Of a stretch of DNA of 64,000 nt, positions 1 to 64,000 are shown in pieces. How positions within the stretch are numbered: position 1 is the stretch's first letter; each line of letters opens with the position of its first letter. Below the pieces are notes generated by a model, which saw nothing but the letters and a program-made list of their open reading frames with translations, was not told where the DNA came from and made no database searches. Both the position numbers and the translations under genes were made by a program. Location: positions 45,594-109,593 of the IMG/VR virus record IMGVR_UViG_3300009082_000018. One strand, given 5' to 3'. The DNA comes from a virus.

Positions 1-468
1 CGAAACAGGGCGTTGTGCAAGAAGATCGAGGAGAAGGTCGCCGCCAAGAAGAGCGTCATCGTGCTCGTCAAGGAGATCTTCCACGGTGACAGGTTGGATG
101 AGAACCTGTGGAAGTACTGTAAATTTGTACCCCACAAGTTCATCAACGGCCAGGAGACCTCCGAGGTCAGACAGCGTGCTCTGGCTGAGTTCGAGAGCGG
201 CGCTCTGAAGGTGCTGATCGCCACGTCGATCTTGGATGAGGGAGTGGACATCCCCAACATCGACGTGATGGTGCTGGCAGGTGGAGGCAAGTCGTCAATC
301 AAGACGCTGCAGCGGATCGGTCGAGGTCTCCGCAGAGGAGGATCATCGGACACCCTTGAGGTGGTGGACACAGCCGACTTCACCCACGAGTACCTCCTGA
401 AGCACAGTCTGCAGCGCCTCGAGGACTATAAGGCCGAAGACTGCTTCGAGATCATCGTTGCGAGGTAA
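1..468 (+). CDS. SF2 helicase C-terminal part (UvsW/Rad25-like), 5' truncated by window
   Basis: Motifs VLIATSILDEGVDIP (V) and QRIGRGLR (VI). Confidence 0.85.
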   Translation, partial: RNRALCKKIEEKVAAKKSVIVLVKEIFHGDRLDENLWKYCKFVPHKFINGQETSEVRQRALAEFESGALKVLIATSILDEGVDIPNIDVMVLAGGGKSSIKTLQRIGRGLRRGGSSDTLEVVDTADFTHEYLLKHSLQRLEDYKAEDCFEIIVAR

Positions 469-475
469 GTCTTTC

Positions 476-760
476 ATGGCTACTACGTGGAAGGGGAGTC
501 GTCCACAAGACTTCACAATCACCATGAGTGGGCCACACCAGTTTCAACCTGGGATGCTCATCAATATCGACACTGGTGACGGCAAAAAGAAGCAATGTAT
601 GATCACAGAGATCGTCGATAGGCACACGTTGCAGCTCGCAGAGCTAACAGCGCAAGAGCAGTCCTTTGGATCACCTGTGGTGTATGGGATGATCAGGCCA
701 GAGAAGGAACGTACGGACATCGTCAGGCGTGAGGATGCGCCCTACAAGGACATCGAGTGA
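476..760 (+). CDS. Hypothetical protein ending in RREDAPYKDIE tag
   Basis: ORF with GAGG upstream; C-terminal motif shared with other ORFs. Confidence 0.65.
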   Translation: MATTWKGSRPQDFTITMSGPHQFQPGMLINIDTGDGKKKQCMITEIVDRHTLQLAELTAQEQSFGSPVVYGMIRPEKERTDIVRREDAPYKDIE

Positions 761-1088
761 TCAAGCAGCCTTCGGATAGGCCTCGTCGATCAAGTCCGCC
801 ACAGGGGCGTCCCGGTCGTGGTCTCCGAAGAACCGCTGATCTGGCGCACGCTCTACCAGCTGGGCTGAGTGTACCGCTCCCGTTGGTACTACAGGTACTG
901 GGACGGAAGCGCATACGACAGCGTTGGAACACACCAGACATAGTCTGGCGTGTGCTAGGCCGTACAGGCCTGGCAGGGCTGGGTGAGCTGGGGCCCCGCA
1001 TCTGTCGCAACGAAGGTACATGGTCTCCACTCAGTAAGCATCGATCCAAGTTGTGGTCGATTGAGATCAAAAGTCAAGAGGTTTTTTC

Positions 1089-1325
1089 ATGGATACCGTG
1101 ATCCACATCAGCCCTGTTGGTTGGTGGGTCTCCTATAAGAAGGACCAATGGACCGGTCCCTTCAAGGATGAGAACGAGGCCCACGAAGCGGCCAAGGTGA
1201 TTGTGCCGATGATCTATCCGGAGTACCAGCTACTACGGGTCATGCCGTGGGAACGGAAGACCTGTCCCAACGTCTACAACGAATTGTTGACGAAGAAGAA
1301 TAGGAGATCGAAATGCCAGGACTGA
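1089..1325 (+). CDS. Hypothetical protein
   Basis: ORF overlapping start of next gene. Confidence 0.55.
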   Translation: MDTVIHISPVGWWVSYKKDQWTGPFKDENEAHEAAKVIVPMIYPEYQLLRVMPWERKTCPNVYNELLTKKNRRSKCQD

Positions 1326-2098
1326 TCATCAATGGCAAAGAAGAACTGGTTGATGGACTCACCATCATCAACTACAAGGACGAGCCCAAGCTCAAGCTCA
1401 AGGCGGGCGAAGACATGCGGGCGCGCAAGACCCGCTGGATTCGTTCGATCGTCCTGCACAACACCAAGAACATCCAAACCAAGGTCAAGGCTGGCTTTGG
1501 TCCCTCCACCAATCTCGGCAAGCGCATCGCCGATCTTTGGGCCACGAGCAGCAAAAACGCTGGTGCTCACCTGTCCGTGGACTGGGACGGGACGGTCTAC
1601 TGCCACGCAGATCTACTTCAGGATGCGACCTACCACGCAAGTTCGATGAATGAGGTCTCGATCGGAATCGAGATCTACGAGGATGGGAAGGGCGTGGTGT
1701 ACGAGGGCCAGCTCGACGTCGTGGTCAAACTCGTGGTCTGGCTCTGCCGGCGCTTTGGTATCCAGATGCAGATGCCGATCGCCATGGACAACTCCGAGAT
1801 CTCTCGGATCAAGCGTGGCGGCGAAGACTGTGTAGGGGTGTTCGGTCACTGCCACCAGAACCACAAGGACAAGGCCCACGACCCTGGCATCGACATCTTC
1901 AAGCGCCTGAAAGCCGATGCTGGGTTCAAGGAGTTCGACTTCGCTCATCAGGGCATGCCTGATGACATCAAGTACTGGATGATCACCCAGAAGGCACTCG
2001 ATCTCGTAATCGACGGTGTGCCTGGCCCCAAGACCTGCGACGCACTCCAGGCTCGTGGGTTTGCCAACGGTCTCTACGACTGGAAGACGACACTGTGA
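1313..2098 (+). CDS. N-acetylmuramoyl-L-alanine amidase (endolysin) with C-terminal peptidoglycan-binding motif
   Basis: IVLHNT, AHLSVDWDG, SIGIE, FGH amidase_2 motifs; DGVPGPKT PG-binding motif; AGGAG SD. Confidence 0.85.
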   Translation: MPGLIINGKEELVDGLTIINYKDEPKLKLKAGEDMRARKTRWIRSIVLHNTKNIQTKVKAGFGPSTNLGKRIADLWATSSKNAGAHLSVDWDGTVYCHADLLQDATYHASSMNEVSIGIEIYEDGKGVVYEGQLDVVVKLVVWLCRRFGIQMQMPIAMDNSEISRIKRGGEDCVGVFGHCHQNHKDKAHDPGIDIFKRLKADAGFKEFDFAHQGMPDDIKYWMITQKALDLVIDGVPGPKTCDALQARGFANGLYDWKTTL

Positions 2099-2355
2099 TC
2101 TTGAAATTCAACAATAGCCAACAAGCCAGGTTGTTGGCAGAGCTGACAGGTGATCTGGTTCAAATCGAAGAGGCCGAGATCAAACACCCAACACTTGACC
2201 ACATGTGCATGTTGGTTGGCAGTGTGAGAGATGGTGGTCGTACCAAGCTCTGGTTGCGGTTGGAGGAGGTTTCTGAACTGACTTCTGCTGTTGATCCTAT
2301 TCGTAGACCGCCGATTAGAATGAAAAAGAAACCACCACCCATGAGGCAAAAATGA
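2095..2355 (+). CDS. Hypothetical protein, C-terminal KKKPPP
   Basis: GTGA overlap with amidase stop. Confidence 0.6.
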   Translation: MILKFNNSQQARLLAELTGDLVQIEEAEIKHPTLDHMCMLVGSVRDGGRTKLWLRLEEVSELTSAVDPIRRPPIRMKKKPPPMRQK

Positions 2356-2535
2356 GAACCGTGATCATTTTGAAGGCACCAAAGCCGTGAAGTGTAGCAG
2401 AAGAGAAGATCGTCGTCGTCTTCGAGGTGGCTCGCAACTGACGCGTAAGAAGCGTCGACGAAATCGTATGCTGCGTCTGGTTCTCACTAGACGAAATCGC
2501 AGGGTACAGCGACAACAACTGGCCCAAGAGGAATT

Positions 2536-3303
2536 ATGATCAAGCAACCTCCCCCTGTTCGACCTCCGGTGAAAGGCTGGAAACAGGCGCCTGGCGGCAA
2601 GATTTTCACCGGGGACTGCATCGACATGCTCAAAGAGCTGAGTTCAGAGTCTGTTGATCTGTCAATCTTCGATCCCGCCTACGAAAGCCTGGAGAAGCAT
2701 CGAGCTGTCGGATCGAAGACCAGGCTCAAGCACTCCAAGGCCTCCAGCAACGATTGGTTCACGACCTTCCCCAACGCCCGATACGGGGAGCTGTTCCAGC
2801 AGCTCTTCCGAGTGATGAAGCCAGGGACTCACATCTACATGTTCTGCGACGAGGAGACTCGCGACGTGGTGACCTGTGGCTGGTCTCCTCAATCTCCGAA
2901 TGTCAACCTCGGTTTCTCACCCATCCTGGCCGCCGGCTTCAAGTACTGGAAGGCTCTCATCTGGGACAAGATGATCGCCGGCATGGGCTATCATTATCGA
3001 GCCCAGCACGAATTCATCGTTATGGCTGAGAAGATCGTGAGAGTGAACAAGCACCGGCAGCTAAACGATCTAGGACCAGGTGACGTCCTCCAGCATCGTC
3101 GCCTCAAGGGACCGGATTACTACCCGACGGAGAAGCCTCGAGAGTTGATCGAGCTGTTGGTGAAGCAGTCGTCGAATACAGGTGACACGGTGCTTGATAT
3201 GTTCGCTGGTTCTGGTGTGGTGGGTCAGGTCTGCCAGGACATCGATCGTCGTTTCATCCTGGGTGACATCGACACCAAAGAGATTCGCCTGAGACTCGTA
3301 TGA
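2536..3303 (+). CDS. DNA N4/N6 methyltransferase (beta class)
   Basis: GDCIDML, DPAY (DPPY-like), YPTEKP, VLDMFAGSG. Confidence 0.9.
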   Translation: MIKQPPPVRPPVKGWKQAPGGKIFTGDCIDMLKELSSESVDLSIFDPAYESLEKHRAVGSKTRLKHSKASSNDWFTTFPNARYGELFQQLFRVMKPGTHIYMFCDEETRDVVTCGWSPQSPNVNLGFSPILAAGFKYWKALIWDKMIAGMGYHYRAQHEFIVMAEKIVRVNKHRQLNDLGPGDVLQHRRLKGPDYYPTEKPRELIELLVKQSSNTGDTVLDMFAGSGVVGQVCQDIDRRFILGDIDTKEIRLRLV

Positions 3304-3773
3304 CCACGCTCAAGATCACCTTTGATCCCGATACCAAGTTCTGCCAGCTTCGCTTCGGCTACAATAAGCGATTTGCTGAATTCATGAAAAGTGGGATCAC
3401 TCCTCTTTCTTATCGGCGCTGGGTGGCAGACAAGAAGTACTGGGAGGTCCACGTCTCGAAGCTGGCTCGTGTGGTCGTGGTGGCCCGTCGCTACTTCGGT
3501 CATGTCGATTACTCAGAGCTGCCAGGTGGCCTACAGATCGAGCTGGCCATCAGGATGAGTGCCTTCGATGACGTGGAGGCACCGCCCAAGAGGACGGCTT
3601 CTACACCGCACGATGTGCTCTACCTGCTACCCACTGCGCCAATCGAGGTGGTCAAGGCAGCCTATCGAGCCCTGGCTCTTATTCATCACCCAGATCGGGG
3701 CGGTGACGAGGAAATCCTGAAGGAGATCAACTCTGCTTACGAAACCATCACTGAGGCGAAAAAAGAGGGTTGA
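3300..3773 (+). CDS. J-domain (DnaJ-like) protein with N-terminal HARP-like domain
   Basis: AYRALALIHHPDRGG...EINSAY. Confidence 0.85.
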   Translation: MTTLKITFDPDTKFCQLRFGYNKRFAEFMKSGITPLSYRRWVADKKYWEVHVSKLARVVVVARRYFGHVDYSELPGGLQIELAIRMSAFDDVEAPPKRTASTPHDVLYLLPTAPIEVVKAAYRALALIHHPDRGGDEEILKEINSAYETITEAKKEG

Positions 3774-3799
3774 CAAACGACCCGACCTAGTTCAAGGAT
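3770..3799 (+). promoter_or_regulatory. Possible sigma70-type promoter for leader/tRNA array
   Basis: TTGACA at 3770-3775; weak -10 (AAGGAT 3794-3799). Confidence 0.45.
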
Positions 3800-3804
3800 G
3801 AAGA

Positions 3805-3960
3805 ATGATGTTCCAAGCCGCAAAACGAACAAAGTCGAGCGCCCGGAGTTGGCGCGGGACGTGTTCGTTTAGCGTGCGCCCAGATCATAGCTCGAGGGAA
3901 TTGGGTACCCTGCAGTCTTACCCGAATACCCTCGAGCCCATTGGAGCGCCAGGCGGCTAG
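3805..3960 (+). CDS. Attenuator leader peptide, 51 aa (MMFQAAKRTKSSARSWRGTCSFSVRPDHSSRELGTLQSYPNTLEPIGAPGG)
   Basis: Open frame translated by hand; last codons CCAGGCGGC are complementary to the terminator 5' arm; 41 distinct codons. Confidence 0.7.
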   Translation: MMFQAAKRTKSSARSWRGTCSFSVRPDHSSRELGTLQSYPNTLEPIGAPGG

Positions 3961-3985
3961 GACTCGAGGAAACATAGGACTCGAG

Positions 3986-4018
3986 AGGCCGCCTGGGAAA
4001 CCAAGCGGCCTTTTTTTT
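3986..4018 (+). terminator. Intrinsic terminator (attenuator) directly upstream of the first tRNA
   Basis: AGGCCGC-C-TGG GAAA CCA-A-GCGGCCT hairpin plus T8. Confidence 0.9.
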
Positions 4019-4023
4019 GTTCT

Positions 4024-4095
4024 GGGTGGTTCGTCCAACTGGAAGGGCCCCGGGCCGTAACCCCGGCTATCTAGGTTCGACTCCTAGACCACCCA
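4024..4095 (+). tRNA. tRNA-Tyr(GUA), C33, short variable loop
   Basis: Cloverleaf; loop ccGTAac. Confidence 0.75.
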
Positions 4096-4162
4096 TTGGA
4101 GATCGACTATGTGCTTGCAGGAATTCATGCACCGCTTGAAACAGAGGCTTGAGTCAGATCAA

Positions 4163-4235
4163 GCCTCCGTGGTGCAGCGGCTAGCACACATGGCTTTTAC
4201 CCATCGAGACGCAGGTTCGAGTCCTGCCGGGGGCA
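4163..4235 (+). tRNA. tRNA-Lys(UUU)
   Basis: Cloverleaf; loop ctTTTac. Confidence 0.85.
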
Positions 4236-4247
4236 CTGAAGGAAGTC

Positions 4248-4319
4248 GGGCTCGAAGTGTTATGGTTGCACAGCGGACTCTTAATCCGACAAGTGAGGGT
4301 TCAACTCCCTCCGGGCCCA
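4248..4319 (+). tRNA. tRNA-Lys(CUU)
   Basis: Loop ctCTTaa. Confidence 0.85.
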
Positions 4320-4330
4320 TTGAGAATTGA

Positions 4331-4402
4331 TCCGGGTTAGCCTAGCGGCAAAGGCAGCGCGCTCTGACCGCGCCATCGAAGGTTCGAGTCCTTCACCCGG
4401 AA
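4331..4402 (+). tRNA. tRNA-Gln(CUG)
   Basis: Loop ctCTGac. Confidence 0.9.
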
Positions 4403-4448
4403 CTGCGCAACTGGCCCTTGACAATTGAATAGCTGGTCGTGGTCGTTT

Positions 4449-4523
4449 GGTGAGGTCGTCCAATCGGTAGGACACCAGACTGAAAATCTGGGAACGACGG
4501 TTCGACTCCGTCCCTTGCCACCA
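4449..4523 (+). tRNA. tRNA-Phe(GAA)
   Basis: Loop ctGAAaa; CCA encoded. Confidence 0.9.
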
Positions 4524-4526
4524 CTT

Positions 4527-4597
4527 GGGCCTGTAGCTTGAAGGTCGAGCCACCGGCTCATAACCGGTTGGTGAGTGTTCGATTCACTCCGGGCCTA
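4527..4597 (+). tRNA. tRNA-CAU (Ile2-like or Met)
   Basis: Loop ctCATaa; GGGCCUG acceptor. Confidence 0.85.
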
Positions 4598-4601
4598 TTG
4601 A

Positions 4602-4672
4602 TCGGGTGTCGTCTAACGGTAGGGCCGTGGACTTTGGATCCATGAATAGAGGTTCGACTCCTCTCACCCGAA
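4602..4672 (+). tRNA. tRNA-Gln(UUG)
   Basis: Loop ctTTGga. Confidence 0.9.
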
Positions 4673-4674
4673 AA

Positions 4675-4747
4675 CGGGGAGTAGGGCATTGGATGACCCG
4701 CTTGCTTTGGGAGCAAGAATAAGCTGGTTCGATTCCAGTCTCCCCGA
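4675..4747 (+). tRNA. tRNA-Pro(UGG)
   Basis: Loop ttTGGga. Confidence 0.9.
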
Positions 4748-4758
4748 CTGATCTTCAT

Positions 4759-4833
4759 TCCAGAGTAGCTCAAAGGTGGAGCGGCGCCCTGTTAAGGCGA
4801 TGGCTGGGGGTTCGAGTCCCTCCTCTGGAGCCA
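4759..4833 (+). tRNA. tRNA-Asn(GUU)
   Basis: Loop ctGTTaa; CCA encoded. Confidence 0.9.
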
Positions 4834-4845
4834 GTAAAGTTGATC

Positions 4846-4917
4846 CGCCTCGTGGCTCAGTGGTCCGAGCAGTCGGCCGATAACCGACAGGCGAGAGTTC
4901 GATTCTCTCCGAGGCGA
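4846..4917 (+). tRNA. tRNA-Ile(GAU), C33
   Basis: Loop ccGATaa. Confidence 0.85.
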
Positions 4918-4929
4918 AAAGAAGATCAT

Positions 4930-5002
4930 GGCGGACGAAGCCAAACGGTGCGGCGCCTGACTGTGGATCAGGTTCTAGGGGGTTCGACTCCCCTCGTTCG
5001 CC
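4930..5002 (+). tRNA. tRNA-His(GUG)
   Basis: Loop ctGTGga; G-1/C73. Confidence 0.9.
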
Positions 5003-5103
5003 CTCGCACATGTTATGCTCCTGCGCAGGTCTACCAGAGCGGGCCAGATCGCCCTTGAATGGGCGTGGAGGGCGGCGCAGGCGGGCCAGGGCGGGGAGCG
5101 CTT

Positions 5104-5175
5104 GGGGACGTAGTGATAGCGGGAGCACACGGCGTTCGCAACGCTGAAGTGAGGGTTCGACTCCCTCCGTCTCCA
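5104..5175 (+). tRNA. tRNA-Ala(CGC)
   Basis: Loop ttCGCaa; G3:U70. Confidence 0.9.
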
Positions 5176-5181
5176 CTCTCT

Positions 5182-5252
5182 GGGCTCATAGTGAAATGGG
5201 ATCACGCAGCCTCGGCAAGGCTGAATCCCGGGTTCAACTCCCGGTGGGTCCA
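5182..5252 (+). tRNA. tRNA-Ala(GGC), C33
   Basis: Loop tcGGCaa; G3:U70. Confidence 0.85.
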
Positions 5253-5257
5253 CTCTT

Positions 5258-5340
5258 GGAGGGTACTGAGGAATGGTCCTCAACATGGTCCGAACCCATG
5301 GGCGGCCGAAAGACCGGGCGTTCGATTCGTCTACCCTCCG
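5258..5340 (+). tRNA. tRNA-Ser(CGA), C33
   Basis: Loop tcCGAac; long V arm; G73. Confidence 0.85.
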
Positions 5341-5368
5341 CTGATTGTTGATCTGAAAATTGTACCAT

Positions 5369-5439
5369 GGACGCGGAAGCTGTCGGATGGCTGACCGGCT
5401 GTCTACCGGTTGAAGAGGGTTCAACTCCCTTCGCGTCCG
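5369..5439 (+). tRNA. tRNA-Asp(GUC)
   Basis: Loop ctGTCta; G73. Confidence 0.8.
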
Positions 5440-5440
5440 C

Positions 5441-5514
5441 CGCAGGGTTGAGGAGAGGTCTACCTCGCCTGGCTCATAACCAGGAGCACGTTGGTTCAAA
5501 TCCAACCCCTGCTA
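5441..5514 (+). tRNA. tRNA-CAU, initiator-like
   Basis: Loop ctCATaa; C1:U72 mismatch. Confidence 0.8.
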
Positions 5515-5516
5515 GC

Positions 5517-5588
5517 GCGGTTGAGGTGTTTGTGGTTGCACGCGGCGTTGCCAACGCTGAAGACAGGGTTCGACTCCCTGCAGCCGCA
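5517..5588 (+). tRNA. tRNA-Gly(GCC)
   Basis: Loop ttGCCaa. Confidence 0.9.
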
Positions 5589-5590
5589 AC

Positions 5591-5663
5591 GCCGGAGGTC
5601 GAGGGTTCAAATCCCTCCAGGCTCCCGCAAGGGACCTGTAGCTCAGTCAGGTAGAGCACCGGC
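5591..5663 (+). ncRNA. Circularly permuted tRNA-like RNA without anticodon loop
   Basis: Order GCCGG / AGGTC / T arm GAGGG-TTCAAAT-CCCTC / acceptor-like stem closed by GCAA / TA / D arm GCTC..GAGC / CCGGC. Confidence 0.8.
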
Positions 5664-5667
5664 TTCT

Positions 5668-5752
5668 GGAAGGTGACCCGTAATGGTACGGGAGCTGGTT
5701 GCTAACCAGTCAGGGGGTAACGCCCCAGCAGGTTCGATTCCTGCACCTTCCG
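5668..5752 (+). tRNA. tRNA-Ser(GCU)
   Basis: Loop ttGCTaa; long V arm. Confidence 0.9.
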
Positions 5753-5759
5753 CCGGATT

Positions 5760-5843
5760 GGAGAGCGAGAAGCAGGGTGCGCAACTGCGTTGGAAGCGCA
5801 GGAGGGTTGAAAGGCCCGCTGGGTTCGATTCCCAGGCTCTCCG
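5760..5843 (+). tRNA. tRNA-Ser(GGA)
   Basis: Loop ttGGAag; long V arm; weak D stem. Confidence 0.8.
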
Positions 5844-5936
5844 CTAGATGAGTCGACTGACACGGAGACGGCAGCTGATCCCGGTCCCCAAGGGCGTCTT
5901 ACGGCTGACGGGCTGTCAGAGCACGACTCATCGCAT

Positions 5937-6008
5937 GCGGGTGAGATGTTAACGGTTGCATGTCAGTCTTCCAAACTGAATGACGGAGTTCAACTCTCCG
6001 CACCCGCA
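5937..6008 (+). tRNA. tRNA-Gly(UCC)
   Basis: Loop ctTCCaa. Confidence 0.9.
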
Positions 6009-6022
6009 CCGTATAGTTGATC

Positions 6023-6101
6023 CGGGATGTAGCTCAGCCAGGGAGAGCGCTCGCTTCGGGAGCGAGAGGTTTCGTGGGTTCGAACCCCACCATCCCGACC
6101 A
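6023..6101 (+). tRNA. tRNA-Pro(CGG)
   Basis: Loop ttCGGga; CCA encoded. Confidence 0.9.
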
Positions 6102-6103
6102 AT

Positions 6104-6177
6104 GCCAAGGTAGCCCAACAGGAAGTGGCACACGCCTCAGGCGCGTGACAGTGAGGGTTCGAATCCCTTCCTTGGCA
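6104..6177 (+). tRNA. tRNA-Leu(CAG), no long V arm
   Basis: Loop ctCAGgc. Confidence 0.85.
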
Positions 6178-6182
6178 TCTTC

Positions 6183-6254
6183 GCCGCCAAAGCGTAAAGG
6201 GTGACGCGCCGGCTTCGTACACCGGAGAACCCAGTTCAACTCTGGGTGGCGGCT
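6183..6254 (+). tRNA. tRNA-Thr(CGU)
   Basis: Loop ttCGTac; U73. Confidence 0.85.
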
Positions 6255-6256
6255 CT

Positions 6257-6389
6257 GGGTGGACCGACAGAGGTTGGATTATCCATGCTAAGGACGAGGT
6301 CGCGGGTTCGAATCCCGTCGGGCTCCTTCGGGGGCCCGTGGCTCAGCGGTAGAGCGCGTAAAACTCCAGCTTCAACCCCTTGTTCACCC
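6257..6389 (+). ncRNA. YrlA-type Y RNA inside the tRNA array
   Basis: GGGTGGACCGAC...CTTGTTCACCC closing stem, TTATC motif, internal T-arm/acceptor/D-arm module. Confidence 0.8.
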
Positions 6390-6393
6390 TACT

Positions 6394-6464
6394 GCCGGAT
6401 GATGACTCCTGGGGAGTCAGCGCACTTGTAAGGCGCCAGGGCGGTTCGACTCCGACATCCGGCT
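6394..6464 (+). tRNA. Atypical tRNA-Thr(UGU)
   Basis: Loop ctTGTaa; 8-bp acceptor possible; 6-bp D stem GACTCC/GGAGTC. Confidence 0.65.
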
Positions 6465-6476
6465 CTGATCTGAAAT

Positions 6477-6548
6477 GGCCTTGTCTGCTAACGGTAGGCA
6501 ACCTGGTTCTCACCCAGGAAACGATGGGTTCAACTCCCTCCAAGGTCA
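6477..6548 (+). tRNA. tRNA-Glu(CUC)
   Basis: Loop ttCTCac. Confidence 0.85.
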
Positions 6549-6553
6549 CTGAC

Positions 6554-6625
6554 GGCCCCATCTGCTAACGGTAGGCACCGTGGTTTTCACCCACGCAACG
6601 GCGGGTTCAACTCCCCCTGGGGTCA
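6554..6625 (+). tRNA. tRNA-Glu(UUC)
   Basis: Loop ttTTCac. Confidence 0.85.
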
Positions 6626-6629
6626 CTGA

Positions 6630-6702
6630 GGGCGCTTCGTCTAGCGGCAAGGACCCCTGCTCGACACGCAGGTGATCGCCGGTTCGAGTCCGGCAGTGCC
6701 CA
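6630..6702 (+). tRNA. tRNA-Val(GAC), C33
   Basis: Loop tcGACac. Confidence 0.85.
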
Positions 6703-6706
6703 CTTC

Positions 6707-6778
6707 GGGGAGTTGGTGAAACTGGGATCACACGGCCCTTGCACGGCTGGATCAGGGGTTCAAATCCCCTACTCTCCA
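6707..6778 (+). tRNA. tRNA-Ala(UGC)
   Basis: Loop ctTGCac; G3:U70. Confidence 0.9.
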
Positions 6779-6844
6779 CTACCTGCACAGGTCATTGCCG
6801 ATATGACTAGTCTGTCAGAAGGGATGGTCTGTGCGGGGTCGATT

Positions 6845-6917
6845 GCCGCCAAAGTCCACGTGGTCGGGACGCCTGCTTGGTACGCAGGAGGGCAGAGTTC
6901 GATTCTCTGTGGCGGCT
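6845..6917 (+). tRNA. tRNA-Thr(GGU)
   Basis: Loop ttGGTac. Confidence 0.9.
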
Positions 6918-6975
6918 CCGCTGATTATCAGCATTTCACTTATGAAGATCACTGATAATCACTGATGAGACTGAT

Positions 6976-7046
6976 GGGGTTGAGGCTGAGGTAGCCGGAC
7001 GGTCTCCAAAACCGTCGTCGAGGGGGTTCGATTCCCTCCAACCCTG
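6976..7046 (+). tRNA. tRNA-Trp(CCA)
   Basis: Loop ctCCAaa; G73. Confidence 0.85.
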
Positions 7047-7051
7047 CTGAT

Positions 7052-7122
7052 GAGTCCGTGTCCGAGAGGCGAGGTACCTGGCTGCAACCCAGGTCACGGG
7101 GGTTCAAATCCCTCCGGACTCT
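7052..7122 (+). tRNA. tRNA-Cys(GCA)
   Basis: Loop ctGCAac; U73. Confidence 0.85.
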
Positions 7123-7127
7123 CTGAT

Positions 7128-7203
7128 GCACCCGTGGTCCAAAGGATGGGCACCGGTCCTCTAAACCGGATCCATGCTGGTTCGAGTCCAGCCGGGTGTG
7201 CCA
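7128..7203 (+). tRNA. tRNA-Arg(UCU), C33
   Basis: Loop ccTCTaa; CCA encoded. Confidence 0.85.
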
Positions 7204-7204
7204 A

Positions 7205-7277
7205 GGTCCCGTGGTCTAAAGGATGGGCACCTGTTTCCTAAACAGGATCAATGCAGGTTCGAGTCCTGCCGGGATCA
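7205..7277 (+). tRNA. tRNA-Arg(CCU)
   Basis: Loop ttCCTaa. Confidence 0.9.
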
Positions 7278-7281
7278 CTGA

Positions 7282-7355
7282 GCTGCGATAGTGTAGGGGA
7301 CTCTGCACGGTGCTCTCCGAAAGCACAGGTCTGGGCTCGACTCCCAGTCGCAGCA
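7282..7355 (+). tRNA. tRNA-Arg(CCG)
   Basis: Loop ctCCGaa; T loop CTCGACT. Confidence 0.8.
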
Positions 7356-7357
7356 TT

Positions 7358-7430
7358 GGGCGGTTCTCCTAGCGGAATGGAACCTGACCTACACTCAGGA
7401 ATAATGGGGGTTCAACTCCCTCACCGCCCA
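7358..7430 (+). tRNA. tRNA-Val(UAC), C33
   Basis: Loop ccTACac. Confidence 0.8.
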
Positions 7431-7434
7431 TCAT

Positions 7435-7506
7435 CTGCCCATGGTCTAAAGGAAGGGCCCCTGACTACGGATCAGGTGCATGCAGGTTCGAGTCCTGCTG
7501 GGCAGG
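7435..7506 (+). tRNA. tRNA-Arg(ACG)
   Basis: Loop ctACGga. Confidence 0.9.
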
Positions 7507-7512
7507 CTACAC

Positions 7513-7587
7513 GCCGGGGTGGCGCAAATGGAAGATCGCTCCAGACTTAGGATCTGGCTGTTGAGGGTTCGAATCCCTTCCCCGGTA
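7513..7587 (+). tRNA. tRNA-Leu(UAG), no long V arm
   Basis: Loop ctTAGga. Confidence 0.85.
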
Positions 7588-7590
7588 CTT

Positions 7591-7664
7591 GGCAGCAGGG
7601 AGGAGAGGGACTCCTCACCGCTCTCATAAAACGGGAATTGCTGGTTCGATCCCAGCTGCTGCCA
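7591..7664 (+). tRNA. tRNA-CAU (elongator Met-like)
   Basis: Loop ctCATaa. Confidence 0.8.
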
Positions 7665-7667
7665 CGA

Positions 7668-7740
7668 GCCCTCGTAGCCCAAGAGGAAGCGGCATCGCCT
7701 TAAAAGCGATCAAGTGGGGGTTCGAGTCCCTCCGGGGGCA
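7668..7740 (+). tRNA. tRNA-Leu(UAA), no long V arm
   Basis: Loop ctTAAaa. Confidence 0.85.
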
Positions 7741-7743
7741 CAC

Positions 7744-7816
7744 CGAGGAGTAGGGCATTGGATGACCCGCTCGGATGGGGTCCGAGAGCAAGCTGGTTCG
7801 ATTCCAGTCTCCTCGA
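7744..7816 (+). tRNA. tRNA-Pro(GGG)
   Basis: Loop atGGGgt. Confidence 0.85.
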
Positions 7817-7825
7817 TCTTGATAT

Positions 7826-7899
7826 GCCAGGGTAGCCCAATCGGTAGTGGCACCAGCCCGAGGCGCTGGACAGTGTGGGTTCGAATCCCATCCCTGGTA
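7826..7899 (+). tRNA. tRNA-Leu(GAG), C33, no long V arm
   Basis: Loop ccGAGgc. Confidence 0.85.
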
Positions 7900-7903
7900 C
7901 TAT

Positions 7904-7978
7904 GGCGCGGTAGCCCAACTGGTAGGAGGCACCGGCCTCAAGCTCCGGACAGTGAGGGTTCGAATCCCTCTCGCGCTA
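7904..7978 (+). tRNA. tRNA-Leu(CAA), no long V arm
   Basis: Loop ctCAAgc. Confidence 0.85.
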
Positions 7979-8018
7979 CGACTTGTGAAAACGACCACGA
8001 TCTGCTATTGGTGCAATC

Positions 8019-8528
8019 ATGCAAACGCTCGTACTCGACCAAGGCTACCAGCCGATCAACACCGTCCCTTGGACCAAGGCGATGGGATACATCGCCCGTG
8101 GCAAGGTCGACGTGCTGGAGGAGTACGAGCAGGAGGTCCACTTCAACATGGGCATGCCGGCGGTGGTGAGGCTCAACCATCGCATCAGTGCCAGCAAGAA
8201 GAGGATCAAGTTCTCTCGTCAGAATGTGCTGGCGAGGGACAAGTTCAGTTGCCAGTACTGCGGCGCCCACGGACGTGACGTGGTTCTAACCTTCGATCAC
8301 ATCATCCCCAGGTCTCGGGGTGGTCGAACAGAGTGGGAGAACATCGTCATGGCCTGCCAGGAGTGCAATGCACGAAAGGCTGACCTGACGCTGAGAGAAT
8401 CGGGAATGCGTCTGCGGACGCAGCCTGTTCGACCGACGTGGGTGCCCACTTTCAACGTCGCTCTGCGGGATGCTGGCAACATCCCACCAGAGTGGCGGAA
8501 CTACTGGACAACAGAGCTGCAGCCGTAG
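8019..8528 (+). CDS. HNH endonuclease (McrA-like)
   Basis: RDKFSCQYCG...TFDHIIPRSRGG...NIVMACQECNARK. Confidence 0.92.
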   Translation: MQTLVLDQGYQPINTVPWTKAMGYIARGKVDVLEEYEQEVHFNMGMPAVVRLNHRISASKKRIKFSRQNVLARDKFSCQYCGAHGRDVVLTFDHIIPRSRGGRTEWENIVMACQECNARKADLTLRESGMRLRTQPVRPTWVPTFNVALRDAGNIPPEWRNYWTTELQP

Positions 8529-8591
8529 AACCTTGTCCGGAATACTTCCTTGTCCTCTACGTAGCGGACAGGGAGGAAAACCGGACAACTT

Positions 8592-8674
8592 GGAGGGTGC
8601 CGCCGGTTGGTTGGCAACACGGTTTGAACCCGTGGGTGGTCGCAAGGCTAGGGGTTCGACTCCTCCACCCTCCG
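8592..8674 (+). tRNA. tRNA-Ser(UGA)
   Basis: Loop ttTGAac; long V arm; G73. Confidence 0.85.
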
Positions 8675-8705
8675 CTCTTCCCGCCAAATCCTTCATGATT
8701 ATTTT

Positions 8706-8746
8706 TGATTCTTTTGCTTGACAAAGAATCATTCATAGGGATAATA
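8706..8746 (+). promoter_or_regulatory. Sigma70-like promoter with overlapping inverted repeat
   Basis: TTGACA 8718-8723, GATAAT 8740-8745; TGATTCTTT/AAAGAATCA inverted repeat. Confidence 0.65.
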
Positions 8747-8751
8747 GGATC

Positions 8752-8838
8752 ATGAGGGACCGACTGAGTTAGGTTATCAAACTCTCACTTTGATTGGGGC
8801 CTCTGGCCCCGCTCCTAGCTCAACAACTTGTTCCTCAT
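8752..8838 (+). ncRNA. Short Y RNA (YrlB/sbRNA-like)
   Basis: GAGGGACCGAC...AACAACTTGTTCCTC stem; GTTATC; upstream of Ro60. Confidence 0.75.
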
Positions 8839-8860
8839 GTTTTTTGATCTGAAAAGGAGA

Positions 8861-8993
8861 ATTGAGGGACCGACGATTTGGGTTACCTTGGACCTGTTGG
8901 GGCTGGTTCAATTCCAGCTCGGTCACTTAGGTGATCGATAGTGTAGAGGCAGCACAGCAGGAGTGTTCCCAGATCAACAACTTGTTCCTCAAT
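8861..8993 (+). ncRNA. YrlA-type Y RNA
   Basis: Same Ro-binding stem; internal GCTGG-TTCAATT-CCAGC T arm, acceptor-like stem, D arm. Confidence 0.85.
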
Positions 8994-9006
8994 CTTTATT
9001 GGCTGT

Positions 9007-9077
9007 GAGAGTGGACCGCTGATCTTGGGTTACCTTCTTTGGTGAACAACCCCAGGGTCGATCTTTTGTTCGCTCTC
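9007..9077 (+). ncRNA. Short Y RNA
   Basis: GAGAGTGGACCG...TTGTTCGCTCTC stem; GGGTTACC. Confidence 0.7.
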
Positions 9078-9103
9078 CTTTTGTTCGCCCATGGAGGTGG
9101 ACC

Positions 9104-10705
9104 GTGCAGAACTTCGGTGGCTCGTTCTCGACTGTTAGCACTCCGCAGACCCAGCCGACCCCGGGCAAGAACGAAATCAAGATGCGCTCCGGTGGCTACG
9201 GCTTCGCCGTGGATGACTGGGTGCGCCTCAACCGGTTTTTGATCATGGGCTCGGAGGGCGGAACCTACTACGCCTCGGAACGCGAGATGACCAAGGTCGC
9301 CAGCGATGCGGCCATGAGGCTGGTCAGACAGAATGGTGTGGCGGTGGTCAACCACGTCGTCGAGATCAGCCAGTCCGGTCGTGCGTTCAAGAACGATCCG
9401 GCGCTGTGGGTTCTGGCCATGGCATCGCAGCTCGGTGATCAGGCTACCAAAGAGCTGGCGTACAAGTCGCTGCCGTTGGTGGCACGCATCTCGACCCACC
9501 TGTTCCACTGGCTGCAGTACACCAAGGCCTTCGGGCACCAGGGAGGCAACGGCTTCAAGCGGGCAGTGGCACGATGGTACCTGGAGCAGACACCGGCTCA
9601 TCTGGCTCACCAGGTCGTGAAGTATCAGGCTCGTGATGGGTGGTCGCACCTGGACGCTCTTCGGATCGGTCACCCGACTCCGTCGGATGAGCTGTTCCAG
9701 GCAATCTTCCACTACGTCAAGCACGGCAGGACCAAAGATCTGTCGGCGGTTGCGGCGGTTCCGGAAGAGCTGACGCTCATCTGGGCGTGGGAGAAGATCA
9801 AAGAGGCAAAGAACGCCGATGAGGTCGCCAATCTGATCAGTGCTTTCAAGTTGCCGCACGAGTGCGTGCCGAACGAGTGGAAAGACCAGCAGGGGGTCTG
9901 GGGTGCGTTGTTGAACTCGATGGCACCGCACGCCATGCTGCGGAACCTGGGCAAGATGACCTCGGTGGGTCTGCTAGAGGGCAAGTCGGCGGCGGTGCAG
10001 AAGGTCGTGGACACGCTGACGGACATGGAGCGTCTGAAGAAGGCCAGGATGCACCCGATGTCGGTGCTGACTGCGTTGGCGGTCTACCGGACGGGCCGTG
10101 GCATCAAGGGCTCGCTGAGCTGGAACCCGAACCGTCGGGTGATCGACGCGCTCGATGAGGCCTTCTACCTGTCCTTCGGGACAGTGACGCCGACGGGCAA
10201 GCGGCTGCTTCTGGCCCTGGACGTATCAGGGTCGATGGGATCGCCGTGCGCTGGTTCTCCGCTGACCTGCAGGGAGGCGACGGCAGCCATGGCGATGGTC
10301 ACGGCACGGACGGAAGAGGACTACGAGATCGTCGGCTTCTGCGACAGCCTGAAGACGCTGAGCATCTCGCCGAAGCAGCGTCTGGATGACGTCGTGGAGT
10401 CGATCTCCCATCTGTCCTTCGGAGGCACGGACTGCAGCTTGCCGTTCCGTTGGGCGCAGTCCAAGCAGCAGAAGTTCGACGGTGTTATCACCTACACCGA
10501 CAATGAGAGTTGGGGAGGTCCAGTGAAGGTTCACCAGGCAATGCAGCAGTATCGCCAGAAGATGGGCACCACAACCAAGGGAGCCTTCGTGGCCTTTGCG
10601 GCCAATGAGTACTCGGTGGCAGACCCGGACGACGCGGGTCAGATGAACTTCGTGGGCCTGGACGCCAACCTGCCACAGGCGCTCTCCAGCTTCATTGGAG
10701 AGTAG
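9104..10705 (+). CDS. rsr: Ro60-related TROVE/vWA RNA-binding protein
   Basis: LNRFLIMGSEGGTYY, VKYQARDGWSH, MLRNLGKM, LALDVSGSM, GGTDCSLP, YTDNE; GGAGG SD. Confidence 0.95.
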   Translation: MQNFGGSFSTVSTPQTQPTPGKNEIKMRSGGYGFAVDDWVRLNRFLIMGSEGGTYYASEREMTKVASDAAMRLVRQNGVAVVNHVVEISQSGRAFKNDPALWVLAMASQLGDQATKELAYKSLPLVARISTHLFHWLQYTKAFGHQGGNGFKRAVARWYLEQTPAHLAHQVVKYQARDGWSHLDALRIGHPTPSDELFQAIFHYVKHGRTKDLSAVAAVPEELTLIWAWEKIKEAKNADEVANLISAFKLPHECVPNEWKDQQGVWGALLNSMAPHAMLRNLGKMTSVGLLEGKSAAVQKVVDTLTDMERLKKARMHPMSVLTALAVYRTGRGIKGSLSWNPNRRVIDALDEAFYLSFGTVTPTGKRLLLALDVSGSMGSPCAGSPLTCREATAAMAMVTARTEEDYEIVGFCDSLKTLSISPKQRLDDVVESISHLSFGGTDCSLPFRWAQSKQQKFDGVITYTDNESWGGPVKVHQAMQQYRQKMGTTTKGAFVAFAANEYSVADPDDAGQMNFVGLDANLPQALSSFIGE

Positions 10706-10708
10706 CTC

Positions 10709-10918
10709 ATGCCCCGCCGCCCAGAAGACCAACCGCAAACCCCACCTGAGGTCTTCACCGTCCGCCTGCAAGGTCAGGATGCGGCGGACTTCCGTCGTCT
10801 GCAATCAGCAGCTGCAGCTGAGGTCCCTCCAGGAGCCCGGCAGACTCGTCACAGCTTTGCTGTCTGGTTGCTGAAATTGGGGATGAAAGCGATCGAGACG
10901 GTCAAGCGGAAGCGCTAG
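10709..10918 (+). CDS. Small ribbon-helix-helix-like protein
   Basis: VFTVRL strand followed by two predicted helices; starts 3 nt after rsr stop. Confidence 0.55.
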   Translation: MPRRPEDQPQTPPEVFTVRLQGQDAADFRRLQSAAAAEVPPGARQTRHSFAVWLLKLGMKAIETVKRKR

Positions 10919-11041
10919 CTGTTGCTGCTGCCTAGGTCTCCAGCAGGTCCCACACCATCCCTAGAGATGACGTTTCCGTGCTCGTCCACGTCCACGTTCA
11001 GTGCTGGCAGCTCACCACTGCTGATGTAGTTTCCAATTCTC

Positions 11042-11311
11042 CTATGGTTTCTTTTCTGGCTCTCCCGATGGTGGTTCTGGCTCCTTTGGAGTCGGCACAG
11101 GCTTGGATACCTGAAAGACCTTGCACCGGACGGCTAGGAACAGCTCTCCTTCCTGCACACCAGTGATCCGCATTTTGGAATCGTTGTCAAGCTCGATCCT
11201 ATAGCTCTCCTGGTGCAGCATCTGATGGAAGATCGCCAGCAGCTGCTCAGACATCTGCTTCGGAGATAGGTTTCGTTTACCTGAACGAGGACGTTTTTGT
11301 TGTGCAGACAT
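11042..11311 (-). CDS. Hypothetical protein
   Basis: ORF at the end of the minus-strand operon. Confidence 0.55.
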   Translation of the reverse strand: MSAQQKRPRSGKRNLSPKQMSEQLLAIFHQMLHQESYRIELDNDSKMRITGVQEGELFLAVRCKVFQVSKPVPTPKEPEPPSGEPEKKP

Positions 11312-11939
11312 CTTTGATAGTCGCCGAAATCGCGTCCCAGTCCGGAACGGCAGTGGTTGGATCCCAGATCAGTCTGGAAACCTTTACAGCGTGTCCCCAA
11401 GGCATCAAGCCAGACTCAGCTTCTTGCAGGAGCTTCTGGTAGCCTTCGTTGAGTCGCTCGAGGTAGTCGATAGCCACAGCTGCCTCAGCCCCACGGTTCC
11501 GCTGTCGCATACGTTCGTATGCCGTCTTCGGCTGAACGTCAAGGAAGATCAGTTTGGTGGGTGGAAGAAGCTCGTGGCACATGACGTTGTAGCAGTACTC
11601 GTAGGTATCCCAGTCGAGCTGGTTGATGTTACCCATTGCAGTGTGCAGGCTGGCGAAGACTCGGTCACCGCTGAGAGAGCGATCGAGAATCGCGCCGGCA
11701 AAGGGCCCAACTCCCAGAGAGATGAGGGCAGCCATTTTCTGCATTGCGTACCTTCGATGCAAAAGGTAGATCTGCATTCCAAAGGCATAGGTCTTTGGGT
11801 CCTGGTAGAACTTCTCCAGGTATGGGTTGGTGTCGACTGGCTCTTCGATGACGGAGAAGTTGAGCCGCTTTCCGACTTCGCGGGAGAACGTGGTTTTTCC
11901 ACAGCCAATGATTCCTTCTACCCAGAGTAGAGGCTTCAT
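11277..11939 (-). CDS. Deoxynucleoside kinase
   Basis: VEGIIGCGKTT, EEPV, LDRS; ATG 11939 overlaps thyX stop. Confidence 0.9.
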   Translation of the reverse strand: MKPLLWVEGIIGCGKTTFSREVGKRLNFSVIEEPVDTNPYLEKFYQDPKTYAFGMQIYLLHRRYAMQKMAALISLGVGPFAGAILDRSLSGDRVFASLHTAMGNINQLDWDTYEYCYNVMCHELLPPTKLIFLDVQPKTAYERMRQRNRGAEAAVAIDYLERLNEGYQKLLQEAESGLMPWGHAVKVSRLIWDPTTAVPDWDAISATIKDVCTTKTSSFR

Positions 11940-12556
11940 GCCAATACCTCGCGGTAGTCTGCAAATACCTCGGGGCAGTTCTCGAGAAGGATGCGGCCGA
12001 TCATGATAGCAACCTCTCGCATCTGTGGGTGAGCCTTGGTCGACGTCCTCATCTTGAGGAAGTGGCGCCACTCACGCAGGTTTGCTGTCGCCACCAGCTC
12101 GGTCTTGAGGCAGGTGGGTAGGACAGAACGGGCGATCTCAGGCGGCACTCCCATGGTGATCATTCCGAGGTAGCTGTGTTCTGCCATGCGAATGGAGGCT
12201 ATCCACAGATCTCTAGTCTCCCCTGTGAGTCCTGGAGGCTCGATGACAGTGATCTCTCCCCCGAATTTGTCCTTGCCATAGTTGCAGTAGCGCGTCGACT
12301 CCTGCGAGTAGCTCATGAGCCTGTGTCGAACGAACTCGTGGCTCACGCCTCGGTCGCAGACCACCCTGAAACTGGCCCAGCCGTGTTCGATCACGGACTC
12401 GTGACCGCGCTCGAGAAGCATCTTCACGAACTTGGCTGCGCTCTCAGCTGTGATCTTGTCCTCGGACTTGTAGCAAGTCCGCCCGCACACCTCGATGAGC
12501 TTCTGGGCGTTGGGGATGATGAACTCCCGCTTGACTGACTGCCACACAATCTTCAT
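11936..12556 (-). CDS. thyX: FAD-dependent thymidylate synthase
   Basis: GHESVIEH, RHRLMSYSQESTRY, NLREWRHF. Confidence 0.95.
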   Translation of the reverse strand: MKIVWQSVKREFIIPNAQKLIEVCGRTCYKSEDKITAESAAKFVKMLLERGHESVIEHGWASFRVVCDRGVSHEFVRHRLMSYSQESTRYCNYGKDKFGGEITVIEPPGLTGETRDLWIASIRMAEHSYLGMITMGVPPEIARSVLPTCLKTELVATANLREWRHFLKMRTSTKAHPQMREVAIMIGRILLENCPEVFADYREVLA

Positions 12557-12765
12557 TGTGCTCCTCCTTGCAGGCACAGCAAGATGATTCCGAGGTTGGT
12601 CTTGTCGAACTGGTACGTATCACCAGATTCTTCTCGTACCTTTCTCAGATGTGCTATCAAGTCCTTGCTCTGCACTGCGTTCATCATCAAGATCGTTCTG
12701 ATCTTGTTGGTTTTAGCTGGCGGTGGTGTCGTCTTTGGCTTGATCTTGGGTGGCGTTTTCTGCAT
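12553..12765 (-). CDS. Hypothetical protein, K/P-rich N-terminus
   Basis: ORF overlapping both neighbours. Confidence 0.5.
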   Translation of the reverse strand: MQKTPPKIKPKTTPPPAKTNKIRTILMMNAVQSKDLIAHLRKVREESGDTYQFDKTNLGIILLCLQGGAQ

Positions 12766-13333
12766 TCAGCTCTCCCAGTAGCATGTGGTCGATCATCTTG
12801 TCGACTTGGTCTCGAAGAGCATCGAGAGACCCATTGTTGTCCAGCTCATAGTCCCAGTGCGGGTATCCATCCAAGGCGATCTCCGAATCATGTGTGTCCA
12901 TACTCGGATCGAATGGAACATCTCTTTTGCAACGAACCATGAAGCCGCCAAGATGCTTGATCGCCGCAGCCTCGTTGGAGAAGCGCAGATCGGTGACCAG
13001 AATCGAGGTGTGCTGGTCCTGCTGGACTCGCCGGACGAAGGTCTTCACCCAGATCTGGTCGTCGATCACTTTCCGCATGGCTTCAGTGCCGGCGTACTGC
13101 AGGGCCCAGCGCGGTGTGAATCCCCAATATGGATCAGGAATGCCTTTGAGGTCACCGTAGAGTTGCTCATCGTTGAAGCCGAAGACAACCCTGCACATTT
13201 CCTTCAGGGAGTAGGCGAAGGCGTCGTGGCGCACTTTCATGCCCCTTGTTTGCAGGTTCTCAAAGGCCATGGCTGCTGCTGTGTCTTTGCCTCTGCACCT
13301 TTTATGGCCGAAGCCGATGATCAATCGTCTCAC
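12713..13333 (-). CDS. Deoxynucleoside monophosphate kinase
   Basis: GHKRCRGKDT P-loop, FAYSLKE, TPRWALQYAGTE, TDLRFSNE; GTG with GAGGAG SD. Confidence 0.88.
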   Translation of the reverse strand: MRRLIIGFGHKRCRGKDTAAAMAFENLQTRGMKVRHDAFAYSLKEMCRVVFGFNDEQLYGDLKGIPDPYWGFTPRWALQYAGTEAMRKVIDDQIWVKTFVRRVQQDQHTSILVTDLRFSNEAAAIKHLGGFMVRCKRDVPFDPSMDTHDSEIALDGYPHWDYELDNNGSLDALRDQVDKMIDHMLLGELNAENATQDQAKDDTTAS

Positions 13334-13343
13334 AATGATCTCC

Positions 13344-13829
13344 TCAGAATGTGATATCGTCGCCTTCGAACAGGATATCGATCTGATTATCCTTGAAGTG
13401 CTTGACTTCGTCTTCGTCGTACACAGTTCTCGACAACGCATCCGCTTCGGTGTTCTTTTCTCTGGGAATCCACTGGAAGGTGACACCCCGACCGTAACGA
13501 GCCTTGGCTTTGATCACCATTTCGTGAAGAGGAACCAATTTCTCGTCACGGCATTCCCAGGTACCGCTACACTGGTTCACGATGAGCTGTGAATCTGACT
13601 TGATAATGACGGGTTGTCTTTTCCCCACAGGAAGCTTGATCAACCACAGCATGGCCGCAATCACGGCATGGTATTCTCCGATATTGTTGGTTGCCAGAGC
13701 ACCTCCTTTGACCGAGATACCGGCCTCTTGGTGTACTAGGTTCTGTCCGTTTTTGACGATGAAGGCCCAAGACACAATGCCGCCTGGGTTGAACGGCTCA
13801 ATTGAGCTGTCAGTGTTGATGAACAACAT
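13344..13829 (-). CDS. Ribonuclease HI-like
   Basis: NTDSS..NPG, TNNIGEY, DSQLIVNQ, WIPREKNTEADALS. Confidence 0.9.
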   Translation of the reverse strand: MLFINTDSSIEPFNPGGIVSWAFIVKNGQNLVHQEAGISVKGGALATNNIGEYHAVIAAMLWLIKLPVGKRQPVIIKSDSQLIVNQCSGTWECRDEKLVPLHEMVIKAKARYGRGVTFQWIPREKNTEADALSRTVYDEDEVKHFKDNQIDILFEGDDITF

Positions 13830-14050
13830 CTAATCCTCTTCTCCCTCGTCGAAGCTATCCGGGTCTTTCTCCTTGAATGGCTTCTGCAGGCACCAGTAGA
13901 AGTCGACACACGGAGGTCTCGTCCCACCACCAGAGCAGATGCTCATCAGCAGGAGGCGCCACGGTCTCTTCAAGTAGAATCGGCAGTAGGACTTGACATT
14001 CGCCAGGCCACCTTCCTTGTGCGACAGCTTTGGGATGTCGCCCAGATCTT

Positions 14051-14299
14051 CTACTGGGCTTCCGGCCAGCTTCCCTTTTCCAGCCTTTCGTAGCTCTGGT
14101 GTCGGATGTTCTGGTGGAAGTACTTCCCCGATGACTCCGCATTCAGGATCTCTTCCATCTCGTGTGCTAGATCCGGATAGCGGTACATCTCCCCGTTCCT
14201 GAACTGGACGATCAGGAAGTCGTCCTTTGTCCCCACGGCGGATAAATTGGAAGACCTTACCTCGACCCATTGATCAACCTCAAAGTCTGGATGGCTCAT
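14051..14299 (-). CDS. KTSC-domain protein
   Basis: VRSSNLSAVG...VQFRNGEMYRY...AESSGKYFHQNIR. Confidence 0.85.
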   Translation of the reverse strand: MSHPDFEVDQWVEVRSSNLSAVGTKDDFLIVQFRNGEMYRYPDLAHEMEEILNAESSGKYFHQNIRHQSYERLEKGSWPEAQ

Positions 14300-14308
14300 A
14301 GTTTGATC

Positions 14309-16171
14309 CTAACCAAATGTCATGAGTGGCACGCGCCGCAATCGTTCCAAGGCGATGTTGCAGAAGTTCCACGCATGCACGCTGTGCGGATCCAGACCGA
14401 GGTTAACCCACTCCATTCTGAACGTGCCAGTTTCCTCGTTGACGACAGCCTTTTGCCGAACGATTTTCGTGGCATGCAAGTAGAAGTAGTTGCGGAAAAT
14501 CGCCTGGGGTTCGTAGCGGCCGGTCTCAAGGCCACGGGCCATTTGGATCAGCGTGCTTGGGGCAGGCCACTCGCAATTGCGGTGGGCAATCTCAGCAAGT
14601 GCGAAATCGATCGACATGTAACGGTTGAGAACGCAAGTGTACTTGAACTTGAGTCCTGGTCCACCCTTGCGGACGTTCATCTTGTCCTTGGGACGGTCTC
14701 CCCACTGCACAATGTCTCTCTGAGTGCCATGGCTATCGAGGTACCAGGCCACAAAGACACGTCGTGGGAAAGTACGAGCGAAGTCGATCGCCTCATTGGA
14801 GTTAGGCATGGCGTCGATGATGCACAGATCGACGTCGTACTCCTTCATCAATTGGTAGAGGCGCTTGAACGGAGTGATCCGCTGCCCACCTTCGTAGTAC
14901 ATCGGATTCATGCTGTCGATGATCTCGTAATGGATTATTCTCTTCTTTCCAGGTTGGCGCTCCGCGATGACCACGTAGTTGTTGCCTGACATCTGGTCCA
15001 CGCCCATGGCGACCTGGCTCTTGCGGCCCTTGACAGGGCCCCACAGGATGTCTGTGTTCTCGCATGCGATCAGATCATCTGTGCTGACCGGGACGTTTTC
15101 AGCATCGACGTATGGCTTGCCCAGCTTGGCGTTGTGGAACTCTTTCAGGTTTTGGGTCGTGGTAAAGGCACGCCAGATCTCTGCCGGCGATATGAACTTC
15201 GACATCATCTGGTGGATGTGGTAGCTGGAGACGTCCACGCCAGGATTGTGCGGTATGAATCGGCCATTCTGGGGATCGTTGATCCTCATCTTGCAACGGG
15301 GGCATCGGTAGTAGATCTCCTTGTCAGTGATGGCCATGCAATCTGGCCACACCTCAGACAAGATCACTCCGTCAGGGCAGTTACACTTAGAGTGCCAGTA
15401 ATTCTGAGTACCCTGAATGAACTGCCGGTGAATGTCCGCGTGTGGATAGCCGGCGGTGGAAACTTGCATGATCCATTTGAAGATGCTGTGGCTTACGCGT
15501 TCCCTCGCTTGGTCGATGTCCGCTGCATTCATCAGTCGGACTTCGTCGAAGGCTAGCATGTCAAATGGGGTAGAGTCCTTGGAGGCGACGCCGCCGAGGT
15601 GGCGCATGTAGAGGGAAGACTTGGCTCCTACCTTTTTGAATCCGATGGTGTCAGTGTCTTGAACGGCATCAGCTAACTCTGGGTTGCTCATCACCAGGGG
15701 ATAGAGCCGATCTTTGGACAGCAGGGCTACATCATCCTGGGTGGGGAAGAAGAAGCAAGCCTTGACCGAACGGTATAGGCAGAACCAGAAGAGCTTGAGC
15801 AGAACGAAGATCGTGGCACCCATCTGGGCGCTCTTCATTAGCACAAATTCCTTGTTTCGATCCAGATACATCGGAATAAGGTACTTGTGCGAGTCTATGT
15901 CAAACGGTTTGTGATCAACCTCGATACCTGTTGTGCAAGCCCATAGCAGGAAGTTCTCTTGCTTGAGGGCATTCAACTGGTCTGGGCTAACACTAGCCGG
16001 AGAGATTGAGCTGATACCTGAGAAGTCATGGGCCTGCTGCGATGGCATCAGGTTACCAAGGACATCTTGGATTGGCTGCTCGTCTTTCTTGATTTTTACG
16101 GCCTGCCGTGTCGGTTTGATCTTGACCGCTGTCCTTTTGGGAGGCGGGTTCTTCTTGATCTCTTCGTTCAT
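14309..16171 (-). CDS. Terminase large subunit (lambda GpA-like)
   Basis: MKSAQMGAT Walker A, AFDEV Walker B, CxC/CPRC, FHNAKLGKPY, MGVDQ nuclease motif. Confidence 0.85.
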   Translation of the reverse strand: MNEEIKKNPPPKRTAVKIKPTRQAVKIKKDEQPIQDVLGNLMPSQQAHDFSGISSISPASVSPDQLNALKQENFLLWACTTGIEVDHKPFDIDSHKYLIPMYLDRNKEFVLMKSAQMGATIFVLLKLFWFCLYRSVKACFFFPTQDDVALLSKDRLYPLVMSNPELADAVQDTDTIGFKKVGAKSSLYMRHLGGVASKDSTPFDMLAFDEVRLMNAADIDQARERVSHSIFKWIMQVSTAGYPHADIHRQFIQGTQNYWHSKCNCPDGVILSEVWPDCMAITDKEIYYRCPRCKMRINDPQNGRFIPHNPGVDVSSYHIHQMMSKFISPAEIWRAFTTTQNLKEFHNAKLGKPYVDAENVPVSTDDLIACENTDILWGPVKGRKSQVAMGVDQMSGNNYVVIAERQPGKKRIIHYEIIDSMNPMYYEGGQRITPFKRLYQLMKEYDVDLCIIDAMPNSNEAIDFARTFPRRVFVAWYLDSHGTQRDIVQWGDRPKDKMNVRKGGPGLKFKYTCVLNRYMSIDFALAEIAHRNCEWPAPSTLIQMARGLETGRYEPQAIFRNYFYLHATKIVRQKAVVNEETGTFRMEWVNLGLDPHSVHAWNFCNIALERLRRVPLMTFG

Positions 16172-16710
16172 GACCGTCTTCCCGGGTCTTGGAACACTTC
16201 TCTATCCGTCAAGAATATGATCTCGTCAGCGGCGTTGTGCAGCAGACTCGAGGCGACATTCTGAAAAGTGATCACTTCAACTCGCTTGTTCAACCTCTTC
16301 AACCTCTCAAGCAACAGAGCGTAGTCACCGTCACCAGAAACCAGCACGAAGGTGTCGAAGGTATCGATGTCGCTGATAGCGTCAACGGCAATTCCAACAT
16401 CCCAATCCGTGGCATACGGCTTGAGAAGACCTTTTTCGATCCTCATATCTCTGGTCTTCACTGTGAAACCAAGGTTGCGGAGTGATCGCAGGAAGCGAGC
16501 ATTCTGAGCGGGCTGCTTGTCGCTGCCTTGGACGGTCACAGCATAGGCAACGATCTTCGCTTGTCGCGGCATGTTCGCGAACTGTCTGGAACAGATCAGC
16601 TGCTTCAGAGATGAGTAGCTGACCCTCGCGTCCCTGCCATGGATCTCCCGGCAGGAATGCCAGAGGTTGTTCACGTCGATGGCGACGTATGCACGCTCAG
16701 CCTGGCTCAT
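16168..16710 (-). CDS. NYN/LabA (PIN-like) domain protein
   Basis: AIDVNNL, DWDVGIAVDA, LVSGDGDY. Confidence 0.9.
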   Translation of the reverse strand: MSQAERAYVAIDVNNLWHSCREIHGRDARVSYSSLKQLICSRQFANMPRQAKIVAYAVTVQGSDKQPAQNARFLRSLRNLGFTVKTRDMRIEKGLLKPYATDWDVGIAVDAISDIDTFDTFVLVSGDGDYALLLERLKRLNKRVEVITFQNVASSLLHNAADEIIFLTDREVFQDPGRRS

Positions 16711-16711
16711 T

Positions 16712-16843
16712 CTATTTCTTCAGCTCATTGTCCTTGCATGTGCAACGCAGCACGGGTTGTCTGCACTTGGAGCATCGTGGGACCTCGGGTGTCTTAGGCT
16801 TAGGCTCTTCTTGGGGGCGGCCTTTTTTCGACTTGTCTGACAT
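16712..16843 (-). CDS. 43-aa putative Zn-binding peptide (MSDKSKK...CSKC...CTCKDNELKK)
   Basis: Read by hand; AGGAG SD; fills the gap between RuvC and NYN genes. Confidence 0.45.
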   Translation of the reverse strand: MSDKSKKGRPQEEPKPKTPEVPRCSKCRQPVLRCTCKDNELKK

Positions 16844-17378
16844 TGATCTCTCCTGGGTCTTGACCCTTCATCTGCAGCATGCCGTAGGTGGCGATCAAAG
16901 ATGCGTCGGATCGACCGTCCAGGGATAGAACTTTGCCTCGTGGCTTGGTCAGCGGCAGTGTGGGGTACAGCCGCTGGCACTTCGTCATCGACCTGGCTTT
17001 GGGGTCTCCTGCCGGCACATCTCTCAACACCACCTTGGTCCACGTAGCGGGGTGGACTATATCATATTTGATCCCCAATCCGATACAGATTCCTTCCCAC
17101 AAACCGAACCCTCGTCCCGTCTTGAACGTGGAGCTGAGCCCTTGCTTGGGCATTGCCTGGGCCTGTTCCAACCAGACCATGACGTTGTCGCTCAAAGCCA
17201 TGAATTCTCTGAGTATGTTGCCCATCTCAGCGGTGGCGAAGTCGTGCTTGACCTTGCCCTTCTTGCCGAGGTTGACGGTTGGGGTGTCCCTGTAGTCCAC
17301 CAGGCGGAAGTTCACGTCGACGACGACGATCGCTCCCAAGAGTCCGTTGTCGATCCCAATTACTAACGGCTTTCCCAC
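16800..17378 (-). CDS. RuvC-like Holliday junction resolvase
   Basis: IGIDNG, WLEQAQAMPKQG, FKTGRGFG, PATW, DASLIA. Confidence 0.88.
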   Translation of the reverse strand: MGKPLVIGIDNGLLGAIVVVDVNFRLVDYRDTPTVNLGKKGKVKHDFATAEMGNILREFMALSDNVMVWLEQAQAMPKQGLSSTFKTGRGFGLWEGICIGLGIKYDIVHPATWTKVVLRDVPAGDPKARSMTKCQRLYPTLPLTKPRGKVLSLDGRSDASLIATYGMLQMKGQDPGEINVRQVEKRPPPRRA

Positions 17379-17399
17379 AGGGACACCCCTTCCATCGGA

Positions 17400-17732
17400 C
17401 TACGCGAGATGATCTTTGAGCTTGTCGACATAGCCATTGGCAATGCCGACATCCACCCAGTCCAGGAATGCTCTCTGGTCGGCGACCTTGGACGAGAGAG
17501 AGCCATTCACCGGGGGGATTCCTGCCGCCTTTCTCGGAGCCCTCTTGACCTTGGCACCGCTGGCCAAAGCCAGCTCACCTTTTTTCTTGAGCTGGCTCTT
17601 CATCGTTGCGAAGTACGATGACGAAAGCACACCCGGAGTCGCTTTGTCGAAGTCCTTGAACGTGCCTTGTGGGTCAGTCAGAAGGAACTTCCTGACCAGA
17701 TCGATTTTGGAACCACTCTTCTTTGACATCAT
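17400..17732 (-). CDS. Hypothetical basic protein
   Basis: ORF with GGAGG SD. Confidence 0.6.
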   Translation of the reverse strand: MMSKKSGSKIDLVRKFLLTDPQGTFKDFDKATPGVLSSSYFATMKSQLKKKGELALASGAKVKRAPRKAAGIPPVNGSLSSKVADQRAFLDWVDVGIANGYVDKLKDHLA

Positions 17733-17769
17733 AGCCTCCTGTTGAGCCACTGATTGGCTCGGCAACGGA

Positions 17770-18237
17770 CTACTCTTTCTTCGTAGGGGGTGTCAGATCT
17801 TTCGGGATCGAAGTGGCGAGCTGAATCACCGGAGCCCGCACGTTGGCGTCGAATAGCACGCCGCAGCCAGGGCAGCGAATCAGATTCTGGTCTGGCGGCG
17901 CATCGTCAGGGATGTCATGGGCGTGGATCTCTTGGGTCTCGTCCTTGTAGACGACGAAGGTGTCGATCGTCTTCTCCTGGTGATTCACCTGATCGTGAAT
18001 TTCGATGTGCTTCTTCATCCAGGCCAGGAATGGCTTGATCTTCATCAGCTGAGCAAAGACCTCTAGGTAGCGGAGCGCCTGATTGAGGTGCTTGACCGTA
18101 GGCCACTCCTTGAGAGCCCGTGCTCGGATGTACTCCTCCTGGATGTCTTTTTCCTCCTGCTCGGCGGCCTTCTCCTTCTTCTCGGCTATCTTCTTCTCGA
18201 ATGGAGACCTCTGATCGTTTTTCTTCTGGCTACTCAT
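17770..18237 (-). CDS. Hypothetical protein
   Basis: ORF. Confidence 0.6.
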   Translation of the reverse strand: MSSQKKNDQRSPFEKKIAEKKEKAAEQEEKDIQEEYIRARALKEWPTVKHLNQALRYLEVFAQLMKIKPFLAWMKKHIEIHDQVNHQEKTIDTFVVYKDETQEIHAHDIPDDAPPDQNLIRCPGCGVLFDANVRAPVIQLATSIPKDLTPPTKKE

Positions 18238-18646
18238 GGTGACCCTTCCTCTTGGCCTTTTCCAGCTGCAGCCAGTTGTGAACTTCCTGCTGGCTTGGTA
18301 GTACCAGCTTGGCCCAGTCCTGCACCAGATCAAGCTGATCTTCAGTGAAGATTGGGATGCTCAACTCGATAGCTTCTGTGTGCTCTCCAACGGCTCCGGT
18401 GGATTGTTCCCATCCGTTGAGCATGATAATAGCATCGCACCGTCGAAGCAACTCAAGAGTGGCCTCGTACCAGTAATTGGCCGTCTCCATACCATAAAAG
18501 AACCTGTACATGGTGTGTGGACAAAGAGCTACGACATTGCCTAGGGCACACACCTTCAGTGACAACTCTTCGGCCCGTCGAACATTGTTCTCGATTAGCC
18601 ATGGAGTTGGCGCTGTGAATGGACCTGCAATGTACACTGTTTTCAT
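18230..18646 (-). CDS. Nucleoside deoxyribosyltransferase-like (DUF4406-type) protein
   Basis: VYIAGPF, CPH, CDAIIMLNGWEQSTGAVGE. Confidence 0.75.
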   Translation of the reverse strand: MKTVYIAGPFTAPTPWLIENNVRRAEELSLKVCALGNVVALCPHTMYRFFYGMETANYWYEATLELLRRCDAIIMLNGWEQSTGAVGEHTEAIELSIPIFTEDQLDLVQDWAKLVLPSQQEVHNWLQLEKAKRKGHHE

Positions 18647-18660
18647 GATCAACTCCTGTG

Positions 18661-19230
18661 TCAGTCGATCTTCCATTTGGCGTTCTTTTTTCTATCGTCG
18701 ATAGCTTCTTTGACTGTCTCTTCTTTGATCTTCATTACAACCTCTCCATTTGGAGATACCAACTTCATTGTGCCAGGAGGCAATGTTGGATCAGAGATAA
18801 TAGGGAAGTTAGGGAAGATGTAGTTTGGGTTTTCAGCTTGCTTCTTCAAGGCCTCGTAGCGCCGTTTGGATTCCTCAGCGTAGCTGGTGCCATACTCCTT
18901 GAGGATGCCACCGACCATCTCATGAGCCATAGTCCTCATGTGCATTGAGATCAATTTGGCTTGCTCTGATGAATCTCCAACGGTCAGCAGTGCCATGTGG
19001 GAGACGACATCTTCCACAGTCACTAATTTCGCAGCGGATTGTACCTTGATCGAAGCAAACAATGACAACTTGTAGTCTGGACCTAGATCTGACCTTAACG
19101 TGACTTTGAGAGGCCCAGCGAACATACTCATGTCCCATCCGATTTTAGACAGGGATTCCTTGATGTCATTGATGGCCAAGTCACATAGTGCCTTGTTCAA
19201 GGCATCATCTGGAAGTTTGAAACTGATCAT
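18661..19230 (-). CDS. Hypothetical protein
   Basis: ORF; ends RKKNAKWKID. Confidence 0.6.
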   Translation of the reverse strand: MISFKLPDDALNKALCDLAINDIKESLSKIGWDMSMFAGPLKVTLRSDLGPDYKLSLFASIKVQSAAKLVTVEDVVSHMALLTVGDSSEQAKLISMHMRTMAHEMVGGILKEYGTSYAEESKRRYEALKKQAENPNYIFPNFPIISDPTLPPGTMKLVSPNGEVVMKIKEETVKEAIDDRKKNAKWKID

Positions 19231-21158
19231 GACGCCTCGAGCTGAGTCACGCCGTTGCGCTTGATCAGTTTCAGCGTCTTCGCGAAGAGCCCCTTCATTG
19301 AATCTAGATGAGTGATGACGAAGATGGACCCTGCATCCACTGCCAAATCCGAAAGCAGTTCCATGACAGCTTCAACACCGGATTCATCCAGGTTCTCAAA
19401 AGGCTCATCGAGAAATCGCTGAGGATAAGGACGCCGAGAGCGCGAAGACATAAGGTCAGACATGACAAAATTGATCGCGAGATCTGCTCGACCCTTCTCT
19501 CCACCGCTGTTGCCAGCGTAAGAATCCGCTCCGTGGAGGTTGGTGACCTGTACAGAGAACTTCTCACGGGTCTCTCCTGACTTCAGGGTGGTCTGGGTGT
19601 TGAACTTGATCGACAGCTCGTCGCCGGCCAAGGCCCGAATGTGGTGATCGACCCGCTCATTCAGGAATGGCGTCACCGAAGCCAGGATATGACTCTTCAG
19701 CCCTCTGTTGGAGAAGCCGTATTGCCAGAAGTGGAGATGCTCCAGATCGATCTGCAACCGGCGGATGGAGGCCCGAACCTTGGCCATCTCCTCCCTCTTC
19801 GTGACCACCAATCGTTGAGCGTCGTCGATCAAGTCGTTGAACGAAGTGGTCTCGGTTTGCTTCTGCTTGAACAGTTTGCGCAGCGTAAACTCCTGCCGGT
19901 TCAGTGCTGCCAGCTCGTTGACCCAAGCCTTGGCTGTTGAGGCCTCGTCTACCAGCTTGAGGTGGGAGGTCTCTTGCTCATTGAGCTTGGCTACGATGGT
20001 GGTGTAGGCCGCGTTATGGGCTTCTTGGCTGTTCGTCAGATCAGATTCGAGTAGCTCAATCTGCTTGGACAGCGAACTGGCTAGTGCCTTCTTATCACTG
20101 ATCTTCTTTTCGATAGTGTGGTGGCAGGACTTGATATGTGTCTCGTTGACAATCTGTCTACATGTTGGGCACGGCGATCCCTCCATGCGCTCCAGGTCAA
20201 CAACCTCAGTCTTCAGAGCGGTCAGCGCATCCAAAGCCAACCTATGTCCTGCTCTGGCAGTAGCCAGTTTGTCTTTGATCTCAGTTCTCAGGTCGTCCCA
20301 CTTCTGTTTCAGTTCGTCGCTCTGACCCTTGAGGTGAGCAGTGGTGGCCTTGGAGTCAGCAAGGGCCTTGGAGAAGTCAATCGCCTGACTTTGCTCCCAC
20401 AAGACCTCCTGCTGCTCGACTACGGCCACGATCTGCTTAGCCAGGTCACAAAGCGAGTAGCGTTTGTCCTTGCTCCAGTTGGCCCGTTCCGATTCGTAGC
20501 GCTGCACAGTGTCTTGTAGATCACCAATATCTTCTGCCAGGGTGGCGTAGTTTTGCTCATCCTGGGTCAAGCGCTGACTGACTAACGAAACACGATCGTT
20601 GGTCTCTTTCAGCGCCTCAGCCAGAACGCCAGTCTGCAGAGCCCTATCGAAGATGGCCTTCTGCTCACCATCGGTCATCTCTGAGAACTTTTTGAAGTGC
20701 CCTTGAGGGATCATTGGTCCCTGGATGAAGGTGTCGTAGTCGATGCCGAGGAAAGCGTTGACCTTGTCCTGGGTCAGAGTCGAAGTGCCTTGGCTCAGAT
20801 CGTTGGAGTAGGCACCTTCGTAGTGCTCGAATTCGAGATCGTTACCGTTCGTGTCGTGCTTGCGGTAGCGGCTGATGCAGTAGGTCTTGTCTTCGTGACC
20901 TACCCAGACCTCCACCATGCAGTTCTTCTTAGCCTGGCGATTCACAACACCGTCACCGGTCTGACCCCTCGTAGTCTTGCCCCAGAGGGCCCAGACCAAC
21001 GCCTCGAAGAGGGTCGACTTGCCGGCGCCATTGCTGTCCGCTGCCGGGCTGTCGTAGTTCTCTCCGGAGATGAGAACCAGGCCTTGGTTCTCCATCTCCC
21101 AGGTCACCCTGTCAGTGATGGAGAAGAAGTTTTCGATGATGGTGCGAATAAAGATCAT
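19227..21158 (-). CDS. SbcC/Rad50 (gp46-like) ATPase
   Basis: NGAGKST, CPTC zinc hook, SGGEK, FLDEPFENLD, ITH. Confidence 0.93.
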   Translation of the reverse strand: MIFIRTIIENFFSITDRVTWEMENQGLVLISGENYDSPAADSNGAGKSTLFEALVWALWGKTTRGQTGDGVVNRQAKKNCMVEVWVGHEDKTYCISRYRKHDTNGNDLEFEHYEGAYSNDLSQGTSTLTQDKVNAFLGIDYDTFIQGPMIPQGHFKKFSEMTDGEQKAIFDRALQTGVLAEALKETNDRVSLVSQRLTQDEQNYATLAEDIGDLQDTVQRYESERANWSKDKRYSLCDLAKQIVAVVEQQEVLWEQSQAIDFSKALADSKATTAHLKGQSDELKQKWDDLRTEIKDKLATARAGHRLALDALTALKTEVVDLERMEGSPCPTCRQIVNETHIKSCHHTIEKKISDKKALASSLSKQIELLESDLTNSQEAHNAAYTTIVAKLNEQETSHLKLVDEASTAKAWVNELAALNRQEFTLRKLFKQKQTETTSFNDLIDDAQRLVVTKREEMAKVRASIRRLQIDLEHLHFWQYGFSNRGLKSHILASVTPFLNERVDHHIRALAGDELSIKFNTQTTLKSGETREKFSVQVTNLHGADSYAGNSGGEKGRADLAINFVMSDLMSSRSRRPYPQRFLDEPFENLDESGVEAVMELLSDLAVDAGSIFVITHLDSMKGLFAKTLKLIKRNGVTQLEAS

Positions 21159-21382
21159 ACAAGGTCTTCCTTCTCAGCGAACCAATCTACGATGACGAGT
21201 GTGCCTCTACTGTTCTCTTCATCGTCAAAGACCTCTGAGTCGTCGTGGACAGCTGACTTTGGAATCCAGCGGCTCTCTTCCAAGTCTGGGATGTAGATGA
21301 GGAGAGCCTTATCAGTGGCTCGCTTGACCTCGCAGTCGTCAAATCGTGCTGGCATGACATTTCTCACATGGCAGCTTCTCAC
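21155..21382 (-). CDS. Hypothetical protein
   Basis: TDKALLI...WIPKS...WFAEKEDL small phage family pattern. Confidence 0.6.
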   Translation of the reverse strand: MRSCHVRNVMPARFDDCEVKRATDKALLIYIPDLEESRWIPKSAVHDDSEVFDDEENSRGTLVIVDWFAEKEDLV

Positions 21383-21560
21383 CGTGAAGCTTGCAGCGTG
21401 GCACTATTCGGTAGTGGATGACTCTTGATCCGACTCTGGATGATTCCACGTAGCCTCGCTGCTCCAACACTCGCATTTGGCTAACCGTCATCCTTACTGT
21501 AGACGGTAAGAACCACCCTGTCGGAGCCCTCGTCTCCAGTATCTTCAGTAGTGCGTCCAC
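21339..21560 (-). CDS. Hypothetical protein
   Basis: ORF. Confidence 0.45.
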   Translation of the reverse strand: MDALLKILETRAPTGWFLPSTVRMTVSQMRVLEQRGYVESSRVGSRVIHYRIVPRCKLHGEKLPCEKCHASTI

Positions 21561-21810
21561 TAACTTCCTCCTCTTTGGTCTCGAGCTGAGCCAGATGGGC
21601 CTCTATCTCTGGGATGCGGGCTGCTTGCTCACGAGCGTATCTCAGTTGCTCCTTGAGGCAGCAGACCATGCACCACTGTTGGTACATACCGTGAACGAAC
21701 GCCAATGTCCCTTCTGTGCCAGTCCAGAATGTTGTAGCTGGTCTTTGCTGGCAGTTCTGGCACGTTCCGCTGGGTTGGGTAGAAGTGTTGGCGAGGTTGA
21801 TCTCTTCCAC
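21481..21810 (-). CDS. Hypothetical Zn-finger protein
   Basis: CQNC...CMVC. Confidence 0.5.
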   Translation of the reverse strand: MEEINLANTSTQPSGTCQNCQQRPATTFWTGTEGTLAFVHGMYQQWCMVCCLKEQLRYAREQAARIPEIEAHLAQLETKEEEVSGRTTEDTGDEGSDRVVLTVYSKDDG

Positions 21811-21813
21811 GGC

Positions 21814-22191
21814 TCACCACCTCATATCGCGTTGAACTACAATGTGACCAAGTCGATTGAATCGCTTGAACTCTACGATCTCTTCTCCGTCTGTTTCACG
21901 GCGATTCATCTCGAACCATGCCTCGTATTCCGGCGGCTCAGCTCCCTCTTCCAGTTCATCGAACAATGGACTGAGACAGAGGTACAGGATGTCATCCGTT
22001 ATCGGGCTTGGTCTAGCCTCGACAACGAAGACACGCCTCATCAGCTCGGAGACCTCTTTCCACTTTCGACCATGAACACTGCAGCCTTCCGCACCGATCT
22101 CATTTGGTACCGTGGCTGGGATTCGGATGTATCCCCAGCGGCTGCTGTACTTCCTGACCGTCGACACCGGGAATTTGGCCAGCGTCATCAT
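21814..22191 (-). CDS. Hypothetical protein
   Basis: ORF overlapping SbcD stop. Confidence 0.6.
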   Translation of the reverse strand: MMTLAKFPVSTVRKYSSRWGYIRIPATVPNEIGAEGCSVHGRKWKEVSELMRRVFVVEARPSPITDDILYLCLSPLFDELEEGAEPPEYEAWFEMNRRETDGEEIVEFKRFNRLGHIVVQRDMRW

Positions 22192-23294
22192 TCGTATCTC
22201 TCGAGCGCCTTGGCCAAGATGTTGTTACCAAAACCGATCAAGCTGTCTTCGTCCAGGTCGTCGGGGACTTCCTTCTTGACGAAGGTGACAACCATCTCCT
22301 CGTGGTCCATCGCGGGGTGGAATTCATTATTCTTGGTAGCACCCATAATGGAACTGGCTTTCTGATCAAGCCAAAATTCTACAACCTTGGCCCCAGCCTT
22401 CAGGTACTCGACCCTGATCTGCTCGCTTGTTGCACCAGAAAGAGGAGCGTTATGGACCACGCGAATGAAGTTGCCCTGCAGGTCCACTACGGTCATGTTG
22501 GAGACGTTGTCGATCGGCACCTTCACGAACTTGGGTGCTGAGGTCAGGTGGTGAAACTTGACCACGTTCGTTTCAGTGTCCCAGATCAAGCAGCCTCGGC
22601 GCTGATCTGCGTCTCCCCAATTGTGGTGGTGCGTAGCACCGATGTACTGGACGCTGGGTTGAAGCGTCTGGGGCTTGTGGAAGTCACCAAGGAAGATGCG
22701 ACGGAAGTAGTCGGGCCGCAAATCATCGACCTTGGTAGCGCTCTCGTCCGGCATGTGGAAGTTGCAGCCAACCACACCGCCGGCTATCGGAAGATGGCCA
22801 AGCATAATCGCCTGACCTTCGAAGTCAGGGTTTAGATTCAGATCAATGATCTCTTTTATTGGAGCATTCTTGCTTTGCGCCGGCAATGCGAAAACGTGGA
22901 GATCAGGTGTGAAGTTGAACCACTCTGGCTTGTCCATCACCGTGACGATGGAGCCGAAGGCGTAGATGCTGTGCTCTCGCCCGGCTCGATCGCCCTGGTC
23001 ATGGTTGCCAACCAGGAGCCCTACAAATTCCCTGCCGATCTTCAGTCTAGCTATCGCATCGTAGATGGCGTTGAAGGTCGAGATCTTCATTGTCCCGGCG
23101 CCTGGCCGGATGTGAAAGAGGTCCCCTCCGAAGAGAATCCCATCCACATCTTCCTTGTCGGCGATGGCTTTGATCTCCTGAAGGATCAAGATGGCGTCAT
23201 GCAGACGGCTGTTCCTACCAACGGGCTGCGGAAGGACCGTGGAATACGCCTTGAAGGCGTGAGCGTGCAGGTCGCTGAAGAGCAGGACTTTCAT
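22188..23294 (-). CDS. SbcD/Mre11 (gp47-like) nuclease
   Basis: SDLH, GDLFH, GNHD, GH, GDFH. Confidence 0.92.
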   Translation of the reverse strand: MKVLLFSDLHAHAFKAYSTVLPQPVGRNSRLHDAILILQEIKAIADKEDVDGILFGGDLFHIRPGAGTMKISTFNAIYDAIARLKIGREFVGLLVGNHDQGDRAGREHSIYAFGSIVTVMDKPEWFNFTPDLHVFALPAQSKNAPIKEIIDLNLNPDFEGQAIMLGHLPIAGGVVGCNFHMPDESATKVDDLRPDYFRRIFLGDFHKPQTLQPSVQYIGATHHHNWGDADQRRGCLIWDTETNVVKFHHLTSAPKFVKVPIDNVSNMTVVDLQGNFIRVVHNAPLSGATSEQIRVEYLKAGAKVVEFWLDQKASSIMGATKNNEFHPAMDHEEMVVTFVKKEVPDDLDEDSLIGFGNNILAKALERYE

Positions 23295-23476
23295 GTCTTC
23301 GCCGCTTCTTTACGAACAAAGATCAGGTATGCGTCACTGCTCCCATTGACAGTTCCACGAAGTGTCCACCCTTCGTCGAGTCTTTTCTGGACTGCATCTT
23401 GTAGCCCCTTTCGGACACCTACGGCGCCGAAGCGTACCTCGTCTATCTCACATACCATGCGATGACTCTTCTTCAT
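23291..23476 (-). CDS. Hypothetical protein
   Basis: ORF with coupled overlaps. Confidence 0.5.
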   Translation of the reverse strand: MKKSHRMVCEIDEVRFGAVGVRKGLQDAVQKRLDEGWTLRGTVNGSSDAYLIFVRKEAAKT

Positions 23477-23793
23477 GAAGTCTTCTCAGCTCCACACTCT
23501 GAGCACTTTTCTGCTTTGGGTTTTTGCACTCTGTGGAGGTACTCAACGAAGCAAGCGATGTTGCAGAAGTCTAGAGTGCCTGTCTCACTAAGCCTGATGT
23601 AGTGAGTGTCTCCAGTCCTATCTGGCTTGCGACCCTTTGCAATCGAGATTCCCTGGCCGCGAATCTGAATCCAACCTATCTCCAGGTACCAGTCGGTTGT
23701 CTCCCTCTTGCAGTTGTCGCAAACGTGCTTGGTCAAGGTGGACATGAATTCCTCGGAGGTTTCTGGTTTCTTCAGGCTCATAGCCTCTTCCAC
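23473..23793 (-). CDS. Hypothetical Zn-binding protein
   Basis: CDNC, DFCNIAC, CSEC. Confidence 0.55.
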   Translation of the reverse strand: MEEAMSLKKPETSEEFMSTLTKHVCDNCKRETTDWYLEIGWIQIRGQGISIAKGRKPDRTGDTHYIRLSETGTLDFCNIACFVEYLHRVQKPKAEKCSECGAEKTS

Positions 23794-24152
23794 TTAATAT
23801 TTGAGATCACGATATTCACCGTGTCAGCTTCCTCAGCTAACGCCTTGTCTACGTAGTCGTGGACATCAGCCATGCTCATCTCACAGTTCTGCAAGGTGAG
23901 ATTGACCTCTTTGGGCCTGGAGACACTGATCTTCACACCAGGTGTGGTGAAGCACATGCGGACTCTAGGAGGGAACTCCTTCCGCATAGCCTGGGCGAAA
24001 GCAGCAGATCGATCGTGCGGGGTGCCGGCAGGGAATTGGACGTGGATCACGACGTCGTTGGAGCTGACCTTCATCAGCTCCGTCTTGATCCCTGAGATTA
24101 GCTGTCCGACGCCAGGGATGTCCCAGATGGTCTTTTTCTCTTCATCGACCAT
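23778..24152 (-). CDS. Hypothetical protein
   Basis: ORF. Confidence 0.6.
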   Translation of the reverse strand: MVDEEKKTIWDIPGVGQLISGIKTELMKVSSNDVVIHVQFPAGTPHDRSAAFAQAMRKEFPPRVRMCFTTPGVKISVSRPKEVNLTLQNCEMSMADVHDYVDKALAEEADTVNIVISNIKWKRL

Positions 24153-24693
24153 GGCGTAGGAGGGTCCACATGGAACGAAGAGCCTCTTCGACTGGACTGC
24201 TCCACCCCTCGTCCAGGGACCATCGTATCTCTATGCCATCGGTAAGGTAGAAGTCGATGAAGGAGTAGTAGACCTCCCCCGGCATATCTGGGTGCTCTAC
24301 TTCATCAACAAAGATCTTATCAGCGTGTGTTGCAAAGAAGATCACGATGTCGTAGTCAATGCAGTCCTTGGCGCTGGTGAACAGCCACTGAATGCACTGC
24401 TTGAGAGAGATCTGTTTCAGGTCAGGAGGTGGCTTGATTGTGCGACCAATCCCAGGAAGCTCGTATTGGTTCTGAAGGATCTTGACCTGCTCATCTGGCA
24501 GCACCACCGTGGCAGCAGCTCCGAAGATATCCACGTGGGCCACTGCCAATGGCAGCTTGGCATCGACCTCAAAGGTCAGTCGCGTGATGTTTGGGACCGG
24601 CTTGCCGTCATGCCATACCTTGCACTGCTTGGGCTTCGAACCCAGCTGGAAGTACCAACCAATTTGTGGGATGGTGGGATCGTCAATTGACAT
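24142..24693 (-). CDS. Hypothetical protein
   Basis: ORF. Confidence 0.6.
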   Translation of the reverse strand: MSIDDPTIPQIGWYFQLGSKPKQCKVWHDGKPVPNITRLTFEVDAKLPLAVAHVDIFGAAATVVLPDEQVKILQNQYELPGIGRTIKPPPDLKQISLKQCIQWLFTSAKDCIDYDIVIFFATHADKIFVDEVEHPDMPGEVYYSFIDFYLTDGIEIRWSLDEGWSSPVEEALRSMWTLLRHGR

Positions 24694-24766
24694 TGGTCCC
24701 CTCGATCTTCAATATCTAACGATTCGACATCATCCTACTAACAGCGATCCAGATCAACAAAATTCG

Positions 24767-25897
24767 TCACCCTCCGAAGACCTTTGCTTCACTGTACTTT
24801 TCCTTCACCACAGCGACTAGTTCTCGGTAGCGAGGATGAGGAATGATCTTGTCCTGGAACCCAGCCCAGCCTTGGAAGTTGATGTCTTCGTCGTTCCACT
24901 TGATCCAGCTCTTGCTCTTCTCAAAGATCTTCATTCGCACAGCCTGCTCAAAGACTGTGTAATCCTCCGAGAAGCCATGGTTGCCGAGGCATGGAACTTG
25001 GACTTTGCGAAGCACGGGGCCCATCTTGTTCTTCAAAATGTGGACCCAGTTGCGGTGCCCAATCACATCCTTCTCGTCGTCCTCCTCAGCACCAGCTGCA
25101 CCACCTTCCTTGATCGGAGAACCCTTGATGAGCCTGATGCGGAGCGATGCGCAGAACTGCACCTTCTCACCACCATAGCTCTGCCATGGATCACCGTACT
25201 TGACGTTGATGTCTCGGTAGAGGTGGTTGACGAAGACCAGAGCGATCTTCTCCTTGGCGATGAGAGCCATGGCCTTCTGCAGATTCTTGCCCACCACCTT
25301 GGCAGCCTCAGCATAGAAATGGGCGTCGGTGGCGGCCTCGAGCTGTGCCCGGGTCGGGGTGCCTCCAAGAGAGTCCCAGCCGATGAGTACGGGGACTTTG
25401 GCCTGCTTGTCCTTGATCGTGTGGATGAGGTAGATAGCCTTCTCGAAGACGTCTTCGATGCAGTCGCTCTGGAAGAGCACAAGGTGGCTGAGATTGACAC
25501 CCAGCTGGCTCCAGTAGCCGAGGTCCAGGGCCTGTTCCGTGTCTCCCACGCAGGCGATACCACCCATTCGCTGCGTCGACGCCACAGCGTGACCAAGAAG
25601 CGTTGTCTTGCCGCTGCCATTCCTGCCGGCGATCTCAGTCAGTCGCCCGAACGGAATGCCTCCCGGGATGTTGGGATTGCCGGCGGCGATGGCGTGGTCG
25701 ATCACGAAGTTGTTGCAACTGGCCCACGCATCGACCTTGCAGAGCACGGTGTCCGCCTCAGGAGTAATGGCAGCGCCTTTCCCGAACTTATCCTCCATGC
25801 CCTTGACAGCAAAAGTGACCAGATCGATGGCAGGATTGTTCTTCGCTGTAGCGGGTTGCCGAACAGGTGGCTTCTTCCCTGGAGGCGTCTTCGGCAT
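24767..25897 (-). CDS. recA: RecA/UvsX recombinase
   Basis: GGIPFGRLTEIAGRNGSGKTT, DTEQALD, WDSLG, GGEKVQF, KNKM. Confidence 0.92.
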   Translation of the reverse strand: MPKTPPGKKPPVRQPATAKNNPAIDLVTFAVKGMEDKFGKGAAITPEADTVLCKVDAWASCNNFVIDHAIAAGNPNIPGGIPFGRLTEIAGRNGSGKTTLLGHAVASTQRMGGIACVGDTEQALDLGYWSQLGVNLSHLVLFQSDCIEDVFEKAIYLIHTIKDKQAKVPVLIGWDSLGGTPTRAQLEAATDAHFYAEAAKVVGKNLQKAMALIAKEKIALVFVNHLYRDINVKYGDPWQSYGGEKVQFCASLRIRLIKGSPIKEGGAAGAEEDDEKDVIGHRNWVHILKNKMGPVLRKVQVPCLGNHGFSEDYTVFEQAVRMKIFEKSKSWIKWNDEDINFQGWAGFQDKIIPHPRYRELVAVVKEKYSEAKVFGG

Positions 25898-25900
25898 GAT

Positions 25901-26287
25901 CTACTCTTTCTCTTCGAGTACCTTGCGTTCCTTGGCAAGATCTCGATCGTTGGCAGCCTGAGAGCTGAAGCCCTTCCCGTAACGAGCGGCGAGCTTGTTG
26001 TGGTTGATCTGCATGATCTCTTCGAAGGAGCGGTCGAGGACATCAGAGGCTATGCCAATGTACCAGAAAAGATCTCCCAGCTCCTCGACGAGGTTGGTCT
26101 TGTCGAACTCCTTGCCGTAGAAGATGTGCTTCTTCACAGCATCAAGGAACTCTCCAGCCTCGGTGACCAACCCCATGGCTGCATGCAGCAGGCGGATGGT
26201 TCGAACCGTAGTGGCACGAGTGGCAATGTCTGCCATGTCACGCGACTCGGTGACGAGAACTCCTTGGACGTAGTCTTTGGGATTCAC
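25901..26287 (-). CDS. MazG-like nucleotide pyrophosphohydrolase
   Basis: GLVTEAGEFLDAVKK, EELGDLFWY, NHNKLAARY. Confidence 0.9.
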   Translation of the reverse strand: MNPKDYVQGVLVTESRDMADIATRATTVRTIRLLHAAMGLVTEAGEFLDAVKKHIFYGKEFDKTNLVEELGDLFWYIGIASDVLDRSFEEIMQINHNKLAARYGKGFSSQAANDRDLAKERKVLEEKE

Positions 26288-26485
26288 CTACTCCTCCGGA
26301 TCCTCTAGCACGATCTTTGGCATGTGCCGATCTTTGATCGTGCTCATCTTGGCCGCCTTGGCGTTCTTGGCTGCCTGGATGATGACGGCTTGGACTTCCT
26401 CGCTGAGCTTGTCGCAGAACTCGAGGGAGGTGCGAAGACCGGCGGCCTTGGCCATGGCTTTGATCTTCGAAACAACGACCAACAT
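26288..26485 (-). CDS. Bacterial-type histone-fold protein (Bd0055-like)
   Basis: LVVVSKIK...RTS.E...LS...AKNAKAAKMSTIKDRH resembles Bdellovibrio histone pattern; AGGAG SD. Confidence 0.75.
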   Translation of the reverse strand: MLVVVSKIKAMAKAAGLRTSLEFCDKLSEEVQAVIIQAAKNAKAAKMSTIKDRHMPKIVLEDPEE

Positions 26486-26502
26486 GGTTGACTCCTTTCA
26501 AG

Positions 26503-26555
26503 AAAAATGGGGGGCGGGATCGCGAGGAGGGCATCCACGATCTCCCGCCCCCCAT
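26503..26555 (-). terminator. GC-rich hairpin plus T tract after SSB gene
   Basis: ATGGGGGGCGGGA...TCCCGCCCCCCAT-TTTT on minus strand. Confidence 0.6.
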
Positions 26556-26605
26556 CCCAGCTAACAGCAGGTCACGAGGGGGGTCGCTCCTGCTGATGGG
26601 CTGCG

Positions 26606-27991
26606 CTACTTCCTCCCCTTGACTGCGCTCTTCATCTGGCGCTCCAGCTCGTCGACGTCACCGTCACCCTCGTCCTTGGGTGCCGGCTTGCCAGGAGCCT
26701 TCCCAGGGGCCTTCCCAGGGGCCGGCTTGCCAGGAGGCTTCCCGGGTGCCTTCTTCGCCTTGGCGGCGGCCTCAGCAGCGTCCAGAGCTGCAATGCGTTC
26801 ACCACAGCGCTTGAAGAGGGGGCAGTTCTGGGAGCAGTTCTCGTCGTCCTCGTCCCTCTGACGCGCTGCGCCATAGCACTGCACGTAGACAGAGGTGCCG
26901 TTGGTGTCCTGGACTGCGATGTTCTGCTTGTCCTCGATCTGGTCATCCGTGAGCTTGTCGAAGTCGAGGAAGCCCTCGTCATCGACCGGCGGCCAGTCCT
27001 CATCCTTCTTGGTGGGCGGCTTCTTGCCTGGAGGGGCCTTGGCGGCAGGCTTGGTAGCGGGCTTCTCCGGCTCGGCCTCAGCTTCTTCTTCAGCTTCTTC
27101 CTCGGCAGAGGTCTCTTCCTCTACTTCCTCCTCGGAGGTCTCTTCCTCGTCCTCCGACTCCTCCTGTGCCTTCTTGGCGGCGGCGAGTTTGTTGGCCTTG
27201 TCCTTGTTTCCAGTCTTCTTGGCTTCGAGCTTCTTGACCTCTTCCGGATCGACTCCTTCCAGGATCGCCTTCAGCTCGGCACCCGTCTTGAGCTGCATGA
27301 TGTTGTCGAGGCTGTGCAGCTTGGGCTCGTCATCCGGCACCGGGGCCCTCGTCGACTCCTGCTCGATGCGGCAGCGGTACTTGGTGTTGATCCCATCACC
27401 CTCGCGAGTGAGAAGCACACTGCGACCCTCGTCGAGATCGGTGATGTCGATCACGTCAGTGTAGTAGTCCAGCAGCTCCTTGAAGACGCCAGAGCCGAAG
27501 CTGTAGACCTGGATCTTGGGATCGCCTTCAGCGGGGAGGTTGTTCTCCTCCACGCCAGCAGCCTGTAGCTCCTCGATCTCATCAGCGGTCCACGTCTGGT
27601 CCTTGAGATCGATGATGTTGGCGTAGACCCGCATTTTGGCCTTGATCTGCTTGGCCAACTCGAGGTCCGCCGGATCACCGGACTTGCGAAGCCGCTCGAC
27701 CTCTTCACAGATCGGGCAGGGCTGGTTGTTGGCCTCGGGAGTCTTGGCGAGGCAAGCCACGCTCTGCTTGTTGTCGTCGTCGGGGCCGATCCCCCAGTGT
27801 ACCCAGACCTCCCGCCACCACTGATAGGCGTTGTGCCCCTCACCGGTCCAAGGTGGCATTACTCTGATCTTGTTCTTGCCCTTCTTGGGCTTCCACCACT
27901 TGAGGGTGCCGAAGGTGCCGAAGCTTGCTGCTCGTGCAGCTTCTTCTGCCGCCTTCTTTTGGGCTTTCGCCATGTCAGCTTTCAGAGCCAT
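26606..27991 (-). CDS. gp32-like single-stranded DNA-binding protein
   Basis: WWKPKKGKNKIRVMPP, HWG, C..CPICE, REGDGINTKY, acidic and K/P-rich tail. Confidence 0.8.
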   Translation of the reverse strand: MALKADMAKAQKKAAEEAARAASFGTFGTLKWWKPKKGKNKIRVMPPWTGEGHNAYQWWREVWVHWGIGPDDDNKQSVACLAKTPEANNQPCPICEEVERLRKSGDPADLELAKQIKAKMRVYANIIDLKDQTWTADEIEELQAAGVEENNLPAEGDPKIQVYSFGSGVFKELLDYYTDVIDITDLDEGRSVLLTREGDGINTKYRCRIEQESTRAPVPDDEPKLHSLDNIMQLKTGAELKAILEGVDPEEVKKLEAKKTGNKDKANKLAAAKKAQEESEDEEETSEEEVEEETSAEEEAEEEAEAEPEKPATKPAAKAPPGKKPPTKKDEDWPPVDDEGFLDFDKLTDDQIEDKQNIAVQDTNGTSVYVQCYGAARQRDEDDENCSQNCPLFKRCGERIAALDAAEAAAKAKKAPGKPPGKPAPGKAPGKAPGKPAPKDEGDGDVDELERQMKSAVKGRK

Positions 27992-28031
27992 TTCGATCTC
28001 CTTTGGGTTACCTGCTCAGCGGCAGATTGGG

Positions 28032-28673
28032 TTACTGGGGCCTCTTCATGGGAGGCTTGCGTGCTGGAGGGGTAGTGGTTGACTCTTCCTGGGCCTTGCT
28101 AGCCATCTCAGCCTTGCTCTTGCGCTCTTCCTTCCGTCGTTCACGCTCCTCTGCGTAGCGAGCTGCCTTCTCGCGGGCGGCTTCTTTCAGGATAATTGGA
28201 TCAGCCTGTCCCTCTGTCCGGTAGTTGGCGCCCAGCTGCAGCAGCATGTCTCGCCGCTGGTTCATTGCCATCATGCCAGCGGTAGCGAGCCCTGCCTGCT
28301 TCTTGGCGTTGTTGTATCGGGACAGCAGCTCTTGGTACTCAGTGGAGGTGGTGACTTCGTTCTCGACCATCTTCTCGGTGTACTTGATCGGAACCTGCTT
28401 ATTGGTCTTGGCATCGACGGCAGCGATCTGTGCCTTGGTCCTGACCTTGTGGTCGAGTCGAGCGTAGAGAACGTCCAGCTCCGACTTGATCTGATTGACC
28501 TGATCCTTTGCGTGCTCGGTCAGGAACGCCCACCAGGCATACTTCTCAGCCTGGCCCAGGAACTCTTGATCCAGGTTCCCGTTGTCGATCTGAACATCGT
28601 CAGCGATTGGGTTGCCCCAGTCTCTGTCGTTGACTTGGAGTGGTGTTGCGAGCCCGTTGAAGTCTTTGTCCAT
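28032..28673 (-). CDS. UvsY-like recombination mediator
   Basis: IDNGNLDQEF..Q..KYAWW, TEKMVENEV, AMNQRRDML; lies between pol and SSB. Confidence 0.6.
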   Translation of the reverse strand: MDKDFNGLATPLQVNDRDWGNPIADDVQIDNGNLDQEFLGQAEKYAWWAFLTEHAKDQVNQIKSELDVLYARLDHKVRTKAQIAAVDAKTNKQVPIKYTEKMVENEVTTSTEYQELLSRYNNAKKQAGLATAGMMAMNQRRDMLLQLGANYRTEGQADPIILKEAAREKAARYAEERERRKEERKSKAEMASKAQEESTTTPPARKPPMKRPQ

Positions 28674-28736
28674 CGTGTCCCCTTTGCCCTTTATACAGGC
28701 GAGGTGGGTCTTACTGGACAATCGGCCATGTCGATT

Positions 28737-30746
28737 TCACATGTGGAGGGCTTTTTTCCCTGCCCAAGAATCACGGGCATAGGAGACCTCGGCGATGATG
28801 GGAATCGAGAAGTTCCAGTCTTCCATAGTCTTTACGATTGGGTTGAGGACCGGCAACTCGTTCTTGTGGATGTAGAACACCAATTCGTCGTGGATCGTCA
28901 TGACGAGCCGAGATCTCATCCCGCGCAGGATGTCGCCGACCCGGACCATGGCCACCTTGAACAGGTCAGCGCAGGTTCCCTGAATCAGGAAATTGACCGC
29001 TTGTCGCTGGCAGCGCTCGCGCTCCCACTTCTCCAGCCTTGGGTTGTTCAACTCCTCGAACCGGCGGTAGCGACCGAAGTAGTTCTGGACGTACTTGTCT
29101 GTCAGAACTAGGCCAGACGTTCTGATGATCCACCGCTTAAGCTGCCGGAGCTTGGCGAAGTACTGGTCGATGAACTTCTGACACTGATCTTTGGCGAACT
29201 GCCTCTTGGGGGAGCTGATCTTAGCCCGCAGGTTTTCGGCGCCGCCACCGTAGATCACAAGGAAGTTGGTTGTCTTGGCTACCTTTCGAAGGAGGGACAC
29301 TTCCTCGAACTTGGGATGGGCGTTGTCGTCCAAGATCTTCAGAACTTCATCGTAGTCGTAGCCGAACACCTCGCAGAGGGTGTTGGTGTGAACGTCACGC
29401 TTGGTGACATTGTAGCAGTCGAGGAGTACTGGATCTTGGCTGTAGTGAGCTGTCAGTCGGACCTCGACCTGCGAGTAGTCAATGAAGACCATGATGTATC
29501 CGTCTGGGCAGACGAAAGCCTTTCGGATCGTCTTGGTCTTCGCAGGTATGTTCTGCAAATTGGGACCTTGGCTCGACATGCGGCCCGTGGTCACATTTTG
29601 GTTGTAGGTGCAATGAAGGTAGTCGTTGGGATCGAGCTTGCTGAGGATGTTCTCAACGTAGGTGCTCTTGAGCTTCTTGGTCTGTCGGAAGTGAAGAATA
29701 TCCTCGCACACATCGTACTTGATAGCGAGTTTCTCCATGACCTCGACGTCGAGGCTGATCTTCCCTTTGTCTGTCTTCTTCGTGAGTGGAATCTTCAGAC
29801 GCTGAAAAGCTTTGGCCAGCTCATCGTTGGAAGCGAGGTTGATCTGTGCCCCAAGCTTTTTCAGTGCTGACTCTTCGTACTTCTTGGCTTCAGCCTCGAG
29901 GTCCGGTCCTGCTTTCTCAAGGTACTGGCGGCTGATGTACACCCCCCTGTGTTCCATCTCGAGGAGAACCCAGAGCAGTTGGCTCTCCATGAGGTAGAGG
30001 TTGCGCAGATCTTCATTCTCGGCCACTTTGGGCATCTTCTTCTTCCAGAGAGCCCAGGTGTAGTGGGTGTCTGACGCCGAATAGGGCGTCATCATGTTGA
30101 TCGGGACCATCCCGTAATGGACATTCTTCTTCTTGCGCATCAGCGTGCGCTTGGGATTGGTCGGCGTTGGCGCAGGGATTTTCTCGCGACCCTTTTTGGT
30201 GCGGAAATCGTCGATCGCCACTTCCCACATGTCACAATTGGGATCAATCTCCTGCTTGGACAGTTCCTTCAACTCGGCAGAGCCAGTCTCTCTGAGCAGC
30301 TTGTGCTGAATCAGAACGTCGTGGACCACTCCTCGAGGTGTGATCCCTTCGTTCAGGTAGAAGTGAAGATCGAACTTGGCGTTGAACCAAATTGTGATCA
30401 AGTCTTCTTGATCGAAGAATTCCTTCAGGTCATCGATGATGTCTTCGATCTTTAGCTGCTGCTCTCCGGTCTCGTGCCGAACAGGGATGTAGTAGCTGTT
30501 CTCTGCACCCCAACTGAAACTGACGCCTACGATGTGGCCGCCAGAGAAATCCAGGCTGTTGGTCTCTGTGTCGCAGGCCACCTGCTTTCGTGTCATGAGC
30601 TGCTTGTGGAAGTGCTTCCACAGTGGCATGGTGTCGATCAGGGTGTAGACTCCCCCTGCCACACCTTTCCATGTCCTAGCTTTCAGCGGATCATTCAGTC
30701 CGATGGGTGTGATCACAAAGGCTCCTGCTGTCTTGCCAGGCCACAC
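28737..30746 (-). CDS. polA: Family A DNA polymerase with 3'-5' exonuclease
   Basis: DTET, NAKFD, TTGRMSSQGPNLQNIP, DYSQVEVR, AKTTNFLVIYG, NFLIQGTCAD, TIHDE. Confidence 0.95.
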   Translation of the reverse strand: MWPGKTAGAFVITPIGLNDPLKARTWKGVAGGVYTLIDTMPLWKHFHKQLMTRKQVACDTETNSLDFSGGHIVGVSFSWGAENSYYIPVRHETGEQQLKIEDIIDDLKEFFDQEDLITIWFNAKFDLHFYLNEGITPRGVVHDVLIQHKLLRETGSAELKELSKQEIDPNCDMWEVAIDDFRTKKGREKIPAPTPTNPKRTLMRKKKNVHYGMVPINMMTPYSASDTHYTWALWKKKMPKVAENEDLRNLYLMESQLLWVLLEMEHRGVYISRQYLEKAGPDLEAEAKKYEESALKKLGAQINLASNDELAKAFQRLKIPLTKKTDKGKISLDVEVMEKLAIKYDVCEDILHFRQTKKLKSTYVENILSKLDPNDYLHCTYNQNVTTGRMSSQGPNLQNIPAKTKTIRKAFVCPDGYIMVFIDYSQVEVRLTAHYSQDPVLLDCYNVTKRDVHTNTLCEVFGYDYDEVLKILDDNAHPKFEEVSLLRKVAKTTNFLVIYGGGAENLRAKISSPKRQFAKDQCQKFIDQYFAKLRQLKRWIIRTSGLVLTDKYVQNYFGRYRRFEELNNPRLEKWERERCQRQAVNFLIQGTCADLFKVAMVRVGDILRGMRSRLVMTIHDELVFYIHKNELPVLNPIVKTMEDWNFSIPIIAEVSYARDSWAGKKALHM

Positions 30747-31006
30747 AGTTCTTGTGCCTTCTCAGAGGCGATTCGATCGAGAGGCGGAATCATCAGGAAG
30801 AGCACAGCCTGCTTGTTCCACAGGCTCATGTTGTGCCACTCAACGTAGAGGGCGTCGAGGCAGTAGAAGGGTCTGCCATCGTATAAGGGTCTGCCATCTA
30901 CGAGACCGTTGGCGTGCATCCAGAACCGTACGAAAAACGGGTCCCCCTGGAAAAGGACTCGCTGGACGAACTCCTCACACCTTCGACGATCGTAGTCTAC
31001 GCTCAC
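30713..31006 (-). CDS. Hypothetical protein
   Basis: ORF with GGAG SD. Confidence 0.5.
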   Translation of the reverse strand: MSVDYDRRRCEEFVQRVLFQGDPFFVRFWMHANGLVDGRPLYDGRPFYCLDALYVEWHNMSLWNKQAVLFLMIPPLDRIASEKAQELCGLARQQEPL

Positions 31007-31018
31007 TTCATTCTCCGT

Positions 31019-31300
31019 TCACAGCTTCACTCCACGCTTGCCAGCGTAGTCTTTCACACGCTCGAGGTTGTCCTTGAAGCTGGCACGAGAGTGATCTTCG
31101 CTCCTCTTCTTGAGCATGGCGTTACGAACTTCTGGGTCGTTGCTCTGGAGGTAGGCACTGCCTCCGACGATGCGAACGAACTTGGTGCTCTTGCACTTGG
31201 GGCATGCCGTGTCGTCGGCGTCAGGTTCTGCCTTGCTGTTCTTGAGCCAAATTGTACGGACGTGTCCACACTCACACTGCACGTCGACGACGAACGGCAT
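31019..31300 (-). CDS. FmdB-like zinc-ribbon protein
   Basis: CECGH...CPKCKS. Confidence 0.7.
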   Translation of the reverse strand: MPFVVDVQCECGHVRTIWLKNSKAEPDADDTACPKCKSTKFVRIVGGSAYLQSNDPEVRNAMLKKRSEDHSRASFKDNLERVKDYAGKRGVKL

Positions 31301-31312
31301 GTGACCCTCCTG

Positions 31313-31735
31313 CTAGAGATTCGTGAACGTGGGTGCAGGACGAGCGCTAGTGTTCTTGCGCTCCTGATCTTCGATCTTGAAGATCTGCTTGTTCTTGTCG
31401 TTGATTTGCTTCTGCAGATCCTTGTTCTTCTGAGCGAACCTCTTCTCCTCGGCCTTCATGTCCTTCTCGAGAGCCCTGGCAGCGTCAACCAGCTGCCGGC
31501 AGAGGAACAGGTATTGCGAGGCATCGACCTGGATGCCAGCTGCTTTGAGGGACTTCTGGAAGCTCTTCAGCTCCGTCTTGCAGCCTTCCATGACGTCCCA
31601 GTTGGGGTAGAAGTCAGGGACATCTGGGAGATCGTACATCTGGTTTTCCAGATCATCGATCTCTTTCTGCAGTTTCTGGACCGGGGACAGCTCCTTCTTG
31701 CCGTTCTTCTTGCCCGCCTTGGCCTTGGTAGCCAT
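31313..31735 (-). CDS. Hypothetical coiled-coil protein
   Basis: ORF with AGGAG SD. Confidence 0.65.
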   Translation of the reverse strand: MATKAKAGKKNGKKELSPVQKLQKEIDDLENQMYDLPDVPDFYPNWDVMEGCKTELKSFQKSLKAAGIQVDASQYLFLCRQLVDAARALEKDMKAEEKRFAQKNKDLQKQINDKNKQIFKIEDQERKNTSARPAPTFTNL

Positions 31736-31744
31736 GATGATCTC

Positions 31745-32233
31745 CTATCTTGTGCTCTTCTGCATGTTGGACCGAATCTCTCGGTCACGTTCAGACTTCT
31801 CTTGCTTTCGTTTCTCTGGAGACTTGTAGCTGTCTTTCTTCTTGTCTCGTTCCGTCTTTCCTGTTCGATGAGTTCTGCTACCGTTGCCGGCCTCTCCAGA
31901 CAATCGCTTCTCCCAGTCCTCCTGGTCACGTTTGCGCCTGGATTCGAACTCCTGACGCATGCGAGCGTCTTCGACGTCTGCCTCTGGAACCACCTGGGTC
32001 AGACCTGAGATCAGATCTTTGGCTGCTGCCACGGAGAAGAACATGACCTTCTTCCCAAGATCGCATCGGATTGAAACGAACTCGCGGCTCAGCTTACCGT
32101 CGTCTCGTCTCCTCTGTTGAACCAGAGCCGCGATCTTCACGGTAGGTTCTTCCTCCGGACCAACAGAAGTCTCCTTGATGGTGCGGACAACAGTATAGGG
32201 CGAGCCAACTCTCGAGGCAGCAGTATCTTCCAT
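31745..32233 (-). CDS. Hypothetical protein
   Basis: ORF from MEDTAAS. Confidence 0.6.
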   Translation of the reverse strand: MEDTAASRVGSPYTVVRTIKETSVGPEEEPTVKIAALVQQRRRDDGKLSREFVSIRCDLGKKVMFFSVAAAKDLISGLTQVVPEADVEDARMRQEFESRRKRDQEDWEKRLSGEAGNGSRTHRTGKTERDKKKDSYKSPEKRKQEKSERDREIRSNMQKSTR

Positions 32234-32264
32234 GACGATCTCCCAGGTTGTCAGGCAGAGTAGA

Positions 32265-32939
32265 TCAGTTGGTGTCGGTCTCGACCTCAGCACGCTCACG
32301 AGCCTGCTCGGCCTTGTCCTTGACAGCCTGCTTGGCTGCCCGCTTCTTGGCCTCCTCGGCTTTCTTCTTGCCCACCCCGTTGTGCTTGCGGGCATCAGCC
32401 GTCTTGACGGCCTTCTTCATGGAGACCTTCTTCACCTTCTTGTCAGCGGGCTTGGCCTTGGCAGTCTTCTTGGCAGCAGGCTTGGCCTTGGCAGTCTTCT
32501 TGGTCTTCGCAGCGGACTTGGCCTTGGCAGTTGTTTTCTTCTTGCCGCCGCCCTCCTTGGCCTCCTTCTCCCGCTTCTTGCGAGCCGCTTCCTTCTCCTC
32601 GTCAGTCATCGGCTTGCGACCACGCTTGGTGCCGAAGGACTTGGTGGCCTCTTTGCCATCCTTGACCCACCGCTTGCCGGTCGTGGTCAGCTTGTAAGTG
32701 CCATAGGCTGACTTCTCAGCCCAGCCGTCACGAATCAACCGGCGGATGCTGTTGCGGACCATGCTCTGGGCCATGGCGTCGACTTCCTCTTCGCCCCAGC
32801 CCTTCTCGTAGGTCTCCTTGCAACGCTCGGTGGCGTCCTTGGCGAACTTCTTCTTCATCTCAGCGATGTTGTGAACTTCACCGTCTGAGAGCACGTCGTA
32901 GCACTTCTGTTCCTTGGAGTTGAAACCCTTGATCTTCAT
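32265..32939 (-). CDS. Winged-helix-like protein with histone H1-like K/A-rich tail
   Basis: VRNSIRRLIRDGWAEK..GTYKLT; KKTAKAKPAA repeats. Confidence 0.7.
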   Translation of the reverse strand: MKIKGFNSKEQKCYDVLSDGEVHNIAEMKKKFAKDATERCKETYEKGWGEEEVDAMAQSMVRNSIRRLIRDGWAEKSAYGTYKLTTTGKRWVKDGKEATKSFGTKRGRKPMTDEEKEAARKKREKEAKEGGGKKKTTAKAKSAAKTKKTAKAKPAAKKTAKAKPADKKVKKVSMKKAVKTADARKHNGVGKKKAEEAKKRAAKQAVKDKAEQARERAEVETDTN

Positions 32940-33874
32940 TGACCCTTCTCCTGTTCTTGGTCCGCCATTGGCATGATCCCTAGATGCTCAAACACCTCGG
33001 CAAAACGATCAACTTGCGCCTTTCGATGGATGTAGACTCGGTGTGGGTAGAACCTGTACCGCTTGCGCAGCATGCCTTGAGGAGGATGCTCGATCTTCAG
33101 TGTGGGCACGACCTTTAGGACCGCTTTCGCGAGGTCGCCTGAGATATCCATCCATCCGCCGCCAGGCGCTGTCATCCACAAGCGCAAAAAGTGAAAACCA
33201 TCTCTAAAGAACTGATGGTAGTTTGATCGCCTTGATACCATAACTCCAGAACCAAAGCGATCCCTAAATTGCTTTGGCGCAAGTTCTAGATCTTCTTTGG
33301 TTTTTACCGAAGGGAACATCCAGGAATCAGGTAGAGCAGGAGGGCTCCCAAGCAGTTCCCAGATCAATGTTGCCAACTTGTCGATCGGCCTTCCTTGGTC
33401 TACGTAGGGGAAGCGGGTGTACTTCCTAACCTTCACCTTGATCTTCTTACGCTTGTTCTTGCCTATGGTCTGAGGTGGGATCTCCTGGGTGTCCTGGTAG
33501 GACGCAGGTGACTCTTCCTTCTTCTGCTCTACGCCCAAAGCTCTGGTGTAGACCAACTCACACAGCGATCTCAGATCACAGTCCCACTGGTCACAGATTC
33601 CGCCCACGTCTGTGTCGTTCTCGGTGGCGATCACAGAGTCGATGAACCAGTTGCGACCGAAGCATGGGGCTCGTTCAATGGTGTCACGTACCGCCGGACT
33701 TTGCGAAGCTTTGAGCTTGGCGATCTCTTCGATGAACGGATCGATGGACATGGGTTCCGGCTCTGGACGAGGCTCTTCGAACTCGTCACCGTCATCATCG
33801 ATCTTCTTCTTTGGTTGCTTGAAGCCCATGGCGTGGTGGGTAAGCATGGGCATGGTGTCGTCTTTGTCGGTCAT
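32936..33874 (-). CDS. Hypothetical protein
   Basis: Long ORF, Cys cluster. Confidence 0.65.
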   Translation of the reverse strand: MTDKDDTMPMLTHHAMGFKQPKKKIDDDGDEFEEPRPEPEPMSIDPFIEEIAKLKASQSPAVRDTIERAPCFGRNWFIDSVIATENDTDVGGICDQWDCDLRSLCELVYTRALGVEQKKEESPASYQDTQEIPPQTIGKNKRKKIKVKVRKYTRFPYVDQGRPIDKLATLIWELLGSPPALPDSWMFPSVKTKEDLELAPKQFRDRFGSGVMVSRRSNYHQFFRDGFHFLRLWMTAPGGGWMDISGDLAKAVLKVVPTLKIEHPPQGMLRKRYRFYPHRVYIHRKAQVDRFAEVFEHLGIMPMADQEQEKGQ

Positions 33875-33880
33875 CAGGAG

Positions 33881-34261
33881 TTACCGCTTTTCTGTGGTCT
33901 TAGTCCGCTCGTGTCTAATGATATTGTGCGCTACATTGAGCCTATCATGTGCGATGGTCAGGTTCATCATGTGGAGATCGAAAATGTCTTGTACCTGGTC
34001 CGGGGTCAAGTCACCACATTGGGCAAGCCCCAGGTAGGGAGTGGGCGCAAAGTGCATGGGCTCAAACCTTGTGCGGTCCACGACTGTGAACTCGATCGGC
34101 AGGTCACCGTCTGGGTCCTTGTCGAATTTGGCCTCGATCAGAGCATCGATGATGCCACAGAGCTGCGGCACATCCGTAGGCTGGACCTCAGCCCATCCTC
34201 CTTTGCTTTTGCGTTTCTGGGCCAAGAACCTGTCGATCTTGGTGAGAAGACTCTTATTCAT
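33881..34261 (-). CDS. Hypothetical protein
   Basis: ORF. Confidence 0.6.
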   Translation of the reverse strand: MNKSLLTKIDRFLAQKRKSKGGWAEVQPTDVPQLCGIIDALIEAKFDKDPDGDLPIEFTVVDRTRFEPMHFAPTPYLGLAQCGDLTPDQVQDIFDLHMMNLTIAHDRLNVAHNIIRHERTKTTEKR

Positions 34262-34310
34262 TTCTTGATCTCCTCTGGCCAGGCACCTTTTCCCACTTCA
34301 AGCTCATGGT

Positions 34311-34553
34311 TCACCAATCCTGATCTTGGTCGCAAGGAGTTCCCACATCGATGTCCAGAGTCCCATTCTTGATCGTGGCCCAGAAGTACGCCTTGGGCCT
34401 CTCCCCCAGAGCCTTCACCAACGCTTCGGGTGGGTTGAAGAATTGCGTGAAGGTTCGATCCTCATCGTAGATATAGAACCCAGGGTCCTTCCCTTCCTTC
34501 CAGTCAGAGGAAAAGAGAGGCTGCTGGACCTTCACGATGAATCGCTTGCTCAT
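34311..34553 (-). CDS. Hypothetical protein
   Basis: ORF from MSKRFIVKVQ. Confidence 0.6.
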   Translation of the reverse strand: MSKRFIVKVQQPLFSSDWKEGKDPGFYIYDEDRTFTQFFNPPEALVKALGERPKAYFWATIKNGTLDIDVGTPCDQDQDW

Positions 34554-36109
34554 GCTACATCCTTCTTTCGTCGAGCTGACCGGCGGATGGCTGGGATGAA
34601 CGGCGCGTTCCTGGGACCCTTGATGTGATCCTTGCGCCAGAACAAAAGCACGGACATCCACTCATCTCGCTTCTTTGGAGCCACGCCTCGCTTGGCCAAT
34701 TCCTTGGCAGTCTCTGAGTCGGGCCATTGGTCTGTGAAGATCTTTCGACGTTTGTCTCGACGCAGCTGTTTCTCTAGTTTTGGATCAAGTGGTAGCGGAC
34801 CTCGCATGATTCGACAGTTGGTGCTGCCTCGCACATCGTGCCGGTATCGCAATTCCCAATGCCTGCGTGGGGCGGACAGAACCTGCCGCTGCTTCTCCTG
34901 CAGGATGTCCTCGTGCATGGTGATCGTGTAGTAGGGCGCGGGGATGTGCTGCAACTTCATTCGCTTGGCGGACTTCTTGTACCTGTTCCGGTAGCCGAAG
35001 GACTTGGTCCTCTCTTCGATGGTCACCTGGTGATCGTTGATCCACTCAACAATCCAGGTCACCACCCAAGGCATCAACGTTGCCGGCCTTACCCATTCGT
35101 CCCCTTTCCGATCAGTGAATGGTAGTATGCTTGCGTGCTCTCCATGCTTCCCGTGGACAATATTGGCGAGTGTGAACACAGTTCCTGTCGACGTAATGAT
35201 GACTGCACACAGCCAAGCTGATCCAGTTTCTTCCAGGCTGTTAATGTTATAAGCCATCCTTTGGATTTCTGACATCTCCAATGGCGGATCGATGGCAAGG
35301 TAGAGAACATCAAATGGGAACTTCTCTGGCCACATACTGCCACAGGTATCTTTGATCGTCTTCATGTACTTGGCAGCATGATCATCATCTCTGATTACAA
35401 CACCGTCGTAGTCCCAACCGCAGTTCTTCGTGGTCAGTCGATCTGCGAGGTGGTAGAAGTTTGCAAATAGACTCACCGGCACTTCGAAGATGCGTGCCTG
35501 GTTGACCAATCCCCAGTTGAGACTGGCTCTCTGACGTTCAGCTTCTCCCAGCTCGGTGGCTGCAGAGGCCTTTCGAAACGTCGCCAATGCTGTGAGGTAC
35601 AGCTCCACAACCAGGTCCCGACCATTGATGAACGTGGTCTTGTTATTTGGATCACCTGGGATGCCGGGGATACGAAACGGAACCGTGTTCGATACCATCT
35701 CCTCGAGTGGGGCTCGTTGATTGACAATGTCGACCCACTTGTCAAAGGCCGCAGCTCCTTCCGGCGACAGGACGGACCTGAACTTCATGAGTTTCTCAGC
35801 TCTAAGCCTGGCCGCTCCAGGAAACTTAGTGATGTCTCCACCAGACTCGAACACCTTCACTGCTATTGACCCAAGCTCGTTGGCGATCTGCTCTTCGATG
35901 CGCTTGACCTCGTTGGCCAGACCGCAATCGATGCACTTCTCCTGCTCGATGTGCTTCTCGAGGAACTTGATCCGCAGCTCTGCTGCGTTGGGCTCGTCCC
36001 AGGTCTCGGACGTGTACTCCACCGCATCCATGCAGAAGCCACCCTGCCAGATGTTGACTAGCTTCTGCCACTTCTTAGGATCGGTTATAGGCTTCACCGG
36101 GCACCTCAC
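34550..36109 (-). CDS. Hypothetical 519-aa protein
   Basis: Long ORF; C-terminal HDVRG...FWRKDHIKGP pattern. Confidence 0.7.
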   Translation of the reverse strand: MRCPVKPITDPKKWQKLVNIWQGGFCMDAVEYTSETWDEPNAAELRIKFLEKHIEQEKCIDCGLANEVKRIEEQIANELGSIAVKVFESGGDITKFPGAARLRAEKLMKFRSVLSPEGAAAFDKWVDIVNQRAPLEEMVSNTVPFRIPGIPGDPNNKTTFINGRDLVVELYLTALATFRKASAATELGEAERQRASLNWGLVNQARIFEVPVSLFANFYHLADRLTTKNCGWDYDGVVIRDDDHAAKYMKTIKDTCGSMWPEKFPFDVLYLAIDPPLEMSEIQRMAYNINSLEETGSAWLCAVIITSTGTVFTLANIVHGKHGEHASILPFTDRKGDEWVRPATLMPWVVTWIVEWINDHQVTIEERTKSFGYRNRYKKSAKRMKLQHIPAPYYTITMHEDILQEKQRQVLSAPRRHWELRYRHDVRGSTNCRIMRGPLPLDPKLEKQLRRDKRRKIFTDQWPDSETAKELAKRGVAPKKRDEWMSVLLFWRKDHIKGPRNAPFIPAIRRSARRKKDVA

Positions 36110-36614
36110 TCAGCAGCCTGTCAATGACCCTCTTGATCTTGGTTCTGGAGTACTTCACCTGCCTCTTGGTCACACCGAGATATGAAGCCAGCCGCCAGTT
36201 AGCGATGGTCCCGCGCTCTCTCACCTGGTCTGTCACCAGATGCACTGGAGGATTGGCCAGAGTCTGGAAGACCTTCCTGTCCATGGGTCCAAGCTGGCTA
36301 CTGATCTTCTCAATCAGGCTGTCGTATGATTGCTCTGGGATTGAGTAGCTACTACAAGTCTCAGCAGCGAAGACAGTGTTGTATTTGATTCTAGCTACCT
36401 CTGCCTCCATCATGTTGATGGCTCGCCACCGCAGATGCCGGCCAATGAACGTGAGGAAGGTGTTCTCTGAGTCGTCGTAGCGCGGAGTGGCAGTCACGAC
36501 CTCGAGCCACAAGTCCTGCAACGCATCATCGAAGGAAAGGGACGGCATGTGGGTCACCATCCAGTGGGCAAACCACTTCACCGCTCTGTGTACGTCAGGA
36601 CTTGTGATATTCAT
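36075..36614 (-). CDS. Sigma70/ECF-like sigma factor
   Basis: DDALQDLWLEVV..RYD..TFLTFI region 2; C-terminal HTH LASYLGVTKRQV. Confidence 0.7.
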   Translation of the reverse strand: MNITSPDVHRAVKWFAHWMVTHMPSLSFDDALQDLWLEVVTATPRYDDSENTFLTFIGRHLRWRAINMMEAEVARIKYNTVFAAETCSSYSIPEQSYDSLIEKISSQLGPMDRKVFQTLANPPVHLVTDQVRERGTIANWRLASYLGVTKRQVKYSRTKIKRVIDRLLSEVPGEAYNRS

Positions 36615-38479
36615 CGGGCACCTATATGGACCTGCTGATTCTTCCGCAGTAGCCGATCCAACTCTCCTAGCATCACCTTAGGAAGGTCTGTCAGATCGTT
36701 GATCACGACTGAGTTTTTGAAGTACTTCTTCACATTGTCGGTCATGATGCCGACAGCGAAGACTTCGATTGCTTTCTCTACTTCCTTGGCCACCCTCTTG
36801 AGGTACAGCTCATGATCTTCTTGGAACTGTTGCACGTTTGGGCACGGCTCACCGTCGTTGAACCAGAACAGCAAGCGACGAGGCTCCTGGTATGAGAGGA
36901 GCCTCTGAGCCGCCAGCCTCAGGCACTCACCGTCGTAGGTGTTGTCGTGTTGCTGTCGCTCCATGGCAGCACATCGGTGCTTGACCACGTGCCACGACTC
37001 GTTGAAGGACTTGTAAACCCCGACCCAGATGCCGCCCCAGCGAGTGAACACCTTCTGATCGGCAGGCGAGGCACTCTCGTAGACTGAGTAGCCTGCATAG
37101 GACGAGGTGGATGTCGAGAACCCGCAGACCTCGAATGGGATCTTCAGGGCTTCCAGTACCTCACCGAAAAGCATGGCACTGGCAGCAGCCAGTCTGAGCT
37201 TGGCACCGTGCATGGAGCCAGAGTGGTCCACCCAAAGGCTGGCTCTGGTATTGAACTCCGGGGCCTCGACACGCTGCCAGAAGACTCGTTTGCTGGTCTC
37301 GAGGCTGACACGGAAGAGGGACCGTCGATCGACCTTCCCACGCTCCTTACCCGGGTCTCGAAGAGCGCGGTTGCGGGCCAAGAGGTTCCGCATCATCTTC
37401 ATCTTCATGACATTGGTAATCGCTCGGCTCTCGTCGAAGAGCTTACGAGCTGCCTGGATGTCACCACCATGGACCGGACTGATCTCATCCCTCTCCGTGG
37501 TGTAGACCAGGTAGGAACCACGAGACTGTTGCTGCGTCTTACGAGCTTCCTCACTCGCCAACTGCTGCCGGTCAGATAGCTGGTCATCCTGCTGTTGCTG
37601 CTGGTCCGTGGGATCGAAGTCAGACTTCAACGACTCGGGAGTGTCGTTTCCCTCGTCCAGATCGTCACCCTCTTCCTCGTCAGAACCATCCCCATCCGTT
37701 TCATCCTGATCTTCGTCATCATCTCCTGGAGCAGCCGGAGAATCACCCGGCTCTGTCTTCTTGTTGTCCTTCCGGCGACGCCGACGCTTCTTCTTGCCAT
37801 CTCCATCACCATCGGACTCAGACTCATCACCTTCGTTTCCTTCTTCCTCTGGTGGCGGCTCAGCCAGCTCGTGCAACTTGGTCAAGATCTGTTCAGCCAA
37901 CTCGAGGGTGGCCTTGTTGTCTGGCTGGTCCTTGGCAGTGACCAGGAGTGGAGCAACCTCTTCGACGTACTCCCAGAGCTTGGGCTCCGTGATCCTGACC
38001 CACTTGGTGAACTCATGGTCCTGGCCAAGCCCGGCCACTGCGCCGCACATCTGAGAAAGCTTGCCCCACTCGGACAAGCGATCCCAATTGCCGATGAGTC
38101 TCTTAGTGGCCCAGGAAGCAGTCTTCTCAAAGTTGGGCCGGCAGCCCCTCCACTTTTTGATCATGGCTGCTTCGATGCGAGCATCCTCGCAGATGTTGAC
38201 CATGGTGTGTAGCTTCTTGGGGGTCTTGTGCTTCTTGATCTTGGTGCCAAGAGTGAAGTCACTGTGCAGAACGTGGCTGGATTCGTGATCCACCAAGCCT
38301 GGGATGGCTTGCAGGAATTCCTCGGGGGCGCCCTCGCCGATGACGGGGAGGAAGATGCGCTTGCCGTCGGTGCAGCAGAGATCACCCTTGAAGATTACTT
38401 CGATGCCGTAGTTCTCAGCCAAAATGCGGCTGAGCTTCTCAGTGGTGTTCTCGATGAGCTGCACACGAGCGGTCTTCAT
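36611..38479 (-). CDS. CobT-like vWA protein
   Basis: CTDGKRIFLP, HESSH, EDARIE, acidic linker, VDHSGSM, DGE, NDGEP. Confidence 0.85.
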   Translation of the reverse strand: MKTARVQLIENTTEKLSRILAENYGIEVIFKGDLCCTDGKRIFLPVIGEGAPEEFLQAIPGLVDHESSHVLHSDFTLGTKIKKHKTPKKLHTMVNICEDARIEAAMIKKWRGCRPNFEKTASWATKRLIGNWDRLSEWGKLSQMCGAVAGLGQDHEFTKWVRITEPKLWEYVEEVAPLLVTAKDQPDNKATLELAEQILTKLHELAEPPPEEEGNEGDESESDGDGDGKKKRRRRRKDNKKTEPGDSPAAPGDDDEDQDETDGDGSDEEEGDDLDEGNDTPESLKSDFDPTDQQQQQDDQLSDRQQLASEEARKTQQQSRGSYLVYTTERDEISPVHGGDIQAARKLFDESRAITNVMKMKMMRNLLARNRALRDPGKERGKVDRRSLFRVSLETSKRVFWQRVEAPEFNTRASLWVDHSGSMHGAKLRLAAASAMLFGEVLEALKIPFEVCGFSTSTSSYAGYSVYESASPADQKVFTRWGGIWVGVYKSFNESWHVVKHRCAAMERQQHDNTYDGECLRLAAQRLLSYQEPRRLLFWFNDGEPCPNVQQFQEDHELYLKRVAKEVEKAIEVFAVGIMTDNVKKYFKNSVVINDLTDLPKVMLGELDRLLRKNQQVHIGAR

Positions 38480-38838
38480 GGTGCCTCAACCTTCTCCACA
38501 TCATTGATGTCACAGCTGAACCAGTACCCACCGTGGCCTGTCCAAACCACAGTAGGATTCGTCACAGGCAGGATGCCAGCTGTGGAGCCGGGGAGCAGGT
38601 GATGGATGCAGACCTTCCTACCACGTGGGTTGTCGTAGCTGGGCCCACGCTGTGGGTGTGTCGACTTGATGATCACTCCTTTTGGGATCAGAACGTAGTC
38701 TCCACGCTTGATCGGCAGTGAGTCCAAGCTATGGTAGCCCTCGTACTGGATGTTTCCGTCCCCTTCGCACAGACCACAGCCAGCGATTGGGAACTTGCTG
38801 GTGTCGCTTCCAGTTCCATTACACCGTGGGCACTTCAT
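38476..38838 (-). CDS. Hypothetical protein with DnaJ-type Zn finger
   Basis: CPRCNGTG, CGLCEGDG. Confidence 0.6.
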   Translation of the reverse strand: MKCPRCNGTGSDTSKFPIAGCGLCEGDGNIQYEGYHSLDSLPIKRGDYVLIPKGVIIKSTHPQRGPSYDNPRGRKVCIHHLLPGSTAGILPVTNPTVVWTGHGGYWFSCDINDVEKVEAP

Positions 38839-39035
38839 CGCTTGATCCCCCTTGAGGTCTCGAAAGGCATTCCTTCCAGCATGGCTTCCAAGATCAGTGT
38901 TGAGTCAGCACCCTCTTGCTCCAACTTCAGAGCCTTGGGTGGCAGGATGTGGCACATGTGATTCACTGGCATGCCATCCGAGAGCCTGTGCCCTTGGTTG
39001 CAGTAGGAAGTGCAGTAGATCTGCTCATCGTCCAT
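38835..39035 (-). CDS. Hypothetical protein
   Basis: ORF downstream of a motif copy. Confidence 0.5.
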   Translation of the reverse strand: MDDEQIYCTSYCNQGHRLSDGMPVNHMCHILPPKALKLEQEGADSTLILEAMLEGMPFETSRGIKR

Positions 39036-39038
39036 GGT

Positions 39039-39275
39039 TCACTTATTGTCGATCTCTGTTTTCCTCAGCTCCACGAACTTGCTACTGTCAGCCCCCTCTC
39101 CGGTGATGACAAAGTCTTCTGTCATCTTCAGGAGTTGAAGGAAGAACTCGATTCCGTATTTGCAGCACAAGTAGCTGACGTCCATGGGCCCCGTGGCCAG
39201 GTCTTTGCGGACCCTGCGCAGCAGCGGCTCGAAGATGCTGACAACCTCACCAAGGGGCTTTTGGGGATCGCTCAT
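39039..39275 (-). CDS. Hypothetical protein
   Basis: ORF. Confidence 0.5.
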   Translation of the reverse strand: MSDPQKPLGEVVSIFEPLLRRVRKDLATGPMDVSYLCCKYGIEFFLQLLKMTEDFVITGEGADSSKFVELRKTEIDNK

Positions 39276-39507
39276 AGGTCACTCTCACTTCTTCTAGATC
39301 GATTACTCCCTCGTCATCCACCTTCTGAATAGTCAACTGCACTCCCGCCGGTAGCACTACAGTAAGAATTGGGTCGCAGTGATTCTTTGTCTTCAACCAC
39401 CCCGCGATCGTATCTGTGAGCTTTTGGGCTGCTGTGACCATCTGCTCCATATAGATCTCGTCGTAGTCCTCTTTGGTGCATTGGAGCACAGCAAGGTAGC
39501 GAAACAT
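39247..39507 (-). CDS. Hypothetical protein
   Basis: ORF; ends RSPKAPW. Confidence 0.55.
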   Translation of the reverse strand: MFRYLAVLQCTKEDYDEIYMEQMVTAAQKLTDTIAGWLKTKNHCDPILTVVLPAGVQLTIQKVDDEGVIDLEEVRVTYERSPKAPW

Positions 39508-39508
39508 C

Positions 39509-40516
39509 CTATGTGTCCTCGAAAGCTCTCTGTACGATGCCTCGACAGACCTCTGCGTCCTCAGTGTTCATGCGGTTTAGGAAGCAGTACTTGGCTGCCG
39601 TGATTGGGTTTCCGATGAAGAGGTACTTCTCCACCCAGTTGATCAAGTCGCGAGTGGAGAGGGGAACGCTCAGTTGGTGATTGGCGAAGGCGTCGCGCAC
39701 CTTGTTGATGCACTTGACGAAGGCGGTAGCCTCGTGGTTCTTGAGCGGAGGAGTGTGCCTGGTGAACTTCTTCAGCAGCATCTTCTCCTCGTTTTCCGGC
39801 TTGAGCCAGTCCATCTTGATCGTGAGACCGAACCTGTTGAGCTGAGCGTAGTTCTGCACCCGGGTTCCGTGAGCGTAGAGCCCAGTGTCGTCGCCCTGCC
39901 CGCAGGTGTTGGCAGTGGCCACGATCACGTTGTCCGGGTGCAGATCGACGATCTCGATTTCTCCATCTTCGTCCGCTCCCTTCTCCAGGAGCATGAGCTT
40001 GCCATCTTCCCGCTGCAGCAGTCGCTGAATCACGAAGCTGGTGTCGGCGTTGATGGTGTCCCACTCGTCCAAGATGATGATCGTCCCGGGGGTTGTCATG
40101 GCCACTGGCAGGATTCCCCGCTGGTAGACCATGGTTCCCTTCTTGACCACCCACTCACCCACTAGGTCGTTGCGGGTGAGGCAGGCGTCGAAACTGATCT
40201 TGAAGACGGAGTAGTTGAGCCTGGCAGCCACCTGCTCGACCAGCGACGTCTTGCCCGTGCCGGTGTGTCCAACCAGGAGGACCCGGTCTCGGTTGGTCAT
40301 GCCGAGGAGGAGAACCCGGGTCTCGTCCTTGGAGAAGATGTAGCCCGGGTCGATGGGAGGCGTGTAGCGAGTCGAGTCGGAGAAGCCCTCGATTTCCACG
40401 TCGTCCTTCAGGTCGAGCCCGAAGGTCGCGTTACGGGAGAAGGCCTTCTTCTCTCGCGAGGCTGCCGGAGCCTTGCGTGGCCCCAACGGGGGCGGGGTTT
40501 TCTTGATATCGCTCAC
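39509..40516 (-). CDS. CobS/MoxR-type AAA+ ATPase
   Basis: GHTGTGKTS, ILDEWD, ATANTCGQGD, LNRF. Confidence 0.9.
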   Translation of the reverse strand: MSDIKKTPPPLGPRKAPAASREKKAFSRNATFGLDLKDDVEIEGFSDSTRYTPPIDPGYIFSKDETRVLLLGMTNRDRVLLVGHTGTGKTSLVEQVAARLNYSVFKISFDACLTRNDLVGEWVVKKGTMVYQRGILPVAMTTPGTIIILDEWDTINADTSFVIQRLLQREDGKLMLLEKGADEDGEIEIVDLHPDNVIVATANTCGQGDDTGLYAHGTRVQNYAQLNRFGLTIKMDWLKPENEEKMLLKKFTRHTPPLKNHEATAFVKCINKVRDAFANHQLSVPLSTRDLINWVEKYLFIGNPITAAKYCFLNRMNTEDAEVCRGIVQRAFEDT

Positions 40517-40654
40517 ATTGATCTCCTATTCCATGAGAGCCAGCTGCACGACCCCGTTGTAGTCGATCTCTAATTTCCAGCCTATCGACTGTGCTCAGCA
40601 TGGAATTCATGACTATCACATGTATCATAGGGATAGCAAGCATTTTATACGAGA

Positions 40655-41170
40655 TCACCAAATAGCCTTTGATTCTCTATCCTTAGCTAAGTCCATGAAA
40701 GAAGTAACTTTTTCAGGGATGATCCCATTTTCTTCATCACCATGGGAGTTTACCCACAGGAATCGATCGTTTGTCACGATGGTATCGATGTTCATGTAGT
40801 TGAAATTCAAGTGATTTGCAGGTCGATCCCATTTCCCACCAAGGCCCATGATACGCTTTTTCCACGTTTCCATGGCCCTCTGAGAGTCCAAGCTGGAGTA
40901 CTCTACAGCCTCAACATTCTGTAATCCAAGCTCTTTTATCAACTTTCGGATCGACGTACCTGGCCAAGATGCGCTCCGTTCCTTCACGATGTCATAAAAG
41001 ATCACCACCCTTTGGAACTGAGACGCTACCTGCTGCAGCAATCTGACGCTCCATTTGATCAACCCGGCGTCTTCAGGATGGTTCGAGGTCATGAATCGTC
41101 CGGTGTGGTGCCGGATCAAAAACAGATCAGCAGTCTTGACAATGAGAATCTCGCTCATCGAGCTGCCCAA
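40655..41170 (-). CDS. Hypothetical protein
   Basis: ORF. Confidence 0.55.
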   Translation of the reverse strand: MGSSMSEILIVKTADLFLIRHHTGRFMTSNHPEDAGLIKWSVRLLQQVASQFQRVVIFYDIVKERSASWPGTSIRKLIKELGLQNVEAVEYSSLDSQRAMETWKKRIMGLGGKWDRPANHLNFNYMNIDTIVTNDRFLWVNSHGDEENGIIPEKVTSFMDLAKDRESKAIW

Positions 41171-42312
41171 CTGCAGAACTCCGGCGACTGCACGTCGATC
41201 GCTGCCTTGACCTCAGCCTCCATCAGCTCGGCTGAGTGCAATGGGCAATTAGGATCTAGTGTGTCGCCGAGGTCCAGATCGAGTCTGTCCCAGGCCTCGT
41301 GTTGGTACGGAAAGACCTTGACGATGAACATGCCTGAGAGTTTCTCAGCCATCTTGATCATCTTACTTTTTGCGTCTCGGTCCCATGCCAATATGATCTC
41401 TTTTACTCGATTCCTTTGCAAGAGATCAATTTGGCTATCGCTGAGCTTCTTCCCGAAGCAGGCGAAGCCAAGGCGGCTCGTCATCTCCCGAATCGCATGC
41501 GCGTCGATAATGCCCTCGGTGAGGACCACACGACCAAGGCCCATGGAGTTGGGATGGAAGAGGCCTCCCACCCAGCGTCCAAGAGGCCAAAAGAAATGAG
41601 CAAGATCTGTGTCTGGCCAGTTGACCCACTTGGGCCTCTCCCAAGCAGCGCCAGCATCTCGTGCTACAGCAGATCGACACGTTCCTTCTTGATCGTAGAT
41701 TGGGAAGATGATTCGCTTGACAAAGGTGTTCTGATACTTCTCTGGCAGGAAAGGGAGCTTGGAAACGCAGTACCTGACGTCGTAGAGGGCCTGCCGGTCA
41801 TCTGGGAAGCCTCGCTTGCCAGCGTAGCGCTTGAAGCTCTGGGAAGCTCTGCCAGTGGCCTCAGAGAGCTTGTAGAACTGCCTGGGCATGTCGATGGTCC
41901 GAAGCTCAGGTACGACCTTTTCCTCCTCCCCAGTGCCCTCCTCTAGCTCGAACATCCTCTCCAGAGCCATATCCAGGTCTTCGCAGTCGGGAGTGATCTC
42001 GACAGACTTGATGACCCTCTGAAGAGCTACCTGGAAAGAAATGTGTTCAGCATCGGCGATGAAGCGGGGCAAGAAAGCAGTACCACGCTGCACGTCTGGG
42101 TCGCCATAGCCGCACTTGTAGCAAATCCAGGCCTTCTTGTGGATGTTGATCCAAAGATGTGCGTGAGTGTCTGAGCCGGCGCAGCCCTTGGGAGCGAAGC
42201 AGTTGACTCGAAGTTCGCTGCTCCCTGATGGGATCACTCTGTCGAAGGTGCCGTGGACGTAGCTCTCGAGATCAAAATTCTGAAGTGCCCGCCTCAGTTT
42301 TTCGTCGATCAT
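41155..42312 (-). CDS. DNA primase (Zn finger plus TOPRIM)
   Basis: C..H..CYKCG, RIIFPI, LTEGIIDA, WDRD. Confidence 0.88.
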   Translation of the reverse strand: MIDEKLRRALQNFDLESYVHGTFDRVIPSGSSELRVNCFAPKGCAGSDTHAHLWINIHKKAWICYKCGYGDPDVQRGTAFLPRFIADAEHISFQVALQRVIKSVEITPDCEDLDMALERMFELEEGTGEEEKVVPELRTIDMPRQFYKLSEATGRASQSFKRYAGKRGFPDDRQALYDVRYCVSKLPFLPEKYQNTFVKRIIFPIYDQEGTCRSAVARDAGAAWERPKWVNWPDTDLAHFFWPLGRWVGGLFHPNSMGLGRVVLTEGIIDAHAIREMTSRLGFACFGKKLSDSQIDLLQRNRVKEIILAWDRDAKSKMIKMAEKLSGMFIVKVFPYQHEAWDRLDLDLGDTLDPNCPLHSAELMEAEVKAAIDVQSPEFCSWAAR

Positions 42313-42478
42313 GAATGTACTCCATCCGGAAACCGGGTTGACGCCTCAACCAGCGCTCCAATTGGATTGCGCGTTGACCCTTGAAGCGTCTGACAATAGG
42401 AGGAGTGCTCACAACTACACCATCCTGATCAACTTCCACTCCCACCGTCATTCTTGTTGTGCTGAACCAAACCCACAT
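42272..42478 (-). CDS. Hypothetical protein
   Basis: ORF between helicase and primase. Confidence 0.5.
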   Translation of the reverse strand: MWVWFSTTRMTVGVEVDQDGVVVSTPPIVRRFKGQRAIQLERWLRRQPGFRMEYIHDRRKTEAGTSEF

Positions 42479-42482
42479 AGGA

Positions 42483-43916
42483 TTATGGTGGTCCTACTTG
42501 TACCCGTGGCGGGCGACTGATCGTAGTCTTCTTCAAAGGTGGTGGCTTCTTTTGGATCGTCGGTACGGTGATGATCTTCTCGCCGCTCTTGTTGAATTCC
42601 ACCGTCGGGTCGTAGAAGCACATGCGCTCGAGGTCTGTCTGAATCTGGACCATGACGCCCCTGGGACCGTTGCGGTTCTTGGCCAGCAGAAGCCTCATGA
42701 TGCCTTCCTTGGCCTCTTTCGGAGTCTGGTTGATGGTGACCAGGAGGTCGGTGTGCATGGCCTTGCCGATGTCCTCCGACGTGTCCTCCTCGTCGTGGGT
42801 TTCCTTGGCATAGGCGGCCCGGCGGCTCTGGGTGGCTGAGATGAGAGGCACATCGAACTCACCAGCCAAGTTACGCAGGCCCAGCGTGATCTCTGTGAGC
42901 TGCTCTCGCTTCTCCAAGCGCAGGTCGTGGCTCTTCACCAGGTCCAGATAGTCGACCAGGATGAGGTCTGGTATGAATCCAGATCCAATGCACTTCTCTA
43001 TGTGGGCCCGGATGGTGTGGATAGTGGGCGCATGCATCGGGTAGTACTTGATGATCAAGCTATTGCCAAAGACCTTGCCCATGTCGCCCAGTGCAGTAGC
43101 TAGTTCCGCTTCCTGGTCCACTAGGTCTTTGACCTTGATCCTGGAGAACGAGGCATCGTAGCGCTCAGCTACCTCGTCCTCGCTCAACTCCATGGTGTAG
43201 TGCAGTACCTTCTTCTTGAAGATCACCGCTCGCTTGCCGCAGTGGACCAGAGCGATAGACTTGCCTCGAGATGTAGGGGCCATCCACAGAAAAAGCTGCC
43301 GGGCCTTGACGCCTCCACCCATTAACTCGTCCAGCTCGGTGATACCCGTGGGCATGATCTTCATCTGCTGCCGGATGATTCGATTGGCAATGCGCTCGGC
43401 GTAGCTGATGAAGTACTGGCTGCCGATGTCGTTAACTGAGGTCCCGACCCGAAGTGCCTTCGAAAGCAGACTTTCGATCTCGTCGAAGGCTGTATCGTCT
43501 GTAGCAGTCCTGGTGAGCAGGGGTGGAACCTCGAGGATGGCCTTCTTGATCGCCTGGTGGCGGCAGAAGGTGGAGATCTCCTCTATGATGTAGACTTTGT
43601 TGTCGACAGGTTCCTTGATCTTCTTGTAGACCTCAAGGAACGAGTGAACCTCAGCGGACTTGATCCTGTTGTTGGTTGAGTCCTTCTTCAACTCGTTACG
43701 AAGAGCGATGTCGTCCATCCTCATCTGATAGTTTCGATAGTAGGAACGAAAAGTCTCGAAGTACCAGGCGAGAATGCCGTCGGCAAAGTAGGCCGACTCG
43801 ACGATGTCTTGAGCGAGGAGAAGGAACTCGAAGTCCTTCATCATCAGAGCCAGGACTTTGATTTGGAAGTCCCGGCTGAACGAGAATTTGGAAGTTGCCA
43901 CTGAGGATCCTTTCAA
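42483..43916 (-). CDS. DnaB-like replicative helicase
   Basis: PTGITELD, APTSRGKS, TMEL, VDYLDL, ATQ, KNRNGP. Confidence 0.92.
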   Translation of the reverse strand: MKGSSVATSKFSFSRDFQIKVLALMMKDFEFLLLAQDIVESAYFADGILAWYFETFRSYYRNYQMRMDDIALRNELKKDSTNNRIKSAEVHSFLEVYKKIKEPVDNKVYIIEEISTFCRHQAIKKAILEVPPLLTRTATDDTAFDEIESLLSKALRVGTSVNDIGSQYFISYAERIANRIIRQQMKIMPTGITELDELMGGGVKARQLFLWMAPTSRGKSIALVHCGKRAVIFKKKVLHYTMELSEDEVAERYDASFSRIKVKDLVDQEAELATALGDMGKVFGNSLIIKYYPMHAPTIHTIRAHIEKCIGSGFIPDLILVDYLDLVKSHDLRLEKREQLTEITLGLRNLAGEFDVPLISATQSRRAAYAKETHDEEDTSEDIGKAMHTDLLVTINQTPKEAKEGIMRLLLAKNRNGPRGVMVQIQTDLERMCFYDPTVEFNKSGEKIITVPTIQKKPPPLKKTTISRPPRVQVGPP

Positions 43917-43953
43917 GACTCCGCATGGCGTGGGAACAAAACATCGGTCCCGA

Positions 43954-44487
43954 TCACACTTCAGAGCGACGGAGTATGAACATCTGCTTCAACTGCTGAT
44001 ACAGCACGTCGACCTTCGTTGGCTTGAGGTTTTTGATCTTGTATCCCCACTTCATATGCTTCCACCAAGAGTGGTGCTTGTCGTCACATGTTCGATCGTG
44101 GTAGGCCCGCCACATCTCAGCCAGCCGGCTCCACTCTTGCAGGTTCGTTAGAGGACGATACAGCTCTTTCTCGCGTCCTAGGAATTTGGCTGATCCATTG
44201 GCAGACACATGCACTTGGCCCAATCCATAGTCGTTGGTTGAAGAGCGAAGATTAGATTTCCACTGACTCTCGTGTGTGATGAATGCCACCAGCAGTAGAG
44301 GATCAATTCTTCTACGAGATGTCACCTTGTGGACAATCTTCGCGTAGTGTCGCACCAGTCTGCGCGACAACTGTGGAGCGACTTTTTGGATTGCCACTTT
44401 CACTTCTTGCACTGTGTAGTACTTTTCAATCGTCGAATGTTCTAGTTCTGGAAACAGGAAGAATAGTGCCAGAAAGATCGTCTGCAT
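43954..44487 (-). CDS. Lytic transglycosylase (SLT-like)
   Basis: IDPLLLVAFITHESQW, YGLGQV; hydrophobic N-terminus. Confidence 0.75.
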   Translation of the reverse strand: MQTIFLALFFLFPELEHSTIEKYYTVQEVKVAIQKVAPQLSRRLVRHYAKIVHKVTSRRRIDPLLLVAFITHESQWKSNLRSSTNDYGLGQVHVSANGSAKFLGREKELYRPLTNLQEWSRLAEMWRAYHDRTCDDKHHSWWKHMKWGYKIKNLKPTKVDVLYQQLKQMFILRRSEV

Positions 44488-44604
44488 GGGGCCTCCTCAG
44501 GACGTACTTCACCTCTCGATGACGCCGTCTCTGGAAACCCACATGACTCGTCCAGCGGCCGACGAACACACCGACGATGAAGCAAAGAAAAAAGTACAGC
44601 ATGA

Positions 44605-45123
44605 TCAGATTCGTCCCAATCGCTTTAACTCGTTGAACACCGAGTTATGAATCAACCAGCGGGTATCGAAGATCCCGACTGGCGCGAATCTTTCGATGCA
44701 CTGTCTCTCGTCCAGGCCCCAGTCTAGCATCAATCGTTCTAGCCTAGTTTTGTTGATCCTGTCAAGTTCCTGATCTGTGATCTTCGCATTGAAAATCACG
44801 CGTGACTCAACAGAAGCTGAAATCTCACCTGAATCTACTCGCTTCCTGTACTCCTTGTAGCGTTCTTTTGCTGGAAATGCACCAGTCCTTCCTCGCAATT
44901 CGTAAGGCTTCGCTGCTCGTCTCTGCGTGCGATGAATCCAGAAGAATTGGGCCCGGCAGAAATCTTCATAGGGAGCTTTGATCTCGTCGGCGATCTTGGA
45001 TGCCTCCAGGAGAGCCTTGTAGACTCTTGATTCTGGATCAAGCTCACTGTGCCGGTTCACCCAGCGAAGCGTTGGCTTGAGGCGGTACTCTCCAAGAACG
45101 GCCTCGTAGGCCAAGGCCATCAT
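44605..45123 (-). CDS. Hypothetical protein
   Basis: Start probably MMALAY; the upstream S-rich extension is a shadow of the overlapping ORF. Confidence 0.6.
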   Translation of the reverse strand: MMALAYEAVLGEYRLKPTLRWVNRHSELDPESRVYKALLEASKIADEIKAPYEDFCRAQFFWIHRTQRRAAKPYELRGRTGAFPAKERYKEYRKRVDSGEISASVESRVIFNAKITDQELDRINKTRLERLMLDWGLDERQCIERFAPVGIFDTRWLIHNSVFNELKRLGRI

Positions 45124-45133
45124 GAATGCTGGA

Positions 45134-45592
45134 TCAATCTTCCCCCTTCCTGCGGCGTACCTTCGATCCTGAGATGGTGGCGATTTTTCCGCCACTGTGC
45201 AATATGAGATCGCTTCCGCTGGATTGGATGGGGTAGTTGATAGCCTCTCGGAACGATCGGTGGAGTGCTGACGGGAGGAAGAGCTGCGTTGGTTGTCCGA
45301 AGCTGCTCGCGAGCGCGGCGGCGGCATCTTCGAAATCTTGGGGCTTGAGGGGCTGTCCCCCGAAGATGTTCCCACTTCCTCCGAAGAAGACTGGCTTTCG
45401 AGACCCGAAGAGGGGGATGTCGACGACGGTCCAAGCGCTCTTTGACGGGCTCTCAAGACGCGTTCCTGCATCTTGGTTAGCTTCACCCTGGCCATCGTCT
45501 TCCATCCTCCACGGGGCTTCTGGGCGCCTCACACGCATGCTCTGCCTCAGCTTCTCCAACTGCCGGCGAAGTTCTAGGTTGACCTCACTCAC
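45134..45592 (-). CDS. Hypothetical mosaic protein containing a PolA-like motif
   Basis: REAINYPIQSSGSDL; RRPEAPWRME. Confidence 0.6.
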   Translation of the reverse strand: MSEVNLELRRQLEKLRQSMRVRRPEAPWRMEDDGQGEANQDAGTRLESPSKSAWTVVDIPLFGSRKPVFFGGSGNIFGGQPLKPQDFEDAAAALASSFGQPTQLFLPSALHRSFREAINYPIQSSGSDLILHSGGKIATISGSKVRRRKGED

Positions 45593-46566
45593 TCAATCTT
45601 CCATGGCGCATCAGGACGCTCGATACGGCGGGCCTTCCTGGCCTTCTCTTCCTCCTCAGCAGCTTTCATCATTGCGTCTACAGCAGCGATGTGCATTGAA
45701 GGATCATCTTGCGGCCATTGGCCAAGATACTCACGACGGAAGTGATCTGTGTTTCCTGTGTGGCCAACGGAAAGTACAATGCCATCGATGATCTTTTTGA
45801 TCTCAGATTCTGAATCGGTGATGGCCCAATTGGGCATGTGGTTCTTGGCAAAATTGACGATCTCAAACATGCTGCTATGGATCTCCTGAGCAGTCTGTGC
45901 ATTGTTACGGCTACCGATGAATTTGTCCGCTTCAGAGATCATCTTCTCAGCAATGGCCTGCAGAGCTTTTTGCTTTCCGCCACGATGCCAGTCTCGAAGA
46001 CTGGCCTCGATGACCTCTATGAACTGCTGGTGACTAGGTCTGTTCAATGAATTCGGATCAATATTGGTCAACGTTGTGCGGAATGCCAAACTCGATGATG
46101 GAAGCTGCTGTGTCTCCGTAAAGAACGAAGATGGTGCAGTGTTGTCGATGTCAATCGTCTGCTCCAAAACCCAGGTGCAATAGGCCGAATCGGCCGACCG
46201 CACTAGCAGCCCCATCGGCAAATGGACCTGCCCAGACTGAGGCACCAGCAGTTCTATCTCCGGCGAGATGCTTTGCTGGCTGTGCCTGACCTGGACTACC
46301 TCCAAAGTGGCCACAATCCCTCTGCTGTCGCAGAAGTCAAGATGATCTCCTGGGCGAAGGTCTTGGTTTCGGATGGCGTGATGACCTTTGATCCAAAATG
46401 TTTGCATGGGTGTCGGTATCCTCATTGAATTGATGATCGACTGCTTGAGATGCTCCTGCCATTTTGCCCAATGTGAATCAAGATCAGAGTTGCTGATCTT
46501 AATTGACTTGATCTCAAATTCAGCGGACCCCATACTCCGTACTCCGTAGCTATAGATCGCGCGCAC
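45589..46566 (-). CDS. Hypothetical protein ending RPDAPWKIE
   Basis: Long ORF. Confidence 0.65.
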   Translation of the reverse strand: MRAIYSYGVRSMGSAEFEIKSIKISNSDLDSHWAKWQEHLKQSIINSMRIPTPMQTFWIKGHHAIRNQDLRPGDHLDFCDSRGIVATLEVVQVRHSQQSISPEIELLVPQSGQVHLPMGLLVRSADSAYCTWVLEQTIDIDNTAPSSFFTETQQLPSSSLAFRTTLTNIDPNSLNRPSHQQFIEVIEASLRDWHRGGKQKALQAIAEKMISEADKFIGSRNNAQTAQEIHSSMFEIVNFAKNHMPNWAITDSESEIKKIIDGIVLSVGHTGNTDHFRREYLGQWPQDDPSMHIAAVDAMMKAAEEEEKARKARRIERPDAPWKIE

Positions 46567-46576
46567 GCGCGCGTTT

Positions 46577-47257
46577 TTATTTATTACTATCTCTTCTTTC
46601 TTCTTTACTTTGATCTTCTTTTAAGATTGATCTTAATGGATAGAACTCTTCCCCCTTCGGGGGAAGAGATTCTACTGATCCCCTGGAAGGGAAGCCGGCA
46701 ACAGGTGAACAATTGAGATTCTTTGAGAATTGTCCACGTAGATCCTTATTTCTTCTGACAATCTCAGCCGCGACCGATTTCGTTGGAGGAGGGCTCTTTT
46801 TGATGGGCGCGGGAGAAGATTCAGGATCCACGCCCTCGCCGGCTGCAATCTTAAGCTCTTTCGCCAGCTTCTGGATCTCGTCGTCCTCAACCACGTCAGT
46901 GGAGACGGACTTCTGGGACGGACTCTCCTGACGTACGTCTACTAGGTCCGTCTCTAGAGACGGACTTCCGTGACGTGGTTCCGGCCAGGAAGGCTGCCTC
47001 TGGAACTTGAGGGAGGAGGAAGCAGACCAGCGAGCCTGCCGGTTCGAGTGGTCAGAGGTGACGAGCTTGTGGGTCCACTCGAGGTCGGCGAGCCAGCGCT
47101 CGATTGTGCGGTACCCGAGTCCGGTCATGCCGGCTAGCTCGGTTTTGGTAAGGGAACGATCGTGCCAGAGGAGGAGCAGAAGGAGAAGCTTGGGTCCAGG
47201 TTTGATGCTTGTGTCAGCGATTGGGTTTCCAAGTTGATCCATTTTTCGCCACAGCAC
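46577..47257 (-). CDS. HTH protein, possibly replication-initiator-like
   Basis: LTKTELAGMTGLGYRTIERWLADLE; AT-rich 3' end. Confidence 0.65.
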   Translation of the reverse strand: MLWRKMDQLGNPIADTSIKPGPKLLLLLLLWHDRSLTKTELAGMTGLGYRTIERWLADLEWTHKLVTSDHSNRQARWSASSSLKFQRQPSWPEPRHGSPSLETDLVDVRQESPSQKSVSTDVVEDDEIQKLAKELKIAAGEGVDPESSPAPIKKSPPPTKSVAAEIVRRNKDLRGQFSKNLNCSPVAGFPSRGSVESLPPKGEEFYPLRSILKEDQSKEERRDSNK

Positions 47258-47537
47258 ACGCGCAAAGACCCCCGCCCCCTGGTCTCATAAGAACCAGGAT
47301 CACACTGGACTCCAAGGAAGACCAAAGGGCTGGTTACCAGGGTTTGGGGGATATGGTGTGTCTGTGCCTCCTTGGGTACAGTTGTTGGTTCTTATGAGGC
47401 CTCCAGCGTCTCATGGGCATGTAGGCCTCGTCAATACCTATTGCACAACATACTACTAGTATTGATCTTTTTCCTTCTGTCTTGACACCTCTTCCGTGAC
47501 CACTTACGGTAACGTGGTACACCTGAGAGATACAATC

Positions 47538-48179
47538 ATGGGTAGACCTCGGAAGATTAAGAAGAAACCGCCACCCGTTCCACCAGGGCAGCTGATGCAG
47601 CGCCCTCGCAAGGGATCTCTTGACGAGATTACCGATAGGCGTCAGCAGGTTATACGACTGCGGCTCCGAGGCATGGGGTATCGTGCCATTGCCAAGGAGT
47701 TGGGTGTCGGGCACATGACTGTCAAGCGGGACCTCGAGGCCATCTCCGAGGAGACCCGTACCAAGATGGGCAAGCTCGAGAAGGACTACGTGCTGGCTCA
47801 GTCCCTGTCGGTGTACGAGGAGATTGAGACACAGGCCTGGGACCAGTTTTCCAAGAGCGCTCCTGGCTCCACCCAGCGGGCCAACTTCCTGCAGGTGGTA
47901 CGGGCGGCGCGCAATGACCAGGCCAAGTTGTTGATGGACATCGGCCTCATCTCCAAGACACCCCAGGAAGTGCGGCACGTCGTGACCTCGAAGGTGATCG
48001 AAGGCTGGACGCCGGCAGCTCAAGACCTTGTGGCACTGGCGATCATCAAGGCCGGGCTCACGCCGGCCATGGAGCCTATTCCCGATACCAATCAGCTTCC
48101 TGCTTCCTTCCCATCGGTGATCGATGCTCCACCAGACAGCGATGAGGACGAAGAAGAGCAAGAGGCCCCCGCTACGTGA
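47538..48179 (+). CDS. HTH protein, terminase small subunit-like
   Basis: RRQQVIRLRLRGMGYRAIAKELGVGHMTVKRDL; helical oligomer region; acidic tail. Confidence 0.65.
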   Translation: MGRPRKIKKKPPPVPPGQLMQRPRKGSLDEITDRRQQVIRLRLRGMGYRAIAKELGVGHMTVKRDLEAISEETRTKMGKLEKDYVLAQSLSVYEEIETQAWDQFSKSAPGSTQRANFLQVVRAARNDQAKLLMDIGLISKTPQEVRHVVTSKVIEGWTPAAQDLVALAIIKAGLTPAMEPIPDTNQLPASFPSVIDAPPDSDEDEEEQEAPAT

Positions 48180-48465
48180 TGTCCTTCCAAGGTGCATTGG
48201 GACGGCTGATTGGTTCTGCTTTGAAGAACTCACTCCTGGTGCTGGCTAGCTTCACTAAGATCTTTATTCCAGCAGGAACGTGATCGTAGAGAGAGCAGAC
48301 CAGGTCTTCTCTTTCTCGTTCACTGATCCCAGACACAACGATGGTTAGTAGTCCTCGGTCCTCATCGATTTTGTGGATCCAAATATCTGGATATTGATCT
48401 AGAATTAACTGATTGATGCCATAAATGGAGTAAGCGGTCGGGAGTTTGGGCTTGCTGCCTGGCAT
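48172..48465 (-). CDS. Hypothetical protein ending RPNAPWKDIT
   Basis: ORF. Confidence 0.6.
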   Translation of the reverse strand: MPGSKPKLPTAYSIYGINQLILDQYPDIWIHKIDEDRGLLTIVVSGISEREREDLVCSLYDHVPAGIKILVKLASTRSEFFKAEPISRPNAPWKDIT

Positions 48466-48474
48466 TGGTTGATC

Positions 48475-48741
48475 CTAGTCAATAATCCATGGAGCTGCCC
48501 GCCTTATCATTGGTTCGAAGAAGCTGACTGAGCCGATCTGAAAAGGCATATTGTTCTCGAGGCAGTGCAATACCCACGCTAGGTCTTCTTCTCCTACGAA
48601 AACAAGATCTACTAGACCATTGACGTTGAAGTTGATCGTTTTTAGTTTGATCTTGGGCAGGTATCGTCTGGTGTAGAACTTGACGGCTGTTTTGCAGTAG
48701 GCAAGGAACTGGCGGTGTCCCAACACTGGGTGATTTGGCAT
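48475..48741 (-). CDS. Hypothetical protein ending RRAAPWIID
   Basis: ORF. Confidence 0.55.
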   Translation of the reverse strand: MPNHPVLGHRQFLAYCKTAVKFYTRRYLPKIKLKTINFNVNGLVDLVFVGEEDLAWVLHCLENNMPFQIGSVSFFEPMIRRAAPWIID

Positions 48742-49169
48742 CAGTTGATGTCCCGATGTGGTGCTTCGCTCCGGTAGACCTTCAGCTGTTCCGGTGGATT
48801 AGCTTGAGTCCACCTCTCGATCAACTCGATCGCTTTCTTCAGGTGACCAAAGTCAGAGTAGTTGACCACCTTGTCGTTACTGTGGATCCTGACGTCGGTG
48901 ATGAAGTCGCTGTGCCGGCGGCCCTCGTCATCTAGAGACTTCCAGATCGCGAACTCGACCCCGGTGTAGGACTCAGCGGGGGCCCCGGGGATGGAGTGGA
49001 GCCCAAAGCCAGCCTGGATGGACAGGATGTAGCCGTTGGGGGAGAGAGCGTGGATCGAGATGCCACGGGAGTCCCGCCACAGCTCCTCGACGTCGCTTCG
49101 ATCGGAGATGACCCGCCAGCCTCGATCGATCAGGAGCTTCACGAGAAGGTCTTGCGTCATGGTTGACAT
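48741..49169 (-). CDS. Hypothetical protein ending RSEAPHRDIN
   Basis: ORF with GGAG SD. Confidence 0.6.
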   Translation of the reverse strand: MSTMTQDLLVKLLIDRGWRVISDRSDVEELWRDSRGISIHALSPNGYILSIQAGFGLHSIPGAPAESYTGVEFAIWKSLDDEGRRHSDFITDVRIHSNDKVVNYSDFGHLKKAIELIERWTQANPPEQLKVYRSEAPHRDIN

Positions 49170-49444
49170 CGTTCTGCTCCCTGTTCTACTCTCTCCACAG
49201 AGGCGTCATAGGCCTGTTGGAGTCTGCCGGTTGGCGCCAGCCGCCAGCGGCCTTTGGCGACACTCCGTAGCGGAAAGCAGACTCGCCTCGGGGGCACCCG
49301 AGGCTGACCGCTATCGAGCCTCTATTTCGTAGTCCTCGTCGTAGTCGGCGACTTCTTCTTCGTAGGCCGCCTCGGTGTCTGCCGCCTCCAAAAGCTCTGT
49401 GTCCGAGAGTAACCAGATCGCTTCGTCTCTCCAGCCACGCTCCT

Positions 49445-49696
49445 TCAAGTAGCTCTTGGCGTACCGCCAAGAAGACAGATGCGGGGCATCAGAACACCGA
49501 GGTGGAGACGCCGAACCTTGTCCTCCCGGTCCATCTCCAGGCGGAGCATGTGGAGGTCTTCAAGGATCTGAGCGGTTTCTTTGTCCTCGATGGCTTTCAG
49601 CCTGTTGGCTTCCTTTTGCTCCTCTGGTGTGAGAGTGATCTCCTCTTCCCACTCTCGTTTCCAGTCCGTGTCGCAATTGTTGATTGATCGGCTCAT
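49445..49696 (-). CDS. Hypothetical protein
   Basis: ORF. Confidence 0.5.
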   Translation of the reverse strand: MSRSINNCDTDWKREWEEEITLTPEEQKEANRLKAIEDKETAQILEDLHMLRLEMDREDKVRRLHLGVLMPRICLLGGTPRAT

Positions 49697-49730
49697 TGAT
49701 CCCTCTTCGTACGGTAGTAGAACGACACCT

Positions 49731-50309
49731 TCACTGTGTCACTAGTCGTGGTTGGCACATCACCTCGTCGTAGATCTTTTTTGCTGCTTCGTACGATTCG
49801 GCTTGGAATTCCTTGATCCGTGTTGCCCCCTTCGTGAGGAAATCCTTCTGAGGATGATTGGCTGGTAGCAATGTGAGTTCCAGATCATCCTTGTTCCAGA
49901 TCTCCCAGTCCTTCACGTCTTCCCAGGTCAGCTCCCACTCTTTCTCGTCCCAGGGAGCTTTACCCTTTGTGATCAGCTTCCACTCGTCTTCAGTCGGGTC
50001 ACGGAACTCGCCTCGAAGCTCAGCGTCGTACTCCCCATCCCGATCAGGCCCCCAGCTATGCATCCTGCCTTCCCAGATGCTGATCCCATCAGGAGCATTG
50101 TCAAGCCCATTGTCATCGAGCCTGTAGCTACCAGAGCCTTCGTGCCAGGCTGCCCAGCAGGAACCGATAGCGTAGAGAACACATCCAGCTCCACCATTGC
50201 AGGCCACCACCAGTCGGCTGTTCATCTCTCTTTTGTACTTCGACCACGGAGAAAGCTGCTCTCCAAGATCGATGGGCTCTGCAACCGTCCAGTCTTTGTT
50301 TGGCATCAC
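49731..50309 (-). CDS. Hypothetical protein
   Basis: ORF. Confidence 0.6.
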   Translation of the reverse strand: MMPNKDWTVAEPIDLGEQLSPWSKYKREMNSRLVVACNGGAGCVLYAIGSCWAAWHEGSGSYRLDDNGLDNAPDGISIWEGRMHSWGPDRDGEYDAELRGEFRDPTEDEWKLITKGKAPWDEKEWELTWEDVKDWEIWNKDDLELTLLPANHPQKDFLTKGATRIKEFQAESYEAAKKIYDEVMCQPRLVTQ

Positions 50310-50563
50310 TTTTTCTCGCTCTCAACTTGATCCAACTTGGTGTACAGAATAGCTTTTGTCTTCTCTCGACGATAGAATGACACCTTGACCGAATTAGGAT
50401 CAAGGTCCCACATCGGATCTGCGTCCTCGAAGTCGTTTCCAGGAAATAAAGACCCACGCCAACTACGCACACACTCTTCGATGTAGCCTCGGGCGTCAGT
50501 CTTGGTCGCCGTGGGTGGCAGTTCCAGTTCCACCACAAACTTGGCTTTGACTTTCCGCTTCAT
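50306..50563 (-). CDS. Hypothetical protein
   Basis: ORF with coupled overlaps. Confidence 0.55.
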   Translation of the reverse strand: MKRKVKAKFVVELELPPTATKTDARGYIEECVRSWRGSLFPGNDFEDADPMWDLDPNSVKVSFYRREKTKAILYTKLDQVESEKK

Positions 50564-50832
50564 CGTCTCTGCCTTGGTTCCCAGGGGACTGCAATCCTTC
50601 CGTCACCGTTGCAACGATCGCAGACCTCGCGGTTCTGGCGCCGGCCTACAGGGCAGTCTCCCACACGATGTAGCTCGTCGGTAAAGTCTTCCATGAAGAC
50701 CCAGTCCCTGACTGTGCCATGGCCCCCACATTCTGGACAAAGCACAAGTTTCCATCCTGGCCTACGCTTCCCGTTGCGTGGATACGTGTTGAGATCACGT
50801 ATCCCCTGACTCGTAAGTTTCGACTCTGGCAT
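50560..50832 (-). CDS. DnaJ-type Zn-finger small protein
   Basis: CPECGGHG, CDRCNGDG. Confidence 0.6.
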   Translation of the reverse strand: MPESKLTSQGIRDLNTYPRNGKRRPGWKLVLCPECGGHGTVRDWVFMEDFTDELHRVGDCPVGRRQNREVCDRCNGDGRIAVPWEPRQRR

Positions 50833-50848
50833 CTTCTAATCCTTGACG

Positions 50849-51103
50849 CTACTTTTCGTCTGCATCTGACATGTGGTGCATTACCTTGTTGCGAAGAGGC
50901 TTCAGTCCGGCTTTGATTCGATTACGATCACATTCCTCAAGAAGCTTGAGCTTCTCCCACTGGGCCACACGTTTTGCTACGTCCATTGGGTCCTGAGACC
51001 CTTCAAGAGCTTCAGTAGGGACACCCTTGCGGATCGCCCGGTCAATGGCATAACGCAGCAGCGCATCTTGATCCTCGTCCGAGATGAGCTTCTTCTCTTC
51101 CAT
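50849..51103 (-). CDS. Hypothetical protein
   Basis: ORF. Confidence 0.55.
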   Translation of the reverse strand: MEEKKLISDEDQDALLRYAIDRAIRKGVPTEALEGSQDPMDVAKRVAQWEKLKLLEECDRNRIKAGLKPLRNKVMHHMSDADEK

Positions 51104-51112
51104 GACAAAACC

Positions 51113-51379
51113 TCATCGGTTGATCTCCTTTTTGATCTTCTCCACATCTTCCACGCAGAGTGCTTTGACCTCGTCGTCTGCCACCTTGTCAAGGAAGTAC
51201 AGGAGGAGGAACCCGAAGTCCTTGCGGTTGAGCACACCTTGCGCGAGCCTGTCCCAATCAACGTAGGCCTGGTCAAAGTGGAATCCTTCATGGATGTAGA
51301 TCTCAAAGGCCAACCTCGCTGCTTGTGACTGTGTGAAGTCGTTGCCTGCGATGGTTAGCATGACGGATTCTCTTGCCAT
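51113..51379 (-). CDS. Hypothetical protein
   Basis: ORF. Confidence 0.55.
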   Translation of the reverse strand: MARESVMLTIAGNDFTQSQAARLAFEIYIHEGFHFDQAYVDWDRLAQGVLNRKDFGFLLLYFLDKVADDEVKALCVEDVEKIKKEINR

Positions 51380-52577
51380 GCTTGATCACTTTCTTCTGGG
51401 GTGCAATGGTCTTCGTGGGTGCAGAGTGGGTGCTCGACAGCTCATGAACGCAGTGCCGGACAGCCAGACCAAACCCAATGAGGCAGGCTATCAGAATCGC
51501 CAGGGTGAGGACGATCCAGAAAGCATTCTCGAGGCGCTCCCGAAGAGGAGGTCTTGCTTGCCCGAAGACCACTCTGGGAGGTGCAGAGAAGCTTGGGTAG
51601 CGGGCTGCAGTTCGAGGAGAGAACACTGGAGCCACTGCCAGCTCGATCACCTTCAGGTGAGTCTTGCCGGGTGCCAGACGGGTTCCTCGGCCGATCATCT
51701 GCTCGTAGAGAGAGCGAGAGTCGGTGTTACGGGCCAGGATTACGCACTCGACCGTGGGCTCGTCGTAGCCCTCGGTGAGCACGTTGCAGTTGGCCAGCAC
51801 CTTGATCTTGCTCTGGCTGAATTGCTTCAGTGTCTCGGCGCGGTCTTCCTTGTCCATGCCACCGTGGACGAAGCAGGCCTTGATGTCGCCCTGGTTGAAT
51901 GCGTTGGCCACTTCGATGGAGTGCCCCACGTCATGACAGAAGATGATCGTCTTCTGGTTGGAGGCCAGGGTCTTGTAGGCCTGCAGGACGTGTTCTGCAT
52001 CCAGAGACTCGACCTGGTGCTCGATCTTCTGTATCGGGACCAGGAAGCCCTTGTGGGTCAGCTCGTCCATGCCCATCGAGAAGATCACACCGTCTGTGAA
52101 GACCTCGAGGAGGTCTGCATCATCGGAGCGGTATGGCGTGGCTGTGAAGCCGATCACCACTGCGCTCGAGAAGTGGTCCACGACCCGACGGTAGCTCTGT
52201 GCTGAGGCGTGGTGGCACTCGTCGATGATCACCAGGTCGAACTCGCTGGCGTTGAACTTGAGGAGCCTGCCGTTCGTGTTGAGGCTCTGGATGGACGCCA
52301 CCACGACCGGGCAGTTCTCGCTGGCCTTCTGCTTGGCCTTCTCGATCTCAGCGCTCAGGCCAGCGTCTTGCAGCTTGTCCTGGGCCTGGGTTAGCAGCTC
52401 GCCTCGGTGGGCAATCACGAGGGTGCGCTTGCGACTCAGAACCTTGGGCAGTTCAGAGAAGATGACTGTCTTGCCGCCACCTGTGGCCAGGTGAGCCAAC
52501 ATCCGACGCTTGCCTACCATGACAGCGTCCAGGATGCTGGAGAGACAGGAGTTCTGGTATGGTCGAAGTGTTCTCAT
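51303..52577 (-). CDS. SF2 DExH helicase with C-terminal transmembrane segment
   Basis: LRPYQ, ATGGGKT, DECHH, GFTATP, LTEGYDEP, QMIGRGTR. Confidence 0.9.
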   Translation of the reverse strand: MRTLRPYQNSCLSSILDAVMVGKRRMLAHLATGGGKTVIFSELPKVLSRKRTLVIAHRGELLTQAQDKLQDAGLSAEIEKAKQKASENCPVVVASIQSLNTNGRLLKFNASEFDLVIIDECHHASAQSYRRVVDHFSSAVVIGFTATPYRSDDADLLEVFTDGVIFSMGMDELTHKGFLVPIQKIEHQVESLDAEHVLQAYKTLASNQKTIIFCHDVGHSIEVANAFNQGDIKACFVHGGMDKEDRAETLKQFSQSKIKVLANCNVLTEGYDEPTVECVILARNTDSRSLYEQMIGRGTRLAPGKTHLKVIELAVAPVFSPRTAARYPSFSAPPRVVFGQARPPLRERLENAFWIVLTLAILIACLIGFGLAVRHCVHELSSTHSAPTKTIAPQKKVIKHGKRIRHANHRRQRLHTVTSSEVGL

Positions 52578-52696
52578 CCTGAGCAAATATAGTCGATCTC
52601 ACTTTTCCTACTCGATGTCACTCCATTGAGTGTTGACTCGCTTGCACTGCCTGAGTAGCTTCCAGAGCACTACCTCTTCCCAGACTTCCCACTGGT

Positions 52697-53002
52697 TCAG
52701 GTCCCAGTTCCAGATGAGGATGTAGACGGACATGGCGTAACCATCTTTCGTCGATCTGAATTCAGAGTACAGCAGCACCCGTCACCAATGTATAGCTGCC
52801 GTTCAATCCGAAGTCGATCCTTTTTATTCGCATCAAGAACCAGACCACACCAGTAGCGACCATCTTGAAAGCGGAGAGCCCCACAAGGGGGTTTGTGACC
52901 GTAGAGAGCAGCGCCGACGATGCATGGTGCCTTCTTGCAGCAGAAGCCGCAACCCACGCAAGACGGATAGGCTACAGAGGTTCTGGGCTGTAGATCTTCC
53001 AT
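52697..53002 (-). CDS. Cys-rich putative Fe-S protein
   Basis: CVGCGFCC...C...C...C. Confidence 0.6.
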   Translation of the reverse strand: MEDLQPRTSVAYPSCVGCGFCCKKAPCIVGAALYGHKPPCGALRFQDGRYWCGLVLDANKKDRLRIERQLYIGDGCCCTLNSDRRKMVTPCPSTSSSGTGT

Positions 53003-53247
53003 GATGCCTCAAGCAGTAAGGCCTGCTCCGCGATGGATGTGGCCTCTTCCAGTTCTCCGGCTGCTTTGGCTTTCAGTGCCTTGTCACGGAGGTACCTGAT
53101 CCTTTCTCGTACCGTGTCTCTGAATTCTTGTATCTGCCAGGCTTGCTCACGAGCGTATTCCTCGAGAGATTTCCCAGGTGCCTTTTCCTCCTCGTATGGG
53201 TCGATCCCATATTTGATCCAGTCTATTTCTCTTTGGTCCATCACCAC
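52972..53247 (-). CDS. Hypothetical protein
   Basis: ORF. Confidence 0.55.
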   Translation of the reverse strand: MVMDQREIDWIKYGIDPYEEEKAPGKSLEEYAREQAWQIQEFRDTVRERIRYLRDKALKAKAAGELEEATSIAEQALLLEASWKIYSPEPL

Positions 53248-53924
53248 ACAGCCTTTTTGGATCGTCCTGAGATTGCCGATCCGAGTTTGGTTTTGGGCTT
53301 CTTCTTCCTTTTGGACTGGCGCCGTACCTTGACGCTGGTCACCGTGGAGTCTTTCATGTTCTCCACGTACGGCTCGAGAGCAGAGATGATGTCACCGAAG
53401 CCACAGTGGTGAAACGTTTCACCTAGAAGGGAAGAGGCTGCGCTCAGGAACGTGTCGTAGTGGTTGAGGGCCACCTTGCTGAGGATGTGTGTGTCTGCCC
53501 AGGCAATGCTCCAGAGCATTGCGGCGTAGGCGTGAGCACGCTTTTTGCCAGCCTTCAGCATGATCTTGTGGGTCTTGGCATCGAAGTGGCAGGTGGACCC
53601 AACCATCCTCTTGCTGTACTCGATCTCGATTCCCATTCTCTTGACTTCATCTCTGTTGTTCCAGCAGATGAACTTGATGATCTGGGTGAATTCTTTTCTG
53701 ATGCGCCACGGGTAGCAGTCGCTTTCCTCTTGGAGCTGGATCCGCCGGGCTTTGGTCTCTTCTTTGCGGTTCTCTTGCATGGTCAAAGAAGACACCATGG
53801 CTCGTCGGATCAGTGATCCTGCTTTCTCTGAGCAGGGAAGGCAATAGCGCCGGATATCGTCGTGATGCATGGTCTTTGGTGCTCGCAGGCCGGTGTTGCA
53901 GTTTGGACAGCGCCAGATCTTCAT
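53241..53924 (-). CDS. Hypothetical protein with N-terminal Zn finger
   Basis: CPNC...CLPC. Confidence 0.6.
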   Translation of the reverse strand: MKIWRCPNCNTGLRAPKTMHHDDIRRYCLPCSEKAGSLIRRAMVSSLTMQENRKEETKARRIQLQEESDCYPWRIRKEFTQIIKFICWNNRDEVKRMGIEIEYSKRMVGSTCHFDAKTHKIMLKAGKKRAHAYAAMLWSIAWADTHILSKVALNHYDTFLSAASSLLGETFHHCGFGDIISALEPYVENMKDSTVTSVKVRRQSKRKKKPKTKLGSAISGRSKKAVW

Positions 53925-53926
53925 GA

Positions 53927-54169
53927 TCAGTTCCTGATGATCTCGATATGGAGGTCCATCGGAATGTCGAAGACAGCTCTGGTGGCGGTTTTCAGGTCCA
54001 CGGTGCGATAGGGAAGGTTGATGGAGACTCCCACGACTTCCTCGGTGAGTAGCTCGACTCCTTGTACTCCGGCAAAGGCTGAGGCGGGTCCGAAGATGAC
54101 GAGGTCTCCCACCTGCATTTCCTTCACACAGATCAGCATTCGGTTCTCCATATTCTTCTCCTCAGCCAT
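53927..54169 (-). CDS. Hypothetical protein
   Basis: ORF from MAEEKN. Confidence 0.5.
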   Translation of the reverse strand: MAEEKNMENRMLICVKEMQVGDLVIFGPASAFAGVQGVELLTEEVVGVSINLPYRTVDLKTATRAVFDIPMDLHIEIIRN

Positions 54170-54182
54170 AGTGTCTTCGATC

Positions 54183-54410
54183 TCAGTCTTCCTGGTTGTT
54201 TCTGACCTCATCCTCGAGGTAGCTGACTGCCTCGTTTGGCAATGTTGTGGTGGCACGAAGTACCTTCAGCTCGAGGGGCTTGGCTAGCTCTTCAAGCTTG
54301 GCCTGCAATGCATCGGCCTGGTCGTCATTGGTGACGGTGCAAACCTGGATGTCCACGTTTCGGCCGATCTGGCTGATCCCAACCACCATGAAAGTAACCA
54401 TTGCCATCAC
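54183..54410 (-). CDS. Hypothetical protein
   Basis: ORF. Confidence 0.5.
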   Translation of the reverse strand: MMAMVTFMVVGISQIGRNVDIQVCTVTNDDQADALQAKLEELAKPLELKVLRATTTLPNEAVSYLEDEVRNNQED

Positions 54411-54416
54411 GCCCTC

Positions 54417-54809
54417 TTAGTTCAGTTGGTTCTCGCTGCAGGGTGCTTTGTGTCCGCCACGCAGCTTGCAGTAGTCCTTGTGTTCACAGTCCTTGCAGTC
54501 CTCATTCTCGTCGACACTGGCCTCCATGTCAGCCACAGCGCCAACCAGCTTGCCGAGAACAGCAGAGGCCAGGCGCCAGTAGATGATCCCGTACCTTTTT
54601 GATACGTAGCTGCATTCCTCTAGGATCCGATTCATGAGCTGGTCGTTGAATCGATCCAGGTCTGTTGGTTGGAGATGCCTCTTGATGTCCACGAGGCATT
54701 CTCCGAAGATCGAGTTGAGAAGGTGCTCTCCGGCGTCTTTCTCTCTCATGTCCACTTTGTAGCCGGTGCTGAGGGTGACGTACTTGGACCTGGACTTTGG
54801 ACGGGCCAC
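54417..54809 (-). CDS. Hypothetical protein
   Basis: ORF with AGGAG SD. Confidence 0.6.
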   Translation of the reverse strand: MARPKSRSKYVTLSTGYKVDMREKDAGEHLLNSIFGECLVDIKRHLQPTDLDRFNDQLMNRILEECSYVSKRYGIIYWRLASAVLGKLVGAVADMEASVDENEDCKDCEHKDYCKLRGGHKAPCSENQLN

Positions 54810-54818
54810 GGTGATCTC

Positions 54819-55256
54819 CTAGTCGCTGCTGTCGACTACGTTGAGGTGTCCGCACTTGGTGCAAACGCTCACATGATAGCAGCGTCCGCCGTGGTAGATA
54901 CCTCTTTTTTGGCACTCCTCGGAGCTGATCCCTTGGTACGTGTGCTTGCAGCCGAAGCGGAAGTAGGAGATCTTCTCGCCCCAGTAGTTGCAGACGATCC
55001 CGATTCCGGTTCCGTCGTCGTAGAAGTACAGCCACGCGTCGACCATGGTGCGGTTCTTGCCACTGGTGGGGAGCATCTGTCGGTGTTCGATGAACAGGGG
55101 TGCGTAGCTGCTGAAGCGAGTGTCCTGGACCAGCTCCTTGATGGTGATCTTGGTCCAGCCCGGAGGGAAGTCGTTGTAGCTGCCCCACTTCTCTTCGTGA
55201 TCTTTCGGAGGGTTCTTGCTCTCGAGCTTGCTGATCATTGGCTTCTCCTCAATCAC
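54819..55256 (-). CDS. Hypothetical protein
   Basis: ORF downstream of a motif copy. Confidence 0.6.
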   Translation of the reverse strand: MIEEKPMISKLESKNPPKDHEEKWGSYNDFPPGWTKITIKELVQDTRFSSYAPLFIEHRQMLPTSGKNRTMVDAWLYFYDDGTGIGIVCNYWGEKISYFRFGCKHTYQGISSEECQKRGIYHGGRCYHVSVCTKCGHLNVVDSSD

Positions 55257-55269
55257 GGTATCGTCGATC

Positions 55270-55513
55270 TCACTTTTCCTGGGTCAGCTCTTCCGGGTAG
55301 TACTCCAGCCCGCAGTATCCGCACCACGTTGATCCGTTCTTGTCTTCCTTGGCCTGTCTCTCGCCACACTCTCTGCATGGCGGACCCGAGGGAGCTGGCT
55401 CTGGGCTCTCGCTCTTCTCACAGAGCCTCTTGAGGGCCTCCTTGTCGGTCATGCCGGGCTTGAGAATCCCAGCTTGCCGAAGGATCGCTCTCTCTGTCTG
55501 GGTCAGTGCCATC
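55270..55513 (-). CDS. Hypothetical Zn-ribbon protein
   Basis: CREC...CGYC. Confidence 0.5.
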
Positions 55514-55673
55514 ATTTCCTCTCGTTCTCGTCTCTGCCTAGAAGGGACAACATGCGTTGGAGAGCCTGCTGCTCGAAGGTGGTTAGATCGTCCTTCTCCA
55601 TCGAGAGTAGCTGCTGCACCAGGTCTTCCGTGACCTTGATGAATCTCTCGTGGGTGCTGACCTTGGCCATGGT

Positions 55674-56366
55674 TCACTCCGCATCCCAGTTGATGCCGCT
55701 GACAGCGTCCTCGGCTTCCTGTCGCCACTCGTCCTCGTCCTTGACCTTCTCCACCTTGTCCTCTTCTTTTAGCATCCCAGGAGATAGACGGATGGACTCG
55801 CTCTCTTCTGACGTCGGCTTGATCGTAATTCTTTGTCCTCCGATGGTGGGGTCTTCGTCCACCTCGGTGACCTTGTACTCGTCCTCGTGGTAGGTCACCA
55901 GGTCGCCCACCTCGAATGTCTCGTCGTCGTTTTCCTCGAATCGGCTCTTGATCTCTTCGAGGGTGCTGATAGCATCGTCCAGCTCGCCCATGGTGCTTTC
56001 GCAGTTCTCGGCACGGGCCTGGATCAGATCGATGGTCGGGCTGCCACCTGGGAAGGCGTTCTCGAGGTTGCTGACCTTGTCCTCGCAGTCGCTCTGCAGT
56101 TGTTCCAGCTCGCTTTTGGCTTCCTCGCAGGCGGAAATGAGATCATCGATCTCGCCGAAGTCGCTGATGGCTGCGTCGAAACTCTCCTGCGTCGAGTAGT
56201 AGCTCGAGAGGAAGTCGCTTTGCGTGAGTTGCGATGCCTTGGGGTAGGTCTTGCTCATGTGCTTTCCGCCGTAGCGGAACGCCCACCAGTAGTAGGACTC
56301 GCCTTTCTTGATCCCTTTCTCCGGGTAGTCCTTCTGGGCCTTCTTGACCTGGTGAACGCGTGGCAT
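55674..56366 (-). CDS. Hypothetical acidic coiled-coil protein
   Basis: ORF from MPRVH with AAGGAG SD. Confidence 0.65.
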   Translation of the reverse strand: MPRVHQVKKAQKDYPEKGIKKGESYYWWAFRYGGKHMSKTYPKASQLTQSDFLSSYYSTQESFDAAISDFGEIDDLISACEEAKSELEQLQSDCEDKVSNLENAFPGGSPTIDLIQARAENCESTMGELDDAISTLEEIKSRFEENDDETFEVGDLVTYHEDEYKVTEVDEDPTIGGQRITIKPTSEESESIRLSPGMLKEEDKVEKVKDEDEWRQEAEDAVSGINWDAE

Positions 56367-56367
56367 G

Positions 56368-56661
56368 TCAGGCTCCTTTCTGAAGTTCGATGAAGGACTG
56401 GATCTCACCGGGAAGGACGATCTCGTATGGCACCACGGGACCGACGAGGCTGGGCCAGTGGTGTGTCGTCCTCAGGACATGTTTCTTGCCCTTGTACTCG
56501 ACCCAGAGGTAGGTCTGCTTGGCGATGACGCTGGTGCAGCAGCCGTTGAAGGAAGGTCCGTAGTAGGAGGACTGGTGGACCTTTCGGATGATCGTTCCGA
56601 TGTCCTTCTCTCGTCCTTGGTTTCCACACTCGAACTGACTGACCAGGATTGGGCACATCAT
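56368..56661 (-). CDS. Hypothetical protein
   Basis: ORF downstream of a motif copy. Confidence 0.55.
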   Translation of the reverse strand: MMCPILVSQFECGNQGREKDIGTIIRKVHQSSYYGPSFNGCCTSVIAKQTYLWVEYKGKKHVLRTTHHWPSLVGPVVPYEIVLPGEIQSFIELQKGA

Positions 56662-56709
56662 GTTGTCCTCTCTCTCTCGGTAGTGGTCTCGACTAAAGTA
56701 TCGTCGATC

Positions 56710-56946
56710 TCACTTTTCCTCCCACTTGAAGTAGAATCTTGGTCCGTGCTGGAACATCAAGGAGCCTTCCTTGCCGTCGCTCCTGCGACGCACCTCGACA
56801 AAGGGGGCACCAAAGGCAAGTACCTCGAAGTCCCGTTGCAGCTCCTCGGTGTTCCAGACTTGGCCATACTTCTCCTCAAGGGTCTGCCGGTCGGACTGTG
56901 GAGCGTTGATCTCAGCCTGTAGCATGCGTTGAAGGGTTTCTGACAT
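56710..56946 (-). CDS. Hypothetical protein
   Basis: ORF with SD, downstream of a motif copy. Confidence 0.65.
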   Translation of the reverse strand: MSETLQRMLQAEINAPQSDRQTLEEKYGQVWNTEELQRDFEVLAFGAPFVEVRRRSDGKEGSLMFQHGPRFYFKWEEK

Positions 56947-56991
56947 GTGTTGCTCCTTTGTCCGACTACGGTATCATCGATCTCAGTTTTC

Positions 56992-57213
56992 CTAGCCCTC
57001 GATGTAGAGGCACCAGGTGTGTTTGCACTCGAGGCACTCTACTTCGTAGTAGAGGAAGTCGCTGTAGCCGACGGCTCGATGCGTGCATTTGACGTTGCAA
57101 CTGCAGTTGCAGGGCTTGGTGTCCTCCTTCCACCACCAAGGACTCTGGAATCCGCGATCGTCGTCGATGTGCTCGGTGTGTGCGGACTTCCAGTTGACGA
57201 TCTGCCGTGCCAT
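56992..57213 (-). CDS. Hypothetical Cys-rich protein
   Basis: ORF with GAGGAG SD. Confidence 0.55.
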   Translation of the reverse strand: MARQIVNWKSAHTEHIDDDRGFQSPWWWKEDTKPCNCSCNVKCTHRAVGYSDFLYYEVECLECKHTWCLYIEG

Positions 57214-57515
57214 GTCAGTGCTCCTCGGTCAGTTTGTCCTTGGGCAGCAGCCGCACGTGGGTCAGGAAGAACTCCCTGGTGTCGCCGGTCGCGGACTCTG
57301 TGGCGATCCGGATCATAGAGGTGTCACTCGGCCCACTTCTGGACTCGACCCACGCAGCCATGATGGTGGCCTCGCAGTACTCCAGGTGCTGTGGTTCGAG
57401 GTCGTGCCGCTGGATCGTTGATCCTTCTTTGGTGACTGGCCACAGTTGTAGCAGTCCTTTCTTGGGTGCAACCTTGCGGCCGATCAGGTTAGTGTGCATT
57501 CCCTTGCTTGCCATT

Positions 57516-58286
57516 CTAGTCCTCCTCACCCAGCACCCACCGCAAGGCGTGCTTGAATCCGACCGACAGGCCCGGCTCATCGAGCTTGGCCAAGATCTCC
57601 TTGCGGCTCTTGGTCTTCGCCGAGGTCTTGCCCGTCTTCTTGGCCACCTTGCGAGCGGTGGGGCGCTTGTGTCCGTTGTTCTTGGCCTCCTCGAGGAGAC
57701 CGTCAAGGGTGCTTACCTGCTCGTCGGCGGGGAGGTCCGCCAGCTTGGCTGCGGCAGAGGCGGCGATCTTGCCCTCCTCCACGGCCTTGCGCACCGGAGC
57801 GGCGCAGGAGAGGAGCTTCATCCAGGCCTGCACGCAGTGCTTCGTCACGCCGAAGGTCACGGCGGCCTCTTCCTCGCTCCGGCCCATGGCCAGGTAGCGG
57901 GAGCACTTGTTGGCCCGGCCCAGCGGCGTGTCGTCCTGGCGGTTCTCGTTGGCACTGATGCTGACTCCGAACAGGTCGCTCTCGGTGCCCCGGCGCAGGA
58001 CAGCGGTCACCCGCACCGGCTCCTTGCCCTGGGCCTTCAGCCGCTTGTTGGCCTCGCGGGCGCAGCGGACGCGCTGCCGGCCGTCCACGACCACCGGCTT
58101 GTCCTGCTGCTTGACCACGACCACTGGCTCGATCACCCCCTGGAACATGATGTTGAGGACCAAGCCCTCGTCGAGGGGCAGGTTGATCCTGGGGTCGAAC
58201 ATGGGATGCTTGGGATCGTCGATCAGCACCAGCTCGTTGGGGTCGAAGGTGTAGGCGTTGGTGCGGTTCTCGAAGGCGGTCTTCAT
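57516..58286 (-). CDS. ParB/Srx N-terminal-domain protein
   Basis: GVIEPVVV, VVDGRQRVR, ANENRQD, HTH. Confidence 0.85.
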   Translation of the reverse strand: MKTAFENRTNAYTFDPNELVLIDDPKHPMFDPRINLPLDEGLVLNIMFQGVIEPVVVVKQQDKPVVVDGRQRVRCAREANKRLKAQGKEPVRVTAVLRRGTESDLFGVSISANENRQDDTPLGRANKCSRYLAMGRSEEEAAVTFGVTKHCVQAWMKLLSCAAPVRKAVEEGKIAASAAAKLADLPADEQVSTLDGLLEEAKNNGHKRPTARKVAKKTGKTSAKTKSRKEILAKLDEPGLSVGFKHALRWVLGEED

Positions 58287-58344
58287 TGTCTCTCTCCGTT
58301 GTTCGTTGTGTTCTCCGACCACGGTATCTTCGATCTCAGTTTTC

Positions 58345-59091
58345 CTAGCTGGCCTTCTTGTCCGCCCCCTCGCGAAGGAATGCCTTGGCTGTCTCGTTCT
58401 CGTAGCCAGTCGAGGGCCAGCGCGCCGGCAATCCAGACTGTTTGTTCTTGACCACGTAGTCGACGGCGTTGATCTTGAACATCTGACGTGCGGCCTCGCT
58501 GAATCGTCCCTCGACGTCCTGCTTCTCGAGGTCCGTCATTGTCTCGTCGAGGAGCTTGCTCGCTTGCACCTCCACCTCGGCCTTGAACTCGGCGATGAGG
58601 GCATCGAGCCTCTGCTGGTACCGCACCACGTCTTTGGCCTTCTTGTGGACCTCGGTGCTGTACCAGTCCAGCAGCTGCGCGGAGCGGCTGATGGTCAGCT
58701 CCTTGGCCTTCTGAGCCTCGTGGATGGTGTGGGCCTCGGCGTGGGCTGCTTTGACGGCTTCCAAGACCTGCTCGTCGGTGAGGGTGATCAGGCTGCGCAT
58801 GTGCTCGTCGTCTGGGATCAGGCTTGGCTTGTCCACCATGCTGACCACGCCGATTCGGATGGTGTAGTTCATGGCGGTGCGGCTGTAGCTGTAGCGACTG
58901 ATCTCCACCTTGGCGGAAGGCAGGTGCTTGGCCAGCACTTCTCGGAACAGTCCCACGGTGCCTTGATCCTTCTCCGGGTCGCCGATGCCATGGCAGCGAA
59001 CGGAGACAAAGCACTCCTTGCCGTATCGACGATCCCGGCGAGCGTCGATTTTGTTGAAGCGGGTTTCGATCTGGAAGAACTGGTCGGCCAT
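58345..59091 (-). CDS. Hypothetical protein
   Basis: ORF from MADQFF, GAGGAG SD. Confidence 0.65.
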   Translation of the reverse strand: MADQFFQIETRFNKIDARRDRRYGKECFVSVRCHGIGDPEKDQGTVGLFREVLAKHLPSAKVEISRYSYSRTAMNYTIRIGVVSMVDKPSLIPDDEHMRSLITLTDEQVLEAVKAAHAEAHTIHEAQKAKELTISRSAQLLDWYSTEVHKKAKDVVRYQQRLDALIAEFKAEVEVQASKLLDETMTDLEKQDVEGRFSEAARQMFKINAVDYVVKNKQSGLPARWPSTGYENETAKAFLREGADKKAS

Positions 59092-59329
59092 TTGTTTTCT
59101 CCTCGGTACCGGTATCGTCGATCTCACTTTACCAGGTCGACGGTGTGTCCTAGAGACTTGAGGTGCTCGAGGTACGCGTCCAGGTTGGTCCTGTAGTACT
59201 GACCTCGCTTATTGCCGTTGCCGTCGATCCAATCCAGAGTGAACTGCACGTTTCCATCTTTATCTGGTTTCGGATCTGTGATCTTCAGTTTGAAGTGCAT
59301 TGGCTGTTCTCTCCTTTGTTCCTAGCTAC

Positions 59330-61381
59330 CTACTCGTCCTTGGCCTCGCACTTGAGGATCGCCACCATAGTTTCTGGCAGCTGTCTGCGGTACTTTCGGA
59401 TCAGCTTCCGAGAGAACCAGACCTCTCCGTCCGTGAAGGGGCGAGCGAAACTACGCTTGGCCAACTCGTGGCCAGCTGCGGTGTCCAGCTTGTTGAAGCC
59501 GCAGCCGTCCTCGGTCCTGGCCCCATCGCACATGCCGGCGAGGGTGCGGATCCCCTGCATTGCTGCCTCGCGCTCTGCGTCGGTGGCCACCGGGTACTTG
59601 GCTGGCCGCTTGTCTGCATTGACACCACCACCCCCCTTGCTCGAGGGGACCACGGGGATGTTGACCAGGGTCGCGAGGTCCAGGGCCTTGTCGCTGATCT
59701 CCTGCTTTTCGACGATCAGCTCTGCCATTCGGCAGTCGAGGGAGCGGTCCATCACCAGGTGCTGCACCAGCACGCTGTTGACCTGGCCGATTCGGTGCGT
59801 CCGATCTTCGCACTGGCTGACCCATGCAGGAGTCCAGTCCAGCTCCGCGAAGACGACGTGGCAGGCAGCGGTGAGGGTCAGGCCAACCCCAGCGGCCTTG
59901 ATCCCGCCGATGAAGTAGCGGCAGCCGGGGTCCGTCTGGAAGCGATCCACCAGGGTCTGGCGCTTCATGGGATCGACGCGACCGTCGACAACCACTGCAG
60001 TCTGGCCGAATGCATTGGCCAGCGTGTCGATCACCTCGTGGTGATGGGCAAAGATCACGACCTTCTCGATCCCAGCCTCGGCCATGCCTTCCAGGTGCTC
60101 GATCACCTTGGGGAGCTTGGCGAGTGCAACAGCCTTGCGGGCGGCGCTGATCTGCTCGAAAGCCAGCTTGGCGCCCTCCTGCAGGGCGGCCACAGCGGCC
60201 TTGTAGGCCTCCTCGTCGCCGGACACTGCGGCGAGGTTCACGGCCAGTCGGAGAGCCTGCAGGTGCTCCTCCTGCTGCTCCCAGGCTGCATTCTCAGCGT
60301 CGACCACGGAGGCGTCGCCGTTCAGCGGGAGCACAACCACCTGGCGGCGCTTTGCTGGGAGATCTGTCAGCACGTCCTTCTTGAGCCGGCGGACCATGAT
60401 CGAGGAGCGGAGTCGCTGCTGCAGATCCTCGAGGTTCGAGGCGCCAGTGAAGTCCCAGACCCACTTGCGGCCAGCCTGGATCTGCTTTCCGTCGCAGTAC
60501 TTCTTGCCGAATGCAAAGGCGCTATGCCAGGCCTTGTTGTCGAGTGCATGCAGGAGCGGGAAGGCCTCCATGGGCCTGTTGAGGATCGGGGTTCCCGTGA
60601 GGAGGAGAACGCGACCTGCCACCTGATCCACCAGGCCAGGCTTGCGCGGCGAAGTCTCGGCCCAGCCGGTGGGGGTCTTCTTGAACTTGGCCTGGACTCC
60701 GAGGACACGCTGCGTGCGGAGTGCATCAGGGTTCTTGAGGTAGTGGGCCTCGTCGCAGATCATCACGCCCCACTGCCGGCCCATCAGGGACTCGAGGACT
60801 GCATCCTTGAGCCGGTCATAGTTCACGATCACGTAGTCCGCATTGGCAGGGATCGGGTTGCCATTCTCGACCACGTAGTAGGTCCAGGGTCGGGTGCTCC
60901 ACTTCTGAGACTCGCGCAGCCAGTTGACCCTGAGCGAGGCGGGGCAGATCACCAGGACGGACTTGATCTCGGGATCGTTGTTGCAGACACCGATGGCCTG
61001 GATCGTCTTACCGAGGCCCATTTCGTCTGCGACCAGCGTGCCCTTGCGACCGAGGGCGAAGGAGATGCCAGCCTTCTGGTATCCGAGGTACTCGAGGCCA
61101 GCGGGCTTGGCCAGGTCGACTGCTGCGTCGGTTGCCTTCGAAGCGGCCACGACCGTGAGGTGGGGGGTCAGTGCGTCCTTGGCAGCCTGGTCGCAGTACT
61201 GCTCGAGTCTGGCTGCCTTCTCGGCAAATGGGGTCCACCAGACCTTGCCCAGCTTCGCGGCGCACGCCTTGCAGCCGGGCTTGCAGTTGCCACCGTGCCA
61301 CCAGAAGCCAGCGGCCTTGGGGATCGACTTGTTCTCGAAGCTGAAGTTGGCGATCCAGATCCCGTTTTGGAAGGTGACCAT
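59330..61381 (-). CDS. SNF2-family (SMARCAL1/HARP-like) helicase
   Basis: ADEMGLGKT, CDEAH, LTGTPILNRP, GVGLTL, QCEDRTHRIGQ. Confidence 0.93.
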   Translation of the reverse strand: MVTFQNGIWIANFSFENKSIPKAAGFWWHGGNCKPGCKACAAKLGKVWWTPFAEKAARLEQYCDQAAKDALTPHLTVVAASKATDAAVDLAKPAGLEYLGYQKAGISFALGRKGTLVADEMGLGKTIQAIGVCNNDPEIKSVLVICPASLRVNWLRESQKWSTRPWTYYVVENGNPIPANADYVIVNYDRLKDAVLESLMGRQWGVMICDEAHYLKNPDALRTQRVLGVQAKFKKTPTGWAETSPRKPGLVDQVAGRVLLLTGTPILNRPMEAFPLLHALDNKAWHSAFAFGKKYCDGKQIQAGRKWVWDFTGASNLEDLQQRLRSSIMVRRLKKDVLTDLPAKRRQVVVLPLNGDASVVDAENAAWEQQEEHLQALRLAVNLAAVSGDEEAYKAAVAALQEGAKLAFEQISAARKAVALAKLPKVIEHLEGMAEAGIEKVVIFAHHHEVIDTLANAFGQTAVVVDGRVDPMKRQTLVDRFQTDPGCRYFIGGIKAAGVGLTLTAACHVVFAELDWTPAWVSQCEDRTHRIGQVNSVLVQHLVMDRSLDCRMAELIVEKQEISDKALDLATLVNIPVVPSSKGGGGVNADKRPAKYPVATDAEREAAMQGIRTLAGMCDGARTEDGCGFNKLDTAAGHELAKRSFARPFTDGEVWFSRKLIRKYRRQLPETMVAILKCEAKDE

Positions 61382-61412
61382 GTGTCTCTCCTCGGTTCCG
61401 GTATCGTCGATC

Positions 61413-61547
61413 TCAGTTTTCCAGCCCGGTCTTGCCCCTGCAGGCCTTCCGGTTGGCGTCCTTCTTGCGGTTCCGGAAGCGGGAGGCCTTCCTCATGAGA
61501 GCGTCGAGAGCGTGAGGGTTTCGGCGTTTGGGCTGTTGCAGTTTCAT
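61413..61547 (-). CDS. 44-aa basic peptide (MKLQQPKRRNPHALDALMRKASRFRNRKKDANRKACRGKTGLEN)
   Basis: Read by hand; lies between two motif copies. Confidence 0.55.
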   Translation of the reverse strand: MKLQQPKRRNPHALDALMRKASRFRNRKKDANRKACRGKTGLEN

Positions 61548-61965
61548 GGCGCGGGTATCGTCGATCTCAGTTTTCCAGTTGTAGCAGCGGAGATCAACAA
61601 TTCAAGATCAATAAATAGACTTCTGAATCATCTCCCCCTCGTTATTGTCGATCTCAGTTTACCTGGCTGGGCGCCAGGCTACTTCGAGGCCTCTCAGGCC
61701 TCGCCAGAGGCATCGGTTGATCGCCTAATCCCCTGGCACTAACCCAACCTCAAACGTGCCTCCTTGAGCCTCCCAGAGCGTCTGGGAGGCATTCATGATC
61801 AACCTCCTTGCCGTTTCTTCTTGCTCTCGATGAGGTCAAGCACCTGGTGTTTGGGTTGGCCTCCAGCCACGCACCGCACACCTCCTGGTCCTAGGTGTGG
61901 CATGAGCCTGTCACTCATTGAGAAGCCGACTATGCTCCCGCACCATGGACACTTGATTTTGTTTT

Positions 61966-62181
61966 TCACAGCTTCACCCTGTATAGGCCTTTCGGTCCTA
62001 GCGCTGTGCGCAGCCAGGCCAGCTCCCAGCCCTCGCCGCACCAGGACAGATCGTCACCACGCAGCCAGGCCCAGCACAGCTTGTTTTTCCAGTAGCGACC
62101 CTCCATTGCCTTGTACTTGCGCAGGGCAGTCTTGCAGCCAGGGTGATCCTCGAGTAGTTGCTGATCAGTGTTCATTCCCAT
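61966..62181 (-). CDS. Hypothetical protein
   Basis: ORF. Confidence 0.5.
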   Translation of the reverse strand: MGMNTDQQLLEDHPGCKTALRKYKAMEGRYWKNKLCWAWLRGDDLSWCGEGWELAWLRTALGPKGLYRVKL

Positions 62182-62362
62182 CTACCTCCTCGTCCTCTCC
62201 GTCACAGTGGCAGTCATTGCAGTGGTAGTCCTGGCAGATCTCGCAGTAGAACCATTGGCCATAGGTGCCACACTCTCGGCAGGGAACGCAGCACAGCCCG
62301 TCGTCGGGGGCGAAGCGCTGGCCACAGCCAGGGCAGCGTGCGGTGATAGAGAAGTCACTCAT
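62165..62362 (-). CDS. Cys-rich small protein
   Basis: Multiple CxxC. Confidence 0.5.
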   Translation of the reverse strand: MSDFSITARCPGCGQRFAPDDGLCCVPCRECGTYGQWFYCEICQDYHCNDCHCDGEDEEVDGNEH

Positions 62363-62372
62363 GGGCTACCTC

Positions 62373-62588
62373 TCACTCGGCGGCGTTCTTGCACCAGTAG
62401 TGCCACTCTTCGACCGTCAGGTCGAACTCCCGGATGATGGCCTCGATCCTGGGATTGATGATCTGAGAGGTGGGCCACGGCATGTAGGGCCGCTCTCGGT
62501 CGTTCAGATCCCACATACGCTGGATCGCCTTGGCCAGCTCGAGGCCTCGGGAGTAGTGCTCGACGCTGCGCTCGGAACGGATAGCCAT
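62373..62588 (-). CDS. Hypothetical protein
   Basis: ORF with AGGAG SD. Confidence 0.55.
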   Translation of the reverse strand: MAIRSERSVEHYSRGLELAKAIQRMWDLNDRERPYMPWPTSQIINPRIEAIIREFDLTVEEWHYWCKNAAE

Positions 62589-62591
62589 AGG

Positions 62592-62999
62592 CTACTCCTT
62601 GATCCAGGTAGCAGAGTCAAGCTCAGCCTGAACTGCCACAACGGGATCGTCTGGACCCAGCACGCGCTCGATCAGCGTCTGGGCTCGCTTGCTGGGGGTC
62701 TTGGTCAGGAAGCCCCGCCCTCTGCCGGCGTGGTAGTTGTAGCCCTCGGGCAGCTGATCCATGGTCGGATCTAGCACTGCGCCAGTCTCGTCCTCCAGCC
62801 ACCAGTGCATGCCCTGGCCCAGCTTTCCGCTGTGTGGGGTGAGGCCTGACTCCTTGCCGCCGAGGAGGTGGTAGAGAGCCTCACTTGCCACGTAGCAGTG
62901 ACCAGCGACGGGATTGGCCTCGGCTGGGGTTTCGACCTTTCGCAGGTCTGGGGTCAGGTTGGAGCGGATCGAAGCGATGAGGTACAAGAGGCGGTCCAT
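62592..62999 (-). CDS. Hypothetical protein (C-H-D motif, transglutaminase/papain-like possible)
   Basis: GHCYVASEALYHLLGG, HWWL, LDPT. Confidence 0.65.
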   Translation of the reverse strand: MDRLLYLIASIRSNLTPDLRKVETPAEANPVAGHCYVASEALYHLLGGKESGLTPHSGKLGQGMHWWLEDETGAVLDPTMDQLPEGYNYHAGRGRGFLTKTPSKRAQTLIERVLGPDDPVVAVQAELDSATWIKE

Positions 63000-63041
63000 T
63001 ATGATCTCCTTTTGGCCTCGATATCGTCGATCTCAGTTTTC

Positions 63042-63305
63042 CTATGTCACGACTAGGTGGTATCGTCCTGCTCTCGAGTGAGCCACTGTTGCCACGTTGT
63101 CGTAGCTCTCGCTAGCTGGTTGATCCTCGAGGCCTTCTTTCCACACAACCACGTCGTGACGCGTGGCCTCGTGGTGGTAGGTGATCGTCGATCCGTTGCC
63201 AAGGCAGCTGACCAGCATAGCAGCCTCCTCGACGTGCAGGCAGGCAGCGCGGATCTGGTTATCCATCCACACTCGCCAGACCAGCATTGACAGCTCGTAG
63301 CCCAT
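63042..63305 (-). CDS. Hypothetical protein
   Basis: ORF with GAGGAGG SD. Confidence 0.55.
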   Translation of the reverse strand: MGYELSMLVWRVWMDNQIRAACLHVEEAAMLVSCLGNGSTITYHHEATRHDVVVWKEGLEDQPASESYDNVATVAHSRAGRYHLVVT

Positions 63306-63317
63306 GAGATCCTCCTC

Positions 63318-63620
63318 TCAGATCAGGTTGCAAAGTAGCTTGGCAGCAGCCAGGATCGGATCGTTGTTGTCGCGACTGATCCCAGTCCCCATTGCGGTGT
63401 AGTTGTTGTCCCGGTAGTAGCGGTGAACGCTTCCCAGCTTTGCATCCCAGCTGTCCCCGTGGATATCGGCGACGTATGGAAAGCAGTCGTCGCTTTCCTG
63501 CTCTGGCCGGCGGATCAGGCGGAAGGTGTAGCCCATAAGCTTGAAAGATCCATCCTCGAGGATCTCCACCTTCGCCTGCTCGCCTGACCAGTCCTCCCGG
63601 GTGATCGTGACGGTTTGCAT
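63318..63620 (-). CDS. Hypothetical protein
   Basis: ORF with AGGAG SD. Confidence 0.55.
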   Translation of the reverse strand: MQTVTITREDWSGEQAKVEILEDGSFKLMGYTFRLIRRPEQESDDCFPYVADIHGDSWDAKLGSVHRYYRDNNYTAMGTGISRDNNDPILAAAKLLCNLI

Positions 63621-63623
63621 TGG

Positions 63624-63884
63624 CTACTCCTGCGCCTTGGCGATCTCGGTTGCCTCGCTGTAGGCTCTGCTGTAGCGTGTCATGCTCTCGTCTGCATTGA
63701 TCCCGGTGAGGTGGGCGATCTGCGTGGCGAACAGGATCGCGATCGGGTGCCGGTTGCGGCTGTCAGTGTCCAACCCCTCGGCGCACAGGGCGCGCATTGC
63801 CTCGGCGAAGCTGATCACCACTCCGGACAGGTTGCAGGCGCTTTGGACGGCCAGTGCATTGTGCCAGTGCTTTGCGTCGATCAT
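63624..63884 (-). CDS. Hypothetical protein
   Basis: ORF with AGGAGG SD. Confidence 0.6.
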   Translation of the reverse strand: MIDAKHWHNALAVQSACNLSGVVISFAEAMRALCAEGLDTDSRNRHPIAILFATQIAHLTGINADESMTRYSRAYSEATEIAKAQE

Positions 63885-64000
63885 GGTATCCTCCTACTGG
63901 TCCCCGACGTGGGTCTGCAGGCGACCGATCATTGATCGGATCGTGTCAGCCATCAGTGCATCTCGGTAGTTCTCGATCCTGTTGATCAGCACGTCGCACA

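Follow-up and report, generated by a model that had tools for sequence, protein, structure and literature searches.

What controls the expression of a phage-encoded tRNA array that covers all 20 amino acids? Little is known of how phage tRNA arrays are regulated, whereas what they do in codon adaptation, in translation late in infection and in evading defences that target tRNAs is being actively studied. The question is raised by a window of 64 kb (the whole stretch of DNA analyzed here), which is the right-hand part of a 109.6-kb virus record (~55% G+C). The window carries 43 tRNA genes, 41 of them identified with ARAGORN and two with Rfam (5257-5340 and 7282-7355). No match to the region was found by blastn among 50,697 phage records, and tblastn searches with the neighbouring proteins retrieved distant relatives only; thus, the virus is a phage without a close cultured relative. 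Genes for an amidase, a DNA methylase and a DnaJ-domain protein precede the leader of the array and end at 3773. Leader and array are laid out as follows:

3770..3775, + strand: TTGACA, a -35-like hexamer with an A-rich tract just 5' of it (TTGAC(A/T/G) stands at the same place in 11 of 11 DNA homologues)

3793..3798, + strand: CAAGGA, a candidate -10 hexamer read from the sequence, overlapping an AAGGA Shine-Dalgarno-like motif 6 nt 5' of the ATG

3805..3960, + strand: leader ORF of 51 sense codons plus TAG, with 41 distinct codons and all 20 amino acids (sequence, frame in the homologues)

4023..8675, + strand: array of 43 tRNA genes for all 20 amino acids, the first ones Tyr-Lys-Lys-Gln; the proposed regulated unit (ARAGORN, Rfam)

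We interpret this arrangement as a transcription attenuator of the ribosome-mediated, leader-peptide kind that controls a complete phage tRNA array and whose peptide is built with every amino acid, a reading that we consider likely. A preliminary description of the locus had also read it as an attenuator. Its main points are supported by the conserved pairing and by the amino-acid completeness of homologous leaders, both described below, while translation and regulation are only inferred. The basic observations on which it drew (an ORF at 3805-3960 with 51 codons, 41 of them distinct, and 20 amino acids) are all present in the sequence.

The TTGACA hexamer at 3770..3775 is a putative promoter element, inferred from its motif and from its fixed position in the homologues. 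A weak yAyAnn -10-like hexamer lies ~17 nt 3' of TTGAC(A/T/G) in the homologous DNAs. In the window's clade the ATG is only 6-9 nt 3' of the candidate -10 hexamer, so the leader mRNA may be leaderless, and the Shine-Dalgarno-like motif at 3793..3798 may lie upstream of the transcription start, which is unmapped. Longer leaders with GGAG/GAGG motifs are found in four homologues (L055, L056, L052 and L036). At the other end of the unit, tRNA-Tyr starts at 4023/4024, 4-5 nt past the T run of the terminator, which agrees with the 5 nt first reported, and the gap has no space for a second promoter.

The leader peptide of the window matched no Pfam or PHROG family. It has no codon runs for any amino acid, did not meet a test for sensed-codon enrichment, and contains eight amino acids exactly once. 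Under a uniform draw, the number of distinct codons expected in 51, put by hand at about 35 (SD about 2.3) in the preliminary description, was computed to be 34.7 (SD 2.32), and the probability of 41 or more is 0.006 under this uniform-codon null. A comparison with the 51-codon windows of the same genome was also proposed there. Stop-free windows in the six frames of the 109.6-kb genome (n = 68,244) had a mean of 30.2 distinct codons, only three loci reached 41, and all 20 amino acids were present in only 2% of the windows. The in-register antisense frame (3787-4038, - strand) is also open and trivially has the same codon diversity. We rejected this antisense ORF as a real gene; it crosses the terminator and tRNA-Tyr and is interrupted in a homologous locus (L001). 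A statistic taken from one sequence and picked post hoc cannot alone carry a claim of function and, therefore, we sought relatives of the leader.

The search for relatives began with the DnaJ-domain protein encoded next to the leader and went on to the leader peptides, complemented by a DNA pattern (GGCGGCT, spacer, GCCGCC, loop, GCGGCYTTTT) and by further peptide searches of a word-indexed protein database and a profile-searched protein library. We identified ten more DNA loci (L001/L013, L032, L031, L033, L037/L055, L056, L052, L036/L046, L177 and L178). The unit found at these ten other phage or metagenome DNAs consists of a TTGACA-like motif, an ORF of 44-63 codons, a spacer hairpin, a terminator and a tRNA array. 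The tRNA order Tyr-Lys-Lys-Gln-... is repeated behind most of the homologous leaders (syntenic arrays), and the stop codon lies 50-58 nt from the T run in all nine homologues measured. The layout varies at two loci: a small ORF sits between the terminator and the tRNAs in L056, and the first tRNA of L036 is ~1 kb past the terminator. Two loci (L177 and L178) are on contigs binned with Polyangia MAGs, which gives a lead to the host. The leader peptides number 17 distinct sequences, including six known only as protein records without DNA context (P0005, P0006, P0008 and P0010-12).

Two further candidates (L034 and L035) were taken as spurious, being 16-residue matches with no tRNAs nearby. The pattern scan of genome contigs gave at least 120 matches; nearly all of those listed were ordinary gene ends with a terminator, and two of the matches listed had tRNAs downstream. 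An exact 15-mer scan of viral contigs returned almost nothing but chance matches, and the array tRNAs, whose sequences are too diverged, share no 14-mer anchor. One single-peptide search found the query itself as its sole match, peptide scans of viral contigs with P0010 and P0011 found no match, and P0008 is absent from the phage collection.

The end of the ORF and the terminator share the elements of an RNA switch, which extends back into the ORF:

3816..3822, + strand: R1, AGCCGCA in codons 4-6, predicted to pair with R2 in the untranslated leader (MFE fold, four-homologue consensus)

3823..3870, + strand: ORF-internal hairpin domain 1 (consensus, with compensated pairs such as columns 27-70, 28-69 and 43-54)

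3874..3949, + strand: ORF-internal hairpin domain 2 with a long stem, GCTCGAGGG...CCCTCGAGC (folds)

3949..3958, + strand: R2, CCA GGC GGC together with the first letter (T) of the stop codon; 5' strand of the antiterminator (complement of 3988-3996)

3963..3985, + strand: spacer hairpin CTCGAG...CTCGAG, inside the antiterminator helix (fold)

3987..3996, + strand: R3, the 5' arm of the terminator, common to antiterminator and terminator (pairing analysis)

4001..4010, + strand: R4, the 3' arm of the terminator, with one C·A mismatch against R3 (fold)

4011..4018, + strand: T8 tract of the intrinsic terminator (sequence)

The terminator that had been described is present: the hairpin GGCCGC-C-TGG / GAAA / CCA-A-GCGGCC (3987-4010), followed by T8, folds with -17.1 kcal/mol. 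A simple consensus terminator scan missed 3987-4018 because of the internal mismatch. The last three sense codons of the ORF, CCAGGCGGC at 3949-3957, are the exact reverse complement of GCCGCCTGG at 3988-3996, as had been claimed. The terminator hairpin is present in all homologues, and a spacer hairpin of 4-6 bp is predicted at the same place in the nine homologues folded. The R2:R3 helix has 8-10 bp in eight of these nine and is interrupted (6+2 bp) in L036; in L177 and L178 it was judged by eye. In a ten-sequence alignment, 95% of the R2:R3 cells are paired; shifting the partner strand by 1-3 columns lowers this to 22-54%. Five sequences, for example, have A-U at pair 12-62, two have G-C and one has U-A, and L031 has a three-way change that touches R2, R3 and R4. 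Furthermore, the ORF of L056 is one codon longer and the register of the helix moves along with it (GGCGGCUCC / GGAGCCGCC). The GGCGGC/GCCGCC core is invariant and, thus, the covariation rests on few flanking pairs.

The two structures are unequal in strength. In the nine homologues folded, the antiterminator reaches -24 to -30 kcal/mol, and the terminator stays at -16 to -21. The R3 residue at alignment position 62 (T3994 of the window) has a partner in R2 in eight of ten sequences and a partner in R4 in only three of ten. This position is thus unpaired in the terminator in seven of ten sequences, suggesting that the terminator is held weaker than its competitor. The antiterminator has a competitor of its own in the window's clade, where R1 is predicted to pair with the end of the ORF (columns 12-21 and 160-166 of the consensus, fully paired for the window, L001, L031 and L033) and would thereby give the classical 1:2 / 2:3 / 3:4 topology. 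R1:R2 does not dominate in L001, L052 and L055, and L036 is without a clear R1.

The body of the ORF is also structured. The leader folds well beyond its shuffles (z = -5.3), and the four-homologue consensus fold has ten pairs with compensatory changes, including six in domain 2 (columns 80-156, 92-149, 93-148, 94-147, 102-138 and 105-135). Hence, part of the sequence conservation is at the RNA level. For domain 1 we infer a role in RNA polymerase pausing or insulation. Structure of this kind could also mean that an RNA-only switch (a riboswitch or a protein-binding or tRNA-binding leader) controls the terminator and that the open frame is a by-product of RNA structure. Such a switch would fit the fold's excess over the shuffles, the ten compensated pairs inside the ORF, the fixation of GGCGGC at the nucleotide level, and a nucleotide identity among homologous leaders that exceeds their amino-acid identity. 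The open antisense frame of the window would fit as well but is interrupted in L001, and no Rfam family, the T-box (RF00230) included, matched positions 3774-4022 at E <= 1. The behaviour of the reading frame is a further obstacle to the RNA-only switch, which we consider unlikely. The leader frame, its ATG or GTG start and the position of its stop are kept in 11 DNAs, and every indel in the ORF is of 3 or 6 nt in a five-sequence alignment. The RNA-only switch leaves both unexplained.

Gene callers had predicted the leader ORF in public data. There are no ribosome data for it, and its translation is inferred. The leaders have pN/pS values of 0.43-0.9 and a mild third-position excess of changes, which together with the retained frame suggests that the frame matters and the sequence of the peptide matters little. 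A small functional protein would be another reason to keep a frame. The hairpin would then terminate the unit of this protein and the upstream genes, the array would be expressed by constitutive leak-through or from internal promoters, and completeness would be without regulatory meaning. The peptides of the window's clade do share motifs (W-x-G-T-C-x-F-x-V-R-P, Y-P-N-T-L-E-H-E and P-G-G), pN/pS is below 1 and, as noted, gene callers predict the ORF. However, such pN/pS values are high for a folded protein, and a known protein family is missing. Four lineages (L052, L036/P0008, L177 and L178) have peptides that cannot be aligned with the rest, although length, position, the GGC GGC stop and completeness are all retained. 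A small protein also leaves unexplained the R2:R3 covariation and the weakened terminator, and we regard it as highly improbable. The preliminary description had proposed to examine whether homologues retain the pairing and the make-up of the leader while the peptide sequence changes; this is what we find, with R2:R3 pairing and amino-acid completeness kept and the peptide diverging beyond alignment.

None of the 17 distinct leader peptides (44-63 aa) lacks any of the 20 amino acids. Missing combinations of peptide and amino acid number 0 of 323, versus 42-47 expected by chance. For a peptide of 44-55 codons, the probability of being complete is 1.7-7.6% with uniform codons, 0.7-3.8% with the pooled composition of the leaders themselves, and 0.7-2.9% in real windows of this genome. 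Five of the peptides (P0010, P0011, P0012, L177 and L178) were retrieved after the completeness rule had been formulated, and all five are complete as predicted. Furthermore, Trp, Cys and His are each present as a single copy in 14-15 of the 17 peptides. In the alignable clade, single-copy residues do not stay in place: Cys is in column 33 in most peptides and in column 48 in L033; His is in column 63 in most, 41 in the window and 38 in P0012; and Ile, in column 17 in most, has moved to 64 in the window and to 49 in P0012. Similar relocations between alignment columns are seen for Asn, Tyr, Asp and Val. The shifting of single-copy residues between homologues shows selection on their presence rather than their position.

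In a redraw test, only the residues that differ between each peptide and its nearest relative were redrawn, on six separate branches. The resulting probabilities of completeness were 0.075, 0.029, 0.029, 0.009, 0.0024 and 0.061, with a joint probability of ~1e-10 by simple multiplication. We conclude that the amino-acid completeness of the leader is under selection. Neither of the alternatives discussed so far accounts for this pattern. A small protein leaves unexplained 17 of 17 complete peptides with relocating single-copy residues, and an RNA-only switch leaves unexplained the retention of all 20 amino acids through such relocation.

The preliminary description had also expected codon diversity to be conserved in homologues. 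This expectation stands for the completeness in amino acids, but the evidence at the codon level beyond completeness is only moderate: given the peptide, the number of distinct codons is above expectation in nine of nine DNAs, with z from +0.1 to +2.7. The match between the leader and the array is a related feature. The count first given, 37 of 43 tRNAs with a cognate codon in the leader, corresponds to 35 of 41 distinct anticodons, and the missing classes are identical. Coverage by the window's leader is thus 35 of 41 under strict pairing and 40 of 41 with U34 wobble. Given the peptide, the probabilities of such coverage are 0.036 (strict) and 0.001 (wobble), and against random ORFs they do not exceed 3e-4. 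From the selected completeness together with the anticodon coverage, we infer that the variable sensed by the leader is the supply of charged tRNA.

How a ribosome would set the switch was modelled by equilibrium folding of nine leaders, with a stretch of 27 nt kept single-stranded at every A-site position. When the A site was in the last ~6 codons or on the stop, the terminator was predicted with a probability of 0.9-1.0 for each of the nine leaders. For ribosomes placed closer to the start of the ORF, this probability fell to ~0-0.1 at essentially every position in L001, L032 and L052 and was mostly low in L055 and L056. The outcome was mixed in the window, L031 and L033, where R1 is able to pair again with R2 once the ribosome has passed and the terminator was therefore kept for many stall positions, and in L036 the terminator won at all modelled positions. 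The claim that a ribosome at the end of the ORF masks the antiterminator and that a stall almost anywhere frees it was borne out by the modelled footprints in its first half. Its second half did not hold for the window, where not every stall gives readthrough in the equilibrium fold. The model being one of equilibrium and the terminator often being kept in it, a rule that any stall gives readthrough has to invoke kinetic folding or ribosome queues. In reality the choice is a kinetic one, with R2 and R3 made before R4, and queued ribosomes would cover R1. From the model, we consider it plausible but not demonstrated that any stall gives readthrough in the window itself.

Without a ribosome, the folds of L001, L032, L052 and L055 default to the antiterminator. 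Loss of translation as such would therefore switch the array on, and the translated attenuator could report how well transcription and translation are coupled in general, or how far the infection has advanced (host shut-off, ribosome availability), instead of tRNA supply. The 20 amino acids would then confer insensitivity to any single one, in line with the absence of codon runs through which a single amino acid could act strongly. It is hard to see, however, why selection would include every amino acid, usually exactly once, if single codons were irrelevant, and the anticodon coverage is similarly hard to explain. We give a sensor of coupling alone little credence. Nevertheless, a response to general loss of coupling is not excluded; it overlaps with a response to tRNA supply, and the two are not mutually exclusive.

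A mechanism for the attenuator can be assembled from its parts, their conservation and covariation, the selected completeness and the energetics, all of which we observed. It also requires that the ORF be translated, that promoter and terminator work in a host that is unidentified, and that stalling raise readthrough, all three of which are only inferred. Transcription would begin at the conserved TTGACA promoter, and a ribosome would translate the 51-codon leader as RNA polymerase advances. A ribosome that keeps pace and occupies the last ~6 codons or the stop would cover R2 (3949-3958) as R3 emerges. With R2 masked, R3 would pair with R4, and the terminator at 3987-4018 would free the transcript 4-5 nt before tRNA-Tyr. 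A delay of the ribosome at any codon would leave R2 free. Such a delay could arise when a tRNA for any one of the 20 amino acids is in short supply, cleaved or uncharged, or when translation is generally impaired. Free R2 and R3 would then pair round the spacer hairpin in a structure that is predicted to be stronger than the terminator and is made first, and the polymerase would enter the 43 tRNA genes. More tRNA would bring back the speed of translation and turn the array off, in a negative feedback on decoding capacity.

In its most specific form, the attenuator would act as a decoding test strip: a leader of ~50 codons carries the 20 amino acids and matches most array anticodons, a delay at a single codon leads to antitermination, and the replacement tRNA set is under closed-loop control. 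We lean towards this version, though only slightly. If it is true, attenuation has been turned from a single-amino-acid sensor into a sensor of decoding as a whole, with tRNAs as its target, making the unit a compact homeostat of translation capacity. Cleavage or depletion of any tRNA species by host defences would also turn the array on automatically; a link to anticodon nucleases is speculation. The rule of an all-20-amino-acid leader (17 of 17) is a sharp and falsifiable signature that can be used to find more such switches, and the cassette of ~250 nt could act as a portable reporter of translation stress.

The closest known relatives of this design are the leader-peptide attenuators of amino-acid operons (trpL, hisL, leuL and pheL and the multivalent thrL and ilvGMEDA), and those of the trp/his type have runs of one codon type in the leader. 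Like the trpL/hisL type, the phage unit has a short leader ORF, an intrinsic terminator and an antiterminator that excludes this terminator and would be masked by a ribosome on the last codons, and in the window's clade a 1:2 / 2:3 / 3:4 order of segments is also predicted. Unlike them, the phage leader is without regulatory codon runs and includes every one of the 20 amino acids, with the rarer ones mostly in single copy. It is also longer (44-63 codons), with R1 and R2 ~130 nt apart round two structured domains, and it is phage-encoded and controls tRNAs rather than biosynthetic enzymes. In the E. coli pyrBI attenuator, the terminator cannot form when a ribosome follows closely, and UTP-dependent pausing is the input. 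The phage unit is similar in that its output would be set by a ribosome keeping pace with the polymerase and not by one amino acid. It differs in that a close ribosome would promote termination by masking the antiterminator, with decoding speed as the presumed input. T-box leaders bind one specific uncharged tRNA directly and need no translation. They share with the phage leader a terminator/antiterminator design that reports on the tRNA pool, whereas the proposed sensor in the phage leader is a conserved ORF. A GGGTACC(GCG) motif considered as a T-box core was rejected; it is not conserved in L056, and the covariance model gave no match.

On the side of the target, the trn operon of Anabaena sp. 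PCC 7120 is a long tRNA array induced under translational stress, and its control is ascribed to the transcriptional repressor TrcR (PMC8421152; PMC10272220). Like the phage array, it is a large accessory array (L-arrays have up to 43 genes) and, as proposed for the phage array, it is silent by default and on when translation is impaired; unlike the phage array, it is bacterial and megaplasmid-borne. Neither paper (PMC8421152; PMC10272220) mentions a leader peptide, attenuator or terminator for this operon, and our full-text searches returned no publication on a leader peptide or attenuator before tRNA arrays. The wiring of the phage unit is that of trp/his-type attenuation, from which it differs in the all-amino-acid leader without codon runs, in tRNA genes as the target, and in a phage as the owner.

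Several features accompany the leader and its tRNA array in the window:

3300-3773, plus strand: gene with a 157-aa product that has a DnaJ (J) domain at its C terminus
3787-4038, minus strand: antisense open frame of 83 codons, in register with the leader ORF
5593-5661 and 6271-6381, plus strand: sub-threshold matches to the YrlA Y-RNA-like family (39 and 37 bits, respectively)
8019-8528, plus strand: HNH endonuclease gene
9104-10705, plus strand: Ro60/Rsr-type protein gene (TROVE and Ro60 vWA domains, E = 2e-55)

No stop codon interrupts the antisense frame across the leader ORF, across the terminator or where it enters tRNA-Tyr, and its openness is equivalent to the absence of TTA, CTA and TCA codons from the leader. 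We looked for this frame in L001, a relative with a homologous leader and tRNA array, where it is not kept.

The gene encoding the DnaJ-domain protein lies immediately 5' of the leader promoter, and its product is 74% identical to the L001 counterpart. L001 has an additional 103-aa ORF between the DnaJ-domain gene and the leader. At the other end of the array, the HNH endonuclease gene follows the main tRNA block and precedes the last tRNA-Ser (8592-8675). In another relative (L056), a small inserted ORF separates the leader terminator from the tRNAs. Minus-strand ORFs of 109-190 aa are scattered among the plus-strand tRNAs of the 260-kb relative L036 (900-2900) and have in common a G-(H/R)-(L/I)-Y motif that occurs repeatedly. 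The ~198-kb relative L055 carries a tmRNA gene (1315-1650, plus strand) about 1.3 kb 5' of its leader and tRNA array.

Within the array, Rfam found two plus-strand tRNA-like genes (5257-5340 and 7282-7355) that ARAGORN missed. Synteny with L001 predicts that they are probably Ser-CGA and Arg-CCG. ARAGORN also called a permuted tmRNA (4431-5051, plus strand), which overlaps seven tRNA genes and is almost certainly a false positive.

Two further leader-plus-array loci (L177 and L178) reside on contigs DATAVR010000089.1 (137 kb) and JBNLED010000093.1 (48 kb), both binned into Polyangia (Myxococcota) MAGs. This binning may hint at the host, or the contigs may be mis-binned phage DNA.

Shortly past the end of the array is the Ro60/Rsr-type gene. 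Both YrlA matches fall within the array and score below the gathering score of 69. Beside its tRNAs, this phage may encode a Ro and Y-RNA module of its own.
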